Source: Candidatus Parvarchaeota archaeon
Lineage (GTDB): Archaea > Nanobdellota > Nanobdellia > JAFCGN01
NCBI GenBank assembly: GCA_017609105.1
Contig: JAFCEQ010000003.1
Coordinates: 1-47,459 of the forward strand
DNA: 47,459 nucleotides
Direction of reading: 5' to 3'
Shown here: positions 1 to 47,459 of the stretch, piece by piece
Position numbering within the stretch: position 1 is the stretch's first letter
Layout of the letters: each line of letters begins with the position of its first letter
Notes under the pieces: generated by a model
Told to the model about the DNA's origin: nothing
The model's input: the letters and a program-made list of their open reading frames with translations, nothing else
Databases searched by the model: none
Program-made: the position numbers and the translations under genes

Positions 1-72
1 GAAGAACTTAAAGAAATTGACAGAATAAAAAAAGAAATAGAAGAAAGACTTAAAGATCTTGAGAAAAACTAA
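1..72 (+). CDS. 3' end of a truncated CDS, coiled-coil C-terminus (possibly DUF5320-like)
   Basis: Frame +1 reads EELKEIDRIKKEIEERLKDLEKN* and stops at TAA 70-72. Confidence 0.6.
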   Translation, partial: EELKEIDRIKKEIEERLKDLEKN

Positions 73-109
73 TTAACTTCAATTGATTAAAAAAAATATG
101 GTGAAAAAA

Positions 110-496
110 ATGCCAGGATATGATGGAACAGGTCCTAGGGGAAGAGGTCCTATGACAGGAAGAGGATTAGGTTATTGCGTAAAAGACGAAAATGGAAATG
201 CAAAACACCTTCCCTCTCCTCTTGAGAATTTAACAGAATTAAGAAAGGAATTCTCAAAGCTTGAGAATCTTATTAGAAATGAAAAAGCAAGTGAAAACCA
301 AAAAGAACTTTACAATGAAATAGAAAAGGTGTTAGAATACTTTAACAAAACAAATCCCGTCAAAGAGGATGTGCAAGAACCAAGAGTGTATGGCAGGGGT
401 TTTAGAAGAGGACATGGTTTTGGAAGACAAACAGAAACAAATCCAAGAGGTTTAAGAAGGCCAAGAGATGGTAGAGGAAACTACTATCGTAATTAA
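110..496 (+). CDS. DUF5320 family protein
   Basis: N-terminal MPGYDGTGPRGRGPMTGRGLGYC motif. Start moved to ATG 110, after GGTGA at 100-104. Confidence 0.8.
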   Translation: MPGYDGTGPRGRGPMTGRGLGYCVKDENGNAKHLPSPLENLTELRKEFSKLENLIRNEKASENQKELYNEIEKVLEYFNKTNPVKEDVQEPRVYGRGFRRGHGFGRQTETNPRGLRRPRDGRGNYYRN

Positions 497-560
497 ACCT
501 TTTTTTATTTTTTTGAAACAAATAATAAAATAATTAAATATTTTACAATTATTTTTCTTT

Positions 561-953
561 ATGAAAGGCGTTTATGTTCTTTTAATAAACTTGGATAAAA
601 ACATAAAAATTAGGATTGGCTCCCTCGGATTTTTAAATTTTAAAAAAGGTTTGTATGCTTATGTTGGAAGTGCTCAAAATAATCTTGAAAAAAGAGTGCA
701 TAGGCATTTAAAAAAAGAAAAAAACTTCTATTGGCACATTGATTATTTTTTGCAAAAAGCAAGTGTTATTAAAATTTTTTATAAAAAAGCAAGAAAGGAG
801 GAGGAATGCAAAACTGCAGAAAAACTAAAAAAATGTTATAAACACATTCCCAAGTTTGGGTGCAGTGATTGTAAGTGCAAAAGCCACTTATTTATTGTAA
901 ATAAAGAAATAGACAAAATCCTTAATAATTGGCATATTATTTCAGATTTTTAA
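561..953 (+). CDS. GIY-YIG/Uri superfamily nuclease (DUF123-like)
   Basis: GVYVL...YAYVGSA...RVHRH...WHIDY...EC...FGCSDCKCKSHL. Confidence 0.85.
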   Translation: MKGVYVLLINLDKNIKIRIGSLGFLNFKKGLYAYVGSAQNNLEKRVHRHLKKEKNFYWHIDYFLQKASVIKIFYKKARKEEECKTAEKLKKCYKHIPKFGCSDCKCKSHLFIVNKEIDKILNNWHIISDF

Positions 954-1697
954 AAAATTTTTAATATATTTTCCCCAAATGTTTCTTGCTTGTTCTCTTG
1001 AATAATCAATGCTCACACCCGCATCTGGATAAAAAATCTTTGTTCCTTTTTCTTCAAACAATTTTCTTAATCTTTTTGATTCAAAAAGCGGTTTTAATTT
1101 TAATTGGAATTCATAGTTCTCAAATATTGCATTATCTTTTTTATCTCTATTATTTAATCTTTCCATGATTTCCTCAATATTTTTTATTGTAGGTATGATT
1201 AAAAAAGTAGGCGGATTATTCAAAGCTTTTTTATTGCCAGGAAGGTTTTTAACATAATTAAAAGTTATTTTTTTCTCTTTATTCAATTTTGCTTGCAATG
1301 GTTGGTATGTTAAAGAACTTACCACACTCCTGCTTTGCAAGACGTGTATCCCTTCTTTTCTTGCAGGAAGAATTATTTTTTCATAAAGAATAGACCTATT
1401 TAATGCGTAAGCATGCGCGATTTCCTCAGCAAGGTATTTTCCTTTATTTTTTTTGGATATGAGTTCATCTCTTATAATACTTCCTGATGGTTCATAAAAA
1501 GTCGGCTCGCTTAAGTAAATCACATTATAATCAAGCAATTCCTCTAATCCCGGGTGTTCTCTGTGTTTCTTCCAATAAGGGTGGATGTCCAAAAGTTTAA
1601 GTCCTGCTTTTCTTATTTCTTCAATTATTGTTTCTGCAAAAACGCCTTTACCCACCCCATCTAAACCATCAATAATTGTTTGCGTTCCATAACTCAT
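942..1697 (-). CDS. tmk: Thymidylate kinase-like protein (divergent)
   Basis: P-loop IDGLDGVGKG, SEP, SRSVVSSLTYQ, and FEN lid region. Confidence 0.75.
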   Translation of the reverse strand: MSYGTQTIIDGLDGVGKGVFAETIIEEIRKAGLKLLDIHPYWKKHREHPGLEELLDYNVIYLSEPTFYEPSGSIIRDELISKKNKGKYLAEEIAHAYALNRSILYEKIILPARKEGIHVLQSRSVVSSLTYQPLQAKLNKEKKITFNYVKNLPGNKKALNNPPTFLIIPTIKNIEEIMERLNNRDKKDNAIFENYEFQLKLKPLFESKRLRKLFEEKGTKIFYPDAGVSIDYSREQARNIWGKYIKNFLKI

Positions 1698-1833
1698 AAA
1701 ATCTTTAAAGAACTATTCTGCTTAATAAAGAATTAGATTATTTAAAATAAATAATTTAAAACAAGTTTTTATTAATTAATCGTTCTCAACAAAATACAAA
1801 CATTTTTTTAATCTTGTTTTATTATTCTTATGC

Positions 1834-2322
1834 ATGAAGTATATATTAATTGAAAGTTTTATGAATTCAAAAAAAAATTTGAAGGAATTATTTAATGATA
1901 ATCTTCTTGATTTAAAAAATCTTGAAAACAAAATTACGAATTCTTGGAGCAAGGAAACAAGCGTTTATAAGGATTATAACTCAAAAATTAAGAAGGGGTT
2001 TCCAAAATCTTATGGGCAATCTGAAGCAACTTCTTTAGTTTTAAATGAAGCACTTAATGAAAGGGGTTATGCTTCAAGAATTGTATGGATGAAATTAAAT
2101 GAACTGCCTCATTTCTTTAATGAAGTTATAATAGATTCTAAAAAAACTCAAATAGATTTAACAAGGGACGTGCTTTACTTTTTTTTGCCAAACGCTTCTT
2201 TACCTCCTGGAATTGAAAAAAAAGAATGTTTTGAAAACACAAAAGAATATTTGTTGTCCTTGCCAAGAGTTAGAAAAAAATATTTCAGATTAAAAAAAGC
2301 AATTAATAGTGAGCATTTCTAA
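1834..2322 (+). CDS. YunG-like / transglutaminase-like hypothetical protein
   Basis: SWSKETS...GQSEATSLV...HFFN...IDLT pattern. The start may be ATG 1861. Confidence 0.5.
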   Translation: MKYILIESFMNSKKNLKELFNDNLLDLKNLENKITNSWSKETSVYKDYNSKIKKGFPKSYGQSEATSLVLNEALNERGYASRIVWMKLNELPHFFNEVIIDSKKTQIDLTRDVLYFFLPNASLPPGIEKKECFENTKEYLLSLPRVRKKYFRLKKAINSEHF

Positions 2323-2417
2323 AACTTTTTTTTATTAATTCATTGAATGCTTTCTAAACATCTTAAATAAAAACTAAAAAAAATAATTACTAAAAAAAAA
2401 CTAATTTGCTCCTTGCA

Positions 2418-3170
2418 TTAATCATTTTCTACGCGTGGAGCTAAAATAAATTTTAAATCAAGCTTGTCAAGTGTTTTGAATTCTACTTGCAAAGGATAAT
2501 CTGTATTAAACTTTATTAAAACCTTGTCTGTTAGTTTGCTTGCTTTATTGAATTTATCTAAATATTCTATAGCATACTTTGCTTTAGCACTCACACTATG
2601 ATCAATGCTTATAAGTGCTGGAGAATCTGTTGTTAATTCTAATTTTGTTTCACTTACATCTCCTTTACCAATCATTTTAAAAACATTATCTTCAACATTA
2701 AAAACAACGCAATCACTTACCATGCTCGCATCTTTAATCCCATCCTTGAACGTGTTTGTTTCAATTTCTAATTTAACAGGGAATTCAAGGTCTGGAATCT
2801 TTTTTGGTGTTGAAACATCATTAAGTAATGGAACAACAAATTTTCTTGTGCTCGTGCTTTTCATTATTATTTCAAGAGCATTTTTATCCGGGTTTAACTC
2901 CAGGAACACTTGGTCTGTTACACCAGCTCTCTTAAGTATTTGAACTAAGTAATCAAGATTTAATGTAATCTGTTTTTCTCCTTCAATCTTGTAATCAACA
3001 AAAGCAGTGCTTAAAAGATTAAAAACAGCCATGCTCACGCTTGCTGGGTCCATAGCAACTAATTGCAAGCCATTACTATTTATTGTGAAAGTGCCTTCTG
3101 TCGCGAGAGAACTAATAGCATCTAAACTATCTCTTAATAAAGAAACATCTCCTAATATTGCTTTAAACAT
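2418..3170 (-). CDS. pcn: DNA polymerase sliding clamp PCNA
   Basis: 250 aa with LVAMDPASVSM and C-terminal FILAPRVE. Confidence 0.97.
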   Translation of the reverse strand: MFKAILGDVSLLRDSLDAISSLATEGTFTINSNGLQLVAMDPASVSMAVFNLLSTAFVDYKIEGEKQITLNLDYLVQILKRAGVTDQVFLELNPDKNALEIIMKSTSTRKFVVPLLNDVSTPKKIPDLEFPVKLEIETNTFKDGIKDASMVSDCVVFNVEDNVFKMIGKGDVSETKLELTTDSPALISIDHSVSAKAKYAIEYLDKFNKASKLTDKVLIKFNTDYPLQVEFKTLDKLDLKFILAPRVEND

Positions 3171-3333
3171 GAGAGTAAAAAGCTAACATCTTATTTTAAG
3201 CTTTTATATAATAAAAAAGAATAATTAAAATATAAAAAACAATAATTAAAAAAACACGAACAATAAGCATTTCTTGCTTCAAGTTTTTCCAAAAAAGCTG
3301 ATTCTTTTTTTATTTGTTCTTTTCTTTCTATGC

Positions 3334-3567
3334 TTATGCTCCTCTCATATCTCTTGGTTTCTTTAAAGTAACTAATCCAACCCATAATGCAAAAAAAGTT
3401 CCGAGAATAATGTTTGCAAAAACTGTTATGCTATCAGGAAGTGTAAATCCAATATCTACAAAATTATAAGAAGAATTCACAAAATAAAACCCGAATGCTC
3501 CTCCAACCAATCCTAACACAGGCACTAAAAATCTTAAAGTATCATCTAAATCTGCTTTTTTATTCAT
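3334..3567 (-). CDS. Small 2-TM membrane protein
   Basis: MNKKADLDD then two hydrophobic segments. GGTGA motif upstream. Confidence 0.7.
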   Translation of the reverse strand: MNKKADLDDTLRFLVPVLGLVGGAFGFYFVNSSYNFVDIGFTLPDSITVFANIILGTFFALWVGLVTLKKPRDMRGA

Positions 3568-3577
3568 TTTTTCACCT

Positions 3578-3811
3578 TTAACTAAAAGTGTCTAATTCAT
3601 TGTAATTTATTAAACAATGCAAAGCATTTATTATAAGTATGACTCCCCATATTAAAGTAATTGAAGGAATTTCAGGAACATCAATTGTTTTAATTCCTAA
3701 TACAAGAAGATTTGTTATAACCTCATATCCTCCAACAAGTATTAAAGACAAGCCAAACAATCTATAAAACATTGCCATTATATCATCAAAATCTGCTTTC
3801 TTGTTAAGCAT
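3578..3811 (-). CDS. Small 2-TM membrane protein, probable paralog of 3334-3567
   Basis: MLNKKADFDD then two hydrophobic segments. Same length (77 aa). Confidence 0.7.
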   Translation of the reverse strand: MLNKKADFDDIMAMFYRLFGLSLILVGGYEVITNLLVLGIKTIDVPEIPSITLIWGVILIINALHCLINYNELDTFS

Positions 3812-3880
3812 GAATATACAATATCTTTCTAAAATTTTAAATCTTTTGTTTTTTTAGAAGCATTAAATCTTTATTAAAAA

Positions 3881-4201
3881 TTAATGAATTAAACTTAAGT
3901 ATTTTTCATATAAACTTTCATCTAAGTTCTCCATTTCACTTGCGTTTTCTACTTTTATTTCAAACCCGTTTTCAAAAGGCATAACCACTCCATAAAAAAG
4001 GTATTTCTTGTTCGGAAAAAGTTTTGAAACAACACTTTTTTTTGAAATTATTATTACAATTTCTTCATCACCATCTTTTATTGTGCCTATGCCTGATTCA
4101 GAATCCAAATCAATTAAGTTTGCAACAACACTAACATACTTATCTTCTTTAGTTATGTCTTTTAAACGCTTCTCAACATGAGGTAATAATTTATATTTCA
4201 T
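3881..4201 (-). CDS. Single OB-fold protein, RPA14/RPA3-like small subunit
   Basis: PHVEKRLKDI..D..VSVV...IKDG...FYGVV...EIKVE...LDESLYEK resembles the archaeal small RPA subunit. Lies between tfs and pcn. Confidence 0.65.
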   Translation of the reverse strand: MKYKLLPHVEKRLKDITKEDKYVSVVANLIDLDSESGIGTIKDGDEEIVIIISKKSVVSKLFPNKKYLFYGVVMPFENGFEIKVENASEMENLDESLYEKYLSLIH

Positions 4202-4334
4202 TAATTATTAGTATGAATTAAACCCTTTTTAAGAATTATTAATTAGTTTAAATTAAACTCAAAAAGAATAAAAAGAGTTGCATAAGCAATTATTCTATGC
4301 AAAAGAACTTAACTAAGCGTTATTAATAAAAAAA

Positions 4335-4661
4335 TTAACCGTAATCCCTCCACCTATTACCGCATTTAGTGCATTTCAAGAATTTTGTTGGTGCTTCATC
4401 AGCAGCTCTTGTTTGAACAACCCAATAATAAGCTTTATTATTATTGCATTTTGAGCATTTTGTTGTTGTTATTGGAAGTTTTTCTTCTGCATCACTTACA
4501 ATGATTATCCTGTCCTTTTTTTCTCCTGAAACCTCAGTTATTTTTCCTTCTTCATGATAAAATCTTTTATCACATTTTTGACAATAAAGATAACGCTTCC
4601 CGCTCTTCCCTTTTTTAGGAACAAGAATGCTTGAACATTTAGGACAAAACATGTTAATCAA
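4335..4661 (-). CDS. tfs: Transcription elongation/cleavage factor TFS
   Basis: Two Zn ribbons and QTRAADEAPT acidic hairpin. Likely start at ATG 4652. Confidence 0.95.
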   Translation of the reverse strand: MINMFCPKCSSILVPKKGKSGKRYLYCQKCDKRFYHEEGKITEVSGEKKDRIIIVSDAEEKLPITTTKCSKCNNNKAYYWVVQTRAADEAPTKFLKCTKCGNRWRDYG

Positions 4662-4718
4662 CCATTTTTTTTAAAAAAATGCCTTTTAAATATTTTTCCA
4701 ATTATTAAATTAAAAAAA

Positions 4719-5294
4719 TTATAATCCGAAAACATTTTTTAATAACATTCTTGGAATGCCAATTAAAGGTATTTTTGCCACTGCTTTTCCAACAAGTTTA
4801 TCATAAGAAACATTCTGCTCAACTGAAAGCAAGCCAGGATTATTATCGCCGTGTGTTGTAAAAGTATTATTATCTAATTTAATAATTCTATGAATTATTG
4901 GTTCATCAAGGCCTGCGTTGAAAACAACAACATCCCCTACTTTTAATTCTGAAATATTTTTAATTGGTTTTATAATAACAGCATCACCAATATTAAGCCC
5001 TTTTTGAAAAGGCCAGGAATTAATTTCTTCAAGCGTGAAACCATTTTCTAAATACCATTGAGTGAAATCCCCTTTGTGAAGCATTGAACCGCTGAGAACG
5101 CTTGTTATATCTTTCAAACCAAAAACCCATAAAAAACCTGGAAAAAGAACGAACTTATAAATGAGATAAGTAAAAACTATGAAAAAAATATAACTCTGCA
5201 AAGTATTGTCTTCCCAATAAAATTTCCAAAATTTGCGGAAAAACTTTTTAAAAACTTCTTTAAACCTTATGATTAATTCAATACTTCTTGCCAT
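4719..5294 (-). CDS. sec11: Signal peptidase I (Sec11-type)
   Basis: TM segment, SGSM, GD, IIHR, GDNN motifs. Confidence 0.9.
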   Translation of the reverse strand: MARSIELIIRFKEVFKKFFRKFWKFYWEDNTLQSYIFFIVFTYLIYKFVLFPGFLWVFGLKDITSVLSGSMLHKGDFTQWYLENGFTLEEINSWPFQKGLNIGDAVIIKPIKNISELKVGDVVVFNAGLDEPIIHRIIKLDNNTFTTHGDNNPGLLSVEQNVSYDKLVGKAVAKIPLIGIPRMLLKNVFGL

Positions 5295-5352
5295 TTTTTA
5301 AGTAAAAATTAATTTGAATTAATAAAGTTGTTCATAAAAAATTCTTAATTTT

Positions 5353-5610
5353 TTACTCAAGTTTTATTGAACTAAACTCTTTAATTAAGGATTCTATGGT
5401 TTTTTTTAAAACAGTAACTGGTTTTCCTTTGTTTGTTTTTATTGTTAAAGTATAATTTTCAATTAAAGGATGCTCTTTTTCATATCCCGCGAATTCAACA
5501 CTCTTATCTTCAAGAAGTTTTGAAACAAGAAGATTAAGGATTGTCTCCTTTTTTCCTTTAATTAAGATAACTAATTCATTAGTTTCAGATGAAATAACTT
5601 CTAATTCCAT
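5353..5610 (-). CDS. rpoL: RNA polymerase subunit L (Rpo11)
   Basis: TILNLL...VEFAGYEKEHPL motif, 85 aa. Confidence 0.9.
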   Translation of the reverse strand: MELEVISSETNELVILIKGKKETILNLLVSKLLEDKSVEFAGYEKEHPLIENYTLTIKTNKGKPVTVLKKTIESLIKEFSSIKLE

Positions 5611-5708
5611 AAAGAAGAATTACAAAAAAATTAATTTAAAAAGTTTGTGATTTAATTATTAATTTATTAATTAATAATTTTAATTACAAAAACTTAAAAA
5701 CTTGTTTT

Positions 5709-6596
5709 TTGATTATTATTTTTATGTTGAAATCAATTTACGGAGAATTTGAGAAAAGTTTGAGAAAAAAATATTCTCAAAAAGAAGCTTTTGAAGAACT
5801 TAAAGAATATTCTACTTCAGAAAACATTGTTAGCAAATTAATAAAAAACAAAATAGTAAAAGATGAGAAAACATACTTAAAAGACCTTCATTCTTTTTTA
5901 ATTAAATACACTAAACACCAATTAAAAAATGAGTATTCTTCTGATAAAATTATCGCGCATTTAATTCAGGGTTTAGAAGATAGTGAAAAAATCGCTAATT
6001 TAATGTATGAAAGAGTAAGCGAACTCTTCAGCACTTATGATCCTGAAAAAGAAAAAGAATTAGAAAATATGAAAAAATTATCAGAGTACATAGTTAAAAA
6101 TGTTAAGCCAGGGAAGAACAAAAATGAGATGGGATGGGATTTAAACAAAGAAGAAATAATTATACTAAGAAAATTTGCTTCTGAATTACTTAATTATTTA
6201 AAATTTAAAGAAGAACTTGAGAAGTATATTGAAAGTTTAATGAAAAAATTTGCTCCGAATTTAACAATTGTTGCTGGCCCAATATTAGGAGCGAGATTAA
6301 TAAGCAATGCAGGAAGTCTTGAGAAATTAAGCAAGTTTCCGAGCAGCACGATTCAAGTTTTGGGTGCGGAAAAAGCGCTTTTCAGGCATTTGAAGAGCGG
6401 AGCAAAACCACCTAAACATGGTTTAGTTCTGCAACATCCTTTAGTTCTTTCAGCTGGTAAGAAAAAAGGAAAGGTTGCGAGAATGCTTGCAAGCAAGATA
6501 ATGATTGCTTGCAGAACAGATTATTTTAGTAAAGGGAAAAAAAAGATTGGAGAAAAATTATTGAATGAATTAAAAAATAAAATAAAAAACATTTAA
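5709..6596 (+). CDS. nop5: Box C/D RNP subunit Nop5 (Nop56/58)
   Basis: APNL...PSSTIQVLGAEKALFRHL...PPKHG. Adjacent to fibrillarin. Likely start at ATG 5724. Confidence 0.95.
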   Translation: MIIIFMLKSIYGEFEKSLRKKYSQKEAFEELKEYSTSENIVSKLIKNKIVKDEKTYLKDLHSFLIKYTKHQLKNEYSSDKIIAHLIQGLEDSEKIANLMYERVSELFSTYDPEKEKELENMKKLSEYIVKNVKPGKNKNEMGWDLNKEEIIILRKFASELLNYLKFKEELEKYIESLMKKFAPNLTIVAGPILGARLISNAGSLEKLSKFPSSTIQVLGAEKALFRHLKSGAKPPKHGLVLQHPLVLSAGKKKGKVARMLASKIMIACRTDYFSKGKKKIGEKLLNELKNKIKNI

Positions 6597-6610
6597 AAGG
6601 GATTAATGAA

Positions 6611-7282
6611 ATGAAAAAAAAATCAAAAAAGAATAAAGTAAGAATAAAAGAAGTTGAGTTCATTAAAGGCAGGATATACACTCATAATCTTGTTAAAGGG
6701 AATAGGGTTTATGGAGAAAAATTATTGAATAACGGGAAATTAAGAGAGTGGATTCCAAGAAGAAGTAAAATTGCTGCTGCAATAATGAAGGGAATTCAAA
6801 ATTTAGGAATAAAGAAAGGAAGCAAGGTTTTATATCTTGGTGCGGCAAGCGGGACTACTGCAAGTCATGTAAGCGATATTGTCGGAAAGGAAGGCGCTGT
6901 TTTCTGCATTGACATTGCTTACAGAGTTATCAGGGATTTAGTGCTTGTTTGCGAGAAAAGAAATAACATGTATCCTTTATTAGCAGATGCGAGCAATCCT
7001 GAAAAATATAGGGTTTTCTTCCCGAACGTGGATGTTGTTTATGAAGATGTTGCTTCAAAGAATCAAGCAGAGATTTTAATTAAAAATTGCGACTTGTTTT
7101 TAAAACCAGGTGGTTGGGCGGTTATTGCAGTTAAAGCAAGAAGCATTGATGTAACAAAGAAACCACAACAAATTTTTAATGAAATAGAAAAAAAGTTCAG
7201 AAAACATTTTACAATTATTGAAAAAACAAAATTAGAGCCTTATGAGAAAGACCACATGTTCTATGTGATGAAAAAAAAGTAA
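6611..7282 (+). CDS. flpA: Fibrillarin rRNA/tRNA 2'-O-methyltransferase
   Basis: VYGE, RSK, VLYLGAASGTTASHVSDIV, KARSID, LEPY. Confidence 0.97.
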   Translation: MKKKSKKNKVRIKEVEFIKGRIYTHNLVKGNRVYGEKLLNNGKLREWIPRRSKIAAAIMKGIQNLGIKKGSKVLYLGAASGTTASHVSDIVGKEGAVFCIDIAYRVIRDLVLVCEKRNNMYPLLADASNPEKYRVFFPNVDVVYEDVASKNQAEILIKNCDLFLKPGGWAVIAVKARSIDVTKKPQQIFNEIEKKFRKHFTIIEKTKLEPYEKDHMFYVMKKK

Positions 7283-7330
7283 GAATAAATTAAAAAATTG
7301 ATTAATCAATAATTAATAAGCACTCCTTGC

Positions 7331-9235
7331 TTACTCATTAATTCTTTTCTCAATCTTTTCTTTCATTTCTTTGATTAATTCATTTAATTTAACGCCGAAC
7401 TTGACTTTACCATCTCTTGTCCTCACTGCAAGAGTTTTATTCTTAACTTCTTTATCACCAATAACTATCATTAAAGGCACTTTCATTAACTGAGCTTTTC
7501 TTATGCGATACTCCACTGTTTCTTGAGAATCATCTAAAACGCAGTGCATTCCTTTTTTTCTTAATTCTTCAAAAATTTTTTTCGCATAATCCTTATGCCT
7601 GTCAGAAATAGGAATTATTCTTGTTTTCTCAGGCGCAAGCCATAAAGGAAAAGCACCTGCATAATTCTCAACAAGAATTGCCATAAACCTTTCAATAGCG
7701 CCTAAAACAACTCTGTGAATCATTACAGGCCTGTGCTTCTTATTATCATCGCCAATATAAGTTAAATCAAAGTTCTCAGGCAAAGCAAAATCCAATTGTA
7801 TTGTTCCGCACTGCCATGTTCTGCCAATAGCGTCCTTAAGATGAAAATCAATTTTAGGCCCGTAAAACGCGCCGTCCCCTTCATTTATTGTGTACTCCAT
7901 TCCAAGCTCGTTTAAAGCTTTAATTAAAGAAGTAGTTGCAATCTCCCATTGCTCATCAGTGCCAATGCTTTTCTCAGGTCTTGTGCTAATCTCAACATGA
8001 TCAAGAGGAACACCAAAAGTCTTATACATTCTAATAATTAAGTTAACAGTTTCTTTAATAACAGGCACGATTTGTTCCTCAGTCATAAAAATGTGCGCAT
8101 CGTCTTGCGTGAACCTTCGTACTCTAAAAAGCCCGCTTAAAACACCGCTTAATTCATGCCTGTGCACAACACCTATTTCAGCAACTTTTAAAGGAAACTC
8201 TTTATAAGAATGACTGTCCTCTTTATACACGAGCATTCCTCCAGGACAATTCATTGGTTTAACAGCATACTCTTTATCATCTATTTCCAAATAATACATG
8301 TTTTCTTTATAATGCTTGGAATGACCGCTGCGCACCCATAAATCAGCGCTTAATATTTGAGGAGTCATAATTATTCTGTAATTTAATTTATCATGCTCTT
8401 CCTGCCAATACTTCATTATATTATTCATTAAGAGCACACCATTATTCCTGAAAAAAGGCATGCCCGGTGCTTCAGGGTGAAAAGAGTAAAGCTTCAATTG
8501 CTTGCCTAACTTAATATGATTTCTTTTCTCTACTTCTTCAAGAAATTTCAAGTATTCATCAAGCATTTTCTTTTTTGGAAAACTAATGCCATAAATTCTC
8601 ATTAAAACTTTTCCATCACTCCTGCCTTTCCAATAAGCGCTTGAAGTTGAAAGCAGTTTAACTGCTTTCACATACCCTGTGTGCGGAACATGCGGGCCCC
8701 TGCACAAGTCCACAAATTTATTGTTATAATATAAGCTTGGCTTTACTTTTAATTCTTTAATTAATTCAAGTTTGAATTCATTATTCTTAAATAATTCTTG
8801 CGCTTTTTTCTTTGAAACCTCTTTTCTTTCAAAAGGTATTTTTTGTTTGATTATTTCTTTCATTTCTCCTTCAATCTTTTTTAAATCCTCTTTAGTGAAA
8901 GGCTTGTTAACAAGAAAATCATAATAAAAACCGTTTTCTATAGCAGGTCCTATCGCCATTTTAGCTTTAGGAAATAATTTAGTTACAGCCATTGCTAAGA
9001 TGTGAGCGCTTGAATGCCAAAAAACTTTTTTTCCTTCTTCATCTTTAAAAGTAAGAAACTTTAATTCACTATCAGAAGTTATAATTGTATTCAAATCTTT
9101 TAATTGATTATTTATGACACAAGCTAAAGCTTCTTTTGCAAATCTTGGATTAATTTTTTTTGCTATTTCATAACAACTCATGCCTGAATCAAATTTTCTT
9201 TCAGAATCATCAGGCAGTTTTATTTTAATTTTCAT
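7331..9235 (-). CDS. thrS: Threonine--tRNA ligase (bacterial-type, TGS + editing domain)
   Basis: HSSAH, DLCRGPH, KPMNCP, FTQDDAH, FYGPKID, WQCGTIQLDF. GGAGGTG upstream. Confidence 0.97.
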   Translation of the reverse strand: MKIKIKLPDDSERKFDSGMSCYEIAKKINPRFAKEALACVINNQLKDLNTIITSDSELKFLTFKDEEGKKVFWHSSAHILAMAVTKLFPKAKMAIGPAIENGFYYDFLVNKPFTKEDLKKIEGEMKEIIKQKIPFERKEVSKKKAQELFKNNEFKLELIKELKVKPSLYYNNKFVDLCRGPHVPHTGYVKAVKLLSTSSAYWKGRSDGKVLMRIYGISFPKKKMLDEYLKFLEEVEKRNHIKLGKQLKLYSFHPEAPGMPFFRNNGVLLMNNIMKYWQEEHDKLNYRIIMTPQILSADLWVRSGHSKHYKENMYYLEIDDKEYAVKPMNCPGGMLVYKEDSHSYKEFPLKVAEIGVVHRHELSGVLSGLFRVRRFTQDDAHIFMTEEQIVPVIKETVNLIIRMYKTFGVPLDHVEISTRPEKSIGTDEQWEIATTSLIKALNELGMEYTINEGDGAFYGPKIDFHLKDAIGRTWQCGTIQLDFALPENFDLTYIGDDNKKHRPVMIHRVVLGAIERFMAILVENYAGAFPLWLAPEKTRIIPISDRHKDYAKKIFEELRKKGMHCVLDDSQETVEYRIRKAQLMKVPLMIVIGDKEVKNKTLAVRTRDGKVKFGVKLNELIKEMKEKIEKRINE

Positions 9236-9523
9236 AAAAACGCACCTCCAATAAAAAGAATTATTTTGCTTAAAAACATTTTCTGATTATTTTTTAAAAA
9301 CAAGAAAAAATCATTAACACTAATTTTATTGCTAATTGGTCGGATAATTCCTTAAATTCATAAAAGAATATTAATTCAAAAACTCTTATAAATTTTTTGA
9401 TAAAAAAAATAAAGATTTTAGAATCACATAATAGTAATCTTTTTAATGAAGTATTAATTGTTTTAAATACAAATATTGACGTAATTTTTTAAAAAAATTG
9501 GGAAATTGTGAGGTGTTTTAAAA

Positions 9524-11143
9524 ATGAATAATCAACAACCTATTTTTATCTTACCTGAAAGTGCTTTAAGAACTCAAGGAAAGGATGCGCAAAAATCAAA
9601 CATTGCTGCTGCAAGAGCAATAGCAGAAACAATTAGAACAACATTAGGTCCAAAAGGAATGGATAAAATGCTTGTGGATTCAATGGGAGATGTAGTAATA
9701 ACTAATGATGGAGTAACAATTCTTGAAGAAATGGAGATAGAGCACCCAGCAGCAAAAATGATGGTTGAAGTTGCAAAAACTCAGGAAGAAGAAATAGGTG
9801 ATGGAACAACAACTGCTGTTGTCATTGCAGGAGAACTTCTTAAACAAGCAGAAGAATTGCTTGAGCAAAATATTCATCCAAGCGTTCTTGCAAAAGGATA
9901 CAGATTAGCAGGAATTAAATCAAAAGAAGTTCTTGAACAATTAGGTAAGAAAATAGATAAAGAAAATAAAGAAATTCTTGAAAAAATTGCAATCACTGCA
10001 ATGACAGGTAAAAGTGCTGAAGCATCAAGACAACACCTTGCTAAACTAATAGTTGAAGCAATACAACAAGTTATAGAAGAAAAAAAAGACAAGATAATTG
10101 TTGATTTAAACAATATTAAAGTTGAGAAAAGAACAGGAGGAAGCATTGATGACAGTGAATTAGTGCATGGTGTTGTAATAGATAAAGAAAAAGTTCATTC
10201 AAACATGCCTACAAGCATTCCAATGGCAAAAATACTTTTATTAGATTCAGCACTTGAAGTAAAAGAAACAGAAAGTGAGGCGCAAATAAGAATAAACAGT
10301 CCTGAACAATTAAAGAATTTCATTCAACAAGAAGAAGCAATGCTTAAAGAAATGGCAGATGAAATAAAAAAACTTGGGGCAACAGTTGTTTTCTGTCAAA
10401 AAGGCATTGATGACATTGTTCAACACTATTTAGCAAAGCACGGAATACTTGCTGCAAGAAGAGTTAAAAAAAGTGATATGGAACAATTAAGTAAAGCAAC
10501 AGGTGCAAGAATAATCAGTAAATTAAAAGATGCAACAACAGAGGATTTAGGAAATGCAGGATTAGTTGAGGAAAGAAAAATAGCAGGAGAATCAATGATT
10601 TTCATAAGTGAGTGCAAAAATCCGAAAGCAGTAACAATACTAATAAGAGGAAGCACAGAACATGTTATAGATGAAGTTGAAAGAGCTGTTAAAGATGCTT
10701 TAGGAGATTTAAGTGCTGTAATTGAAAGCGGGATGGTCGTGGCAGGAGGCGGAGCTCCTGAAATGGAATTAGCAAAAGAGCTTAACTTATACGCTGAAGG
10801 CATAAGCGGAAGAGAACAATTAGCAGTAAAAGCATTTGCTAAAGCATTGGAAATAATACCAAGAACTCTTGCAGAAAACGCTGGAATTGATCCTTTAAAC
10901 ACGATTGTTGAATTAAAATCAAAACATGATAAAGGAGATAAATGGGCTGGAATAGAAGTAAATAAAGGAAAAACAACAAACATGTGGGAAGAAGGAGTTC
11001 TTGAACCCTTAAAAGTTAAACAACAAGCAATAACAAGTGCTACAGAAGTTGCAATAATGATACTAAGAATTGATGATGTAATAGCAAGCAGGAAAGAAAC
11101 TCCAGTTCAAGGACCTCAAATGCCACCACAAGGAATGTACTAA
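9524..11143 (+). CDS. ths: Thermosome (group II chaperonin) subunit
   Basis: [30 protein letters not shown]. Confidence 0.98.
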
Positions 11144-11260
11144 AAACAATGCATCAATTAATTTTTTTAAATTTCCTTAATTATTTTTTTAATTATTTTT
11201 TTAATTAAAATCATAAAAGATTAGGAATTATTATAAATCTTTAATTCTTTATAATAAAAC

Positions 11261-11623
11261 ATGGCAAAGAATGGCATTGATTTAAGAAATTTAGAAGATA
11301 ATATAAGAAGATTAGATTCTCAAATAGAAGACATTAACAATCAAATGGAAAAAATGATTAGTGTAAACTTAACGCTTCAATCAAAAATCACAGAACTCAT
11401 GATAAAACAAATTGATTTAATAGAAAATTTGAAAAAAATGGTAGACCTCTTAGAAGAAGCAGGACAAGAAGAAGAGGAAAAAACAGATTTTATTACTCCT
11501 TTAAAAGAAACAATGGAAACTCTTGTATCAAAGCAAGATGAAATACTTACTGCATTACAAACAATTGATAAACACATTACAAGAGAGTACACAAGAGAAA
11601 TGCTTACAAAAGCCTTAAAATAG
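11261..11623 (+). CDS. Hypothetical coiled-coil protein
   Basis: 120 aa heptad-rich ORF with TATA-like sequence upstream. Confidence 0.65.
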   Translation: MAKNGIDLRNLEDNIRRLDSQIEDINNQMEKMISVNLTLQSKITELMIKQIDLIENLKKMVDLLEEAGQEEEEKTDFITPLKETMETLVSKQDEILTALQTIDKHITREYTREMLTKALK

Positions 11624-11701
11624 AATAAAATAACAAATTTCAGAACTAATACTCAGAAATTATTTAAATCACAAAATAATATAAAAATTAGGTGAATTTT
11701 T

Positions 11702-11944
11702 TTGAAAAAAAAGTCAAACAAGCCAAACATTAATCAAAAAATGAGTCTAGCAATTCTGTTGTTAATAACAATAGGAGGTTTTTTATTGTTCTCAAATGCA
11801 CAGTCATTCAGTCAAAGCACTTTAGAAATCGGCGTGTACAACCCGTGGACAACAATACAATCAATAATGACATGGATATCCTTAATTACATTAGTCATAA
11901 TATTAATAGAATTACAGGAAATCAGAAAAATAATGAAAAGGTGA
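11702..11944 (+). CDS. Small membrane protein at the head of the pilus locus
   Basis: GGTGA then TTG start. Signal-like N-terminus plus C-terminal TM. Confidence 0.7.
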   Translation: MKKKSNKPNINQKMSLAILLLITIGGFLLFSNAQSFSQSTLEIGVYNPWTTIQSIMTWISLITLVIILIELQEIRKIMKR

Positions 11945-11948
11945 AAGC

Positions 11949-12425
11949 ATGATGAAAAAAATTAATAAAAAAGGTATCACTCCTGTTATAGCAGTTGTCT
12001 TATTAATGATGATGACTGTTGCTGCTGCAGGTGCTGCTTACTTTTGGATAGTTGGTGTTCAAAGCAGCATACAAAGTGATACAGAAAATTTTATTGGAGA
12101 AGTTCTTGAAAGCCAGGAATTTGAAATAATTGACACTGTATGTGATTATAATGCAACCGATGTAACAAATGGTTCAGTAAGAGTAGTGATTTATAATTCA
12201 GGAAAAACTGCTTATGAAGAAGCGGACACAAGAATCTTTTTATTAAATAGTACAACAGGAACAACAAACCAAAGCATACAAGTTGATCCAACAAGTGTTG
12301 AAAAACAAAAAACATTAGAAATTATTGGTTATGGACTTACAATACCTGCTTCAAGCGAGTGGACTGTGAAACTTTCTATTGGCGGAACAACAAAAGAGAA
12401 ATCATGTGTTGCTGATAACACTTAA
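11949..12425 (+). CDS. Archaeal type IV pilin (probable major pilin)
   Basis: Class III signal KKG|ITPVIAVVLLMMMTVAAAG, with N-glycosylation sequons. Confidence 0.92.
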   Translation: MMKKINKKGITPVIAVVLLMMMTVAAAGAAYFWIVGVQSSIQSDTENFIGEVLESQEFEIIDTVCDYNATDVTNGSVRVVIYNSGKTAYEEADTRIFLLNSTTGTTNQSIQVDPTSVEKQKTLEIIGYGLTIPASSEWTVKLSIGGTTKEKSCVADNT

Positions 12426-12549
12426 GATTTTTCTTTAATTTTTTTCTTTAATTTTTTTGTTAAATAAAATTTTTGTTAAGTAATTGTTCAAGAATTTCTT
12501 ATATTCTTTTAGAAATCCTTATAATTCTGTGAAAGATTTATTTAAATTA

Positions 12550-13512
12550 ATGAGTAAAAATAATTTCTTTAAATCAAAAAAAATTATTAATAAAAAATGC
12601 CAAACTCAGATAGTTAGCACTGTTTTAATAACAGGGCTTCTTCTTTCAGTAGTTAGTGTGACTTATATTTGGGGCAAACCACTTATTCAAAAAGTAAGTG
12701 ATAATGCAAAAATAGAATCAAGAATAAATAAATTAAATGAAATTGATAAAGCAATAAAAGATGTTGCAGACACTGGTTCGCCAAATACTATAGAAATAAC
12801 TTTAGAAAATGATGAATCTATTTCAATTAATGATGAAGGAGAACTTGTTTACACTACAATAACAGCTGTTCCATTAGTTACAACTTATGATTGGGGTCCC
12901 ATTAATTTTGTTGAAAGCCCTTATACTAATGAGAAATACTCTGTTGACACCACTACTGCAATGTCAAGCGGGTATAAGCAATGCAAACCCACTAATGTTT
13001 ACAAAGGAGAAGTGAATTTAACATATAATTCTGAAGAAACAGAAGAATATAATGTGCTTGTTTTTAATGGAGAGAAAACACCATATTATGATTATGTGTG
13101 TTTAACAAAAGACTTAAATGATTTTGACTGCAACCAAAATTGCGGGTATGTTGATGAACCCATAATTTTAGGAAACACGTCTTTTCAAATATTTTATGTG
13201 AATGAAACAGGAAAAAGAGTGAATATTATTGGAAGAGAAATATTAAAAACAGGCGAGCTTGGAACTGATGACCCAGAAGGCATAATTGTTGGCAGAGCAA
13301 TTTTGAGCAATGAAAAATATTTTGTCACTTTCAAACTCGTTTATAGGCCTTTAAAAGACCCTAACACTGGTAATACGCACCAAATAATTCTTAATTGTGA
13401 AAAAGATTGTTTTGTTGGTCCAGGAGAGCATAATATTTATCTTTCCTTAATAGAAAAACCTCAAGGAACTTTAAGCACCAACGAATATAATATAAATATT
13501 AGAGTCATATAA
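12550..13512 (+). CDS. Pilin-like protein (minor pilin)
   Basis: KKC|QTQIVSTVLITGLLL..WGKPLI. Start moved to ATG 12550. Confidence 0.75.
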   Translation: MSKNNFFKSKKIINKKCQTQIVSTVLITGLLLSVVSVTYIWGKPLIQKVSDNAKIESRINKLNEIDKAIKDVADTGSPNTIEITLENDESISINDEGELVYTTITAVPLVTTYDWGPINFVESPYTNEKYSVDTTTAMSSGYKQCKPTNVYKGEVNLTYNSEETEEYNVLVFNGEKTPYYDYVCLTKDLNDFDCNQNCGYVDEPIILGNTSFQIFYVNETGKRVNIIGREILKTGELGTDDPEGIIVGRAILSNEKYFVTFKLVYRPLKDPNTGNTHQIILNCEKDCFVGPGEHNIYLSLIEKPQGTLSTNEYNINIRVI

Positions 13513-13518
13513 TTTAGT

Positions 13519-15270
13519 ATGGGTTTTAAATTAAAAAATGTTGGAAGAAAATTAGCTATTAACAAAAAAAAGAGGTATTCTAAAGAAAAAATTAAAAACT
13601 TAAAAGAAATTGAAGAAGAAAAAATTGAAAAACCTCAAAAAACATTTGAATCAAAAGAAAAATCAAGAATTCAGGAGAGAGGAGAAATCACTAAAGAATC
13701 TGAATCTGATTTAAAAACAATAGGCATAAGCGTTAATGAAAAAAAATTCACACCCACAACACTTACTCCTGAAAAAATTAAACAGCTTGAAAAAATTAAT
13801 GAAGTCATACCTCTTGTAACAATTGATTATAAAGGAACTCAACAAACACTTGTATACGCTAACATAAGATGGGATCCAACAATTTCTTCTTTAAGATATG
13901 ATTTAAAAGAACCTCCTTTAAGCAAACAAGAAGAACAAATCCTGAAAGAAACAAAAGTCCTTCTTCAAGAAAAATTAAATATTGATTTCAGCAAGATAAG
14001 GCTTGAAAAAGCATTCAAGTTTTTGATTGAAAAATTCTATCAAATTATTGATGAGCTTGGATACAAATTAACAGAAGACCAAAAAATCAGAATGCAATAC
14101 TATATTTACAGAGATTTTATGGGATTAGGGAAAATAGAACCCTTAATGCATGATGATAATATAGAAGATATAAGTTGTGATGGAGTAAATATTCCTATTT
14201 TTGTTTATCACAGAAATCCTTTATACGGGCAAATGAGAACTAACATAATATTTAGAAGCAAAGAGGAGTTAGATTCATTTGTTTTAAGGCTCTCTCAAAA
14301 AGCAGGTAAGGCTTTGACAATAGCAGACCCTTTATTAGAAGGTTCTCTTCCTGACGGTTCTCGTATACAAGCAACCTTAGGAACTGATATTGCGAGAAGA
14401 GGGAGTAATTTCACTATTCGTAAATTCACTAAAAAACCTATGACACCAACAGATTTACTGAACTATAATACGGGTTCTCCTGAAATGTTTGCGTACTTAT
14501 GGATGGCATTAGAAAATAGATTGTCAATTCTGGTTAGCGGAGGAACTGCAACTGGTAAAACAACATTCCTTAATGCATTAAGTTTATTCATTAAACCAGA
14601 ATTTAAGATAATTAGCATAGAAGACACTCCAGAATTAAGATTGCCTCACCCAAATTGGGTGCCTGTTGTCGCAAGAAGAGGGTATGGAAAAGAAGAATAT
14701 GGAGAAGTAAGCATGTTTAATCTTCTTAAAAGCTCATTAAGACAAAGACCTGATTACATTATAGTTGGTGAAGTGCGTGGAGAAGAAGCTTATGTCTTAT
14801 TTCAAGGAATGGCTACAGGACATTCAGGGTTAGGCACGCTTCACGCGGATAGCATTGAAGCTGTTATTGATAGACTTATAACAAAACCAATAAACTTGCC
14901 TAAAGCAATGATTGATAATTTAGACATTATTGTTTTTCTTGAATTAATTAGGAGAGAAGGAAGTTATGTTAGAAGGGTTGCTGAAATTCTTGAAATTGTA
15001 GGTTATGATTATAAAACACAAAAACTTAAAACAAATGTTGCTTTTGTTTGGGATCCAATAACAGATAAGTATATTTCAAAAAATTCTGTTCTTCTTGAAA
15101 AAATAAGAGTTAGAATGTCATATACTGAAGATAAAATAAAACAAGATATGCATAATAGAGTGAGATTATTGAATTGGTTAAAAGAAAATAATGTCAATGA
15201 TTACAAAGAAGTCACAAAATATATTTCAGCATATTATATCAATCCAGAATTAGTAATGAGTCAAATATAA
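13519..15270 (+). CDS. Type IV pilus assembly ATPase (PilB/ArlI/VirB11 family)
   Basis: IEDISCDG, FTIRKF, Walker A GGTATGKTT, SIEDTPE, LRQRPDYIIVGEVRG, TGH. Confidence 0.95.
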   Translation: MGFKLKNVGRKLAINKKKRYSKEKIKNLKEIEEEKIEKPQKTFESKEKSRIQERGEITKESESDLKTIGISVNEKKFTPTTLTPEKIKQLEKINEVIPLVTIDYKGTQQTLVYANIRWDPTISSLRYDLKEPPLSKQEEQILKETKVLLQEKLNIDFSKIRLEKAFKFLIEKFYQIIDELGYKLTEDQKIRMQYYIYRDFMGLGKIEPLMHDDNIEDISCDGVNIPIFVYHRNPLYGQMRTNIIFRSKEELDSFVLRLSQKAGKALTIADPLLEGSLPDGSRIQATLGTDIARRGSNFTIRKFTKKPMTPTDLLNYNTGSPEMFAYLWMALENRLSILVSGGTATGKTTFLNALSLFIKPEFKIISIEDTPELRLPHPNWVPVVARRGYGKEEYGEVSMFNLLKSSLRQRPDYIIVGEVRGEEAYVLFQGMATGHSGLGTLHADSIEAVIDRLITKPINLPKAMIDNLDIIVFLELIRREGSYVRRVAEILEIVGYDYKTQKLKTNVAFVWDPITDKYISKNSVLLEKIRVRMSYTEDKIKQDMHNRVRLLNWLKENNVNDYKEVTKYISAYYINPELVMSQI

Positions 15271-15279
15271 GGTGAAAAA

Positions 15280-16146
15280 ATGGGTTATGCAGAAACAAGT
15301 TACAGGTTATTAAAAAAAGTTTCAAACAAGTACGCTTACTTAATAGAGGACTTGAAAGAAGATTTGAAACAAGCAAACCTGAATTATACTATAGAAGAAT
15401 ATTTTTCAATGATGGTGTTCACAACCTTGGTATTATTAATAAGTGTTTTTTGCATTGGTGGCTTCATATTTTTCTTTGTAATGAGAAGCATAATAATTGC
15501 TTTTATTGGAGGTTTTCTTCTTTCCTTATTTATTACAATAATAACTATTGTAGCTTTCATTATATATCCTTCTCAATTAATGGACACAAGAAGAAAAAAA
15601 ATAGAAAATAATTTGTATTTTGCAGCAAATTACATGTCTACAATAAGCAGTAGTGGGTTGCCTGCTCAAAAAATATTTAAAGTAATGGGAAATTTTAGCG
15701 AATTTGGAGAAATTGCAAAAATATGCAGGAGAATTACAAGAGACATAGAAGTCTTTGGAATGAACGTAAATGAAGCTATTGAAAAAGTTGTTCAATTAAG
15801 TCCTTCAAAAAAATTAAACGAATTGCTTTGGGGAATGAGAGGTATCATCTTAGGAGGCGGGGATTTAAGCACTTATTTAAAAGAGAAATCTAAAAGTTTA
15901 TTAAATGATTATAGAAGGCTTTTAGAAGAATTTACTAGAAGCATTTCCCTTTATTTAGAAATTTATATTACACTTATCATGGTTGGAACTGTTTTTACAT
16001 TAGTTCTTACAACAATCATGAGCTTGCTTGGAGGGTATGTTAAACAACTCCAATTAGTTCAAATGATAATAGTAACAATAGGACTTCCGTTCATATCTGC
16101 CGTGTTTGTCCTCATGCTTAAAACAATAAATCCAACAGAAGCGTAA
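15280..16146 (+). CDS. Type IV pilus platform membrane protein (PilC/TadC, T2SSF)
   Basis: Multi-TM, SSGLP...FGEI...IEVFG...SPS. Directly follows the ATPase. Confidence 0.9.
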   Translation: MGYAETSYRLLKKVSNKYAYLIEDLKEDLKQANLNYTIEEYFSMMVFTTLVLLISVFCIGGFIFFFVMRSIIIAFIGGFLLSLFITIITIVAFIIYPSQLMDTRRKKIENNLYFAANYMSTISSSGLPAQKIFKVMGNFSEFGEIAKICRRITRDIEVFGMNVNEAIEKVVQLSPSKKLNELLWGMRGIILGGGDLSTYLKEKSKSLLNDYRRLLEEFTRSISLYLEIYITLIMVGTVFTLVLTTIMSLLGGYVKQLQLVQMIIVTIGLPFISAVFVLMLKTINPTEA

Positions 16147-16157
16147 GGTGATTAAAA

Positions 16158-17267
16158 ATAGAAAAAAAGAAAGTAATCATAATTTCAGTTATTACAGGAA
16201 TTATTGTATTTTTTTTAAGTTATGCTCTTTCAAGATTTACTTTGTCCGGCCTTCTTTATGGCATAGTATTCGGGTTAATAACAACTACTTTTCCTTACCT
16301 TATATTAGATTATCTTAGAGCAAAAAAAATAAGAGCATTAGAATTACAGTTTCCTGAATTCTTAAGAAATTTAGCAGAAAGCGTTAAAGCAGGAATGACT
16401 TTAACAAAAGCTATAGAAAACGCTGCAAAAACAGATTTTGGAGAACTAACACCGCACGTAAAAAAACTTCATAATCTGCTAAGTTGGGGCACGCCATTAC
16501 CTGAAGCAATAAATGTATTTAAAAAAGAAACAAAAGAATCAAAACACATACAAAGAGGGCTTTTAATAATTATGGAAGCATATTATTTCGGAGGGAATGT
16601 AGCGGAAATAATGGGTTCTGTTGCTGAAAGCACAAACAAAATAATCAATGTTGAAAAAGATAGAAAATCAATAATGGCTCAACAAACAAGTGTAATGTAT
16701 ATTGTTCAATTCATTTTTGTTGCAATCTTAATCGGGCTTTTTGTAGTATTAATTCCATTAGTTACTACTGAATATGGTGAAGAAGGAATTTCAGGGTTTT
16801 TAAGCAGAGAAAACTTGCCTTCTGTTAATTATTTTAGAACCTTGTTTTTCTTAACAATAGTCATACAATCAATAGCAAATGGAATCGTAGCAGGAGAAAC
16901 ACAAGAAGGAAGACTCAGTGCAGGCATTAAACACTCAGGGATTATGCTTACCATTGGATTACTCGCATACCTTATTTTCATTTACCCAATTAATTATTCA
17001 CTGAATGTAAGTCTTTCAAAAAACATTGTTTATCCTTCTGAAACCCTGGAGTTAATAGGACATTTTGAGAAAGAAGGAACAAAAGTTCAAGGAGTTATTG
17101 TGAATATAACTCTTAATGGAAAAAGCATTCAAAGCATAACAGATTCTAAAGGGGATTTCAGAGTAGATTTAAAAGCTCCTTCAAGAATTGGAGATTATAA
17201 TGTTTTGGTGGAGATTAAATATGAAAACAAGAAAATTATTCAAGAAGCAACACTCCAAGTCAGATAA
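16158..17267 (+). CDS. Second PilC/TadC platform protein with C-terminal Ig-like domain; probable ATA start
   Basis: FPEFLRNLAESVKAGMTL..A..DFGELT..SWG. The frame extends upstream of the track's TTG to ATA 16158, after GGTGA. Confidence 0.85.
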   Translation: MEKKKVIIISVITGIIVFFLSYALSRFTLSGLLYGIVFGLITTTFPYLILDYLRAKKIRALELQFPEFLRNLAESVKAGMTLTKAIENAAKTDFGELTPHVKKLHNLLSWGTPLPEAINVFKKETKESKHIQRGLLIIMEAYYFGGNVAEIMGSVAESTNKIINVEKDRKSIMAQQTSVMYIVQFIFVAILIGLFVVLIPLVTTEYGEEGISGFLSRENLPSVNYFRTLFFLTIVIQSIANGIVAGETQEGRLSAGIKHSGIMLTIGLLAYLIFIYPINYSLNVSLSKNIVYPSETLELIGHFEKEGTKVQGVIVNITLNGKSIQSITDSKGDFRVDLKAPSRIGDYNVLVEIKYENKKIIQEATLQVR

Positions 17268-18021
17268 AGCACAATTAGATATTGATTTATTATTAGCTTA
17301 TATTGTCTTTATTGCATTTATTGTATTCATAATTCGGTTTTCAATAAATCTTTTAACACCATACACTAATACTATTGATTTTTCAATACATCAAAGAAAT
17401 GCTTTAAAAGTTTATCACAATAGTATTCCTTCAGTGTTTGATTATAATGATTTATACAAATTATGTAATGTTAATGCAACTGAATTAAATGGTGTTAAAG
17501 TTATTTATAACATAAAAGGGGTTAAACTCCCTGCATGGGATGATTTAATTGAATACCCTAATAACACTGATGGAAAAATAATAATTTTAAGAAAAAATGA
17601 GAATCTTGAAATATTATTCGGAAGCAACTCAACAGAATACAATACAACATTAATAATGGTTTTCCCGCAATACTCTAATGTTTTTATTGAAAATGATTCA
17701 TTAGAAACTCAGGACTTAATATCCTTAGAAAAAGATTCATTTCAAAATGATGTTATTACAATAAATAGTAATGTTAAATCAAATGATTTAGACAAAGTTA
17801 TGATAAAAACAGATTCTAAAACAAGCCCTTTTTTTGTGTTTATTAGTGGAATATATGGGATTAATCATAATAGGGTTTTTGTTGGAAGCGCGAGCATTAA
17901 TGGTTCTTGCAGTTCAGGAGGAAGCGGGTATAAACAAGAATTATATGGTAATGCGTTAATGAATGTGAATGGAAGCGATACTATTGTGGAATTAACTCAA
18001 AAAACATGGTGGATTTCATGA
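17221..18021 (+). CDS. Class III signal peptide protein (minor pilin-like)
   Basis: DKA|QLDIDLLLAYIVFIAF. ATG 17221 follows GGTGGAG. Confidence 0.75.
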   Translation: MKTRKLFKKQHSKSDKAQLDIDLLLAYIVFIAFIVFIIRFSINLLTPYTNTIDFSIHQRNALKVYHNSIPSVFDYNDLYKLCNVNATELNGVKVIYNIKGVKLPAWDDLIEYPNNTDGKIIILRKNENLEILFGSNSTEYNTTLIMVFPQYSNVFIENDSLETQDLISLEKDSFQNDVITINSNVKSNDLDKVMIKTDSKTSPFFVFISGIYGINHNRVFVGSASINGSCSSGGSGYKQELYGNALMNVNGSDTIVELTQKTWWIS

Positions 18022-19103
18022 AAGAAAAAATAAAGAATAAAAAAGGATTCATAAGATTGTTAGAAGTGGTTGTAGCCTCAATGCTGCTTTTAGGATTGCT
18101 TAATTGGATGTCAGAAGAAGTGTATACTCCAAGTTTTGAATTAAAAACAAATCCTATTTACAAAGGGATTTCAATAATTGATTTAATGCATAATAGCAGG
18201 GTTTTAGAAACCTTATTAGAAAATTATGACTTACAAAGCATTGACTCTGAAATAACTTATCTTCTTCCAGTAAGAACTCCTCATAAAATTGAGGTAACAT
18301 ATGCTTCAGAATTTAAAATAAAAGAATTAAATGGAGAAAACTTAGAGAAAAACTATGGTATAACTTATAATTTTCCTACAAGCGTAGATAAAAATTCTAT
18401 TTTTTTAAGTGAAGAAACAAAACCCTTAGAAAGAAATGTTTTGTGGAATTCTTATGAAATAATTTTTTCAATAAGAAATAATAGAACAAGTAATTTAGTT
18501 AAAGAAAACATAACATTACTAAATATTCCAATAATAATTGATAATGGAAACATTCTTAGCAATGATAGTTTCGCGTTTTTCATAAAAAATGAGGAAGTGC
18601 CAATGAGTGTTGATAATCTAAAATCTTTAAACGGTAAATGGAATAATGTAAGTGCAAACATAACTTTTCAAATCCCGTTCTTAAAAGCAGGAGAATCAGT
18701 ATTATCTTACTTGTTTTATTCAGATAATACAACAATTTTCAATAATTCACAAAATTATCAAGAATTAACAAATAAGAAAAATGAAAATTATGTAAAAATA
18801 TTGAAGTTAACAAGCAAAAAAAGTTCAAGAGGAGATGTTTTATTTAAAACTAAATTAAATTCTTATGAAGAAAAGAAAATACTTCTTCAATACTCTTTGA
18901 ATACAAAAAAAAGCAATACTTACAGTAATATAATAACAATTAATAATACTGGAGTGAGAATAAATTTAACAGAAAACAATGTTAAAGAAGGAACACTCCC
19001 TCTTTACACTTCTTTGCCTACAACAACAACGTATAGTATTTCAAGAATAATTCCTTTAAAACAAAATTTAGCTGAAATAAAAATTTATTTGTGGTATATA
19101 TGA
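18018..19103 (+). CDS. Class III signal peptide protein (minor pilin-like)
   Basis: KKG|FIRLLEVVVASMLLLG. ATGA overlap with the previous gene. Confidence 0.8.
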   Translation: MKEKIKNKKGFIRLLEVVVASMLLLGLLNWMSEEVYTPSFELKTNPIYKGISIIDLMHNSRVLETLLENYDLQSIDSEITYLLPVRTPHKIEVTYASEFKIKELNGENLEKNYGITYNFPTSVDKNSIFLSEETKPLERNVLWNSYEIIFSIRNNRTSNLVKENITLLNIPIIIDNGNILSNDSFAFFIKNEEVPMSVDNLKSLNGKWNNVSANITFQIPFLKAGESVLSYLFYSDNTTIFNNSQNYQELTNKKNENYVKILKLTSKKSSRGDVLFKTKLNSYEEKKILLQYSLNTKKSNTYSNIITINNTGVRINLTENNVKEGTLPLYTSLPTTTTYSISRIIPLKQNLAEIKIYLWYI

Positions 19104-22100
19104 AAAATATTTTTTATAAAAACAAAATCAAAAAAATAAACAAGAAATCGCAATTTTTTATTATCTCCGCGGTTTTTATAGCATTAGCTCTCACAACTAT
19201 AATAACCTATCTTTCCATGCCAAATGAACTTAGTTTTCAATCTTTTAACAGCGAACAAAGTTTAATGAGTAGAACACAAGCACTTGGGGATTCCATAATC
19301 AGTGTAATGGACAACATATATGATTCTTGGTGGGATCCTCTTTTAACTCAAAGAATAAAAATTGTTTTAAAAGAAGAGAATAACATAGAATTCAATTCTT
19401 TTACTCAAAGAATAATAACTAATTTTCCAGAAGATACTGATGAAGAATCAATAAGAGTTATTGAGGATAATAAAGAAATCCCTTTTAGTTTGATTTGGTT
19501 AGATTTAAGGAATAAAATTGCTGAAATAAGTTTTCAAACAAGCATAAGCAGAGGAGGGAAAAAAGAAATTTTTGTTTATTTTAGTAAGAAAACAGATTCA
19601 AAACATATTGAAAGCCCTTCTTATGATTCTAAAATAAATGTGATTGAAAACAGCACAGACATAATTATTAATACAAACCATTATGAAGCAAAACTTAATA
19701 AAACAAGAGGAGGAATGCTTTATTATCTTTCTCCAAAAAATTATGATAATAATCTCATAATAAATAATGAAGATTACGGGGTTCAAAGCATTTTTGAATG
19801 TAACAACACTGAATACAAGCAATCAAGTGAATCCAATCCTACAATAAACATATTTAATAACGGGCCTGTTATGGTAAACATACGGGTGAGCGGGGAACAC
19901 GGAATTGCTCCTGGAAGAGAATTTTATACTCAGGATTATTATTTTTATCCAGATACAATAAGGATTAAAACAAATGTGCGTTGGGCAGAAAACATTAATT
20001 GCGAAGCGAGTGAAGATAATTTTATTTTTGATAGAATAAGTTTTAATGGAAGCACTTTGCTTGGAGGACAATTGTATTACAAGGATAATAACACAAACTT
20101 ATTTGAGAATTATGATTATGTTGAAGACAGGCCTGGAGATTGGATTGATTATTATCATGAAAAACAAGGAGTAGGCATTATTTTAATGAATAAAACAGGT
20201 TATTTTTCTTTTTACAGGAACTCCACGAGTTCTGTGAAATTCTCTGACTTAATAGGAATGAATAACACTAAATTCTCTCCTTCAAGCATAGAATATGAAT
20301 ATGTTTTATACCCTCATAGAGGACAATGGGAGAAAACAAGGGATTACAACATTCTTTATAATAAATCACAGATAATAGAAAACGAGAGTTTCGTTGATTT
20401 CTTTAAGAGTAAGGAGAACATGATTAAAAACTCTTTCAGTCAAAAAGGTTTTTCCACATACTTAAGCACGAGCATAAGCGAGGTTGAACAAAGCTTTAAT
20501 CATGATATTACTTGGTATAAAGGGGATTTCACGCCAAACAGTAGGAAGGTCTTCAAAGTTTATTCAAAGCATCAAGTGCAAAATTTTCCAATAAAAATAA
20601 GCAGTAATCTTCCTAAAGGTTTTGATGCTAACAGCTTGCTTTTAAGTGATAAAAGCGGAAAAAAAATAACAACACAAATAATAACAGATGGTATTATTGC
20701 AAATTATTCTGAATTCAATGTTTACTGTCAAAACCCTGATAGCATAGATTACAATAATTACACTTATTACTTATTTAATCATGATGGAAGAAATTTCACT
20801 ATTGGAATTGATTTAGAAGAGACCTCTGACTTTAATGTATCAATATACTACCCAAATAAAAGCACAATAATAAATAAAGACAATATTAATACTGACAAGA
20901 TTTATGAAATTCAAAGCCAAAATTATAAAGGATTTTATAAAGTAGTGATAAGCAAAAAAAATGATAATAAATATTTTAGAATAAACTCTTCTCTTCCTTA
21001 TTTAATCCTTTATAATAATAGGATAAGATGCAAATCAGGGGATAGCGTAAAAAAAATATTCTTTCATGTTCCTGAAAACATAAAAAACATAAAAATTAAT
21101 GTGAGTGCTTATGATAGCGGAGCAAGAATTAAAATAAAAGATTTAGATGGAAATATTCTTGCTGAAAATAATACTATTTACGCTAATACAAAATATTCTT
21201 TTGAAATTCCAATAAAAGAATATGCTTACGGAAAAACATATTATTTAGAATTTGAAACAAGCGGAAGCGTTGAAATAATATTTGATGATTCAATGCATTC
21301 TTCAAAAAGCACGAATAAGGATTATTATATTGATTATGACAAGCCAAAAATAAATTTACTCTTCTTTGATTCCTTAATTGGAAGCAAGAAATACGGGATT
21401 TATTATAATGTGAATACTTCAGAGGAAGAGCATGAAATCATGGAACCAATAAGTTTTGAAAGTGATTTAGTTGTTAATGAAACAAAGAAGATAGTTAATA
21501 ATAGTTATTTTTCATGGGATTTGAAAAATAATGTTTTCACTTATAGGAATAGCACTAATTTTTTTCAAACAACGGATAAATGGCTTACAGATTTTGGGAA
21601 TTCATCATGGATTGAGAGCGCGGCATCAACAAGTTTAAACAATATTGAATTCATTGAAAAAGGACCTGTAAGAGTAAGAATAAAAGCAACTTCAAGCACA
21701 ACGCCAAAAGTAATTTATTATTTTGATATTTATGCTCATCAAAAATTCATAAAAACAACTATTATTCCAGAAACTCTTTCTGAAAATGATTTAACAATAG
21801 GGCCTTTCTGGAATTTAAATAATACTGAAACAAGGATTTACACTAATTATGATAATGGAGTAGAAACTTTTTCTTCAGAAAATCTTACTGATAAGAGTTT
21901 TCTTGCAGGAAAAACATTTAATTGGTTTGGGAAAAGAAGCAATAATATTTTAGCATCAATAATTGCTCAAAGCTCAAGCATTTATCCAAGCAATAAAAGT
22001 TTTTACGCAAACAATAATTTATTAACAATTGCTCTTCCTGCAAACCAAAATAATACTATTTATTTTTTCATAGATGATTATAGTAATACAACTCAATGGG

Positions 22101-22219
22101 ATAATGTAAAGTATTTAAGAAATGTTTTAATAAGCCCTCCAAAAACAAGCACTTTCTTATTTAAAACAATGATAAATGGGGATAGTAAGAACATTAAATT
22201 CAAATCAGAGTATTATTAA
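19100..22219 (+). CDS. Large pilin-like/adhesin protein with class III signal
   Basis: KKS|QFFIISAVFIALAL. Beta-rich, many NxS/T sequons, internal duplication. ATGA coupling to the previous gene. Confidence 0.75.
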   Translation: MKNIFYKNKIKKINKKSQFFIISAVFIALALTTIITYLSMPNELSFQSFNSEQSLMSRTQALGDSIISVMDNIYDSWWDPLLTQRIKIVLKEENNIEFNSFTQRIITNFPEDTDEESIRVIEDNKEIPFSLIWLDLRNKIAEISFQTSISRGGKKEIFVYFSKKTDSKHIESPSYDSKINVIENSTDIIINTNHYEAKLNKTRGGMLYYLSPKNYDNNLIINNEDYGVQSIFECNNTEYKQSSESNPTINIFNNGPVMVNIRVSGEHGIAPGREFYTQDYYFYPDTIRIKTNVRWAENINCEASEDNFIFDRISFNGSTLLGGQLYYKDNNTNLFENYDYVEDRPGDWIDYYHEKQGVGIILMNKTGYFSFYRNSTSSVKFSDLIGMNNTKFSPSSIEYEYVLYPHRGQWEKTRDYNILYNKSQIIENESFVDFFKSKENMIKNSFSQKGFSTYLSTSISEVEQSFNHDITWYKGDFTPNSRKVFKVYSKHQVQNFPIKISSNLPKGFDANSLLLSDKSGKKITTQIITDGIIANYSEFNVYCQNPDSIDYNNYTYYLFNHDGRNFTIGIDLEETSDFNVSIYYPNKSTIINKDNINTDKIYEIQSQNYKGFYKVVISKKNDNKYFRINSSLPYLILYNNRIRCKSGDSVKKIFFHVPENIKNIKINVSAYDSGARIKIKDLDGNILAENNTIYANTKYSFEIPIKEYAYGKTYYLEFETSGSVEIIFDDSMHSSKSTNKDYYIDYDKPKINLLFFDSLIGSKKYGIYYNVNTSEEEHEIMEPISFESDLVVNETKKIVNNSYFSWDLKNNVFTYRNSTNFFQTTDKWLTDFGNSSWIESAASTSLNNIEFIEKGPVRVRIKATSSTTPKVIYYFDIYAHQKFIKTTIIPETLSENDLTIGPFWNLNNTETRIYTNYDNGVETFSSENLTDKSFLAGKTFNWFGKRSNNILASIIAQSSSIYPSNKSFYANNNLLTIALPANQNNTIYFFIDDYSNTTQWDNVKYLRNVLISPPKTSTFLFKTMINGDSKNIKFKSEYY

Positions 22220-22381
22220 ATTAAGTTAATACTTTCATGAATTAATTAAAAAGTTAATTATTTAAATTAATCATTATTTTTTTTATTTTATGCAAAATAA
22301 TTTATTATTATTGCTCCTTTAATTATACCTACTAAATAGTGGGTTTCAACAAATTAATCAATTAAATGAGAGTGTAAAAAA

Positions 22382-25033
22382 ATGGATTTCCATGCGATTG
22401 AAAAAAAATGGCAGAAAAAATGGGAGGAAAACAAGGTTTTTGAAGTTAAAGAAAACCAAAAAAAGAAAAAAATTTATGTTCTTGAAATGTTTCCTTACCC
22501 TTCAGGTTCTGGCTTGCACATGGGTCATGCTTTTAATTATACAATAGGAGATATTTATGCTAGGTTTAAAAGAATGCAAGGATTCAATGTTTTATACCCT
22601 ATGGGGTATGATAGTTTTGGCTTGCCTGCAGAAAACGCAGCAATAAAAGCAGGAATTCATCCTAAAAAATATACTAATACTTCAATTAATAATTTTATTA
22701 AACAACAAAAATCTCTTGGTTTAAGTTATGATTGGAGTAGAATGATTTCAACATGCACGCCTGAATATTATAAATGGAATCAATTTTTCTTTCTTAAATT
22801 CATGGAAAAAGGATTAGTTTACAGGAAAAAAGCAAGCGTTAATTGGTGTCCGAAATGCAAAACGGTTTTAGCAAACGAGCAAGTGCATAATGGGAAGTGT
22901 TGGAGGCATAAAAGCACGGAAGTTGAGCAAAAAGAATTAGAACAATGGTTTATTAAAACAACAGAATATGCAGAAGAATTGCTTAAGGACTTGGATAAAA
23001 TTGATTGGCCTGAAAGAATTAAAATAATGCAAAGAAATTGGATTGGAAGAAGTGAAGGAGTTATCCTGAATTTTGATGTAGTGAATGAAGAAGGAGATAA
23101 AATAGATAATATAAGCACTTTCACTACGAGAGCTGATACTGTTTATGGAATAACTTATCTTGTTCTTGCTGTTGAACACCCAAAAGTCATGGAATGGGTT
23201 AAAGGAACAAAATATGAGAAAGAAGTGAAAGAATTCATTAAAAAAGTAAAGAAAAAGAGTATAATAGAAAGAACTGCAGAAGGTAAAGAGAAGAACGGGG
23301 TTTTTCTTGGAAAATACTTTATTAATCCTTTCACTGGGGATAAGTGTCCTTTATGGGTTGCTGATTATGTTCTTTACGAATACGGTACTGGTGCTGTAAT
23401 GGCAGTTCCAACGCATGATGAAAGAGATTTTCAATTCGCAAAAAAATACAATCTTCCAATGAAAGTAGTAATAACACCAAAAAATAAGAAATTAAAAGTT
23501 GAAGAAATGAAAAACGCTTATGTTGAAAATGGTGTTATGATTAATTCAGGAAAATTTAATGGTTTATCAAATGTTGTAGCAAAAAATAAAATAATTGAGT
23601 TAGCTGAAAAAAAAGGTTGGGGTAAGAAAACAATAGTGTATAAATTAAAGGATTGGCTTATTTCAAGGCAAAGGTATTGGGGCACTCCAATCCCTATTAT
23701 TAAATGTCCTAAATGCGATGCGGTTCCAGTGCCTTACAAGGACTTGCCTGTCATACTCCCTCATAATGTTAAATTTGGAGAAGGAAATCCTCTTTTAACA
23801 AACAAGAAATTTGTTGAAACAACTTGCCCTAAGTGCGGTGGAAAAGCAAAACGAGAAACTGATACAATGGACACTTTCTTTGATAGTAGTTGGTATTATT
23901 TAAGATATGCTGATAATAAGAATGATAAAGAACCATTTAATAAGAAGAAAGTAAAATATTGGCTTCCTGTAGACCAATACATTGGTGGAGCAGAGCATGC
24001 TTGCATGCACTTAATTTATGCAAGGTTTTTCACAAAAGTATTAAGAGATTTAGGTTTTCTTGATTTTGATGAACCTTTTAAGAAGTTATTTAATCAAGGA
24101 ATGCTTCACGGAGATGATGGAGCAGTAATGTCTAAATCAAGAGGAAATGTTGTGCTTCCTGAAACAATTTCCAAAAAATATGGTATTGATACTGCAAGAT
24201 TCTTTCTTATTTCCTTAGCATCTCCTGATAAGGATTTAAGATGGAGTGATGAAGGAATAGAAGGAAGTTATAGGTTTATTAAAAAAATAATAAATTATTT
24301 CAAAAAAGTAAAGATTGGTAAATCAAATAAGAAAACAGAAAGTAAATTAAATAAAACAATCAAGCTCGTCACAGAATACATTGAAGGATTTAAGTATAAT
24401 TTAGCAAGCATACAATTAAGAGAGTTTTTTGAATCTCTTGGAGAAGAAGAAAGCAAGAGCACGCTTGAAAAATTCTTAAAATTATTGCATCCTTTCTGCC
24501 CTCACATTACAGAAGAATTATGGGAGAAATTAGGGAATGAATCATTTATTTCTCTTCACTCCTGGCCAGAATATGATGAAAGCAAGATTGATGAGAAAGC
24601 AGAAGCAAGCGAAGAATTTGTTGAAAAAGTAAGAAAAGACATTCACTCTGTTAAAAACTTGATTAAATTAGAAAAAATAGAAGAAATAAAAATAATTATA
24701 GCACCAAAATGGAAGTATGATTTCTTTAATAAAGTTAAGAAAATCTTAGAAAAAACAAGAAGTCCTAAAGAAGTAATAAAAGAATTAATGAAAACAAATT
24801 TGAGAAATCATGGCAAAGAAATTTCAAAAATTGTTCCAATAATAATAAAGGATAATAGTAAGATACCAAAAACAGTTTTAAATCAAAAAACAGAATTAAA
24901 CGCATTAATAGAGAACAAGAAATTAATTGAGAAAGAATTTAATGCTAAAATAATAATTGAGAAAGCAGAAGAGAGCAAAGAAAACAAGGCAAGACAAGCA
25001 AATCCTAACAAGCCCTCAATAATTTTAAGATAA
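22382..25033 (+). CDS. leuS: Leucine--tRNA ligase
   Basis: MFPYPSGSGLHMGH, TTRADT, YGTGAVMAVPTHD, ISRQRYWG, VMSKS. Confidence 0.97.
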   Translation: MDFHAIEKKWQKKWEENKVFEVKENQKKKKIYVLEMFPYPSGSGLHMGHAFNYTIGDIYARFKRMQGFNVLYPMGYDSFGLPAENAAIKAGIHPKKYTNTSINNFIKQQKSLGLSYDWSRMISTCTPEYYKWNQFFFLKFMEKGLVYRKKASVNWCPKCKTVLANEQVHNGKCWRHKSTEVEQKELEQWFIKTTEYAEELLKDLDKIDWPERIKIMQRNWIGRSEGVILNFDVVNEEGDKIDNISTFTTRADTVYGITYLVLAVEHPKVMEWVKGTKYEKEVKEFIKKVKKKSIIERTAEGKEKNGVFLGKYFINPFTGDKCPLWVADYVLYEYGTGAVMAVPTHDERDFQFAKKYNLPMKVVITPKNKKLKVEEMKNAYVENGVMINSGKFNGLSNVVAKNKIIELAEKKGWGKKTIVYKLKDWLISRQRYWGTPIPIIKCPKCDAVPVPYKDLPVILPHNVKFGEGNPLLTNKKFVETTCPKCGGKAKRETDTMDTFFDSSWYYLRYADNKNDKEPFNKKKVKYWLPVDQYIGGAEHACMHLIYARFFTKVLRDLGFLDFDEPFKKLFNQGMLHGDDGAVMSKSRGNVVLPETISKKYGIDTARFFLISLASPDKDLRWSDEGIEGSYRFIKKIINYFKKVKIGKSNKKTESKLNKTIKLVTEYIEGFKYNLASIQLREFFESLGEEESKSTLEKFLKLLHPFCPHITEELWEKLGNESFISLHSWPEYDESKIDEKAEASEEFVEKVRKDIHSVKNLIKLEKIEEIKIIIAPKWKYDFFNKVKKILEKTRSPKEVIKELMKTNLRNHGKEISKIVPIIIKDNSKIPKTVLNQKTELNALIENKKLIEKEFNAKIIIEKAEESKENKARQANPNKPSIILR

Positions 25034-25073
25034 ATAGAAAAATTAAGATAAATGAAACATTATTAAAAATAAT

Positions 25074-25952
25074 TTAATCTTCAACTTCTTTTTCAAGATT
25101 TATTCTCACAGCATTTTTTTTAATACCATACACTCTTGTAAGAATGCTATTAAAATTTCTTAAATTAGTAGGAAGAAGAATTACTGAATAAACAAGACAA
25201 ACAAATAAGATAGGAGGATAAAAAATAATTGCTAAGCCAAGCAATTGTTTTAAGACAACAATAATGCTTTGTTCAAGAAACATTTTTGTAATAATATTTA
25301 TTGAAACAATAAGTTTCAAAAAATTGTTTATAATCCTATTATACCATCTACCAAGGCGTTGAATATACTGATTTCTTTCATCAACAAATCTTAACCCGCT
25401 TTTATCAAGCACGATTGAAGCAGTGAATAAAACAAAAATTATAGGAAATAATACCGGTCCCATTAAACTGCCAGGTGTTAAACTAAAAATGGAATTGCTT
25501 GTGAGCTTGCTTTGTTGAACATAAATACTAATCATTAAAAGCATTGGATAAACGCTTAAATAAAAAAAATCTACTATCCTCATTTTTGAAGAAGCGCTGA
25601 ACCTATAATAATTGTTTGAAGGTCTTAAAAAAATAAAATTTTCTTCTTTAACAGGCGTTGGTATTCCTCCCCTGTGAATAACTAAAGCAGCTATTGCTAT
25701 CTTATAACTTATGTAATAACTAAGATATAAAGGCATGAAAACAAGTAAGAATATTTGAAAAGAAATCACATTAAAAGAAGAAGCAATGAATAAAAAAAGC
25801 GCGAGAAAATTGATTTTAGTTCTTATACTTAAATTAGAAAAAAGTTTTTTCACTGATTCCTTTAATTGTTTAAGGAAATTTTTCAAATTTTTTTTTGTCA
25901 CTTCAATCACTTTATGGTATAAGGAGGATTCTCTTTTAGAATACTTAAGCAT
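25074..25952 (-). CDS. Multi-pass membrane protein, unknown function
   Basis: About 5-6 hydrophobic segments. The 5' end overlaps the AMP phosphorylase gene, so the start is uncertain. Confidence 0.65.
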   Translation of the reverse strand: MLKYSKRESSLYHKVIEVTKKNLKNFLKQLKESVKKLFSNLSIRTKINFLALFLFIASSFNVISFQIFLLVFMPLYLSYYISYKIAIAALVIHRGGIPTPVKEENFIFLRPSNNYYRFSASSKMRIVDFFYLSVYPMLLMISIYVQQSKLTSNSIFSLTPGSLMGPVLFPIIFVLFTASIVLDKSGLRFVDERNQYIQRLGRWYNRIINNFLKLIVSINIITKMFLEQSIIVVLKQLLGLAIIFYPPILFVCLVYSVILLPTNLRNFNSILTRVYGIKKNAVRINLEKEVED

Positions 25953-27409
25953 TTTTTAAGTTTTTCATTGCTTTTATAATAAATAGTCATTAAAGTTTCT
26001 CCTTTCTTCACTTCATCTCCTTTTATTTTATGCAAATAAACGCCTGCATCCATAACAGAAGGAGCACCTGCAGCAAGAGCAATTCTTGCTATGCTTTTAT
26101 TACTTATTTTTTTAATAACACCACTTTTCTCAGATTTAATATTATAGGAAAGAGTTCTAGGTTCTAAATCCTCTATTTTAATGTTTGGATTTCCTTTTTG
26201 AGCCTTAATTATTTCTTTCATTTTCTGCCATGCCCTCCCACTCTTAAGCAATTCCTCAGCAATTTTCTCTCCTTGTCCTCTTTTAACTTTATCACTGAAT
26301 TCAATAATGATTCCTGCAAGCTCTAAACATTTTTTCTCTAAATCCAAAGGTCTTTTCTCATGTTGTTGTAAAACCATTAAAACATCTCTTGCTTCTAATA
26401 AAGGACCAATACCTCTTCCAATCGGAAAATTCCCATCAGTTATGATGTACTCTACTTTCATATTTAATTTCTCACCAACTCTTTCAAAAAGAGTTCCTAA
26501 AAGCTCTGCTTCATCAAATGTCTTAACTTTTGCCTCTTCACCAATAGGTATGTCAATTAAAACATGCGTGCTGCCCACTGCTTTTTTCTTTGCCATAATG
26601 GATGCAAGCATTAAACCCACTGGATCTAAATGAAGCGGGTGCCTTACTTTTATAAGTTTATCATCTGCAGCAGCGAGGTTCACTGTTCCACCAAAAGCAA
26701 TGCAAGCACCAATTCTTCTTACTATCTTCTCAAGTTCTTTTGCAGAGAATTCTACTTCTGTAAGCACTTCCATTGTGTCAGCAGTGCCTGCAGGACTTGT
26801 TATTGAACGCGAACTTGTCTTCGGCATTGTTAATCCAAAAGCTGCGATAATAGGAACTACTACCATCGTAGTTCTATTTCCTGCAACACCTCCAAGACAA
26901 TGCTTATCTACAATAAGCTTCTTTTTTAAATGAAGCGTGTCACCAGTGTTCACTACTGCTCTTGTTAAATTCACTGTTTCCTCAAAAGTAAGTCCTTCAG
27001 TATAAGTTGCTGTAACAAAAGCACTCATTTCTACATCGCTTAATTTATTATGCACGATATCATTAATAATTTCATAAATTTCATCATAAGTTAAGGTCTT
27101 GCCATTTATTTTCTTTTTAATAAATTCTAAACTCTTTGGAGATGGAACTTGTTTTATTTCTAATTTCACATTATTTTTTTTTATGCCTAACTCCATGCTC
27201 ACTTCTTCAAAAAGCCCTATTTCATCTGGAAGAATGTCCACACTGCTTAAATCAACAATAGCATTAACATGCTTTCTTCCTTTGCTTATTCTAATCCTGT
27301 CCCCAGCGCTTATACCTAATTCTATTGCTTTTAATTCATTAAGAACAGCAACCATAATATTTCCTGTTTCAACTTTTATTAACTTTGATTTGAGAAAAGT
27401 TCTTGTCAT
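25907..27409 (-). CDS. AMP phosphorylase (thymidine phosphorylase family)
   Basis: N-terminal beta-barrel, DKHCLGGVAGNRTT, PKTSSRSITSPAGTADTMEV, GIGP.LEARD. Confidence 0.92.
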   Translation of the reverse strand: MTRTFLKSKLIKVETGNIMVAVLNELKAIELGISAGDRIRISKGRKHVNAIVDLSSVDILPDEIGLFEEVSMELGIKKNNVKLEIKQVPSPKSLEFIKKKINGKTLTYDEIYEIINDIVHNKLSDVEMSAFVTATYTEGLTFEETVNLTRAVVNTGDTLHLKKKLIVDKHCLGGVAGNRTTMVVVPIIAAFGLTMPKTSSRSITSPAGTADTMEVLTEVEFSAKELEKIVRRIGACIAFGGTVNLAAADDKLIKVRHPLHLDPVGLMLASIMAKKKAVGSTHVLIDIPIGEEAKVKTFDEAELLGTLFERVGEKLNMKVEYIITDGNFPIGRGIGPLLEARDVLMVLQQHEKRPLDLEKKCLELAGIIIEFSDKVKRGQGEKIAEELLKSGRAWQKMKEIIKAQKGNPNIKIEDLEPRTLSYNIKSEKSGVIKKISNKSIARIALAAGAPSVMDAGVYLHKIKGDEVKKGETLMTIYYKSNEKLKKCLSILKENPPYTIK

Positions 27410-27526
27410 ACTATTCTTTTACAAAAAATAAGTTAATAAGATTTTTCAAATATTAAAAAACAGAAATTAAATTATAATCTTTAATTAACCATTAAGAATT
27501 TAAAAAGAAAAAATCAGGAATAAAGT

Positions 27527-28192
27527 ATGAGAAATAAAATAATTCCTCATGGGAAAGCAGAAAAATTTGAATTAAAAAAAGGAGATAAAATAAAAATCCT
27601 CATTCCTTTTGGAGGCCAAGTTTCTGACATAGTCTTTGAAGGATTTAATCAAAGCATTACAAGAGAAAAACTTACTTATTCAAGACACGTAAGTGGAACA
27701 ACAACGCCTATGGCAAAAACATTAGAACAAGGTGAATGCTTATATAATTGCGAAGGCAAGCCAATTCTTCTTCTTAAAGAAAATAATGTTTCAGAATTAA
27801 GCATTAATGATTATTTTAAAATTCTTCCTGACCATATTGATAAAAACAGGTTATTTCTTCAAGAACCCCTGATTAAGCCAACTCATGACTTGCTTTGGCC
27901 TGGATGTTCTTCTGAAATATACAAAAATGAAAAAAAAGGTTGCAGGGAATTACTTTCAGAAGTTCTTGACCTTGAATTAAAAAACCTTCCATCTGTTTGT
28001 TCATTATTCATGACACTTGGTTCAAAAAACAATATTATTCCAAGTCCTGTTCAAAAAAATGATAATGTTGTTTTTGAAGCATTAGAAGATGTGCTCTTAG
28101 GAGTAACTTCTTGCCCTGATGATTGGTTTTGCAATTTAAATCCTTCAGAAGTAAATATAATCTATTATAAGAATGGGTCCGCTGGGATTTGA
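27527..28192 (+). CDS. DUF1989 (urea carboxylase-associated) family protein
   Basis: GGQVSD, HDLLWPGC, GC, V+FEALEDVLLGVTSCP motifs. Confidence 0.75.
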   Translation: MRNKIIPHGKAEKFELKKGDKIKILIPFGGQVSDIVFEGFNQSITREKLTYSRHVSGTTTPMAKTLEQGECLYNCEGKPILLLKENNVSELSINDYFKILPDHIDKNRLFLQEPLIKPTHDLLWPGCSSEIYKNEKKGCRELLSEVLDLELKNLPSVCSLFMTLGSKNNIIPSPVQKNDNVVFEALEDVLLGVTSCPDDWFCNLNPSEVNIIYYKNGSAGI

Positions 28193-28279
28193 ACCCAGGG
28201 CCTCCGGCTCACTTAGTTGAGCCTTGTTCGGAACTCGGACATATAAGACCGGCGCTCCACCAGACTAAGCTACGGACCC
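28174..28279 (-). tRNA. tRNA-Ile(UAU) with 32-nt intron at 37/38 (intron 28210-28241)
   Basis: Acceptor GGGTCCG/CGGACCC, loop CT-TAT-A|intron|A, T-loop TTCAAAT. BHB central helix CTTA/TAAG. Confidence 0.9.
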
Positions 28280-28322
28280 AAAAAACATGTTAATAAAATA
28301 AATAATTAATTTTTAAATCTAA

Positions 28323-28736
28323 CTACTCTCCTCTTATGTGCATTACTGCTGCAGCAATTCCAATCATCACGCCTAAAATAATTAAGGGGTCTAAAAAATT
28401 TTTCCAAGTGAAAAAACTATTCTGTTCTGCATAACTTAAACCAATCACTGATAAAAAAAGAGGGCTTGTTAAAACAAAATACACTGTGATGCCAACAACA
28501 GCAGTTATGAGTGTTGTTGGAATGCTTGAACCAAACATGTAATTCACAACAACAGCAAAAATTCCTGCTAGAATTATTGGTCTTATAATATCAAGTAAAA
28601 GCATTAAAAAATGTTCATTCGCAGTGGTCACACCAATCATTTGAAAAAATTCTGGACTAGTGAATCTTTGATAAAAAACAAGCAAGAACATTAAAATTAA
28701 AAAACCAGTGATTATTTTTCCAGGTTCAAATTCCAT
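28323..28736 (-). CDS. 4-TM membrane protein with internal duplication
   Basis: FTSPEFFQMIG and LTSPLFLSVIG mark two similar halves. Confidence 0.7.
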   Translation of the reverse strand: MEFEPGKIITGFLILMFLLVFYQRFTSPEFFQMIGVTTANEHFLMLLLDIIRPIILAGIFAVVVNYMFGSSIPTTLITAVVGITVYFVLTSPLFLSVIGLSYAEQNSFFTWKNFLDPLIILGVMIGIAAAVMHIRGE

Positions 28737-28894
28737 GAAATAAATAAAATCAAAACTATATTATTAATTTAACTAAAATTAATTATAATTAAAAAATAAA
28801 ATTAAAAAAATAAATTATGAATAATTTACAAAAAATAATTGGGTATTGCAATCCTAATTATTTTTTTTTGATTTGAAGAAATTTCAAAGTTATG

Positions 28895-29021
28895 TGCTCC
28901 CGCCGGGATTTGAACCCGGGTCGCCGGCTTTCTTTCATTGTTAAACCTTCAAGTGTGTCTGAACGCCATGAAGGTTCTGATGTCGAAAGGCCGGAATCCT
29001 TGGCCGCTAGACTACGGGAGC
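28895..29021 (-). tRNA. tRNA-Glu(UUC) with 54-nt intron at 37/38 (intron 28930-28983)
   Basis: Acceptor GCTCCCG/CGGGAGC, stem CCGGC/GCCGG, CT-TTC-G|intron|A. BHB helix CTTT/AAAG. Confidence 0.92.
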
Positions 29022-29092
29022 ATTCTTTAAAACAATTAATAATTTGCTTTTAAAAGTTTTGCTAAAAATTATTTTAATAAAAAAAAAGGTGT

Positions 29093-29320
29093 TCAATCAC
29101 TTGATTTAATAGTTTCATTTAACTCTTTTAACAATTTTTCAATATCAATTGAATATTTATTGCAAATATCTGAAAGTTTTAATAAACCAATTTCAAACAT
29201 TGCTAACGGACATGATAAGCAAGGCACATTATATTTTAATAATATCTCACTTGTTCCAGGAAAATCTAAAATCTCAGCCAAAGTCATGTTTTTTGTAATT
29301 TTTTTAATATTTTTTTTCAT
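29093..29320 (-). CDS. DUF1858 domain protein
   Basis: ITKNMTLAEIL...CLSCPLA.FE..L..IC..Y.ID...LL.ELN. Confidence 0.8.
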   Translation of the reverse strand: MKKNIKKITKNMTLAEILDFPGTSEILLKYNVPCLSCPLAMFEIGLLKLSDICNKYSIDIEKLLKELNETIKSSD

Positions 29321-29347
29321 TAGTTTTCACACCCAATTTTTTTTTAA

Positions 29348-29418
29348 TGCGCTTGCCGGGATTTGAACCCGGGTCTCAAGCTTGGGAAGCTTGCATCCTG
29401 CCACTGAACGACAAGCGC
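29348..29418 (-). tRNA. tRNA-Gly(CCC)
   Basis: GCGCTTG/CAAGCGC acceptor, CAAGC-TT-CCC-AA-GCTTG anticodon arm, TTCAAAT T-loop. Confidence 0.95.
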
Positions 29419-29520
29419 TCAAAAAAGATTAATAAATCCTTGTTTTTTTGAAAAAACTTTTATTTTTTAATAAATTTTGTTCAATAAAGTTTTTTAATTT
29501 GTTTTACTTCTTAATTCTTC

Positions 29521-29967
29521 ATGAAAAAAGATTTTTTTTTAATCTCTGCTTTTCTTTTAATGATTTTAAGTTATTTTATAATCACTTCTTTTTTCACAAA
29601 TTTTAATCCTTTCATAGAAAAAAATTTTAAATACAAAATCAATTTTTGCACTAATACTTCTTCTGATGAAAGAGGGAATTTTATTAATGTTAAAGTAGAG
29701 AATAATTCAATTATTTTTAATCAAACCTTAATTCTTTATTGTAATGCAAATAATGAAACCCTTAAATTAAGGTATGAGCATAAAAATAATGAAATTATTG
29801 TGAAAGAAGTATTTGATTCTAAGATTATTGCAAGGTGTCTTTGCCCAACAAGTATTGAAGGAAGCATAATAAATCTTGAAAACGGAGAATACGCTCTCAA
29901 GTTTTTGTTTATTAACAAGTACTTAGGTTTAGAAGAAGAGTTAGATTATTTTGAAGTTAAAATTTAG
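29521..29967 (+). CDS. Membrane-anchored/secreted hypothetical protein
   Basis: N-terminal TM then a beta-rich domain with four Cys (including CLC). Confidence 0.65.
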   Translation: MKKDFFLISAFLLMILSYFIITSFFTNFNPFIEKNFKYKINFCTNTSSDERGNFINVKVENNSIIFNQTLILYCNANNETLKLRYEHKNNEIIVKEVFDSKIIARCLCPTSIEGSIINLENGEYALKFLFINKYLGLEEELDYFEVKI

Positions 29968-30857
29968 AAAAACTTGTTAAAGCGTGAATTTAATTTAAAA
30001 TCTTCTGTGTAAATCCTTGTTTTAATACCTGTGTTATAAAATATTTTTTTATAAAACATGAACGCGTAATCTGCTCTTTGCCCTTGTCCTCCAAACACGT
30101 GTTCCAAGTTTTTTTTGAATTCTTCTTCAAGTTTTAATGGCAGGGTTAATGCATTAGTGTTCTTCCATAAAGCAAGGTAAAGATTCTCTTTGTATTTTTT
30201 TGAATCCCCAGTGCTTTCCTTATACTCTGATAACTCTTGATAAACTTCAAAAATTCCTATAGAAATATCGTTTTCTTTCAAAGGTTTTTTCATTTCCTTA
30301 TGGTTATTATAGTTTTTAATAATATAAGAAGTGTCTATGAATCCTATTGTCCTTGTTTTTACTGGATTTCCAAGAAAAAAAAGAAATGGTTTAAGCAATT
30401 TGAGTTCAACTTCTTCTTCATCAATACTTTTTGTTAAAAACTTTTTTTTAAATTGTTCTGCTTCACTTCTTAAATTCTTATCAATTGTTTTTAAAGTAAA
30501 AGAGTTTTCTTTCATTCGATTTAATTTTTTGTAAAAAACGTTTTCATACTTTCTTCTAATAATGTATTCTTGTTCTGCCAAGCCTTGTTGAAATGATAAA
30601 AGGATTTTGTATAAAGTATTTCCATTAAGCAAGTAAGAGCAAATGTGTTTTAAGTACTTTTGATCAGTATAAATGAATTTTGAAGGTTTTTTAAGAATGC
30701 CAAGAATTTCTTCTAAAGAATTAAACTCATTTCTTCTTGATTTTTTGATTTCATTAAATAATAATTCATAAATGTTTTTTTCTTCTATAATTTTTTCAAG
30801 AGATTCATCAAGTTTTAGTGCGCAAACAATATTTTTTATTCGTTCTCTTATTTTCAT
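29964..30857 (-). CDS. Protein with C-terminal PIN-like domain
   Basis: FIDTSYII...EVYQEL...RADYA...IYTED matches the PIN acidic tetrad. Confidence 0.6.
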   Translation of the reverse strand: MKIRERIKNIVCALKLDESLEKIIEEKNIYELLFNEIKKSRRNEFNSLEEILGILKKPSKFIYTDQKYLKHICSYLLNGNTLYKILLSFQQGLAEQEYIIRRKYENVFYKKLNRMKENSFTLKTIDKNLRSEAEQFKKKFLTKSIDEEEVELKLLKPFLFFLGNPVKTRTIGFIDTSYIIKNYNNHKEMKKPLKENDISIGIFEVYQELSEYKESTGDSKKYKENLYLALWKNTNALTLPLKLEEEFKKNLEHVFGGQGQRADYAFMFYKKIFYNTGIKTRIYTEDFKLNSRFNKFF

Positions 30858-30956
30858 TATAATTTTTAAGCAAAATATTGCTTTTTTTAAATTTTTATAA
30901 AATGTTTTAAAAACGTTTTTTAAAATCTTTTAAAGGAGCATTTATTATTAAAATAT

Positions 30957-31673
30957 ATGAAAAAACATAAAGAAGAGTTTGATATTTATGCTGGAGTGTT
31001 TGATAATTACACTATTAATCTTCTTTATCAAATAATGAATAAAGGTTATTTCACAGAATTTAAAGGAATAATTAGTGAAGGCAAAGAAGCAAATGTTTTT
31101 CTTGCTAAAAATAATAAAAAATTCTTAGCTATTAAGATATTTAAAACAGAAACAAGCAGTTTTAGAAGAATAAAAGAATACATGTTAGGTGATCCAAGGT
31201 TTCCGAGAATAACAAAAAATTTTAGAAAACTTGTTTTCTTATGGACTCAAAAGGAGTATAAGAATCTTATGAGAGCATATGAAAAAGGAGTTAGTGTTCC
31301 TAAACCAATTTATAACTTAAAAAATGTTATTTTAATGGAATTAATTCATGATAAAAACTTTAATCCTTCGCCTCCCATAAATAAGTGTAAGAGTCTTAAT
31401 TATAAAAAAATGTATTCATTAGTGATTAAAGAGTATGAAAAAATTTTAGATTCAGGGCTTGTTCATGCTGATTTCTCAGAATATAATATTCTTAATAGGA
31501 ATAATAAACCAGTGATTATTGATTGGGCGCAAGCAATTCTTATTGAACACCCGAGAGTGTTGGAATTCATGGAAAGAGATTTAGTAAACATAAATAAGTG
31601 GTTTAAGAATAAAGGGGTTATTGTGAATGATGAACTCATAGATAAGTTTAAAAGAAAGATAATTGAAAAATAA
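30957..31673 (+). CDS. rio1: RIO1 serine/threonine kinase
   Basis: ISEGKEANVF, AIKIF, KEYKNL, LVHADFSEYNIL, IIDWAQA. Confidence 0.95.
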   Translation: MKKHKEEFDIYAGVFDNYTINLLYQIMNKGYFTEFKGIISEGKEANVFLAKNNKKFLAIKIFKTETSSFRRIKEYMLGDPRFPRITKNFRKLVFLWTQKEYKNLMRAYEKGVSVPKPIYNLKNVILMELIHDKNFNPSPPINKCKSLNYKKMYSLVIKEYEKILDSGLVHADFSEYNILNRNNKPVIIDWAQAILIEHPRVLEFMERDLVNINKWFKNKGVIVNDELIDKFKRKIIEK

Positions 31674-32220
31674 TTATATGTTTGAAGAAGAATTATTAAT
31701 TCCTGAGCAAAGAGTTGGTTTTTTAATAGGAAAAGAAGGAAAATCTAAAAAAAAGCTTGAGAAAGAATTAAAAGTTAAAATAAAGGTTTCAAGAAATGGA
31801 AGAGTTGAGATAAGAAGTGATGATTCTTTAACTCTATTTATTGCAAAACTTGTTATTAAAGCAATAGGAAGAGGGTTTTCAGTAAAGAATGCATTAATGT
31901 TAAAAAATGAAAATTATTCTTTTGAATTAATAGAATTAAGGGATTACGGAAGAAATAAAGAAGATATTAAAAGAATTAAATCAAGAATTATTGGGAGGGA
32001 AGGTTTAAGCAAAAAAAAAATAGAGGAGACAACTGAAAGCATGGTAATAATTTATGGCGACACTGTTGGGATTATTGGAGAAATAGAAGATGTTATGCTT
32101 GCGAAAACAGCTGTTGAAATGTTAATAAACGGTGCTAAGCATTCAAATGTTTTTACTTTTCTTGAAAAAAAAAGAAAAGAAAATAAGATGAGAAGAATGC
32201 TTGAAACTCATAAACATTAA
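31663..32220 (+). CDS. KH-domain rRNA processing protein (Dim2/Pno1/Krr1-like)
   Basis: LIGKEG, KAIGRGFS, RIIGREG, GAKHSNV. Likely start at ATG 31678. Confidence 0.92.
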   Translation: MKNNYMFEEELLIPEQRVGFLIGKEGKSKKKLEKELKVKIKVSRNGRVEIRSDDSLTLFIAKLVIKAIGRGFSVKNALMLKNENYSFELIELRDYGRNKEDIKRIKSRIIGREGLSKKKIEETTESMVIIYGDTVGIIGEIEDVMLAKTAVEMLINGAKHSNVFTFLEKKRKENKMRRMLETHKH

Positions 32221-32303
32221 GTTCTCTCTAACAAATTATTTAAACAAGTTGTTAATTATGATTTGTGTAAGCGAAGATAACAGGAGAAAAGAGGGATTTT
32301 TTT

Positions 32304-34244
32304 ATGAATAAAGATACTATTGCACATGAATTGGCAAAAGCTCAGAAAAGTATTAGTGTAGCTGAATTTTTTGAGAAGAACAGGCATTTGCTTGGGTTTG
32401 ATTCTCCAATAAAAGCAATCCTAACATGTGTTAAAGAAGCAGTAGATAATTCTTTAGATGCGAGTGAAGAAATTATTTTTGAATTAAAAAGAAGAGCATT
32501 TAAATTATATAAAGAGTATCAAAGCTTGAAAGATAAGAATATTGAAAAAGCTAAAAAAATAAAAGAAAAATTGAATGATTTAAAAAAAGAAATAGTTCAT
32601 GTGCTGCCTGATATTGAAGTAAAAGTGAGTGAAGCACAAGAAGAATTTAGAATAATTGATAAAAGTAATACGAGAAGAGGAACTCTTGTTTTAAGAAAAA
32701 ATGGAAATAATACAATTAGAATAGATGATAAAGAATTAAAATTTGAAAGGCAAAGGGTTTCAAGTTTTAAATTAAAAAATATTGAAATGGAGGTTTCTGC
32801 TGTTAAAAATAATAAAGGGGAATACGTGATTGAGTATTCTTCTGAAAACATAAAAGAAAAATTTATTGGAAAAAAAACAAGTACTACAAGATATGTTGTG
32901 AGTGTTCAAGATAATGGTCCTGGAATTGTCCCTGAACAGATTCCGAAAATTTTCTGCAAACTACTTTATGGTTCTAAATTCCAATCATTAGGCGGTGGAA
33001 AACAAAGCAGGGGGCAGCAAGGAATTGGAATAAGCGCTGCCGTGCTTTACGGGCAATTAACTACTGGCATGCCAGCATATGTTGTTTCAAGAATAAGCCC
33101 GAAAGATCCTGCTGTTTATTATAAATTATTAATTGACACGCTTAATAATAATCCTGAAATTGTTGAGAAAGGTTTTGATGATAATTTTTCTTTAGAGCAT
33201 GGCACAAGAGTAGAGATTGAACTTGAAGGCAATTACTTAAGTAGTGGAGATAAAAGCATTTTTGAATTTCTAAGATTAACAAGTATTGCTAATCCTTATG
33301 CTAAAATAACTTTCATTGACCCTTTTGGTAAAAAAACAATTTTTCAAAGAACTACTGAGAAACCGCCTAAAGAGCCTTTAAGAGTGAAAGCTCATCCTCA
33401 TGGAATAGAAATTGGTACTTTGCAGAGAATGGCGAAAACCACTGATAAAAGAAGTCTTTTATCTTTTTTAACTCAGGATTTCAGTAGAATTGGGGCTTCC
33501 AAAGCAAAAGAAATATTGAAAAAAAGTAAACTTGACCCAAGAATGAAACCATCTGAATTAACAAGAAATCAGGTTGAAAACTTGCTCAAAAAAATTCAAA
33601 ACACAAATATTATGAAACCTCCTACAGATTGTTTAAGCCCAATAGAGCATGAAGCAATAATAAAAGAGCTTAAAGCAGAGTTTGAACCAGAATTCGTGAC
33701 TGCAATAACAAGAGAGCCAAGCGTTTATAGGGGAATGCCTTTTCAAATAGAAGTGGCAATAGCGTACGGAGGAGGTCTTAAAGAAGAAACTCGCTTAATA
33801 AGATTTGCTAATAAAGTTCCTTTAATGTATGAAAGAGGGGCTTGCGCTATTACAAAAGCAGTAAGTGATGTTGATTGGAGGAGATATGGTTTAAGTCAAA
33901 GCGGTGGAAAAGGACTTCCTCAAGGAAAAATAGCGATTCTCGTTCATATTTGCAGTGTTTGGGTGCCTTTCACAAGCGAGAGTAAAGCAGCAATTGCAAG
34001 TTATCCGATTATTTTAAAAGAAATAAAATTAGCATTACAAGAATGCGCGAGACAATTAAATAATTATTTAAGAAAGCGTCATAGGGAACAAAGAAAAAAA
34101 CAGAGAATAAACATTTTTGTTAAGTACTCAACAGAACTTGTGTCAGCATTATCAAGATTAACAGGCAAGAATGAAGAAGAAGTTGAAGTAATAATGAAAG
34201 ATTGTTTAACAAAAAGGTATGGTGATGATTATGTTAACAGATAA
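32304..34244 (+). CDS. top6B: DNA topoisomerase VI subunit B
   Basis: SVAEFFEKN, EAVDNSLDA, DNGPGI, QSRGQQGIG, RFANKVPL. Confidence 0.96.
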   Translation: MNKDTIAHELAKAQKSISVAEFFEKNRHLLGFDSPIKAILTCVKEAVDNSLDASEEIIFELKRRAFKLYKEYQSLKDKNIEKAKKIKEKLNDLKKEIVHVLPDIEVKVSEAQEEFRIIDKSNTRRGTLVLRKNGNNTIRIDDKELKFERQRVSSFKLKNIEMEVSAVKNNKGEYVIEYSSENIKEKFIGKKTSTTRYVVSVQDNGPGIVPEQIPKIFCKLLYGSKFQSLGGGKQSRGQQGIGISAAVLYGQLTTGMPAYVVSRISPKDPAVYYKLLIDTLNNNPEIVEKGFDDNFSLEHGTRVEIELEGNYLSSGDKSIFEFLRLTSIANPYAKITFIDPFGKKTIFQRTTEKPPKEPLRVKAHPHGIEIGTLQRMAKTTDKRSLLSFLTQDFSRIGASKAKEILKKSKLDPRMKPSELTRNQVENLLKKIQNTNIMKPPTDCLSPIEHEAIIKELKAEFEPEFVTAITREPSVYRGMPFQIEVAIAYGGGLKEETRLIRFANKVPLMYERGACAITKAVSDVDWRRYGLSQSGGKGLPQGKIAILVHICSVWVPFTSESKAAIASYPIILKEIKLALQECARQLNNYLRKRHREQRKKQRINIFVKYSTELVSALSRLTGKNEEEVEVIMKDCLTKRYGDDYVNR

Positions 34245-35319
34245 AGAAATTGTTGAAAGATTAGTAAAAATTGGAATTAAAGTATTAGATGATTTAAAAA
34301 AAGGTGAAAATCCTGCCTTAAACATTCCTTTAAGGAGTTTACGCAATGTTTATTATGATGAGAACACGGGATTAATAAAATTAAAAGATTCTTTTCAAGA
34401 AAGGTATTATTTCAATATTGGGCAATCAAAAAAGTTTATGCAAACAATTCTTATTGCTGATAGAATAAAATGGCTTGTAGAACAGAATAAAACATTAAGT
34501 ATTCGTCAATTATTCTATACTTTAAAACATACTATACCTGGTTTTAAAGAAAACACTTTTGATTCTCAGGATGAAAGCGATCCAATAATCGAGGATATTG
34601 AAGTATTAATTAATGTTTTAAGAGAAAACCTGAATTTGTTTGCAAGCAGTAAAGGAGTTTTAGCAGGTCCTATGACAATAATTGATAGTGGAGACGAAAT
34701 TGACATAAGCAAGTTAGGAAGCGCTGGTTATGGCGTGCCTGGAATTGTAGAACCTGATGTTATAAAATTCAAGGATTGCAGTGCAGATTATGTTCTTGTT
34801 GTGGAAAAAGATGCTGTGTGGGCAAGATTAAATGAAGATAAGTATTGGAAGAAAAATAATTGTCTTTTATTAACTGGTAAAGGACAGCCAAGCAGGGCTG
34901 AAAGAAGAATTCTCAGAAGATTGCATAATGAATTAAAATTACCTGTTTATGTGTTCACTGATATGGATCCTTGGGGGTATTACATTTACAGTGTTTACAA
35001 GCAGGGAAGCATTAACTTAGCGTATTTTTCAGAAAAAAGCGGAGTGCCTAACGCGAAATTCCTTGGATTCAAAATGAGTGATGTTAAGAATTTTGAAATG
35101 CCTCAAGATTCTTTTATTAAAATGGGTGATCAAGATTATAAAAGATTAAAGGAGTTAAGTTCTTACGCTTGGTTCCAAACAAAGGAATGGCAGAAAGAAT
35201 TAAAAGAGCTTAAGAAATTCGGGAACAAGATTGAACAAGACGCGCTTGTAATGAAAGGCATTGAATTTGCTGCGAAAGAGTATTTACCAAAAAAGATTGA
35301 AAACAAGGATTGGATTTAA
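34231..35319 (+). CDS. top6A: DNA topoisomerase VI subunit A
   Basis: SIRQLFY, VVEKDA, GKGQP, TDMDPWG. ATG 34231 follows GGTGA. Confidence 0.96.
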   Translation: MLTDKEIVERLVKIGIKVLDDLKKGENPALNIPLRSLRNVYYDENTGLIKLKDSFQERYYFNIGQSKKFMQTILIADRIKWLVEQNKTLSIRQLFYTLKHTIPGFKENTFDSQDESDPIIEDIEVLINVLRENLNLFASSKGVLAGPMTIIDSGDEIDISKLGSAGYGVPGIVEPDVIKFKDCSADYVLVVEKDAVWARLNEDKYWKKNNCLLLTGKGQPSRAERRILRRLHNELKLPVYVFTDMDPWGYYIYSVYKQGSINLAYFSEKSGVPNAKFLGFKMSDVKNFEMPQDSFIKMGDQDYKRLKELSSYAWFQTKEWQKELKELKKFGNKIEQDALVMKGIEFAAKEYLPKKIENKDWI

Positions 35320-35334
35320 GTTAAAAAAATTTTT

Positions 35335-36555
35335 TTATTTGCCTTGTGTTTTTCTTCTTATGTACTCATTAACATAATCTTTTATTAATTTAGTAACGTT
35401 TTCATTAAATTTATTAAGGATTGATTCAATTTCAGTAACTTCTTTCTCATTTAAAAGAGAACTAATGCTTTCAATGTTCTCAGCATAGAACGGCCAGAAG
35501 CAATACATTGAATACAAGTAATTCAAATTCTTTTTTGTGTTTTCATCAGATATTTTCTCATCATTTTTTTTATTTGGTTCTTCTAAATAATTCTTATAAA
35601 CTCCCATAACTTTTTCAAATAATTTATTAAATTTTTTTTCATTTTTTTTAACAAAGTTTACGAAATCTTTGTAAATATCTTCTTCATTTATGCCTGCTTC
35701 TTTAATCCAAGCTTTTAGATTATTATAATCTTTATCACTTGCTTTATCAAGGATTTCTTTAATCACTTCTGAAAGCATTTTCTTCCTTTCTTTCCCAACA
35801 TCTCCTTGTTCAGGCAGTTCTTCATCTATTTTAATGTCTTTAATCTCTTTTTTTTCAATCCTGCTTACCTTCCCGCTTGTTTCAGGAATTTCTTCAAGTT
35901 CTACTATTTCTTTCTTGCTCTCCTCTAACCTTTCCTGCGTTTTTTGCTTCACTATTTTTAACATATTTATTTCTTCTTGAATTTCTTTTTTCTCTTCTTC
36001 AGGCGCTTTTCCCATTTTTTTCTCAAGTTCATCTATTCTTTTAAGAATTAAATCTAATTTTTCTTCTTCTTTCTCCTTGGCTTTTTTTTCTAAAGCTTCA
36101 ACTTCAGCTTTTAATTCACTTACTTCTTCAAGTTTTTTATGCATTCTTTTCAATAATTTTTTTAACTCAGACACTTTATCTTTTAATGAATCTAATTTAG
36201 TGTTTAAATCCTCACAAATAATTTGATAATCCATTATTGCTTTCTTCCTGTCTTTTCTTGTAGAAATGCTTTGAATAGCCATTGCTTTTTTTATTATTAA
36301 ATCATTTATTTCATAACTTAAGTTGTATAATTCTTCTAAAACACTTCTTTCTTTTTTTTCAAAACGTTTTATTTTTTTCAAATCGCTTTCAATGTCTTCA
36401 ACCGCGTTTACTTGACTTTTATTAATATCTTTAATTTTTTCTTCTTGTTTCAATTCTTTTTTTTGTTCTTTTGTTTCCTTCTCTAATTTTTTTTCCTCTT
36501 CTTCTGTTTTCTTTATTTCTTCTTTTAATACTTTTTTTTCATCAATTGTCGCCAT
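35335..36555 (-). CDS. Long E/K-rich coiled-coil protein
   Basis: 406 aa with heptad periodicity over the N-terminal ~230 aa. Confidence 0.75.
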   Translation of the reverse strand: MATIDEKKVLKEEIKKTEEEEKKLEKETKEQKKELKQEEKIKDINKSQVNAVEDIESDLKKIKRFEKKERSVLEELYNLSYEINDLIIKKAMAIQSISTRKDRKKAIMDYQIICEDLNTKLDSLKDKVSELKKLLKRMHKKLEEVSELKAEVEALEKKAKEKEEEKLDLILKRIDELEKKMGKAPEEEKKEIQEEINMLKIVKQKTQERLEESKKEIVELEEIPETSGKVSRIEKKEIKDIKIDEELPEQGDVGKERKKMLSEVIKEILDKASDKDYNNLKAWIKEAGINEEDIYKDFVNFVKKNEKKFNKLFEKVMGVYKNYLEEPNKKNDEKISDENTKKNLNYLYSMYCFWPFYAENIESISSLLNEKEVTEIESILNKFNENVTKLIKDYVNEYIRRKTQGK

Positions 36556-36677
36556 ATTATCACTTAATCCAATATCTTTTTTATTATACTTTCATTTCAA
36601 GTTTTTTCTCTTCTTCTTGTTTTAATTCTTTTTCAATTTTTTCTTTCTCTTCTTCTGTTTTCTTTATTTCTTCTTTT
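36496..36677. repeat. Identical 31-bp direct repeat (36496-36526 and 36647-36677)
   Basis: ctcttcttctgttttctttatttcttctttt occurs in both adjacent genes (KEEIKKTEEE). Confidence 0.85.
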
Positions 36678-37336
36678 GTTTGTTTAAGTTCTTCTTCTGT
36701 TTGTTTAAGTTCTTCTTCTGTTTCCTTAACATCAGTTAACATTTCTTTTTTTCTTTTCTCTAATCCTATTAAACTTGTTCTAATAAAATTCCATTTATTC
36801 GTCCATAAATCATAAAGATTTTTAGAAATATTAATAAGATTTTCAGATAATTCCTTTTGCTTTTCTTGAGATGTATAAATTTCTTCAATGTTCGGGTTTT
36901 TTTCAGAAAACAAATCTGCTTCTTCTTTATACATTTTAATTAATTGATTTGTTGTTTCAGCAAAATTTCTTCCTTCTTCAATTTCAATTAATTCAAGATC
37001 TCTTAACCCGCTTTCAATGCTTGATAAGCTTCCTTCAAAAGCTTCGCGATTTGTTTCCCTAAAATTTCTTAATCTTTTAAGCGCTCGCTTGTGAAAAAAC
37101 CCTATTCTTCCTTGCTTCTCAGCAATTTGTTCCTCATCACTAATCTCTCTTTTAATATTTTTACTAACAGAATACTTGCGTGACAAGAATTTAAAAGGAT
37201 AATAAAAAGGAGCAAATAATATTTTAAGGATTGTTATCAAAAAATTTCCTTTTTTGTTCAAAAACATGTTTTTAATAAATTTATATTTAATTAAATTATT
37301 TTTGGTAAAAAAATATTTAAAAAAGATTGAAAACAA
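36584..37336 (-). CDS. Coiled-coil protein with N-terminal hydrophobic segment
   Basis: Probable start at ATG 37267 (MFLNKKGNFLITILKILF). Heptad-rich C-terminus. Confidence 0.7.
   Translation of the reverse strand: MFSIFFKYFFTKNNLIKYKFIKNMFLNKKGNFLITILKILFAPFYYPFKFLSRKYSVSKNIKREISDEEQIAEKQGRIGFFHKRALKRLRNFRETNREAFEGSLSSIESGLRDLELIEIEEGRNFAETTNQLIKMYKEEADLFSEKNPNIEEIYTSQEKQKELSENLINISKNLYDLWTNKWNFIRTSLIGLEKRKKEMLTDVKETEEELKQTEEELKQTKEEIKKTEEEKEKIEKELKQEEEKKLEMKV
36677..36723. repeat. 21-bp tandem repeat, about 2.2 copies
   Basis: tgtttgtttaagttcttcttc x2, encoding the heptad EEELKQT. Confidence 0.9.
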
Positions 37337-37400
37337 GGATTATGTGAAGAGTATTAATTTTCCAAACACTTAAAAAAAACAAAAATCATTTTTTTAATTA

Positions 37401-37976
37401 ATGGTAAAAGTGTATATTAAGAGTGTTACTCCTGTCTCATCAAAAAGGATTAAGAATGAGGATTTAAGAACAATTCCTTTTTTTATTTCTTATAAAAGAG
37501 CAAATTATTTAAGAAACATGAAGGAAAAACCTAGTTATTTAAGGTATTTAATAAAAAACCTGAATTCTAAAAAAATACTTTATCCTTTTGCAGGAGATTT
37601 AGTGAAGTATAAAAATATTATTGGAGTAGTAAAAGAGATTAAAATTAATTATTCTGATGATAATGATTTCAAAAAATATTTTTATTCAAAACACGTTCCT
37701 GATAAAAGAAAATGGATTACAGTAATTAAACCATTATTTAAGAAAGAATTAGAAGTTAACATGAACTTAATTAACATGAACTTGCTTGACATTATTAAAC
37801 CAAGAAAGATTAAGGAAAGAAGAGTTCTTGATAAATTAGTTAATTATCATGGAAGAGATTATAGGATAACAAGAGTTCATGTTAAGAAAAAATTATTTAA
37901 AAAAGAATTAAGAGCAGTAATTAAGGATTATAATAACAAGGAAACTAATGTTAGTTTAGAAGAAATAATAAAATAA
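37401..37976 (+). CDS. Basic hypothetical protein
   Basis: 191 aa ORF with no recognised family. Confidence 0.6.
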   Translation: MVKVYIKSVTPVSSKRIKNEDLRTIPFFISYKRANYLRNMKEKPSYLRYLIKNLNSKKILYPFAGDLVKYKNIIGVVKEIKINYSDDNDFKKYFYSKHVPDKRKWITVIKPLFKKELEVNMNLINMNLLDIIKPRKIKERRVLDKLVNYHGRDYRITRVHVKKKLFKKELRAVIKDYNNKETNVSLEEIIK

Positions 37977-38000
37977 AAAAAAAATAAATTTTGAAGATAA

Positions 38001-38543
38001 TTACTCTTTTTTAACAAGTGTGACTTCAAAATGCAATGTTTTTCCTGCTAATGGATTATTGAAATCCACTTCAACTTCTTCATCAGTTACTTTTGTAATA
38101 ATTCCTTGCATATTCTGATTTGTTATTAATACCATTCCTTCCTTTATAGTTGTATTATCTTCAAATTGCGCTATTAATTGTTCTTTTGGCAATTTTATTA
38201 TTAGTTCAGGGTTTGGATAACCATATGCTTGTTCAGGGGATAAAATAATTTTCTTTGTTTCTCCTGTTTTCATTCCTTTTACTCCTTCTTCAAATCCTGG
38301 AATTACTTTGTGCTCGCCAACCACAAAATCAATAGGCGCATACCCCCTGCCTTCTTGATAAGCATTATATTGTTTTGCAACAGATTCTATGCTTGTATCA
38401 AAAAGAGTTCCATCCTCAAGAGTTCCAACATAATCCACCCACACGTGGTCTCCGTCTTTAACTTCTTCCATAATAAAACCTCCTGTAATGCCAGTGCAAC
38501 CTAACAGTAGAACTGCAGGAATTATGGCTAAAAATTTTTTCAT
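38001..38543 (-). CDS. FKBP-type peptidyl-prolyl isomerase (SlyD-like) with lipoprotein-like signal
   Basis: VDYVGTLEDGTLFDTS, VIPGFEEG, PEQAYG, DFNNPLAGKTLHF. N-terminal MKK...LLLGC. Confidence 0.92.
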   Translation of the reverse strand: MKKFLAIIPAVLLLGCTGITGGFIMEEVKDGDHVWVDYVGTLEDGTLFDTSIESVAKQYNAYQEGRGYAPIDFVVGEHKVIPGFEEGVKGMKTGETKKIILSPEQAYGYPNPELIIKLPKEQLIAQFEDNTTIKEGMVLITNQNMQGIITKVTDEEVEVDFNNPLAGKTLHFEVTLVKKE

Positions 38544-38640
38544 AATCCCGGTTAATCATGTATCTATTTAAAAATCTTGTTCATGTGTTTATTTTTGAAT
38601 TAAAAAAATAAATAAAGAAGAAAATCAAAGAATTATTAAG

Positions 38641-39285
38641 ATGTTAAAAGCTATTGTTTTCGATGTTGATGGAGTTTTATTAGACAGTGAAAAAGCGATT
38701 TTTTCTTTTTTCAAAGACATGCTTAAAACTTTTGGATTTCCTAAACCCTCTGAAGAAAGAATAAATGCTTCTTACGGGAAAACAACAAAGGAGTGGGTGC
38801 TTGATTTAACAGGAAAGATTAAAAAAGAAAAATTAAATGAAATGATGAAATGGGCGCATGAACATTATTTTAAAGATTATTTATTTAAAAAAGCTAAATT
38901 ATTTTCAAATACAAGAAAAGTTCTTGAAGTTCTGAGCAAAGATTATCTTCTTTTTATTCTTTCTAATAATGAAAAAAAAGTGCTTGAAGAAATATTAGAG
39001 AAGTATGGTATAAAAAAATATTTTAAAAAAGCTCTCAGCAGAGAAGATGTGAAGAAATATAAACCAAATCCAGAAGGAATAAACAAATTAATAAAAGAAT
39101 TCAAATTAAAAAAGGAAGAAATAATTTATGTTGGAGACACTGAAATAGATGTGATTACAGGAAATAAAGCAAGAATTAAAACAATAATTATTGGTAAAAG
39201 AGAAATTAATCTTAAAGGATTAAAGTTTTACAGAATCAAGAGTATAAGTGAATTATCAAGAGTATTAAGAATAATTAGTAAGTAA
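38641..39285 (+). CDS. HAD-family hydrolase
   Basis: FDVDGVLLDS, KPNP, YVGDTEID. Confidence 0.92.
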   Translation: MLKAIVFDVDGVLLDSEKAIFSFFKDMLKTFGFPKPSEERINASYGKTTKEWVLDLTGKIKKEKLNEMMKWAHEHYFKDYLFKKAKLFSNTRKVLEVLSKDYLLFILSNNEKKVLEEILEKYGIKKYFKKALSREDVKKYKPNPEGINKLIKEFKLKKEEIIYVGDTEIDVITGNKARIKTIIIGKREINLKGLKFYRIKSISELSRVLRIISK

Positions 39286-39335
39286 ATTCTGTTTTTTAAT
39301 TCTTTGAATTACAATAACAAATTTAAGTAAAGATT

Positions 39336-40079
39336 TTGTTAATTATTTTTATGAATCTGTTTTCTAATAAAAAAAAGGAAATAAGTTTAGCAAGCATTGA
39401 AAATGAAGAAGAAAAAAAAATTGAGAAAAGATTTTATGATAAATTCAGAAAAGATTACGAGGATCTTAAGAAATTATTTTTTAATATTAAAAGAGTTGAA
39501 GCACAATTAAACCTGCCTTTACTAAAAAAGAACATTGATTTTAAAGCAGGAAGGAATGTTAATCCTGAGTTTGAAAAAAATTATTTACGAGAAACAGAAG
39601 AATTATTAGAAAAAACTTATGAAGAAATCATAAGAACTAATGTATTAAAAAATGTTAATAAGTTTGTTAAGGAATTGAAAAGATTAAAAAAAGAAAGAAA
39701 AAAGTATTATCAGAAGAATAACATTAAAACAAACAAAATAGAAGAGTTTTATGATGAGCAAATAAGGAGTTTGAAAAGAATTTGTAAAACAAGCAATAAG
39801 TTAATGAAGAAAATAAAACAAACAACGAATAATAATATGATTAAAGTGTTGGCTGTTCTTAATGTAATAACTCGTTTATTGTACATGACGAGCTTATGCG
39901 TTTTCTTAATGAAAGAAGGGAACATGAAGATTAATGAAGGAATCCTTAGTCTTGAAGTTGAGGCTTCCATAGCGCAAGAAGATTTTAAGAAGAGTATTGA
40001 GAAAGAAGATGTTTTAGAAGTCAATGAATTAGAAGAAGTAATGCGTTCTTGTGATAATGCGATTAGCGCGTGCGCTTAA
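39336..40079 (+). CDS. Helical hypothetical protein
   Basis: 247 aa ORF. Likely start at ATG 39351. Confidence 0.6.
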   Translation: MLIIFMNLFSNKKKEISLASIENEEEKKIEKRFYDKFRKDYEDLKKLFFNIKRVEAQLNLPLLKKNIDFKAGRNVNPEFEKNYLRETEELLEKTYEEIIRTNVLKNVNKFVKELKRLKKERKKYYQKNNIKTNKIEEFYDEQIRSLKRICKTSNKLMKKIKQTTNNNMIKVLAVLNVITRLLYMTSLCVFLMKEGNMKINEGILSLEVEASIAQEDFKKSIEKEDVLEVNELEEVMRSCDNAISACA

Positions 40080-40142
40080 AAATTATTAATAATGTTCTTA
40101 GTAAAAAGTTTTTTAATTTAAGAAATTACTTTCTTTTTCATT

Positions 40143-41261
40143 ATGAGTGACGTGGAACGCATTAAGGAAAGAATAAAGGAATTGCAAGAGGAGATTAATA
40201 GGACTCAGAAGAATAAAGCCACTAACTTTCACATAGGAAGTCTTAAGCGTAAGATAAGCAGGTTAAAAGAAGAGTTAAGACAGAAAAGCAGTAAAGGAGG
40301 CGGGGGTAGTGGTTATACTGTTAAGAAGCAAGGTGATGCTACAGCAGTTCTTGTTGGATTCCCTAGTGTTGGTAAGAGCACGTTACTTAATGCTTTAACT
40401 AGTGCTGAATCAAAAGTAGGGGCTTATGACTTCACAACTCTTGACGCGATTCCAGGCATGATGGAGTATAAGGATGCGCGCATTCAATTGATTGACTTAC
40501 CAGGAATTATTAATGAAGCAGCTGTTGGTCGTGGCGGTGGAAAACAAATCCTTAGTGTTGTGCGTAACTCAGATTTAATACTAATAGTTCTTGATTACAA
40601 AGGGCTTGATAAGTTATCAATTATTGAGAATGAATTGTTTGATTTTAATTTAAGATTAGATACTAAACCTCCTAGAGTGAGTATTAAGAAGAAAGACAGA
40701 GGAGGCATTAATATTGAAAGTGTTCGCTTAACTAAAATCACAAGAGAAGAAATAATTAAGTTATTGAATGAGCATAAAATTCATAATGCTGATATTATAA
40801 TTTATGAGGACTTAAGCTTAGAAGAATTAAATGATGTGCTTGAAAATAATAGGCATTACGTTCCTTCAATGATAGTCATTACTAAGAGTGATCAAGCAAG
40901 TGAAGAAGAGAAGAACAAGGTTAAGGAATTCATAAGAAGGATTAGTGAACAAGGCAGGAGTGCTGTGTTCGTTAGTGCTGAAACAAAAACTAATATTGAT
41001 GATTTAAAACAATTAATTTTTGATAAATTGGGTTTTATTCGCGTGTACACTAAGCCTGTTGGCAAGAAAATGAAGAAAACAGAACCAATTATCTTAAAGA
41101 AAGGCAGTACTGTAAGGGATGTTTGCACGCGAATTCATAAGGATTTTGTTAAGAAATTCAGAGAAGCAAGGATTTGGGGCAGTAGTGTTAGGTTTGCAGG
41201 TCAAAGAGTAGGGCTTGACCATGAATTAAATGATGAAGATGTTATAAGAATAATCATATAA
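40143..41261 (+). CDS. DRG/Rbg1 OBG-family GTPase with TGS domain
   Basis: QKNKATNFHIG, GFPSVGKST, YDFTT, DLPG, TKSD, C-terminal TGS. Confidence 0.95.
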   Translation: MSDVERIKERIKELQEEINRTQKNKATNFHIGSLKRKISRLKEELRQKSSKGGGGSGYTVKKQGDATAVLVGFPSVGKSTLLNALTSAESKVGAYDFTTLDAIPGMMEYKDARIQLIDLPGIINEAAVGRGGGKQILSVVRNSDLILIVLDYKGLDKLSIIENELFDFNLRLDTKPPRVSIKKKDRGGINIESVRLTKITREEIIKLLNEHKIHNADIIIYEDLSLEELNDVLENNRHYVPSMIVITKSDQASEEEKNKVKEFIRRISEQGRSAVFVSAETKTNIDDLKQLIFDKLGFIRVYTKPVGKKMKKTEPIILKKGSTVRDVCTRIHKDFVKKFREARIWGSSVRFAGQRVGLDHELNDEDVIRIII

Positions 41262-41299
41262 GTTAAACTTAAAAATAGTGTTTTTAATCATAAATTATT

Positions 41300-41977
41300 A
41301 TGAAGCAAGATAATAAAAGAACTTATTTGAACACTAAGCAATGGAATTACTTAACTAAAGTTAAGAAAATGGGACCTTATACTGGGTGTTATGGTATTTC
41401 TTTAGATTCTTGCAGACCAACAGAATGGTGTTTTAAACATTGTTATGTTCGTAAGAACAACAAATACGAACTCCTCAATGTAAAAACAGCTCTAGAAAGA
41501 AGAACATTAGAACTTTTGAATCCTTATTTCGCAGAAAACCTGATTATTGAAGTTAATAAGAGACCAAGTATTAAGTATATTAGATTTTTTCTTTCAGGTG
41601 ATATTCCTGAGAAACCAAAAAGTGTTTTTCCTGAAAAATTCTTTAATGACTTTCATTATATAGCAGATAATCTCCCGAACATTCCAATAAGATTCACAAC
41701 TCGAAAAACACATATTTTTCCTGATGAAATAAGAGAACTTCATTTTGGACATGCTAATATAAGTATTTCACAAAGCCTTGACCCTCAATTACCAGAACCT
41801 TATTTTAAGGACATGCCTTGGACAGCTCCTGAAGATTTGCCTTACGTTTTAGAACACATGAAGGATAAAAACGTGCATTTTTGCATAAATGATTGCCCTA
41901 CTTGCGGTTATAAGTGCTGGCCTGATCCTAAAAGCTCTGCTAAAAAAGTTTTCGGAAATTATTGGAAGATTTTATGA
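41300..41977 (+). CDS. GP88-like (radical SAM-related) Cys-motif protein
   Basis: CRPTEWCFKHCY, RFFLSGDI, TTR, NISISQSLD, C...CPTC..KCW. Confidence 0.6.
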   Translation: MKQDNKRTYLNTKQWNYLTKVKKMGPYTGCYGISLDSCRPTEWCFKHCYVRKNNKYELLNVKTALERRTLELLNPYFAENLIIEVNKRPSIKYIRFFLSGDIPEKPKSVFPEKFFNDFHYIADNLPNIPIRFTTRKTHIFPDEIRELHFGHANISISQSLDPQLPEPYFKDMPWTAPEDLPYVLEHMKDKNVHFCINDCPTCGYKCWPDPKSSAKKVFGNYWKIL

Positions 41978-42111
41978 ACACTGATTTCATGAAGCACTTA
42001 TTAAATTAATAATACATCACACATAATTTAAATAACTCATTCTTGTTTTTAATTATAAATCAAGAGTTCAAGTCCTGAAAAAATCATTATTAATAATTCT
42101 TTTATGCTTAA

Positions 42112-43941
42112 TTAAATTTTTTTTATCTTAACATTAATTATTTTTAAATTAGGTTCTTTACTGAAAGGGTCAAGTGATAATGGGATTAATTTATTCACAA
42201 AAGCATTATTAAAATGGTATGGCACAACAATAACTCCTTTTCTCACCTTATTATTCTCTTCTACTGGAACTCTTATTCTTCCTTTTCTTGAAAAAATTTC
42301 AATTTCATCTCCATCAACTAAATTCTCTTTTTTTAAATCAAAAGGATTCATATATGCTTTTGCTTTATTAATTATTTTTTTAAGAGAATTACAATTCAAA
42401 GTTAATTCAGAAGTTGTGAAGTGATAAGGCAGTCTTTTTGTTGTAAGCAAATATGGAAATTCCTTATTAACCTCGTGTTCAACAGCAGTGTATTCAACAG
42501 GAACAAGTTTTTTCCATTTTCTTTTTTTTTCAGCAAAAAATCCTTCAATCTTGAATAAATCTTTAAAATTAATTTTTTTATAAGCAGGAATTGTACTTAT
42601 TATTTCCTTAGTTATTTCTTCAACATTTTTATAATCTTTACCGCCAAACTCTTTAAATAATTCAGCAATTATTCTCCATTTCTCCTTTCCATACAATGGA
42701 TTAAGAACTTTATTAAAAATTCTCACTCTTCTTTCTGCATTAGTCATTGTTCCTTCTTCCTCAAAATGCGTTGCGCAAGGAAGAACAACATCAGCGAATT
42801 TAAGCATCCTTGACTTATGAGAACCAATATAAATAAGAAATATTTCTTTTAGTTTTTTATGAACAGTATTTAATTCAGGCAAGGATTTCGCAATATTTGA
42901 TTCTAAAACAATAATTGTTCTTAATTCATCTTCAAAAAGCATTTCAAGAAAAGTTTTGTTTCTTGGAAGAACTCCTACGTCCCCGCATCCTTGAATATTA
43001 TTTTTTCCTCTCATAGGAATTAAAAAACCATTTTTTAATATTGAAAGATTACTCACTCCTAAAGCATTTTTTGTTCCAAGAGTGTGTTGAACTAAAGCCA
43101 TACCAAAAAGAAAAGAAGGTTTTTTTGATTCACATAATATTTCTGAAATTTTTTTTAATTTCTTCTTATCAGCTCTGCAATTCTTTGATACAATGTTTAA
43201 TTCATAATTTTTTAATGAAAGAACATATTTTCTAAAATCCTTATTTTTTTCTAATTTTTTATCAAACTTTTTTGATTTAATAATCTCTTTCGCTAAATAA
43301 TTAAGTATTGGTAAGAACTCGCCTACATCAATAGAGAGGCATTCATCAACAAAATCTGAAGTAAAATTAAAACTATCATAAATTAAAACAATTTTCGCAC
43401 CTTTCTCTTTTGCTTTAATTATTCTTTCAAAAAAAGTTGGGTAATCTGATTTTGTGTCAGAACCAAAAATGAATATTGCGTCTGATTTTTCAATATCCCC
43501 TATTCTTGATTCCATTGCTTCAATCCCGTACGCTATTTTCATTGCTTTAACACTGCTCGCATGGCATAAAGAAGCGCTTGAATCCTTTTCTGATTTTAAC
43601 ATCTCCGCTAACTTAACTAATAAATAGTTCGCTTCATTGCTTGCACTTCCAGAACCATAAAAACACAGATTTTCTGAAGAAGTTTCTTTTATTCTTTCAA
43701 TAATAATAGAATATGCTTTCCCCCAAGTTGTTGGAACTAATTTACCTTTTTTTCTTATAAGAGGTGTTTTTATTCTATTTTTTGATAAAAACTCATAAGC
43801 TTTTAAACCCTTAATGCATGGCTTGCCTTTGCTCACTGGATCTTCTTTTATGGGAGAAGCACTAATTATTTTGTTATTTTTTACAAAAAAATTTAATTTG
43901 CAACCGCAACCGCAGAAAGGACAAATAGTCGTTCTTCTCAT
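42112..43941 (-). CDS. Molybdopterin oxidoreductase, formate dehydrogenase alpha subunit-like
   Basis: CPFCGCGC...CIKG Fe-S motif, LCH, RGKNNIQG, ADVVLP, GTMTNAERR, C-terminal molydop-binding domain. Confidence 0.88.
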   Translation of the reverse strand: MRRTTICPFCGCGCKLNFFVKNNKIISASPIKEDPVSKGKPCIKGLKAYEFLSKNRIKTPLIRKKGKLVPTTWGKAYSIIIERIKETSSENLCFYGSGSASNEANYLLVKLAEMLKSEKDSSASLCHASSVKAMKIAYGIEAMESRIGDIEKSDAIFIFGSDTKSDYPTFFERIIKAKEKGAKIVLIYDSFNFTSDFVDECLSIDVGEFLPILNYLAKEIIKSKKFDKKLEKNKDFRKYVLSLKNYELNIVSKNCRADKKKLKKISEILCESKKPSFLFGMALVQHTLGTKNALGVSNLSILKNGFLIPMRGKNNIQGCGDVGVLPRNKTFLEMLFEDELRTIIVLESNIAKSLPELNTVHKKLKEIFLIYIGSHKSRMLKFADVVLPCATHFEEEGTMTNAERRVRIFNKVLNPLYGKEKWRIIAELFKEFGGKDYKNVEEITKEIISTIPAYKKINFKDLFKIEGFFAEKKRKWKKLVPVEYTAVEHEVNKEFPYLLTTKRLPYHFTTSELTLNCNSLKKIINKAKAYMNPFDLKKENLVDGDEIEIFSRKGRIRVPVEENNKVRKGVIVVPYHFNNAFVNKLIPLSLDPFSKEPNLKIINVKIKKI

Positions 43942-43977
43942 AATAATTATAATTAAGGATTTCAGGATTAAAAGTGT

Positions 43978-44502
43978 TTAGAAAATAAGGGTTAAAAAAA
44001 TTAAGAAAAGATTAATAAAAAAACCAATAACAGCATATTTTTTTATATTAGGCTTCCACATCCTAACTATGATTGGGCCTGCAATAACATAAGGAAGTAA
44101 TAATTCTCTTATAATAAAACGTATTAAAATTGATAAATTAAAGAAAGACAAGAAAGTAAAATCAGTTAATGAATAAATTAATACTTGTGTGCAGTCATAA
44201 AAACTGTCAAAAACCCAAGCGTAAGCGAAGAAACGTAATTTATTAAATAATAAGAACAATGTAGTGAATAAAAACGAAAATAATATTTCTTCTAATAATC
44301 CTAAAAACATCGCATTAAGATTATACATTTGTTTTGTCTCATAACTTATTATGAAATCAAAACCTCCTGTTTTTAAACCACCAACATAATAAGCTAAGTG
44401 CCTGAGCCAATTAGGAAGTAATAATAGTATGAAAATAATTAAGAATTCTTTTTTATTAATTTTTTTAACTTTATTTAACGCCTTACTTAAACAATTCTTC
44501 AT
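43978..44502 (-). CDS. Multi-pass membrane protein
   Basis: About 5 hydrophobic segments. Confidence 0.65.
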   Translation of the reverse strand: MKNCLSKALNKVKKINKKEFLIIFILLLLPNWLRHLAYYVGGLKTGGFDFIISYETKQMYNLNAMFLGLLEEILFSFLFTTLFLLFNKLRFFAYAWVFDSFYDCTQVLIYSLTDFTFLSFFNLSILIRFIIRELLLPYVIAGPIIVRMWKPNIKKYAVIGFFINLFLIFLTLIF

Positions 44503-44558
44503 TGATTATAGTAATAAGAGAAAGATTTTTAAAAGCATTTATGTGTTTATAAAGGATA

Positions 44559-44669
44559 ATGAAAAGAAGTTCACGTCATTGGAAAATGAAAATAACAAAG
44601 TATAGATGGAAGACTAAAAAGAAGAAGATGCGTGAAATGAAGAAAAGAAGATTAAGAAGAAAAAGATAA
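44559..44669 (+). CDS. rpl41e: Ribosomal protein eL41/eS32-like (36 aa, not in ORF track)
   Basis: MKRSSRHWKMKITKYRWKTKKKKMREMKKRRLRRKR*, with TATA-like sequence upstream. Confidence 0.8.
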   Translation: MKRSSRHWKMKITKYRWKTKKKKMREMKKRRLRRKR

Positions 44670-44691
44670 AAAAAATAAAAAATTTTTTAGT

Positions 44692-44934
44692 TTATTCTTT
44701 AAAAACCTCATCACCAGGTCTAACAACATCTTTTACTTTTAAGCCGATTTCCTGTCCTTTTGTTGCAACCATTATTGGTTCCCTATTTATTTGCATTGAA
44801 TCAACTGTTTGTTCAAAATTTGTTGTAGCTCCTTTAATAAGGATTTTATCACCTATTTTCAGTTCATCCATTAGTTTAACTACTGCAACATTAATGCCTG
44901 AAAAGTAATGAGTTATTTCACCAACTTTAACCAT
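44692..44934 (-). CDS. Translation elongation factor-like beta-barrel protein (U32 C-terminal-like)
   Basis: VGEITHYFSGINVAVV...GD.I.IKG.TT.FEQ.V.SMQ...GLKV...VRPGD.V. Confidence 0.8.
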   Translation of the reverse strand: MVKVGEITHYFSGINVAVVKLMDELKIGDKILIKGATTNFEQTVDSMQINREPIMVATKGQEIGLKVKDVVRPGDEVFKE

Positions 44935-45016
44935 ATATTATATTTAAATTTAGTGTATATAAATTATTTTTGATTAAGAATTTTTTTTTAAATTTCAATA
45001 AAAAAAAACATTGTCT

Positions 45017-45033
45017 CGAAAATTATTTAAGCA
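45017..45033 (+). promoter_or_regulatory. BRE/TATA promoter of tRNA-Leu
   Basis: CGAAAA-TTATTTAAGCA about 30 nt upstream of the tRNA 5' end. Confidence 0.55.
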
Positions 45034-45056
45034 AAACATGAGAACATTTTTTTTAA

Positions 45057-45140
45057 GCAGGGGTGCCGGAGCGGTCAAACGGGGTAGGCTAAGGACCTAC
45101 TGGCTTAGTGCCTGCGCGAGTTCGAATCTCGTCCCCTGCA
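45057..45140 (+). tRNA. tRNA-Leu(AAG)
   Basis: GCAGGGG/CCCCTGC-A acceptor, GTAGG-CT-AAG-GA-CCTAC arm, long variable arm, TTCGAAT T-loop. Confidence 0.9.
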
Positions 45141-45199
45141 TTTCTTAGAAACTAAATATTATTAAAATTATATTTCTTAAAATATTTAGGTGATTTTTT

Positions 45200-45766
45200 A
45201 TGATAAGCATAAAAGATAATATAATTAAAATGAAAAACATGAGTGAATTAACTTTAGACCTTGCTTATTCCGCAGCTTTCTTAAAAGATATTAAATTAGC
45301 AAAACAAGTGGAAGAATTAAACAATGAAATAAAAAAAATTGAAAAAGATGTTTTAAAACTTTTATTCAAAATAAAAGAAAATGATGAGAAAAGACTATTA
45401 ATAATTGAATTAATTGACAGCATAAAAGATATTTCAAATTCTGCATTAAATATTTCAAAAATTGCAAGAGGAAACAATTATCCAGAAATCATTAAAAACA
45501 TTCTTTCAGAAACACAAGAGAGAATAATAACTTGTGAAATAAAAAAGAATTCGCATTTAATAAATAAAAGTTTAAACGAAACAAAATTCAGAACTTTCAC
45601 AAAAACACAAATACTTGCAATAAAAAGAAAAAATGAATGGATTTTTAATGTTAATAAAAACACTATCTTAAAAGAAAATGATTTCTTAATAGGAAAAGGG
45701 TATGAGGGTTCTTCAAAATTAGTAAAAGATTTTGTAAAACAAAAAGAGAATAAATTAATAGTTTAA
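45200..45766 (+). CDS. PhoU-like + TrkA-C (RCK-C) domain protein
   Basis: MKNMSELTLDLAYSA N-terminus and ILAIKR...L.END.LI..G C-terminus. Precedes MgtE-type genes. Confidence 0.85.
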   Translation: MISIKDNIIKMKNMSELTLDLAYSAAFLKDIKLAKQVEELNNEIKKIEKDVLKLLFKIKENDEKRLLIIELIDSIKDISNSALNISKIARGNNYPEIIKNILSETQERIITCEIKKNSHLINKSLNETKFRTFTKTQILAIKRKNEWIFNVNKNTILKENDFLIGKGYEGSSKLVKDFVKQKENKLIV

Positions 45767-45789
45767 AAAAAAATAAAGAGGGCTTTACT

Positions 45790-46320
45790 GTGAAAAGATT
45801 TAATCAAATAATGTTAGCAGAATCCTTAAGCATTTTTGGAGGAAGTTTAGCAGGTTTTCTTCTTACAGGACTCGCACACAAACTTGAAATCATTCCAGGA
45901 GTATTAATACTCCTACCAGGATTCCTTGAAATGAGAGGGAACATTGGAGGTTCTGTTTCTGCAAGAATAAGCTCTGCCCTTCATATTGGAACACAAAAAG
46001 CAGAATTCAAAATAAACAAAAGAATAACAAAAAATTTCTTAGTTGGAATGACTTTATCAATTTTAGTGAGCTTAATTTTAGGACTCCTTGCCATACTTGT
46101 AGAATATATTTTAATAAAAAAAATAGTTCACACTCTTATGTTCATTTCTATTATTGCAGCAGTTATTAGTAACCTTATTTCATTGCCACTTGTCATTTTT
46201 TTAACTATTTATTTATATAAAAAAAATTTAGACCCTGATAATTTTATGGGAGCAATAATCACAACCCTTGGGGACATCATTAGCATAATCTCTCTTTACA
46301 TTGCTTTAATAATTGTCTAA
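45790..46320 (+). CDS. MgtE/SLC41 integral membrane domain protein (half 1)
   Basis: PGFLEMRGNIG, SALHIG, LDPDNF..AIITTLGD. Confidence 0.9.
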   Translation: MKRFNQIMLAESLSIFGGSLAGFLLTGLAHKLEIIPGVLILLPGFLEMRGNIGGSVSARISSALHIGTQKAEFKINKRITKNFLVGMTLSILVSLILGLLAILVEYILIKKIVHTLMFISIIAAVISNLISLPLVIFLTIYLYKKNLDPDNFMGAIITTLGDIISIISLYIALIIV

Positions 46321-46331
46321 CGGTGATTTAA

Positions 46332-46892
46332 ATAAAAAACACTTATTTTGAAATAATAAAGGAAAGCATAAGAATCTTAGTAATTAGTTCAATAATAAGC
46401 ACAATCGGAGGAATATGCTTAGAAAATATTAAACAAAACTTTCTTTATATTACTCCAATCATTATTTTAATACCTGCCTTGAATGATGCAAGCGGTGATT
46501 TAGGTTCAATAATCTCTTTTAAATTCACGACATTATTATTTTTAGGAAAAATTGGAAAAAAGAAATTATGGGATAAAGACTTAATGAACTTATTTAAAGA
46601 AGTATTTCTTCTGAGCATTTTTATTTCATTAATCATAAGCATTTTATCAAATTTATTAGGAATACTCATTGGATTCAATTTTAATTACAATGTTTTTCTA
46701 AAAATAACATTAATATCTTTCACAATTATTGTTTTAACAACGATTGTCTTATTTTTTGTTTCAATAATTATTGGTTTAATACTCTTTAAAAAAAACCAAA
46801 ATCCAGACAATTACTTAATTCCTATAACAACAGCTTTAGCTGATTTAACAAGCATGATAATATTGTATTTTTCAGTAAAATTATTCTTCTAA
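46332..46892 (+). CDS. MgtE/SLC41 integral membrane domain protein (half 2); probable ATA start
   Basis: IPALNDASGDLGS, NPDNYLIPITTALAD. The frame extends 49 codons upstream of the track's TTG to ATA 46332. Confidence 0.85.
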   Translation: MKNTYFEIIKESIRILVISSIISTIGGICLENIKQNFLYITPIIILIPALNDASGDLGSIISFKFTTLLFLGKIGKKKLWDKDLMNLFKEVFLLSIFISLIISILSNLLGILIGFNFNYNVFLKITLISFTIIVLTTIVLFFVSIIIGLILFKKNQNPDNYLIPITTALADLTSMIILYFSVKLFF

Positions 46893-46923
46893 AAATTTTT
46901 ATACAAATTAGAATAGTTAAATA

Positions 46924-46931
46924 TTTAAATA
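46924..46931 (+). promoter_or_regulatory. Candidate TATA box of the rRNA promoter
   Basis: TTTAAATA just upstream of the structured 16S leader. Confidence 0.45.
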
Positions 46932-47142
46932 CAACAACAATAAATTGTGAATACCTTTGAAACACAATACCGGCTGTGTTTTGAGGAAAAGAAAGGGTTA
47001 CACTAATCTAATTTCTTTCCAATGAGAAACACGAAGTGTTATCTCAAAGGCACATAAAAAATGAGATAATTAATGAAAAAACATTAATTATTGATGTTTT
47101 GGTGATACTTGAATTAGAGTAAACGCTAATTCCTTCCCCATA

Positions 47143-47459
47143 ACTCCAGTTTATCCTGCTGGAGGTCACCGCTATCTGGTTGGGGATTAGACATGCAAGG
47201 CAAAAGGGTCGGGCTTGCCTGACTTCTTGCCGAACGGCTCAGTAACACGTAGACAACCTGCCCTATGGTAAGGGATAACCTCGGGAAACTGAGGATAATA
47301 CCTTATAGAGAGGAGAGTCTGGAATGTTCTCCTTTCAAAAGATTTTTTATCGCCATAGGATGGGTCTGCGGCAGATTAGGCTGTTGGTGGTGTAACGGAC
47401 CACCAAACCTATGATCTGTACGGGCTCTGAGAGGAGTGGCCCGGAGAAGGGCACTGAGA
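47143..47459 (+). rRNA. rrs: 16S rRNA, 5' part (truncated by window end)
   Basis: ACTCCAGTTTATCCTGCTGGA start, CATGCAAG, ACGGCTCAGTAACACGT, GGGATAACCTCGGGAAACTGAGG, CACTGAGA. Sharp rise in GC content. Confidence 0.97.

Follow-up and report, generated by a model that had tools for sequence, protein, structure and literature searches.

A tRNA-Leu gene with an A34 anticodon (AAG) that may stand in for tRNA-Leu(GAG) in AT-rich DPANN archaea

Here, we describe a tRNA-Leu gene with the anticodon AAG from a Candidatus Parvarchaeota archaeon (assembly GCA_017609105.1), located in positions 1 to 47,459 of contig JAFCEQ010000003.1 (the whole stretch of DNA that was analysed, hereafter the window), and the distribution of such genes across the archaeal class to which this organism belongs. 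We consider it probable (about 0.6) that this gene encodes a functional tRNA-Leu(AAG) that replaces tRNA-Leu(GAG) in AT-rich DPANN archaea and in which A34 stays unmodified, a reading drawn from sequence comparison. Archaea are said to have no tRNA anticodons that start with A and no A34 deaminase, in the accessible text of four sources (PMC8007984, PMC11066159, PMC6000648 and a preprint dated Oct 2026); according to the same portions, these surveys covered 50-220 mostly cultured archaea and included no DPANN metagenome genomes. The features of the window that bear on the gene are as follows.

45057-45140 (+), tRNA-Leu(AAG) gene, type II with a long variable arm (ARAGORN, Rfam RF00005, covariation in 127 homologous AAG genes)
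45091-45093 (+), anticodon A34-A35-G36 within the 7-nt loop CTAAGGA at 45089-45095 (sequence; loop register the same in ARAGORN and Infernal)
45141-45146 (+), T-rich TTTCTT directly 3' of the tRNA-Leu(AAG) gene, a possible transcription stop (sequence)
45017-45031 (+), CGAAAA-TTATTTAAG, a putative promoter element of the BRE/TATA type that precedes the tRNA-Leu(AAG) gene by ~30 nt (sequence; weak in an AT-rich genome)
47143-47459 (+), 5' end of an archaeal 16S rRNA gene, cut off by the end of the window (Rfam RF01959, 257 bits)

ARAGORN called a tRNA-Leu(aag) at exactly 45057-45140, and Infernal aligned the same interval end to end to Rfam RF00005 with 51.5 bits (E 2.4e-10; gathering score 29). 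The acceptor stem (GCAGGGG/CCCCTGC), a 5 bp anticodon stem (GTAGG/CCTAC), the D arm and the T arm are all present, U33 lies at 45090, and position 37 is the expected purine (G37, 45094). The variable arm, GGCTTAGTGCCTG, is 12-14 nt long with a 3-bp stem that changes from G-C to A-U in 41 of 127 AAG genes; the discriminator is A at 45140, and CCA is not encoded. A long variable arm and discriminator A73 are identity elements of leucine tRNAs, and by these two characters 45057-45140 is, as judged from its sequence, a leucine tRNA; the family score, the leucine identity elements and a loop with a leucine anticodon together place it in type II tRNA-Leu. An intact tRNA with AAG at 45091-45093 had been claimed by a prior sequence-only reading of the window, and the two programs bear this out in both coordinates and loop. 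The gene was omitted from a whole-window Rfam run at the gathering threshold and listed in sub-window and genome runs, and as its score lies above the threshold we read the omission as a filter effect. The promoter proposed in the same reading fares less well: TTATTT(T)AAGCAA motifs similar to the 45017-45031 element do precede tRNA-Gly(GCC) and tRNA-Gln(UUG) of the same genome, but in 29% GC DNA the putative element cannot be told from background. Since an archaeal 16S rRNA gene lies on the same contig, the tRNA-Leu(AAG) gene belongs to an archaeon.

The assembled genome comprises 688,123 bases in 49 contigs at ~29% GC, with an estimated completeness of 92%. ARAGORN with intron search found 40 tRNA genes and Infernal 39, the latter adding to the ARAGORN set only an odd, tRNA-like stretch of contig C45. 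ARAGORN gives AAG, CAG, UAG and UAA as the leucine tRNAs, and a regular-expression scan for the leucine tRNA body with any anticodon returned the same four. No Leu-GAG was found in this 92% complete genome by ARAGORN, Infernal or the regular-expression scan, which bears on the question, raised in the sequence-only reading, of whether a full tRNA inventory would lack it. AAG is the sole A-starting anticodon among the tRNAs found, and tRNA-Leu(AAG) the only CUN tRNA found with a purine at position 34. Because tRNAs for Phe, Cys and Trp were likewise not found in this 92% complete, 49-contig assembly, a missing GAG gene or deaminase in this genome is not proof by itself.

A tRNA-Ile(UAU) with a 32-nt intron lies at 28173-28280 (-) (ARAGORN; Rfam 58.8 bits), and a tRNA-Glu(UUC) with a 54-nt intron at 28894-29021 (-) adjoins it and tRNA-Gly(CCC). 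As the genome yielded only two CAU tRNAs, tRNA-Ile(UAU) may substitute for the agmatidine-dependent tRNA-Ile; such a replacement has been reported, in the portion of the source available, for Nanoarchaeum and Korarchaeum (PMC6000648). Genes of the tRNA-Ile(UAU) type also occur near Leu-AAG in two relatives, G053 and G071 (loci L227 and L228). Long introns are common in the tRNA genes of this genome and reach 90 nt in tRNA-Arg(CCU) on contig C44. The tRNA-like sequence that Infernal adds (G000:C45:5157-5224 (+), outside the window; Rfam 40.9 bits) has good acceptor, D and T arms and an anticodon loop of only 5 nt, and is not called by ARAGORN.

A relative of the same genus, G001, carries a tRNA-Leu gene that is 98% identical and has the anticodon AAG. 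BLAST of 60 relatives, with anticodons read by ARAGORN, gave AAG in G001 and five more, and GAG in five others. A wider survey, of 401 sampled genomes of the class, used a motif that joins the leucine D loop to an AAG-bearing anticodon loop and the first part of the variable arm. Leu-AAG matched in 139 of the 401, once in each, in 68 of 235 genera, and in 85 of the 281 genomes of at least 90% completeness; a reversed-pattern control gave 0 matches. The corresponding Leu-GAG motif matched 34 of the 401 genomes, and the two motifs never occurred together (0 of 401; none of the 139 AAG genomes matches the GAG motif). Among the first 151 genomes the UAG/CAG form of the motif matched 78, and any Leu-NAG motif matched 93 (AAG in 52, GAG in 11, only UAG/CAG in 30), the survey being blind in the other 58 and also to anticodon-loop introns. 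Where the motif can see, then, AAG is the commoner purine-34 leucine tRNA of the class (52 against 11). The anticodon is fixed in whole genera, such as genus g20, with AAG in 33 of 33 genomes. The comparison with relatives' genomes that had been proposed for this gene thus shows a lineage-wide trait, and the recurrence of the same AAG in independent assemblies (the gene of G001; 139 of 401 genomes) serves as a stand-in for read support at 45091.

A fixed-form version of the motif, run on one genome per GTDB species, matched at least 120 stretches. Among the 80 matching record titles listed, 78 are archaeal and two, both metagenome-assembled genomes, are labelled 'bacterium'; the archaeal titles among the matches listed are Woesearchaeota, Pacearchaeota, Nanoarchaeota/Nanoarchaeia/Nanobdellati, three Aenigmatarchaeota, one Parvarchaeota and unclassified 'archaeon' or 'uncultured archaeon'. 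The ORFs that flank the tRNA-Leu(AAG) gene of the window are shared only with G001, apart from one ORF shared with G002, and gene order around it is thus uninformative outside the family.

The AAG genes bear the marks of selection as tRNAs. ARAGORN called Leu(aag) in 141 of 150 motif loci, with three of the nine misses truncated by contig ends, and failed to call it in one of 20 larger AAG loci. The 127 distinct AAG sequences align readily; the invariance of AAG among them follows from how the set was selected, and the covariation does not. Of their cloverleaf stem cells 95.4% pair, a figure that drops to 75.1% in shuffled versions and to 40-53% once the partner column is offset by 1-3 positions. 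Double-sided changes were found in 19 of 24 pairs, and all five anticodon-stem pairs covary. Overall, the tRNA-Leu(AAG) gene is very probably real, functional and lineage-wide, and we infer that it is expressed and charged.

The class also contains a second A34 tRNA, tRNA-Thr(AGU), which lies beside three of the leucine loci (L003:1655-1726, L007:263-334 and L022:1070-1141). A threonine motif with A or G at position 34 gave AGU in 8 of 151 genomes and GGU in 44 of 151, and no genome of the 151 had both. The AGU carriers, 7 of the 9 genomes of family f4 plus G008, all have the same anticodon arm. Family f4 also has two matches to PF14437, the Pfam family of TadA (L070:1501-1938 (+) and L072:1468-1908 (-), in genomes G049 and G067), which score 78-79 bits on the TadA model (cut-off 150); by eye, we take these proteins, with their C-terminal WNEDIG, to resemble yeast-type cytosine deaminase. 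In intron mode ARAGORN further reported a 'tRNA-Ser(aga)' (L200:6148-6302) and a 'tRNA-Asn(att)' (L230:3170-3278) with oddly placed introns, which are probably mis-parsed intron-containing tRNAs and not further A34 genes.

Codon usage was counted in the 495 ORFs of at least 150 aa in the genome, giving CTT 4421, CTC 663, CTA 594, CTG 293, TTA 8731 and TTG 2110. CTT, judged very common by eye in the sequence-only reading, is indeed the dominant CUN codon, with 74% of CUN, 87% of CUY and 26 per 1000 codons in these ORFs. In homologues from GAG-bearing relatives, CTT aligned with leucine at 49% of positions, CTC at 40% and TTA at 47%, and a reassignment of CUU was ruled out, as CTT aligns with leucine about as TTA does. 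The T/(T+C) ratio is 0.87 for CUY against 0.91-0.96 for GUY, CCY, GCY and ACY, the boxes that keep G34 tRNAs. CUC is avoided no more strongly than other C-ending codons and is about as frequent as CUA (663 and 594), so that something appears to read it well, as would fit I34.

AAG and GAG genomes were compared over 16-kb stretches around the tRNA in 20 genomes of each kind, with ORFs taken as simple stop-to-stop frames. Local GC ranged from 0.27 to 0.39 in the 20 AAG genomes and from 0.30 to 0.60 in the 20 GAG genomes, CTC from 1.0 to 8.2 and from 3.2 to 35 per 1000 codons, respectively, and the median CTT/(CTT+CTC) was 0.85 and 0.71. At matched GC the pooled CUU share was 0.84 in AAG and 0.79 in GAG genomes (p 0.04, a value that overstates the difference, as relatives are not independent).

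The origin of the AAG genes appears to be mixed. Two genera have GAG in one species and AAG in another (G271 and G346; G304 and G316), and in both pairs the GAG and AAG genes are syntenic, with the same conserved neighbours and stems that differ at many positions. Over the whole tRNA, position 34 included, the AAG gene was also compared with the Leu-UAG gene of the same genome in 27 genomes. The two differ by a maximum of 20 bases and by only 1-3 bases in 6 of the 27 pairs (one base in G123 and G035, two in G021, three in G073, G088 and G139); four GAG/UAG pairs from the same genome are 6-15 bases apart. Such near-identity points to birth of AAG from the UAG gene by a T-to-A change, or to a likeness kept up by gene conversion. 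The GAG-to-AAG shift supposed in the sequence-only reading therefore agrees with the syntenic sites of the two genera and does not account for the genomes whose AAG gene lies 1-3 bases from UAG, and a G-to-A change in a GAG gene would seem, from these comparisons, not to be the whole story. In a tree of 85 leucine tRNA genes with the anticodon loop masked, isoacceptors group by genome and AAG does not form one clade, on branches too short for the number or direction of switches to be read.

Genes for an A34 deaminase were searched for in the genome that contains the window. No match was found in the 92% complete genome to PF14437 at E<=1, nor to PF02137 (ADAR/ADAT1 type) or PF00962 (adenosine deaminase). 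PF00383 gave one match, a 141-aa cytidine deaminase (NF004064, 93.9 bits with a cut-off of 74). This is the sole CDA-fold gene found (G000:C1:6269-6691 (-), equal to L031:1387-1812 (-)) and carries an HAE motif. The ORF 12 nt before it resembles, as we judge by eye, the t6A-machinery kinase Bud32, and the deaminase gene is itself upstream of what is presumably the ORF of ribosomal protein S15. The deaminase is 91% identical in G001 and rare in the class, and it was rejected as a general I34 enzyme, with homologues in 23 of 401 genomes, three of them AAG genomes. A search for the deaminase had been suggested along with the initial reading, and TadA/ADAT-, ADAR- and adenosine-deaminase-type genes were thus not found in this genome.

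Across the class, PF14437 is present in 74 of 139 AAG genomes, 25 of 34 GAG genomes and 126 of 228 genomes with neither, with no positive association with AAG. The 12 best PF14437 matches score 72-99 bits on the TadA equivalog model, which has a cut-off of 150, and several of these 12 resemble, by eye and on our assumption, guanine or cytosine deaminases. The TadA-like genes of relatives were accordingly rejected as an explanation, being unassociated with AAG and, in the 12 best cases, below the TadA cut-off. At E<=0.1, PF00383 had no match in the AAG genomes G020 (100% complete), G045 and G035 (98%); in two other highly complete AAG genomes it scored 12.5 bits (G022) and matched one cytidine-deaminase-like and one dCMP-deaminase-like ORF (G002). 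Of the components of an I34 wobble system, A34 in a four-codon-box tRNA was found and a TadA/ADAT2-type gene was not found in the 92% complete genome, and a TadA/ADAT-type route to inosine is unlikely in this lineage.

Leucyl-tRNA synthetase (LeuRS) recognises the discriminator base and the long variable arm of its tRNAs, and not the anticodon. Under the preferred reading, a single-copy tRNA-Leu(AAG) would fill the place of tRNA-Leu(GAG) in an AT-rich DPANN archaeon with a reduced genome, and LeuRS would charge it by way of these two elements. A34 would most likely stay an ordinary adenosine that forms a Watson-Crick pair with the abundant CUU, the rare CUC might fall to tRNA-Leu(UAG) or to weak A-C pairing, and CUA and CUG would be served by their own tRNAs, UAG and CAG. 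The trait would be old and widespread in the class, with the repeated turnover suggested by AAG at GAG sites in sister species and by near-copies of Leu-UAG. The sequence-only reading had left two options, an A34 without modification or an I34 enzyme that has escaped recognition; this pair of alternatives is upheld by the GAG and deaminase genes not found and by the lineage-wide occurrence of AAG, and the balance now leans towards unmodified A34.

The principal rival in decoding is a conversion of A34 to inosine by an enzyme unlike recognisable TadA/ADAT, giving a tRNA-Leu(IAG) of the kind known from eukaryotes and certain lactic acid bacteria, which would read CUU, CUC and CUA. Widely used A34 tRNAs of four-codon boxes are reported as I34 in the accessible parts of two sources (PMC11066159; bioRxiv 10.64898/2026.05.15.725136). 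The equal use of CUC and CUA, and the avoidance of CUC at no more than the level of other NNC codons, are also as this rival would have it. The deaminase that makes archaeal m1I57 is not known to have been identified, a precedent that makes unknown tRNA adenosine deaminases conceivable. A suitable gene of the CDA-fold, ADAR or adenosine-deaminase type was nevertheless not found in the genome, TadA-like genes are unassociated with AAG across the 401 genomes, PF00383 was not found in the three AAG genomes of 98-100% completeness, and the organism's own cytidine deaminase has homologues in just 3 of 139 AAG genomes. Moreover, AAG was seen only in AT-rich, low-CUC genomes among the 20 compared, a limit that I34 would not lead one to expect. 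We therefore regard inosine in this tRNA as unlikely, and consider it still less probable, indeed quite improbable, that DPANN archaea make I34 by a deaminase unrelated to TadA/ADAT or diverged from it beyond recognition.

A different rival concerns the cause of the change and is compatible with tRNA-Leu(AAG) having the identity proposed above: AAG would bring no decoding advantage and would be the near-neutral product of AT mutation pressure and gene conversion among leucine tRNA genes, tolerated as CUC is rare and tRNA-Leu(UAG) is able to cover the box. The restriction of AAG to low-GC genomes in the comparison of 20 AAG with 20 GAG genomes, the same-site GAG/AAG swaps within genera, the AAG near-copies of UAG genes in several genomes and the slight difference in codon use at matched GC all favour it. 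The excess of AAG over GAG where the motif sees a purine-34 gene (52 to 11) and its fixation in whole genera (33 of 33 in g20) look like more than drift, however, and, since boxes with a stronger U bias keep G34, AT pressure alone fails to explain the leucine change; we hold this account to be possible but doubtful. It is highly improbable, finally, that we are dealing with a superfluous gene copy, dead or unexpressed, or with an A that is an assembly error, and that another tRNA reads CUY. The genome is incomplete and a GAG gene could sit in the missing part, but AAG recurs in 139 independent assemblies and never alongside GAG, all stems show strong compensatory covariation, the score is well above the Rfam threshold, and no other purine-34 CUN tRNA was found to serve CUU, whose frequency is 26 per 1000 codons.

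In the openly accessible literature searched, no report of A34 tRNAs in DPANN archaea was found, and Ferroplasma was the only archaeal case of Leu-AAG found. The closest relative by gene is this lone case: according to the available part of the source, a survey of 167 genomes has Leu-AAG in one species, Ferroplasma acidarmanus fer1, which alone gained it through a change from GAG to AAG; its genome is without Leu-GAG, and its relatives have GAG (PMC6000648). The genes described here, by contrast, occur in no fewer than 68 genera of one DPANN class, and some of them look like Leu-UAG genes and not like GAG genes. Among bacteria, and again in the portions available, the Leu-AAG of Lactobacillales and Leuconostocaceae, which likewise replaces GAG in whole genera, is read as IAG after the action of TadA (bioRxiv 10.64898/2026.05.15.725136; PMC13249217), and Leu-AAG and Thr-AGU, the same two boxes as in the archaeal class, are the two commonest non-Arg A34 tRNAs, with a TadA homologue encoded in 88% of the bacterial species that have such tRNAs (bioRxiv 10.64898/2026.05.15.725136). 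Unlike those of Lactobacillales, the archaeal AAG genomes show no association with a TadA-type enzyme, and many have no detectable one. Eukaryotic tRNA-Leu(IAG) is similarly encoded with A34 in the absence of a GAG gene, but requires the heterodimeric deaminase ADAT2/ADAT3, for which the searches of the present genome gave no homologue.

The closest working analogue is the unmodified A34 tRNA of Mycoplasma. Its tRNA-Thr(AGU) is said to have been shown on RNA, by Andachi et al. in 1987, to carry an unmodified A34 and to read U best. It shares with tRNA-Leu(AAG) a small AT-rich genome, a four-codon box and the absence of a G34 isoacceptor, and in the present genome A34 without a G34 isoacceptor, the small size and AT-rich composition (688 kb, ~29% GC) and the dominance of U-ending codons were all found. 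The two differ in domain of life and in amino acid, and the unmodified state shown on RNA in Mycoplasma is inferred here.

tRNA-Leu(AAG) contradicts, at the scale of an archaeal class, the textbook rule that archaea have no anticodons that start with A, and both tRNA-based measures of codon adaptation and annotation rules for archaea presume G34 only. If A34 is modified, there is an enzyme still to be discovered, and I34 in DPANN archaea would be the first in Archaea and would imply a new enzyme family. If A34 is unmodified, as we think probable, tRNA-Leu(AAG) would have served as the standard CUY decoder of a whole class over long evolutionary time, and these genes would form the largest natural set of such tRNAs known and a broad natural testing ground for two matters, the avoidance of unmodified A34 almost everywhere and the way in which it reads C-ending codons.

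Follow-up and report, generated by a model that had tools for sequence, protein, structure and literature searches.

Can an archaeal leucine tRNA carry adenosine as the first base of its anticodon, and if it does, how is that base read? The question is raised by a tRNA gene in a contig of Candidatus Parvarchaeota archaeon that we analysed at its full length of 47,459 nt and refer to here as the window. The window is contig C12 of its genome, G000, an assembly of 688 kb in 49 contigs that is 92% complete and has a G+C content of about 29–30%. Archaea are said to lack both tRNA genes with ANN anticodons and the A34 deaminase, in the passages of PMC8007984 and PMC11066159 that treat the matter. 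A preliminary description of the window, made from its sequence alone, had called this absence almost universal; the generalisation does stand in those passages, but it has one precedent against it, reported for Ferroplasma acidarmanus in the portion of PMC6000648 considered here.

A class II tRNA-Leu gene with an AAG anticodon

The gene occupies positions 45057–45140 of the forward strand and encodes a class II tRNA of 84 nt. ARAGORN calls tRNA-Leu(aag) with exactly these ends, and in a 601-base search the Rfam tRNA model RF00005 matches it over its full length (model positions 1–71) with 51.5 bits, against a gathering score of 29 (E = 3.5e-10). The anticodon, A34-A35-G36, lies at 45091–45093 according to the sequence itself, ARAGORN (anticodon at position 35 of the gene) and the Rfam alignment of the loop; the preliminary description, which had read the loop as CT-AAG-GA, was exact in both coordinates and anticodon. 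As read from the sequence, the loop C32-U33-AAG-G37-A38 spans 45089–45095, with C32 at 45089, U33 at 45090, G37 at 45094 and A38 at 45095.

The predicted cloverleaf has an acceptor stem of 7 bp, a D stem of 3 bp, an anticodon stem of 5 bp closing the 7-nt loop, and a T stem of 5 bp with a GTTCGAATC T-loop. The variable arm is 15 nt long and contains a 3-bp stem, A73 is the last encoded position, and the gene has neither an intron nor an encoded CCA. In archaea the elements of leucine identity are the long variable arm and A73, both outside the anticodon. The gene has each of them, in a cloverleaf that scores above the gathering threshold, as befits a class II leucine acceptor. A whole-genome Rfam search again returned it. 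When the whole 47-kb window was scanned at the gathering threshold with default filters, three other tRNAs were listed and this one was not. Its absence from that list is a filter miss and not a weak match; default Rfam filters can lose class II tRNAs.

The gene is conserved and looks expressed

A second genome of the same genus, G001, carries a tRNA-Leu(AAG) gene that is 98% identical and lies at a syntenic locus, with 89% column identity in the flanks. The two genes differ at only two positions, and these form a compensatory change of the 27:43 pair in the anticodon stem from G-C to A-U. Upstream of the gene, a 17-nt promoter-like block, CTCGAAAATTATTTAAG (BRE/TATA-like; 45015–45031, forward strand), covers positions −42 to −26 from the tRNA 5′ end and is invariant in the alignment of G000 with G001 amid diverged flanks. 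Judged by eye and uncounted, many other tRNA genes among the 40 in G000 are preceded, at about the same distance, by comparable A-rich or TTTAAA-like blocks, and from its sequence the CTCGAAAATTATTTAAG block appears to be a BRE/TATA promoter. Directly 3′ of the tRNA, a T-rich run, TTTCTT (45141–45146, forward strand), is conserved in G001 and is likely to be an archaeal terminator. The neighbours are ordinary chromosomal genes, encoding a molybdopterin oxidoreductase, a PhoU/TrkA-C protein and MgtE-domain proteins, and the 16S rRNA gene starts at 47143, 2 kb downstream. The oxidoreductase (42112–43941, reverse strand; 609 aa, with Fe4S4, molybdopterin and dinucleotide-binding domains) is encoded in a genome of less than 0.7 Mb.

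From relatives and public records we assembled 131 Leu-AAG genes, representing 120 distinct sequences. For each of 23 helix pairs, 116–120 of up to 120 distinct sequences have a standard pair, double changes are abundant, and the pairs of the variable arm are kept in 116–120 of the 120. U33, A34, A35, G36 and G37 are invariant throughout (120/120), and A73 is found in 119. The window's gene thus looks intact and expressed. The preliminary description had seen an intact tRNA with a promoter, and this view is upheld by the compensatory stem change and by the conserved promoter-like block and T-run, with functions suggested by their sequences.

Might faulty sequencing or assembly account for AAG, or might the gene be a pseudogene or a mobile extra copy? 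G000 is a single metagenome-type assembly in 49 contigs, which leaves some room for such an origin. The same anticodon is present, however, with syntenic flanks, in the independent assembly of the same genus, and since independent assemblies carry the same base, a base-call error is untenable. The AAG pattern described below recurs in 107 of 301 genomes of the class, and 118 of the 120 public records listed as matches to it are typed as tRNA-Leu(aag) by ARAGORN. An extra copy is equally at odds with the lack of a GAG copy in G000 and with the ordinary chromosomal neighbours. Sequencing error and pseudogene were ruled out on the strength of the compensatory change in G001 and of the 120 homologues with paired helices, and we give explanations of this kind practically no credence.

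tRNA-Leu(AAG) in place of tRNA-Leu(GAG)

ARAGORN, run with introns allowed, finds 40 tRNAs in G000. Its leucine set consists of AAG, CAG, UAA and UAG, and AAG is the only ANN anticodon among the 40. No Leu-GAG was found in this 92% complete genome, either by ARAGORN with introns or by a whole-genome Rfam scan; a gene may sit in the part that is missing. The Rfam scan returned 39 hits, comprising 38 of the ARAGORN genes and one 68-nt hit (C45:5157–5224, forward strand; 40.9 bits) to which ARAGORN assigns no tRNA even at relaxed settings. We considered a hidden Leu-GAG missed by ARAGORN and rejected it: this 68-nt hit is all that Rfam adds, and it is too short for a class II tRNA. The GAG tRNAs of a genome of the same order, G003, and of others are 87–89% identical to the window's tRNA-Leu(AAG). 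Because Leu-GAG is missing from G000 and the two anticodons exclude each other in relatives (see below), replacement of GAG by AAG is the right description. The preliminary description, which had asked whether a full inventory would lack Leu-GAG and had posited a GAG-to-AAG shift, is borne out on both points. In a search for synteny between AAG and GAG loci, matches to the GAG loci of G005, G015 and G030 were short and weak, and only the G001 locus was clearly syntenic.

Introns are present in several other tRNA genes of G000, and without its intron option ARAGORN misses both intron-containing tRNAs of the window. One of these is a tRNA-Ile(UAU) (28173–28280, reverse strand; ARAGORN anticodon tat, 32-nt intron; Rfam tRNA, 58.8 bits), already reported in the preliminary description and called by both programs. 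Further introns are found in tRNA-Glu(UUC) (54 nt), Tyr (47), Arg-CCU (90), Met (34), Ser-CGA (13) and Thr-CGU (12), at window positions 28894–29021 (reverse strand) and on contigs C39, C44, C6, C4 and C3. Because G000 has only two CAT tRNAs and no match to the TiaS_FLD domain (PF08489), which is matched in archaeal control genomes, AUA is probably read by UAU and not by an agmatidine-modified CAU. Reading of AUA by UAU is reported for N. equitans and Korarchaeum in the relevant part of PMC6000648. An intron-containing Ile(UAU) is also present in G010 (L244 19218–19321). In another relative, G021, ARAGORN reports a 'tRNA-Stop(tta)' with a 13-nt intron (L258 3402–3491 on contig C15, reverse strand), for which a wrongly placed intron or a suppressor-like tRNA may be the explanation. 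Four short contigs of G000 have a higher G+C content (C11, 46%; C7, 36%; C10 and C16, 35% each) than the 26–33% found elsewhere and may be mis-binned; C7 carries a second tRNA-Ala(GGC).

AAG and GAG across the class

We typed 41 related genomes by fetching every full-length BLAST match to the window's tRNA. AAG was present in 13 and GAG in 10; the remaining 18 yielded neither, and the two never occurred together. A sequence pattern combining D-loop, anticodon loop and T-loop was then applied to 301 genomes of the class. Its counts are lower bounds, as it misses tRNAs with other D- or T-loops, including four that had been typed by hand (G003, G019, G032 and G040). With AAG the pattern occurs in 107 of the 301 genomes, 66 of 205 high-quality genomes and 48 of 177 genera; with GAG it occurs in 54 of the 301. 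The two sets do not overlap, and a reversed-pattern control gave no hits in the 301 genomes.

By the same pattern, AAG fills entire families (f17, 39/47; f19, 34/40; f30, 9/11; f1, 2/2), and GAG fills family f29 (7/8). Both states are found within family f4, where genus g41 has AAG and genera g5 and g33 have GAG, and within genus g45, where G054 has GAG and G124 has AAG. The switch has therefore happened repeatedly, an argument that rests on taxonomy and not on a tRNA tree, and repeated switches are most simply explained by a point mutation that needs no new enzyme. In a tree of 48 CUN-type leucine tRNAs (79 columns, loop columns dropped), 23 of the 44 inner branches are open, and AAG tRNAs often cluster with a UAG or CAG tRNA from the same genome. 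This is so in G035, G020, G033 and G010 (L019, L029, L076 and L005 with their TAG or CAG partners), and the AAG and UAG tRNAs of G035 differ nowhere but in the anticodon loop. Such pairs suggest that CUN isoacceptors undergo anticodon shifts or gene conversion, in which case some AAG tRNAs may have an origin other than GAG.

When one genome per prokaryotic species was scanned, at least 120 records matched the AAG pattern. Among the matches listed, the titles name Woesearchaeota, Pacearchaeota, Nanoarchaeota or Nanoarchaeia and Parvarchaeota (including the ARMAN-5 scaffold GG745548.1), as well as two Aenigmatarchaeota, some entries given as 'archaeon' or 'uncultured archaeon', and a few as 'bacterium'. 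Relatives' genomes, which the preliminary description had singled out as informative, thus hold the same AAG gene, in G001, in 13 of the 41 typed and in 107 of 301 by pattern. Its further suggestion of a lineage-specific decoding system does not hold, in that Leu-AAG is not peculiar to this lineage and is spread over many families of the class.

A second A34 tRNA, tRNA-Thr(AGT), is present in seven genomes of family f4 (G024, G005, G075, G067, G083, G059 and G049) and in G008 of family f7; the loci are L003 1655–1726 (forward strand) in G024, and L282–L284, L286, L287, L289 and L307. G000 has Thr-GGT and not Thr-AGT. A TadA-superfamily hit occurs in six of the eight tRNA-Thr(AGT) genomes, and the one examined, in G024, is a yeast-type cytosine deaminase.

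The anticodon loop also differs between the two states. At position 38, the 55 GAG matches (tallied by eye) have G in 42, U in 10 and C in 3, whereas the 120 distinct AAG tRNAs have C in 65, A in 40, G in 11 and U in 4; at position 32 the latter have C in 39 and U in 81. The window's tRNA has C32 and A38. The loop may have been retuned to its new first base, in a contrast that shared ancestry inflates.

Leucine codons in G000

In 495 ORFs of at least 150 aa from G000 (168,174 codons) we counted 4421 CTT, 663 CTC, 594 CTA, 293 CTG, 8731 TTA and 2110 TTG codons. CTT, which the preliminary description had judged by eye to be very common, is the dominant CTN codon: it makes up 74% of CTN and 26% of all leucine codons and occurs 26 times per 1000 codons. 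Reassignment of CTT or CTC was considered and rejected, as both align to leucine in homologues. In homologues from GAG genomes, 47% of 853 CTT sites align to leucine, as do 48% of TTA and 47% of TTG sites, and CTC aligns to leucine at 38% of 130 sites. CTT and CTC still mean leucine in G000.

CTC accounts for 13% of CTC plus CTT in G000 and for 12% in G001. In the G34-served boxes of G000 the share of C is 4.5% for GTC, 5.0% for GCC, 5.9% for CCC, 8.9% for ACC and 16% for TCC. CTC is thus not avoided in G000, its share exceeding that of C in most of these boxes. If A34 read U alone, CTC should be depressed, whereas I34 would read it well, so the unreduced level counts against an unmodified A34. 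The wider comparison, of 13 AAG with 10 GAG genomes, points the other way. The median CTC share is 0.175 in AAG and 0.353 in GAG genomes, and it is also lower relative to other codon boxes (p = 0.024), in genomes that are related and not independent and of which G000 was counted whole and the relatives in samples of 2,500–13,000 codons. The AAG genomes have the lower median G+C content (0.349 vs 0.397). G000 and G001 run opposite to the CTC trend of the other AAG genomes.

Search for an A34 deaminase

The only gene of G000 with a CDA fold (PF00383) encodes a cytidine deaminase. It lies within C1:6239–6661 on the reverse strand (L048 1390–1812), at C1:6380–6661; the product has a YAPYSNYxVGA motif and scores 93.9 bits against NF004064, the cut-off of which is 74. 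It has an HAE zinc motif in an otherwise tetrameric-type Cdd sequence, and falls below the cut-off of TIGR01354 while exceeding that of NF004064; Cdd proteins of the tetrameric type normally have a CAE zinc motif. The 92% complete genome has no match to PF14437 (MafB19-type), to the TadA model NF008113 at E values up to 10, or to PF02137 (ADAT1/ADAR), and controls in known genomes do match. CDA-fold and TadA profile searches of G000 found no gene resembling ADAT2/3 either. There is no further need for TadA in G000, since it has tRNA-Arg(GCG) and not ACG.

Across the class, TadA-superfamily hits (E ≤ 1e-8) occur in 44 of the 301 genomes, none of them above the model's cut-off. They are found in 18 of 107 AAG genomes, 15 of 54 GAG genomes and 11 of 140 others. 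Thus 89 AAG genomes are without one, and the frequency in GAG genomes is at least as high; in family f19 the hit is absent from all 40 genomes, 34 of which have AAG. Across the 301 genomes a TadA-like deaminase does not co-occur with the A34 tRNA. PF00383 has no match at all in 6 of the 13 typed AAG genomes. From the 41 genomes we translated all 30 PF00383 loci and classified 12. As candidates for an I34-forming enzyme these CDA-fold proteins were rejected, being cytidine deaminases, dCMP-deaminase-like proteins or small TadA-superfamily nucleoside deaminases that score 50–94 bits against a TadA cut-off of 150. A deaminase of family f4 (in G024) was likewise rejected as a TadA, with 146 bits to the yeast-type cytosine deaminase PDB 1ysb and 85 to a TadA. 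In G036 the small deaminase could be a TadA, a guanine deaminase or a guanosine deaminase.

No known A34 deaminase explains the Leu-AAG trait, and the absence of homologues of known families is compatible with what may be a deaminase of a new family. The preliminary description had held that archaea almost universally lack an A34 deaminase and had recommended a search for one. G000 proves to be without a TadA, ADAT2/3 or ADAT1-type match, and both of the readings put forward there, unmodified A34 and an unrecognised enzyme making I34, remain live.

How A34 may be read

We think it probable that G34 was replaced by an A34 that is left unmodified, in a functional tRNA-Leu serving CUY codons. The usual archaeal tRNA-Leu(GAG) would have given way to tRNA-Leu(AAG) in the lineage without any new enzyme. 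Charging would be unaffected by the change from G34 to A34, because leucine identity lies in the variable arm and A73 and not in the anticodon. Unmodified A34 would read CUU, the dominant CUN codon of a genome with 29–30% G+C, by Watson-Crick A:U pairing in place of G:U wobble. For CUC, which is rarer, decoding would be less efficient and would rely on A34:C pairing or on tRNA-Leu(UAG), and CUG would be covered by tRNA-Leu(CAG). G000 presents what such a decoder should have, namely an A34 tRNA in a four-codon box, no G34 isoacceptor and no cognate deaminase that we could find. The repeated switches, the lack of a co-distributed deaminase and the AT-rich setting fit an unmodified A34.

Two other accounts have to be weighed against an unmodified A34. 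A34 might be deaminated to inosine by an enzyme unrelated to TadA/ADAT or unrecognisably diverged from it, giving a tRNA-Leu(IAG) that reads CUU, CUC and some CUA, like those of eukaryotes and certain lactic acid bacteria, and we hold this to be possible but doubtful. Archaea make m1I57, and we know of no enzyme identified as forming it there, so tRNA adenosine deaminases that have escaped recognition do exist. Inosine would also suit the normal or higher levels of CTC in G000 and G001 despite loss of the G34 tRNA. Some AAG genomes, such as G036, carry the small deaminase of ambiguous type, and almost all A34 tRNAs studied elsewhere become I34, in the account that PMC11066159 gives in the part used here. 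Leu-AAG and Thr-AGT, moreover, appear together in bacteria, linked to TadA (PMC8007984 and PMC8266599, in the parts concerned), and the same two anticodons are met in this archaeal class. Against a deaminase stand the searches: G000 is without TadA, MafB19-type or ADAT1/ADAR-type matches and has a cytidine deaminase as its only CDA-fold gene, TadA-like hits are missing from most AAG genomes and at least as frequent in GAG genomes, and the f4 protein that co-occurs with Thr-AGT is a yeast-type cytosine deaminase. Switches repeated within genera and families would, in addition, require the enzyme to be there beforehand, without a substrate.

It is also conceivable, though we find it quite unlikely, that AT mutation pressure and drift, acting in a reduced genome, produced the G-to-A change with almost no selective effect. 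Most CUN decoding would then fall to tRNA-Leu(UAG), by four-way wobble, and to CAG, with AAG a minor helper under weak selection whose A34 might carry some other modification. AAG genomes are indeed more AT-rich than GAG genomes, and tRNA-Leu(UAG) is kept in G000 and in most of the typed AAG genomes. As G000 shows no shortage of CTC, this codon can be read by something else, and the frequent nearest relationship between CUN isoacceptors of one genome, as with AAG and UAG in G035, suggests that anticodons shift easily. Weak selection is hard to square, however, with the retention of AAG in whole families (f17, f19 and f30), with a structure strictly conserved through compensatory changes and a conserved promoter block, or with the correlation of loop positions 32 and 38 with position 34. 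As the main CUN codon, at 26 per 1000, CUU would be a heavy load for a dispensable tRNA.

Either state of the base would matter beyond this locus. That a large radiation of ultrasmall archaea (DPANN, Nanoarchaeia-type) uses an unrecognised deaminase family to make inosine from A34 in tRNA-Leu, and in some families also in tRNA-Thr, is in our judgement unlikely; if true, this would be the first wobble-inosine system in Archaea, and archaea would have a wobble deaminase still to be discovered. The less radical case, which is more likely and which we favour, is that a whole clade makes stable use of an A34 wobble base that is truly unmodified; it too would be new for the domain. This would amount to a large natural experiment, in which the near-universal avoidance of unmodified A34 could be studied in sister taxa that differ only in G34 versus A34. 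In either case the rule that archaea have no ANN tRNAs fails in about one-third of the sampled genomes of one class and not in one odd genome, and AAG and GAG are strictly alternative states with repeated switches between them. Annotation pipelines and codon-adaptation models that assume the rule will misjudge these genomes.

Comparison with known systems

The comparisons that follow draw on parts of the papers cited, and what is said of each system holds within those parts. The closest archaeal counterpart is that of Ferroplasma acidarmanus fer1, which has a tRNA-Leu(AAG) and no Leu-GAG in its genome, with GAG in close relatives (PMC6000648); its authors explain AAG by a G-to-A change at position 34 of a pre-existing GAG tRNA. 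G000 is alike in having an archaeal tRNA-Leu with AAG, no GAG, and close relatives with GAG in a highly similar tRNA. The same portion of PMC6000648 covers 167 archaeal genomes, with N. equitans the only member of Nanoarchaeota, and treats AAG as a single species-specific event, whereas here 107 of 301 genomes in one class have it, and it fills entire families. In full-text searches of the literature we found no description of A34 or Leu-AAG tRNAs in DPANN archaea.

Outside the archaea, Leuconostocaceae and other Lactobacillales have a tRNA-Leu(AAG), modified to IAG by TadA, together with tRNA-Thr(AGU) (PMC8007984, PMC13249217, PMC8266599). They resemble the present case in that AAG replaces GAG in the CUN box, in the pairing of Leu-AAG with Thr-AGT, which recurs here in relatives, and in a tie to leucine codon usage. 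They differ in already having TadA for tRNA-Arg(ACG), whereas G000 has tRNA-Arg(GCG) and no TadA homologue was found in it. The eukaryotic tRNA-Leu(IAG) is similar in being encoded with AAG in genomes that lack the GAG isoacceptor, but it needs the heterodimeric ADAT2/ADAT3, and no ADAT2- or TadA-like gene was found in G000.

As a model for how the window's tRNA works, the most likely candidates are the tRNA-Thr(AGU) of Mycoplasma and the yeast mitochondrial tRNA-Arg(ACG), both with unmodified A34 (PMC11066159, which also reports, in the part used, that orthogonal A34 tRNAs read mainly U-ending codons). What they would have in common with G000 is a reduced, AT-rich genome and an A34 tRNA in a four-codon box that escapes deamination, a state demonstrated in Mycoplasma and yeast mitochondria and presumed in G000. 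Those systems are bacterial or organellar, concern other amino acids and work with a minimal tRNA set, whereas in G000 the UAG and CAG isoacceptors coexist with AAG. The gene described here is a further member of a rare kind, and its spread through a clade without a known deaminase contradicts the textbook generalisation on archaea.
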